A stretch of DNA of 9,808 nt, taken from IMG/VR virus record IMGVR_UViG_2061766007_001878; one strand, given 5' to 3'. Shown here piece after piece: positions 1 through 9,808 of this stretch. The notes under the pieces were generated by a model that saw only the letters and a list, made by a program, of their open reading frames with translations, searched no databases and was not told the DNA's origin. How positions within the stretch are numbered: position 1 is the stretch's first letter; the number at the start of each line of letters is the position of its first letter. The position numbers were made by a program, and so were the translations under genes. The stretch comes from an uncultured virus (IMG/VR IMGVR_UViG_2061766007_001878). Lineage: Duplodnaviria > Heunggongvirae > Uroviricota > Caudoviricetes.

Positions 1-71
1 CTTGTAAGGATGTTTAAATCCTTCAAATCATTGTAAAACAGCGCAAAATGGCATGAGTTGTCGCATTCCAT
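1..71 (-). CDS. 5' part of hypothetical protein (MECDNSCHFALFYNDLKDLNILT...), runs off the window edge; allele of 7268..8008
   Basis: The reverse complement of 1..95 matches 7244..7338 with 3 synonymous differences (AAC TCA TGC vs AAT TCG TGT). AAAGGAG RBS precedes the ATG at 71. Confidence 0.8.
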   Translation of the reverse strand, partial: MECDNSCHFALFYNDLKDLNILT

Positions 72-74
72 ATT

Positions 75-902
75 TTACTCCTTTGATTTCTTTGGCTTCA
101 ACGATTTGGCAAATTCGATGAATTCGTCGTTGCGCTCGCCGTTGATTACCTTGTTGTAAAACGAAGCCCCTTCGATGCACCACAAGTCCGAACTGTTCGC
201 CATGCTTTCGACATATTCGATTTTCGGAATCTCAATCAGCCCTTGCTTTGACCAATCCCAATCCTTGCTCTTAATCATGTCGCGATACTTGTTGTCACTG
301 CAATAAGGAATCCACCAAATCATAGAAGTCCTTGCTGAGCTAGCAGCATGCTCGAAAAGTCTGTATCCTTCATCGGAAATGGATTTCACGCCATCCACTT
401 CCAACGCAATGGCATATTCATACCGCCTGTCAGTCCACTCCTTATTAAGGTACTCCTCCTTGTCCTTCAACAGCTCTTCTTTGCTTATTTTCTTTACTTC
501 AAGTTGCTTGCCAAAGACTTCAAAGAAATCCTTGTCTTTCTTCTCCATATCCTCTTGTGAGTGACAAATGTAGTATGTATCAACCCCTATAAACCAAGGC
601 TGGCGCATCTCGATTTTCTCCACATACGGAATATCATATTGAAGAACGCTGTCAAGCGTCAATGCCCTATACATGTTCTCAAGCATCTGATGGGCATAGA
701 ACCCAAGCGACTTTTCTGAATACACGCGCTTCGTACTCAACATCGTCCCTTTTGGCACTGGTGGCTTGTCATATTTGTTGCCATAGCCTATCTCTTCACC
801 GAACAGCTTGCCGAAATGGTCTTCAAACCAAAGCACGACTTGCTTTCTCTGCTTGTTGCTTAAATCACCCCAATACGGAGTTTTGTCTGGATTTCTTCTC
901 AT
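75..902 (-). CDS. Hypothetical protein, 275 aa; paralog of 8026..8790
   Basis: Long ORF with AAGGAA RBS and an upstream promoter motif. Shares motifs with the 254-aa ORF: W..xxxKQ.K....W.E...GK.F, IGVD, DW.K...IEIPK...ES, N.EFI.F. Confidence 0.85.
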   Translation of the reverse strand: MRRNPDKTPYWGDLSNKQRKQVVLWFEDHFGKLFGEEIGYGNKYDKPPVPKGTMLSTKRVYSEKSLGFYAHQMLENMYRALTLDSVLQYDIPYVEKIEMRQPWFIGVDTYYICHSQEDMEKKDKDFFEVFGKQLEVKKISKEELLKDKEEYLNKEWTDRRYEYAIALEVDGVKSISDEGYRLFEHAASSARTSMIWWIPYCSDNKYRDMIKSKDWDWSKQGLIEIPKIEYVESMANSSDLWCIEGASFYNKVINGERNDEFIEFAKSLKPKKSKE

Positions 903-934
903 GGTGTTTTTCCTTGTCAGATGAAGTTTTTGCT

Positions 935-965
935 ATTAATATACATCACTTTTCCAAAAATGCAA
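935..965 (-). promoter_or_regulatory. Sigma70-like promoter TTGCAT-N16-TATATT(AAT)
   Basis: Lies between the terminator and the 275-aa gene; 24/31 identical to the motif at 4091..4121. Confidence 0.6.
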
Positions 966-977
966 ATCCATAAAAGC

Positions 978-1014
978 AAAAAACCGAGGAATTCAACTCA
1001 TTCCTCGGCTTTTT
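978..1014 (-). terminator. Intrinsic terminator, possibly bidirectional
   Basis: Stem CCGAGGAAT (984-992) / ATTCCTCGG (1000-1008), 7-nt loop, flanked by A and T tracts; about 20 nt after the 127-aa gene stop. Confidence 0.85.
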
Positions 1015-1033
1015 CACAACATGCAGGCTGTCT

Positions 1034-1417
1034 TTATTTCTCTTCGCGGATGTCATTGTTGCCACCAGCATCCGCAATGCCCTCGATGTTCTGACCGCAA
1101 TGCGAGCAGTACTTGTCGTTCTTTCTGACCTTCCTGCCACAATCGGGGCAGATGTAAGGGAACATCCCGTCCCCAAGCCCCTTGGTGCTGATTTTCGGAA
1201 TCGGCTTATCCCTGTCCTTGAACTTCCTGATAATCTGGTCTTTAGCCGTTATCCTCACCTGACCGCATTCCCAGTCGATGCCGATGGACACGTCCACGAC
1301 AGGGGAGTACGGGGCGGTTCCGAAGCCGACCTCGGCTACGGAGACGACGACTTCGTTGCCACCGTGCCCGTCCTTCACAAACAGGTCAACGGTCTTCTTC
1401 AATTCATCAAGCCTCAT
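1034..1417 (-). CDS. Hypothetical protein, 127 aa, with C-terminal zinc ribbon
   Basis: CPDC-x10-CSHC motif; ATGA overlap with the upstream gene stop; followed by a terminator. Confidence 0.8.
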   Translation of the reverse strand: MRLDELKKTVDLFVKDGHGGNEVVVSVAEVGFGTAPYSPVVDVSIGIDWECGQVRITAKDQIIRKFKDRDKPIPKISTKGLGDGMFPYICPDCGRKVRKNDKYCSHCGQNIEGIADAGGNNDIREEK

Positions 1418-1964
1418 GATTCAAGCTCCTTGCTGTCGCCAGCCGTAAGGTCTTCCATGCTGACAGAGGCATGCGACTGCCTCAGATAGCTCATTTCGTC
1501 GATGACGGCTTTCTCAAGCTGGCTATATGAATGCATCTTCTCGGCGCAGTTTTTGTAGGCGTTCATTATCAGGTAGTCGAGGTCGTCCCAGACCTCCGTG
1601 TAAGTCACCATCGTGTCGTCGCTGAAAATCTGGATGGCATACTTCGGCATGTCCTTGCTCGGTTCGAGCTTCATGACCATCGCCTTCATGCCGNNNNNNN
1701 NNNGTACGAACGCATCTTCTCGGCGCAGTTCTTGTAGGCGTTCATTATCAGGTAGTCGAGGTCGTCCCAGACCTCGTTGTAGTCCACTATCATGTCGTCG
1801 CTGAAAATCTGAATGGCATACTTCGGCAGGTTCTTGTTCGGTTCGAACTTCATGACCATCGCCTTCATGCCGTAGTTCTCATGGACTCTTATCGTGCCAG
1901 TGCCTTCGGTGAAACCGTACTTCGCCAGCGTCTCAAGTTCTTCTTCAGTAAAATCTTCCTTCAT
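1414..1964 (-). CDS. Hypothetical protein of about 123 aa, represented as two overlapping alleles joined by an N gap (the 92-aa and 91-aa ORFs of the track)
   Basis: AAAGGAG RBS overlapping the topoisomerase stop precedes the ATG at 1964. 1525..1693 and 1704..1872 encode the same segment (GMKAMVMK...KNCAEKMxSY) on either side of 10 Ns. Confidence 0.7.
1525..1872. repeat. 169-bp direct duplication across an N gap (1525..1693 vs 1704..1872); probable strain-variant assembly bubble
   Basis: Direct comparison: 13 codons differ; both copies abut the gap. Confidence 0.8.
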
Positions 1965-1975
1965 TTGAATCTCCT

Positions 1976-3814
1976 TTATATCAAATTTCCGAGAATGAAG
2001 TCCCTGCGTTGGGTTGTGTTGTCGCCCATGTAGAATTCCATCATCCCGTCAAGCTTCTTCTCGCAGTCGATGGTCACTTTCTGCAATCTGATTCCCTTGC
2101 CGATGAACTGTCCGAACTCCTGCGGGGAGATTTCGCCAAGCCCCTTGAACCGAGTGATTTCGCACCCGCGTCCGAGCTGTTTGATTGCATCCTCGCGTTC
2201 GGCATCCGAGTAACAATAAAGATTCTGCTTCTTGTTGCGGACACGGAACAATGGAGTTTCGAGAATATACAAATGCCCTTGCTGAACCAACGGGCGGAAG
2301 TATGTCATGAAGTAGGTCATGAGGAGGAGGCGGATGTGAAATCCGTCCACATCGGCATCCGACGCGATGACGACCTTGTTGTAACGGAGGTCGTCGATAC
2401 TATCCTCGATTCCAAGAGCCTGCATGATGAAATACAGCTCCTCGTTCTTATACATGACATCACGTTTCTTGCCCTGCACGTTAAAAGGCTTGCCACGCAA
2501 CGGGAAGACGGCTTGAATCTCAGGATTACGAGCGTAAATCATGTTCGAGCCAGCGGAATCGCCCTCCGTCAGGAATATCATGGAATTGAGGCACTTGAGG
2601 CGTTCATCCTGTTTCTTCCTGTCCTCGAAACCACAGTAATGGAATTTGCAGTCACGAAGCTTCGGGACTTTCAGGGCGACCTTCTTGCTCTGTTCCTTCG
2701 CTTCCTTCTTGACATTCTGTATCTGCTTGCGGATTGACTCGTTTTGAGCAATCTTCTCAAACAACGCCGTCTTGAAGTCGGCATTCTTGAAAAGCTCCGC
2801 AGCGACCGCCTGTTTCACTTCGTTCACCACCCACTGCCTGATATCCGTATTGCCGAGCTTGTTCTTCGTCTGCGACTCGAAAATCGGGTCTTCAAGACGG
2901 ATGGAAACAACTCCAAGCAATCCAGAACGCACATCGGACGAATCCAATGTCTTGCCAGCGATGTCATTGACGGCTTTCAGGAATCCCTCCTTGAAGGCGG
3001 AAAGATGCGTACCGCCGTCCACCGTGTACTGCCCATTGGCGAAAGAATAGTACATTTCGTCCGTCGTCGCGAGATGCGTCAAGGCGAATTCGATTTTGTC
3101 TGAACGATAATAAAACGGCTTGTAAAGCGCATCGGATTCCCGCTTGTCTTCAAGCAGGTCGATAAGCCCGTTCTCGGAATAAAATTCCTCACCGTTTAAA
3201 TAAAGATGAAGACCTGTATTCAACCAAGCATAATTCTGAAGGCGTTTGACAATGAACTTCTCCTCGAAGCGATATCCCTTGAAGATTTCGTTGGACGGCT
3301 TGAACATGATTTCCGTCCCATTTGGGTCGCTTGTATTGGATTCGTTCTTCTCCTTCAACTTGCCAAGTTTGAAATATGCACGAAACTGCTTTCCGTCACG
3401 ACGAGAAATGACCTCGAATTCGTCACTCAACGCATTGACGGCTTTCAGACCGACACCGTTCAGACCAATGGAACACGAGAATGCCTTCGGCTTCCCGTCC
3501 TCGCCGACATCGAACTTCCCGCCCGTATTTATCTTCGATACGCAGTCGATGACCTTGCCAAGCGGGATGCCACGCCCGTAGTCGCGGACGCGCACCCGTT
3601 CGGCATCGAGGATGATGTCAATTTTGGAACCATTCCCCGTCGAGAATTCATCGATGGAATTGTCGATGACCTCTTTAAACAGCACATAAATACCGTCGTC
3701 ATTATGCTCGCCATTTCCAAGCTTGCCAATATACATGCCTGGACGCATGCGTATATGCTCAAGCGGATTCACCGACCTGATGCTGTTCTCGTCATATTTC
3801 AAATCATTAGCCAT
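1976..3814 (-). CDS. parE: Type IIA DNA topoisomerase subunit B (topoisomerase IV ParE-like)
   Basis: EHIRMRPGMYIG; GHKL ATPase motifs EVIDNSIDE, DYGRGIP, GLNGVG; TOPRIM motifs TEGDSA, PLRGK, DADVDG, RFKGLGE. The length (~612 aa) and the GKLGxG..DDGIYVL and GKVIDCVSKINTG segments resemble the ParE type of Bacteroidota/PVC/spirochaetes rather than canonical GyrB. The ATG at 3814 is preferred over the TTG at 3820 because AAAAGG lies upstream at suitable spacing. Confidence 0.92.
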   Translation of the reverse strand: MANDLKYDENSIRSVNPLEHIRMRPGMYIGKLGNGEHNDDGIYVLFKEVIDNSIDEFSTGNGSKIDIILDAERVRVRDYGRGIPLGKVIDCVSKINTGGKFDVGEDGKPKAFSCSIGLNGVGLKAVNALSDEFEVISRRDGKQFRAYFKLGKLKEKNESNTSDPNGTEIMFKPSNEIFKGYRFEEKFIVKRLQNYAWLNTGLHLYLNGEEFYSENGLIDLLEDKRESDALYKPFYYRSDKIEFALTHLATTDEMYYSFANGQYTVDGGTHLSAFKEGFLKAVNDIAGKTLDSSDVRSGLLGVVSIRLEDPIFESQTKNKLGNTDIRQWVVNEVKQAVAAELFKNADFKTALFEKIAQNESIRKQIQNVKKEAKEQSKKVALKVPKLRDCKFHYCGFEDRKKQDERLKCLNSMIFLTEGDSAGSNMIYARNPEIQAVFPLRGKPFNVQGKKRDVMYKNEELYFIMQALGIEDSIDDLRYNKVVIASDADVDGFHIRLLLMTYFMTYFRPLVQQGHLYILETPLFRVRNKKQNLYCYSDAEREDAIKQLGRGCEITRFKGLGEISPQEFGQFIGKGIRLQKVTIDCEKKLDGMMEFYMGDNTTQRRDFILGNLI

Positions 3815-3839
3815 TGTCAAACCTTTTGGCTTGTGAAAA

Positions 3840-4049
3840 TCATCCCTTCATTCTCTGAATCATACGGATGGTGCTCTTGCGCCTGCGCTTCGCCTCTTTC
3901 CGCTTCTCGCTTTCAGGCGTAAAGGAACGCCGTTCCTTCATCTCGTCGAAGATGCCTTCCTTCTCCATCTTGCGCTTCAAAATCTTGCACGCCTTTTCGG
4001 GTGTGATTTTGTAACCTTTCTTGCTGGTCAATTTTACTTCTACTGGCAT
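3840..4049 (-). CDS. rpsU: 30S ribosomal protein bS21
   Basis: 69 aa, very basic. EKACKILKRKMEKEGIFDEMKERRSFTPESEKRK fits the bS21 pattern (E.AL...K.K....G...E.K.R..Y/F..PSE.R+). Strong AAAGGAG RBS. Confidence 0.88.
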   Translation of the reverse strand: MPVEVKLTSKKGYKITPEKACKILKRKMEKEGIFDEMKERRSFTPESEKRKEAKRRRKSTIRMIQRMKG

Positions 4050-4090
4050 GTTTTTGTCTCCTTTTTAGATTTGTTGAAAAACGCGACACC

Positions 4091-4121
4091 ATTAATATGA
4101 ATCGTTTTTCTAAAATTTCAA
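4091..4121 (-). promoter_or_regulatory. Promoter TTGAAA-N16-CATATT(AAT) for the rpsU-parE transcription unit
   Basis: 24/31 identical to 935..965; overlaps the glycosyltransferase stop codon and ends about 40 nt before the rpsU start. Confidence 0.6.
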
Positions 4122-4934
4122 CTCGCGAATATACATTTTCAGACATTCCCTCATGTCATCGACATCGACAAATGTATTCGCAAGCCGTCCCAATGGCATC
4201 ACGTCTGGTATTTCCGACGACATCTCGCACATTCTTGGAACCTTCAACGCCTCTGCAAGGGAAAACAGGAACGTCTGGTTTCCGACAACAAAGGAACAAC
4301 GCTGGAAAGCCCTGCATATGTCGATAAACGTCCCGTTGAAAAGCGGGACTTCGCAATGCATGCTTTGGACAAATGCATCATGCTCCCCCTTTGTACCAAA
4401 ATAAACCAGCCTGTCGGCATATGGTCTTAAAAGATTGTAATGCGGAATCTTGCGGTTCCTGTATCTTGAAGTCCTGAACACGGCTATCTTTCCTTCAAGC
4501 CAGTCGTACTTGGGGTCGTTCGCTCCATCCACAATCAGCCAAGGGTCTGAAGCGTCATAGTAATCAGGAAGCCTTCTGAGGAACCTGTATCTTCGTGTAA
4601 TGTCCCCCTGCTTCATGTTGACACGCCCCTTTCTGATGATTCCAAGGTCGAGGGCATGAGCACCTCCCCAGTCAACAGACCGTTCGATATGGAGTGCCTT
4701 TATATAAGGCTGAAGAGCCAATACGTCCCCAAGCATCCTCAACGATGCCAAAGCAATGTCGACTCCATTTTCTTTATGATTACAACATAAATCAAGATAA
4801 TACTCGAATTTACCGCCATTGTCAAGCTGGCTCGCATTCATGATGCCGACACAGGACAGGCAAAACGGTATCGCATATATGATATCCCCGAATGCGCCTG
4901 GATTGTAAAATCTGTCAAGAACAACATTATCCAT
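4110..4934 (-). CDS. GT-B fold glycosyltransferase, GT9 (heptosyltransferase)-like
   Basis: N-terminal GAFGDIIYAIP resembles the GT9 G.GD....P motif. C-terminal FVVGNQTFLFSLAEALKVP resembles GT9 FIGNDSG..H.A.A.GVP. AAGGAA RBS. Confidence 0.6.
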   Translation of the reverse strand: MDNVVLDRFYNPGAFGDIIYAIPFCLSCVGIMNASQLDNGGKFEYYLDLCCNHKENGVDIALASLRMLGDVLALQPYIKALHIERSVDWGGAHALDLGIIRKGRVNMKQGDITRRYRFLRRLPDYYDASDPWLIVDGANDPKYDWLEGKIAVFRTSRYRNRKIPHYNLLRPYADRLVYFGTKGEHDAFVQSMHCEVPLFNGTFIDICRAFQRCSFVVGNQTFLFSLAEALKVPRMCEMSSEIPDVMPLGRLANTFVDVDDMRECLKMYIRELKF

Positions 4935-4951
4935 TTTATTCCTTATATACT

Positions 4952-6937
4952 TTAAATACCTAAGTCAGGTCCAGTCATACCGACATTATACATTTTAATA
5001 AACACAATATTTCCGCAATCATAAATTCTATTCCACCCGTTTAGCTCCATATTTTCTTCTTCAGTCAAATCTGAATTGAAAGAAGTACCAAGAATAGATG
5101 AAAGCTTATGCTTTTGACATTGATACCTAGAAAGCTTGACTTGATTTTTCTGCCACCAGTAATTAGGCTCTGAATCTTTCACTTTATCAAATCCAAGTTT
5201 TACATATACATTACCTATACTATATCGTTTATCCGCGTAGGTAATCAATGATTTTGGTTTACATTCTTGTTCAAAATTCTTCAATAATTTCGAAGCTCCT
5301 CCAACAACCTGTACACCCATTTTAGAACAGAATCTCATCAATTCAAATTCATACTTGTCGTTAAATCTTGGTTTTCCAAAGGTCATAACAGAAACAAGCT
5401 CAGTTTTATAGAACAATCCATATCTTATCGAGGCATTGTCACCGCCTTGAAGATGATTCTCATCGAGAAACTTATTCGATTCATTTGCTTCAATTGCTTT
5501 CACTACGCATTGTCTTGCAAAAATCTTCCTTTCATGTAGACCAAGGCACGATTTTATCCTATCTTTCACAATTTCCTGATTTTCCAGCCATTCGTCTTCA
5601 AATACATGAATCAATTGAATGCCTTGTGACAAACAATCACTTGTCTTTTCAAGATGATATGTTTTGTCTTTTCCTGACTTGTCATTATGCCAAAACAATC
5701 CATCCATTTCAATAGCAAGATTGACTTCAGGAAGATAGATGTCCAATTCCTTTCCTCCTAACAAAGTTCTATCATTTTCAATGATAATCCCAGAATAAAT
5801 GGATTTTACAAAATCAGTTATCTCTTTTTCCAAACATGATGAATTCGTATTATGAGGATAACAGTTAAGGCATCTCGGCAAATTAGTTGCTTTTCTGTCT
5901 ATCCATGTCGTATGAATGCTTTGTTCAAATACATTTCCGCATTTTACGCATTTCCATCGATATACCTGTCCTCTATTCCAACCTGTGTATTCTTCAACTG
6001 TAAATAAAGGAACAACATAATCTTTCCATCTTTGAAACCGATTGTAGGTCTTTTGAAGAAATTCCCTTGACTGGAAATACGAATCAGACCCATATTTTTC
6101 ATGCATCGTCTTTTTTCTTTTTTGCTTGACTTCTTCATTCTGAGTTGGATATTCACATCCAAATTTATCAAGATTGTTTCTTTTCCTTTTTTCATTCAAT
6201 TCATCAGAATGAGAAGCATTCCTGACTCCATAGCGTTCAAGACAAGTCTGTTCTGCTTTCAATTTTATTTCATTGTTTTGAAACGGATTTTCACATCCAT
6301 ATTTGTCAAGCATTGTCTGTTTTGACTTTTCACGGACAGATTTAACAGAAAACGTGCTTTCAACACCATATCTCTCCATGCACGTTTTCTTATATTTTTC
6401 CCTTACTTCCTTTGTTTTAAAATGACTGTCCACACCGTATTTCTCAAGACAATTTTCCTTTCTCTTCTTTTGTATCTCCTGACTCTGAATGGCATTTTCA
6501 ACACCATATCTCTCCATGCATGTTTGTTTATGCTTTTCCCTGACTTTCGCAGACTGCATAGGATGTGCTGAACCATATTTTTTCAAATTTGTTTCTTCCC
6601 TCTTTTTATTCGCCCTTGCAATAGCCTCTTCATCATAAACCCTTTTTTTATTGCATACAGATGCACACTTGAAACTGCAAAATCTTCTTCCATTGCATGC
6701 TTTTCTCAAATCTATTTCTTTACCACAAACCTCACATCTCTTTTTTTCGTAAATTTCATTGGCAACACAGACAAACGCTCTTCTCTTATCTTGAAACCAC
6801 GGGTCACTTTCAACAAGCTTTTCAAGATATTCATCAACGTCCTTATTTTCTTTAATAAATGTCCAGAATGACTTTCCTCTATTTTTATTCCACAAGAACT
6901 GAATTTTTTCTTTTACAATCTGATTTGGAGCTTCCAT
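4952..6937 (-). CDS. Putative free-standing homing endonuclease (Hef-like architecture): Zn finger, 8 x 23-aa repeats, Zn ribbon, Vsr/DUF559-like nuclease, C-terminal GNAT/Mom-like domain
   Basis: CEVC...FCSFKC; K/RYG repeats; CVKC...CLNC; EKE...ELDIYLPEVNLAIEMDGLFWH...HLEK...GIQLIHVFEDEW; ELMRFC...GGASKL...ITYADKRYSIGNVY..LGF. Visibly more AT-rich than its neighbours. CAGGAG RBS. Confidence 0.75.
   Translation of the reverse strand: MEAPNQIVKEKIQFLWNKNRGKSFWTFIKENKDVDEYLEKLVESDPWFQDKRRAFVCVANEIYEKKRCEVCGKEIDLRKACNGRRFCSFKCASVCNKKRVYDEEAIARANKKREETNLKKYGSAHPMQSAKVREKHKQTCMERYGVENAIQSQEIQKKRKENCLEKYGVDSHFKTKEVREKYKKTCMERYGVESTFSVKSVREKSKQTMLDKYGCENPFQNNEIKLKAEQTCLERYGVRNASHSDELNEKRKRNNLDKFGCEYPTQNEEVKQKRKKTMHEKYGSDSYFQSREFLQKTYNRFQRWKDYVVPLFTVEEYTGWNRGQVYRWKCVKCGNVFEQSIHTTWIDRKATNLPRCLNCYPHNTNSSCLEKEITDFVKSIYSGIIIENDRTLLGGKELDIYLPEVNLAIEMDGLFWHNDKSGKDKTYHLEKTSDCLSQGIQLIHVFEDEWLENQEIVKDRIKSCLGLHERKIFARQCVVKAIEANESNKFLDENHLQGGDNASIRYGLFYKTELVSVMTFGKPRFNDKYEFELMRFCSKMGVQVVGGASKLLKNFEQECKPKSLITYADKRYSIGNVYVKLGFDKVKDSEPNYWWQKNQVKLSRYQCQKHKLSSILGTSFNSDLTEEENMELNGWNRIYDCGNIVFIKMYNVGMTGPDLGI
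6060..6610 (-). repeat. Eight intragenic 69-bp (23-aa) tandem repeats with core T-C/M/N-L/M-E/D-K/R-Y-G
   Basis: KKYG, ERYG, EKYG, ERYG, DKYG, ERYG, DKFG and EKYG are spaced exactly 23 aa apart; the first and last Gly codons are 483 nt (7 x 69) apart. Confidence 0.9.
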
Positions 6938-6966
6938 TTTTTTCTCCTGATACTTTTGTACTTTTA

Positions 6967-6997
6967 TTTAATATGAAAACTTTTACTATTTATTAAA
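6967..6997 (-). promoter_or_regulatory. Degenerate third copy of the promoter motif (CATATTAA) upstream of the endonuclease gene
   Basis: 21/31 identical to 4091..4121, but the background is very AT-rich and the -35 element is weak (TTTAAT). Confidence 0.35.
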
Positions 6998-7007
6998 TAA
7001 AAATAAA

Positions 7008-7044
7008 GAAAAAGTCATGAAATGTAATATTTCATGACTTTTTC
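7008..7044 (-). terminator. Perfect 16-bp inverted repeat; probable terminator of the upstream gene
   Basis: GAAAAAGTCATGAAAT-gtaat-ATTTCATGACTTTTTC, followed by a T-rich run on the minus strand; 23 nt after the stop at 7068. Confidence 0.7.
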
Positions 7045-7067
7045 AATAATACATAAGTAATTATATA

Positions 7068-7232
7068 TCAAATACCTAAATCGGGTCCAGTCATACCAAC
7101 CATTCTATTATATTTAATACCCTTTGTTTTTCCATATCCTATCTGCCCATGAGGTCCAGGTCTGATTCCGTTGCCCATCGTAACTGCACGCCAATAGGCT
7201 GGAGTCGGCTTGGACAGATAAGCAGGGGCACG
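7068..7232 (-). CDS. 3' fragment of an unknown gene (...RAPAYLSKPTPAYWRAVTMGNGIRPGPHGQIGYGKTKGIKYNRMVGMTGPDLGI), truncated by an N gap
   Basis: Open frame up to the gap, followed by a hairpin. The synonymous-only divergence of its duplicated end supports coding status. Confidence 0.65.
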   Translation of the reverse strand, partial: RAPAYLSKPTPAYWRAVTMGNGIRPGPHGQIGYGKTKGIKYNRMVGMTGPDLGI

Positions 7233-7243
7233 NNNNNNNNNNA

Positions 7244-7338
7244 CCAAAGAAATCAAAGGAGTAAAATATGGAATGCGACAATTCGTGTCATTTTGCGCTG
7301 TTTTACAATGATTTGAAGGATTTAAACATCCTTACAAG
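7244..7338. repeat. Inverted copy of window positions 1..95 (allelic contig scaffolded in the opposite orientation)
   Basis: 92/95 identical; starts immediately after the N gap. Confidence 0.85.
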
Positions 7339-8032
7339 AGGATATCGTGACGATGAAGAGGAATTTTTGAAACACGTCCAAGACCCTGTGTGTTCAAGTG
7401 ACGATGCGTTGAAACGGTATTTCCGAAACGCATTCTATTTTTCATTGCGCAGACAGACGATTTACAACAAAAGGGTCGATGCTTGTAATCGCCATGAAGA
7501 CGATTCTCCTGCGGCGAAATTACTTACCCTTGCCGTGAGAAGCACAAGGAATGATGATGTCGCTTTAAGCATAGCTGAAGAAATGGAATGCATTTTGAAC
7601 AGCGACGGGAGCGTTCATCCAGAAAGACTGGAACTTAATATGGACGTGACGGGTGAAGAAAAAGACTATAGAAGCGTCAATTGGGAATGTGAAAATGGAA
7701 TGGATGATGAAGCAAACGAAATGTGCAACAAGTTTGTTGAGACCGTGTTTGAAATGTCTCGCAAACAATGGAAGCATTCATGCGTCATTGACAGCCCTTA
7801 CAACAAGGATGATGCTCTTGACCAATGCTGTGGTCGATATTTTGCAGTATGTCTGATAGATGCTTCTTACTATTCGGAAGAAGAATTCTACGCTTGTGTC
7901 TTTTTAGACGGTGAAGCAGATTACGACAGCTTTGATGCTTTGCTTTCAAAAATCGAGCACAATGAAGTGGATGTGAGAAAGATTTGCAAATGGCAAGGAC
8001 TGGACTAAAATTAAAGGAGTAAAATATGGAAT
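7255..8032 (+). repeat. Identical 20-bp direct repeat AAAGGAGTAAAATATGGAAT at 7255..7274 and 8013..8032
   Basis: Covers the RBS, spacer, ATG and following bases of two consecutive, apparently unrelated genes. Confidence 0.8.
7268..8008 (+). CDS. Hypothetical acidic, Cys-rich protein, 246 aa
   Basis: Long ORF with strong RBS; the allelic copy at 1..71 differs only synonymously. No family recognised. Confidence 0.85.
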   Translation: MECDNSCHFALFYNDLKDLNILTRGYRDDEEEFLKHVQDPVCSSDDALKRYFRNAFYFSLRRQTIYNKRVDACNRHEDDSPAAKLLTLAVRSTRNDDVALSIAEEMECILNSDGSVHPERLELNMDVTGEEKDYRSVNWECENGMDDEANEMCNKFVETVFEMSRKQWKHSCVIDSPYNKDDALDQCCGRYFAVCLIDASYYSEEEFYACVFLDGEADYDSFDALLSKIEHNEVDVRKICKWQGLD

Positions 8033-8790
8033 TGGAAAATTGGTGGACTGCTGTTGAAGATTGGGACAGCATGACTGGAAAACAGAAAAAGTCGATAATT
8101 GTCTGGCTTGAAAATTATCTTGGAAAGGATTTTGCCAGACAGCTTGATATTGCGGACAACAACAAAAGGCTCAGTCTTTACAAAAATCCAGAAGACCATA
8201 TTGACATTTCCGAGATGAGCGAGCTTATCGAGATTCTTGCCTGTTACGACCCAATCAGAATTCGTACTCATTATGTGACCAAGGTGGATGCCCAGAGAAA
8301 ACTCTACATAGGGGTGGATGGAACGAAGTATCCCACGAAGGAGAGAAGGGATGAAGCCGACATGAAGATGAAGGAGATAATCCTTGAACTGACGGATGAA
8401 AAGGGATGGAAGAAGCTACGTGCAAAAAAAGATGAGGAAGAGAAGGCTCAATCTGATGCTGAATATCATATTAATTTGGTGAGGGAAAATGGTGAAGTAA
8501 CATTGAGCATATTGGATTCTTTGGAGGATGCCGTTGAAGAAGCAAAGAATCTGACTGGTTCTTACCTTATGGGCACTGTCAGAATGAGTCTTGATGAAGT
8601 CTGCGAAGAGGACAAACTTGACTGGACGAAGGAAAATATCATTGAGATTCCGAAGGCGAAGCTCATCGAGAGCAGGCTGAATGACGAATTCAGCATCCTT
8701 TGCAAAACAGTGAAGGATTCTCCTTTAGCGGAGAAGATTCTTAAAACAACGCAGAACAATGAATTCATTGATTTTTTGAGGACGGTATGA
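8026..8790 (+). CDS. Hypothetical protein, 254 aa; paralog of 75..902
   Basis: Strong RBS; the allelic copy of its 3' part (8845..9102) differs mostly synonymously; shares motifs with the 275-aa ORF. Confidence 0.85.
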   Translation: MELENWWTAVEDWDSMTGKQKKSIIVWLENYLGKDFARQLDIADNNKRLSLYKNPEDHIDISEMSELIEILACYDPIRIRTHYVTKVDAQRKLYIGVDGTKYPTKERRDEADMKMKEIILELTDEKGWKKLRAKKDEEEKAQSDAEYHINLVRENGEVTLSILDSLEDAVEEAKNLTGSYLMGTVRMSLDEVCEEDKLDWTKENIIEIPKAKLIESRLNDEFSILCKTVKDSPLAEKILKTTQNNEFIDFLRTV

Positions 8791-9146
8791 CAATTGGCAA
8801 ACAAGGAAATGCGATACAACCTCTGCACAAGCAANNNNNNNNNNATTGAAGAAGCAAAGAATCTGACTGGTTCTTACCTTATGGGAACTGTCAGAATGAG
8901 TCTTGATGAAGTCTGCGACGAGGACAAGCTTGATTGGACAAAAGAGAACGTCATCGAAATCTCGAAGGCGAAGCTCATCGAGAGCAGGCTGAATGACGAA
9001 TTCAGCATCCTTTACAAAACAGTGAAGGATTCTCCTTTGGCAGAAAAGATTCTTAAAACAACGCAGAACAATGAATTCATTGATTTTTTGAGGACAGTAT
9101 GACAATTGGCAAACAAGGAAATGCGATACAACCTCTGCACAAGCAA
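8533..9146. repeat. 302-bp direct duplication across an N gap (8533..8834 vs 8845..9146); probable strain-variant bubble
   Basis: 19 differing codons by manual count (14 synonymous, 5 non-synonymous); both copies abut the gap. Confidence 0.85.
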
Positions 9147-9460
9147 ATAAGCATTGAAATTCAGAAAAATGGGAAATTGGTCGAAATCACATGCGATGAG
9201 GGAATTGCTCCTTTGGTAAAGGAACTCAATGAAGCGGGATTTCAGACGAGTTTTTCTTGTCAAGGCGATGACGAGCATGTATCCTATGTCATGATAAGGA
9301 ATTCGCATCACAAGAACCTGATGCTTGCTAAAGACATTGTGGACAAGCATTTTGGCGGAGATGGAAAGGCGGTTACTCTTCATGTCAATTATGACGGGAG
9401 ATTTATATTCAGGGGATGGACGAAGGAACAGTTTGATAAGGACGCTTATTGCATGTCTTT
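9099..9460 (+). CDS. Hypothetical protein, 3'-truncated, with a D..IA.LV..LN..G..T..SC.G motif
   Basis: ATGA overlap with the previous stop. CDEGIAPLVKELNEAGFQTSFSCQG is reminiscent of the TYW3/Taw3 N-terminal motif. Confidence 0.7.
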
Positions 9461-9504
9461 NNNNNNNNNNNNNNNNNNNNNNNNNNNNNNNNNNNNNNNN
9501 NNNC

Positions 9505-9645
9505 CTTGAACAGCAGTGGAAGGACTACTATCTTGAGTACGCCTCCTATGTTGTCAAGGACAGGGCTATCCCAGACGTGGACGACGGCATGAAGCCTGTC
9601 CAGCGTCGCATCATGCACTGCATGCACGAAGTGGATGATGGCAGG
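9505..9645 (+). CDS. parC: N-terminal fragment of type IIA topoisomerase subunit A (ParC/GyrA), between two N gaps
   Basis: YLEYASYVVKDRAIPDVDDGMKPVQRRIMHCM contains the RA.P...DG.KPVQRRI signature; YASYV and DDGR match the same ParC subtype as the ParE-like gene. Confidence 0.85.
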
Positions 9646-9657
9646 NNNNNNNNNNCC

Positions 9658-9808
9658 GACCATTATTGCTCGCATTGCGGTCAGAATATCAAGGGCATTG
9701 CGGATGCTGGTGGCAATGATGACATCCGCGAAGAGAAATAAAGACGGTCTCTACATGCTGTGAAAAAGCCGAGGAATGAGTTGAATTCCTCGGTTTTTTG
9801 CTTTTATG
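9658..9808 (+). repeat. Inverted allelic copy of about 969..1117: 3' end of the zinc-ribbon gene (9658..9741) plus its terminator (9763..9799)
   Basis: DHYCSHCGQNIKGIADAGGNDDIREEK vs DKYCSHCGQNIEGIADAGGNNDIREEK; identical hairpin; 2-nt indel in the spacer. Confidence 0.85.

Follow-up and report, generated by a model that had tools for sequence, protein, structure and literature searches.

A free-standing homing endonuclease gene of the Hef-like family has, with a probability of about 0.8, colonised the 3' end of a conserved phage gene, here called gpX, leaving the last 10 codons of that gene in two copies. The window, a 9,808-nt stretch of DNA from an uncultured virus of the Caudoviricetes (IMG/VR IMGVR_UViG_2061766007_001878), carries a 661-aa nuclease ORF (6937 to 4952, minus strand) 130 nt behind gpX, and both ORFs terminate in VGMTGPDLGI and a stop codon (minus-strand 7100..7068 for gpX and 4984..4952 for the nuclease). 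The parts follow one another as gpX with its in-gene tail copy (T'), stop, terminator, ribosome-binding site, nuclease ORF, second tail copy (T), stop and the unchanged 17-nt leader of the next gene.

7068..7232, minus strand: gpX 3' fragment, 54 codons and stop, 165 nt, recognised by C-terminal phmmer matches
7068..7100, minus strand: in-gene tail copy T', VGMTGPDLGI and TGA, continuous with gpX and collinear with the C-termini of homologues
7008..7044, minus strand: hairpin resembling an intrinsic terminator, 16-bp stem with a T-run behind it, in the interval from the gpX stop to the nuclease gene
6944..6948, minus strand: AGGAG ribosome-binding site, 6 nt 5' of the nuclease ATG (6937), read from the sequence
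4952..6937, minus strand: Hef-like homing endonuclease ORF, 661 aa, by PHROG and Pfam profiles
6263..6604, minus strand: repeat region of DUF7487 type within the nuclease, strongest at residues 112-225, by Pfam and the internal DNA repeats D4 and D5
5549..5746, minus strand: putative nuclease core, residues 398-463, from a weak, sub-threshold Pfam likeness to PD-(D/E)XK-type folds
4952..4984, minus strand: second, putatively displaced, tail copy T, nuclease residues 652-661 in frame and TAA; the profile match stops at residue 650
4935..4951, minus strand: 17-nt spacer 3' of T, containing TATATAA, common to the DNA behind T', and the ribosome-binding site of the next gene
4110..4934, minus strand: downstream 274-aa gene of unassigned function, no Pfam or PHROG match

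The two tails are identical at 29 of 33 nt, and all four differences are silent, comprising three third-codon positions and TGA versus TAA; the codon strings given for them in an earlier account of the window drawn from its letters (the sequence-only reading) are exact. When four random substitutions were simulated in 200,000 trials, the peptide and stop survived in 0.25-0.40% of them, and the probability of silent-only divergence by chance is about 0.003. As had been proposed, the nuclease ORF reads into the second tail copy and takes its stop codon. The similarity, registered as repeat pair D6 (4946-4984 versus 7062-7100, 39 nt, 85%), extends about 6 nt beyond the stops (TATATA). Looser similarity had been claimed on both sides of the tails, and the part after the stops stands, whereas ATTAAA..TATAAT before the tails was rejected as a junction of recombination: what it encodes in the nuclease (FIKMYNV) is native sequence of the nuclease family, the nearest homologue ending FVKEYNVNGLE, and this likeness is most likely coincidence.

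The gpX gene closes with its own stop, and a terminator, a separate ribosome-binding site and an ATG precede the nuclease; the hairpin and T-run at 7008..7044 form the sole terminator-like site within 4850-7232. An endonuclease borne on a group I intron or an intein was rejected on the strength of these features and of an Rfam search, in which no self-splicing RNA was found around the nuclease (E<=1, 4700-7232). The element had been described as intron-less, equipped with its own terminator and ribosome-binding site, and separated by 17 nt (4935-4951) from the next ATG, and each of these points was borne out. Promoter-like hexamers near T' were given no meaning, their number (9) being close to expectation (8.5).

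The tail-nuclease-tail arrangement is confirmed by independent assemblies from two studies. A 4,864-bp contig of run X1 spans 3942-7232 with 0 differences, contigs of run X3, from another study, run across 3800-5147 and 5877-7118 with an identity of about 97%, and a contig of run X5 spans 6834-7232. A mis-join at the short repeat, within a scaffold of strain-variant contigs, was among the outcomes that the sequence-only reading had named as opposed to it, and the window is a patchwork in which 91-94% direct repeats flank N gaps, the window ends recur inverted, and one N gap lies just 133 nt from the upstream tail copy. However, both tail copies lie within one N-free stretch (1705-7232) and differ at four positions, the X1 contig was assembled separately, and the X3 contigs cross both junctions; an assembly artefact is extremely improbable.

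Profile matches place the 661-aa ORF among the Hef-like homing endonucleases (DUF7487), as a free-standing member, in agreement with its original description as an endonuclease gene that lies in neither an intron nor an intein. It matches PHROG 3339, 'homing endonuclease' (E 1.2e-154, residues 211-650, profile positions 109-535 of 536), PHROG 559 (E 7.7e-98) and Pfam DUF7487 (E 2.2e-46, 158.9 bits against a cut-off of 27), and DNA and annotation matches are to 'Hef-like homing endonuclease' genes of Campylobacter, Dickeya and Klebsiella phages. A catalytic-core scan returned MTES_1575 (E 0.004) and PvuRts1I-like_N (E 0.009) at residues 398-463, both below cut-offs. The gene forms an AT-rich island, with a GC content of 0.34 versus 0.46-0.49 in neighbouring genes and a GC3 of 0.30 versus 0.52-0.67. 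Its homologues at E<=1e-3 number 2,440, and about seven full-length Hef-like copies are present in a complete 329-kb relative (G001).

The upstream partner, gpX, a conserved gene without an assigned function, belongs to a jumbo-phage lineage of the cattle gut. Only its last 54 codons lie in the window, so that the upstream gene of the sequence-only reading is real but amounts to a 165-nt fragment (7068-7232) cut by the N gap at 7233-7243; the DNA beyond this gap repeats the left end of the window in inverted orientation (I1) and is not the true upstream part of gpX. In phmmer searches with the fragment, alignments fell at the extreme C-terminus of proteins of 277-903 aa. Full-length homologues comprise 401 aa at locus L051 and 472 aa at L054, and the last 48 aa of a 473-aa protein (P0147) are identical to the window gpX. 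The family gave nothing above threshold in Pfam or PHROG and only unnamed viral clusters in the ESM Atlas (scores <=0.84), while tblastn of the 54-aa fragment against phage records, a search of IMG/VR for the exact tail pattern (0 matches) and an IMG/VR scan with the protein P0122 gave no match.

The AT-richness previously noted in roughly the last 25 codons of gpX is real: GC3 is 0.16 there versus 0.47 in the preceding 30 codons, and none of 319 host windows of 25 codons has a GC3 as low. A conserved stretch coding for GPHGQ is situated about 25 codons ahead of the gpX stop. Because the last 25 codons are also AT3-rich, if more weakly, at the nuclease-free loci L054 and L055 (GC3 0.36 versus 0.67-0.77 just upstream), the AT-rich end in the window is not simply a fresh import. 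Identity of the window gpX to L054 passes from 88% in the first 90 nt to 83% in the last 75 nt with no clear break, and so small a fall was rejected as the mark of an imported tract.

Judged by the C-termini of homologues, the tail is native to the gpX family and foreign to the nuclease family, which upholds its attribution to the upstream gene. The gpX C-terminus is strongly conserved, 33 of 40 homologues ending in GPDL[GD][IVLG], whereas GPDL occurs within the last 15 residues of just 2 of the best 120 nuclease homologues. The conserved DCGN motif is followed by a median of 7 residues among the nuclease homologues and by 18 in the window nuclease. The nearest homologue, P0002 (79% identical), is without the tail: it shares ...YNV and then ends in NGLE.

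Comparisons with relatives show other apparent tail captures or duplications in the nuclease family. The nuclease P0003 (64% identical) ends in ...YDCGNIV followed by IGMSGPDLDI, and these last 10 residues are those of a gpX variant, P0164 (...KMIGMSGPDLDI). On the evidence of the protein tails, P0003 would represent a second capture, from another gpX lineage, in which the breakpoint in gpX is the same as in the window and that in the nuclease is different. A scan of GTDB contigs for P0003 gave at best a 38% relative, and short gpX fragments, sought in order to place P0002 or P0003 beside gpX, came to 2 unrelated fragments. At locus L005, the nuclease gene of a distant family member lies behind nrdD (PF13597, E 2.9e-107), flanked by an exact repeat of about 50 nt that holds the last 15 codons of nrdD and its stop. 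The two nrdD tail copies are 100% identical; the stop codon of the nuclease falls within the second, captured copy, of which a single codon is read, out of frame. Such tail duplications are rare: the survey of homologous nuclease loci that the sequence-only reading had recommended found the upstream tail duplicated at 2 of 51 nuclease gene copies tested, the window among them.

These cases also bear on whether the tail might have been kept as a useful peptide, a C-terminal signal common to both proteins that acts, for example, in assembly or localisation. The fusion is in frame in the window and in P0003, the differences are only silent, and the gpX C-terminus is, as noted, strongly conserved. 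Yet the peptide is absent from 118 of the closest 120 nuclease homologues, the copy captured at L005 is out of frame, two in-frame events by chance amount to 1 in 9 at most, and earlier selection within gpX explains the silent pattern, so that retention for a peptide function appears quite improbable.

Among relatives, the gpX end shows nuclease-free, occupied and decayed states, a free-standing nuclease gene being present behind some copies of this conserved gene and absent from others. No nuclease gene follows gpX at four loci (L054/L059, which have 96% aa identity to the window gpX fragment, L055 and L060), three other nuclease lineages stand behind gpX without any duplication (L051/L052, L058 and L056), and at L057 a 32-aa nuclease remnant is found there. 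A hairpin and T-run lie just behind the gpX stop in the nuclease-free L054 too. The genes behind gpX differ among relatives, and every nuclease-free relative has another downstream gene; the empty allele that had been predicted, in which 17 nt would separate gpX from the next gene, did not turn up, and a direct joint of gpX to the 274-aa gene was not found among the relatives' loci. A joint skipping the nuclease gene was likewise not seen in runs X1, X3, X4 and X5, a comparison of contigs only, in which rare alleles would not show. G001, the complete 329-kb relative, has no homologue of the 274-aa gene; an IMG/VR scan with its protein counted 3 relatives and returned 0 loci, and its earlier label of 'glycosyltransferase' found no support in Pfam or PHROG.

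Colonisation of the gpX end by the nuclease gene would most probably have begun when the nuclease cut the 3' end of gpX in a recipient phage and the break was repaired from a donor in which the nuclease gene lay behind gpX. Because downstream genes differ between relatives, homology would have been available on the gpX side only, and the far side would therefore have been sealed by a non-homologous or very short-homology join. This join would have linked the end of the nuclease ORF to the recipient's own remaining tail, replacing the last few native codons of the nuclease. The two tails would thus come from two functional gpX alleles, which would explain why their differences are only silent. 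Four points of this account are our inference: that the enzyme cleaves, where it cuts, which way the transfer ran and which of the two copies arrived with the element. The nuclease had been thought to carry the displaced original end, but the comparison with the nuclease-free L054 fails to separate the copies (T' is identical to it at 28 and T at 29 of 33 nt); the two appear equally close, and no call as to the original is supported.

Other selfish elements are known to follow a cut-and-rescue logic, and the in-gene copy had been read along such lines, as a synonymous, cleavage-resistant version brought by the element that renders the occupied allele immune. All four tail differences are silent, as this would require; however, any two functional gpX alleles are expected to diverge silently only, the tail codons of relatives differ synonymously likewise, and the nrdD copies at L005 are identical. 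Furthermore, contigs of runs X3 and X5 have CCT GAC in the in-gene copy, just as the copy fused to the nuclease does, so that the upstream copy is polymorphic between strains at two of the four differing positions. Protective recoding is therefore unlikely, and the proposed immunity to cleavage is not supported.

A more tentative extension of the colonisation model concerns the 10-codon boundary common to the tail captures of the window nuclease and P0003, whether independent or long diverged, which might mark the cut or insertion site of the enzyme in gpX, the downstream copy serving as a portable second homology arm whatever gene follows. The second tail would then be part of the cassette, gpX alone would suffice on both sides of the break, and the fusion could have arisen once, its tail being renewed by recombination with the gpX of each recipient. 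Consistent with this, nucleases 64% identical to each other end in the same 10 gpX residues, each in the variant of its own lineage, and the genes behind gpX vary, so that an arm outside gpX would often be missing; fungal mORF elements also carry a C-terminal copy (PMC3630166). On the other hand, 33-39 nt is short for such an arm, the nearest relative P0002 and the three other nuclease lineages behind gpX do without it, and the second case, P0003, is known from protein alone. We regard both the cassette arm and the single origin that goes with it as possible but doubtful.

Hef-like nucleases are very common in large phages, and their targets are essentially unknown. The locus offers a concrete, testable candidate, the final ~25 codons of gpX, in which a sharp breakpoint lies 10 codons ahead of the stop, and probably points to where a Hef-like enzyme cuts. 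Should the boundary and homology-arm reading prove true, the target and the transfer logic of a very large family on which hardly any biochemistry has been done could be read from sequence alone. Annotators should bear in mind that the final residues of such a nuclease, like the end of the gene beside it, may be a captured or exchanged piece. The mitochondrial pattern of a gene end duplicated around an endonuclease occurs in phages as well, with a different nuclease family.

SegF, SegG and MobE of phage T4 reportedly carry out intronless homing with co-conversion of flanking markers. They resemble the window in that a free-standing nuclease gene stands beside its target and flanking sequence travels along with it; to our knowledge, neither duplication of the target tail nor its in-frame capture has been described for them. 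Exchange boundaries have been found to lie at nuclease genes, and the accessible portion of that account mentions duplications only inside the nuclease genes (PMC10448857). A limited literature search, which is no proof of absence, did not bring up any account of a duplicated target tail beside a Hef-like nuclease of a phage or in a jumbo phage.

Hef and the Hef-like phage endonucleases belong to the same protein family as the window nuclease, according to DNA-match annotation, PHROG and Pfam. Hef of T4-related phages is said to have been described by Sandegren et al. in 2005. F-LimIII, VII, VIII and X of Dickeya phage LIMEstone1 are 'Hef-like' endonucleases (PMC3296691). Like the window's gene, Hef-like genes are free-standing, lie beside conserved genes (baseplate wedge, tail tube) and occur in many copies per genome. 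No duplication or fusion of a neighbour's end is mentioned in the accessible text of the LIMEstone1 account (PMC3296691).

Fungal mitochondria have long been known to contain this arrangement, the 'endonuclease cassette with a duplicated target 3' end': an endonuclease ORF lies between the intact target end and a second copy, and the repeated piece belongs by origin to the target's family rather than to that of the endonuclease. The mORFs with duplication of a host-gene C-terminus occur in atp6 of Allomyces macrogynus and in atp6, atp9, cox2 and nad3 of Glomus sp. (PMC3630166), and partial C-terminal duplications of cob and atp6 accompany endonuclease ORFs in Endoconidiophora resinifera (PMC6279837). 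The fungal cases involve LAGLIDADG or GIY-YIG enzymes in organellar genomes, in contrast to a Hef-like enzyme in a phage, and the duplicated piece measures 50-280 nt there versus 33-39 nt in the window. The inserted copy is foreign by phylogeny in the fungal cases, whereas the window copies are indistinguishable as native or imported, and, unlike in the fungal mORFs, a terminator and ribosome-binding site part gpX from the nuclease ORF. The order of intact gene end, endonuclease ORF and second 3'-end copy is nevertheless common to both (PMC3630166, PMC6279837), and in the fungal mORFs, too, copies of native type are reported to have diverged synonymously, and the gene ends of two lineages are brought together.

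The 661-aa nuclease ORF and the fragment of gpX, the conserved phage gene upstream of it, both end in VGMTGPDLGI followed by a stop codon, and the codon strings that a sequence-only reading had given for the two ends are correct to the letter. The copies lie at 7068-7100, within gpX, and at 4952-4984, fused to the nuclease, among the following features:

7232..7068, minus strand: gpX ORF fragment, 165 nt
7044..7008, minus strand: terminator hairpin (16-bp stem and T-run) between gpX and the nuclease gene
6 nt ahead of the nuclease ATG, minus strand: AGGAG
6937..4952, minus strand: nuclease ORF, 661 aa
4934..4110, minus strand: 274-aa ORF
4049..3840, minus strand: ribosomal-protein-S21 homologue (PF01165, E 1.4e-10)
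3820..1976, minus strand: topoisomerase II large subunit/GyrB-like gene

The tail copies are identical at 29 of 33 nt, differing at three third positions and in the stop codon (TGA vs TAA), and the repeat reaches 39 nt at 85% identity when TATATA 3' of both stops is included. In simulations, peptide and stop survived four random substitutions in 0.25-0.40% of trials. The 17-nt spacer before the next ATG is also as first described. The label of glycosyltransferase for the 274-aa gene found no backing, as neither Pfam nor PHROG returned a match, and the complete 329-kb relative G001 has no homologue of this gene. The topoisomerase gene and the 274-aa gene flank the phage-encoded S21 homologue.

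The window is a scaffold with several N runs, two of which are flanked by direct repeats (1526-1693 vs 1705-1872, 91%; 8534-8833 vs 8846-9145, 94%), and its ends reappear inverted internally (1-95 vs 7244-7338, 97%; 969-1118 vs 9657-9808, 90-97%); it looks like overlapping strain-variant contigs put together unmerged. gpX is cut at 7233, and the DNA after 7243 is the reverse continuation of the window's left end rather than the true upstream portion of gpX. The supposed upstream gene is therefore represented only by its final 54 codons. Elsewhere on the plus strand (9505-9645 and 9657-9741), N runs interrupt an ORF piece that presumably corresponds to a GyrA/topoisomerase A N-terminus, and after it comes a further copy of the end of the zinc-ribbon gene present at 1034-1100.

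Both tail copies fall within a single N-free stretch (1705-7232), and contigs assembled from sequencing runs reproduce them. A 4,864-bp contig of run X1, possibly the source sample, matches 3942-7232 with zero differences and stops at 7232, the position of the scaffold gap. Contigs of X3, from another study, span 3800-5147 (nuclease 3' end, tail copy and next gene) and 5877-7118 (nuclease start, terminator and in-gene tail), both at ~97% identity, and an X5 contig spans 6834-7232. The duplicated-tail arrangement is real DNA. No joint bypassing the nuclease gene was reported in these contigs, which drop rare forms.

A phmmer search of 1.84 billion representatives with the 54-aa gpX fragment gave nine matches, the best of them aligning with the very C-terminal end of proteins 277-903 aa long that finish in GHTGPDLGI, GGSDLGL or NVLGI, and a further search gave 37 gpX homologues. 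Across both sets, 33 of 40 homologues end in GPDL[GD][IVLG], and in one of them, the 473-aa P0147 from a 293-kb contig, the last 48 residues are identical to the window fragment. No family in Pfam or PHROG matches gpX, and in the ESM Atlas it falls in unnamed viral clusters only. Nuclease homologues usually end a median of 7 residues past the conserved DCGN motif, compared with 18 in the window protein, and GPDL occurs near the end in only 2 of the 120 best. The closest, P0002 (79% identical), shares the sequence up to YNV and then terminates with NGLE. The tail of the nuclease, native to gpX homologues and rare in nuclease homologues, is therefore a captured piece of gpX, joined at or beside residue 652. 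Four other homologues (P0016, P0047, P0103 and P0109) have unusually long ends, 19-33 residues past the DCGN motif, which might be captured parts of other target genes.

By its profile matches, the 661-aa protein belongs, over its full length, to the family of Hef-like homing endonucleases (PHROG 3339, E 1.2e-154; PHROG 559, E 7.7e-98; Pfam DUF7487, E 2.2e-46), with 2,440 homologues at E<=1e-3, and its DNA matches genes of Campylobacter, Dickeya and Klebsiella phages annotated as Hef-like homing endonucleases. The gene forms an AT-rich island (GC3 0.30 vs 0.52-0.67 in flanking genes) set apart from gpX by the hairpin terminator and AGGAG. Because no Rfam family matches 4700-7232, the nuclease is neither intron-borne nor an intein, as had been proposed. 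The G001 genome, that of a jumbo phage and the one that contains L051, holds about seven full-length and several partial copies of this family.

Relatives of the window differ at the gpX 3' end. L054 and L059, which match the window fragment at 96% aa identity, have no nuclease gene and a terminator directly 3' of gpX; L055 and L060 also have gpX without a nuclease gene. In L051/L052 and L058, a nuclease of another lineage (45% identical) starts ~40 nt past the gpX stop, with no duplication, and in L056 a third lineage (41% identical) starts 11 nt past it. L056 and L057 are related contigs with a gpX of 903-905 aa; the former holds a full 616-aa nuclease gene (4243-6156) and the latter only its last ~100 nt (4990-5104), so the copy at this site has decayed in L057. 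Such occupied, empty and decayed states make the gpX end a recurrent landing site subject to gain, loss and decay. Downstream neighbours of gpX vary among these relatives.

A second capture is suggested by P0003, a nuclease 64% identical to that of the window (296-kb contig) and read from protein sequence only, which ends in YDCGNIV followed by IGMSGPDLDI, the exact C-terminus of the gpX variant P0164 (...KMIGMSGPDLDI, 268 aa, 288-kb contig). The same 10 gpX residues thus appear to have been joined at another nuclease point, in another gpX lineage. Nuclease gene 3' ends were also compared with the 3 kb upstream in 45 copies from 41 loci (the window included, with several near-duplicate loci) and in six more G001 copies. 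The window (score 22, controls <=9) and L005 (35, controls <=11) were the sole outliers not due to a neighbouring nuclease paralogue; high scores in L013, L024 and L033 map to the conserved RIYDxG/WDCGN coding motif, and none of the six other full-length G001 copies duplicates its neighbour's end within the 3 kb compared. The L005 nuclease gene lies behind nrdD, which encodes an anaerobic ribonucleotide reductase (PF13597, E 2.9e-107), and is flanked on both sides by an exact direct repeat of ~50 nt (4714-4763, 6452-6501) carrying the last 15 nrdD codons and stop; the nuclease stop falls within the second copy, out of frame. 

The simplest account, we infer, is one-sided homing. A break in the gpX end would be repaired on the gpX side by homology with a donor carrying gpX, its stop, the terminator and the nuclease gene; the far side, because it has no homology, would be closed by joining the final nuclease codons to the tail left in the recipient. 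The product would have an intact gpX end, a nuclease running into the leftover tail and an unchanged leader for the next gene, and the two tails would be two gpX alleles, which would explain their silent-only differences. That the downstream copy is instead part of the element, acting as a second homology arm, seems to us rather unlikely, the recurrence of the same 10-residue boundary in the window nuclease and P0003 being the point in its favor. Under either account, this boundary is a candidate cut or insertion site.

Recoding for cleavage immunity, as originally envisaged, fits poorly with the identical copies in L005 and with polymorphism among strains at two of the four window differences. 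In X3 and X5, positions 7079, 7080 and 7083 of the in-gene copy carry silent differences from the window, two of which give the reading of the nuclease-fused copy. Nor can one copy be named the original, as the two match L054 at 29/33 and 28/33 nt; window gpX is 88% identical to L054 over its first 90 nt and 83% over its last 75. The AT-rich shift in the last 25 gpX codons (7068-7142) is real (GC3 0.16, below all 319 host windows), but reading it as a fresh import is not supported, since the nuclease-free L054 (6344-6419) and L055 (955-1030) show the same step, from 0.67-0.77 down to 0.36. The step starts directly after an invariant GPHGQ motif and may be the footprint of old nuclease-linked co-conversion or reflect an independent constraint.

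The locus is valuable chiefly for giving an unstudied family of nucleases a target that can be tested. Hef-like nucleases of phage LIMEstone1 are described as free-standing genes next to structural genes (PMC3296691), and no report of target-tail duplication or tail fusion at such nucleases was found in the literature searched, including keyword passages of PMC10448857. The window arrangement is that of mobile endonuclease ORFs in fungal mitochondria, for which PMC3630166, citing the Allomyces atp6 case, describes C-terminal duplication of atp6, atp9, cox2 or nad3 downstream of the inserted ORF, an ORF sometimes in phase with the duplicated gene end, and native-type copies differing only synonymously; a similar pattern is reported in PMC6279837. 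The window locus is a clean, well-supported further case of this duplicated-gene-end endonuclease arrangement.
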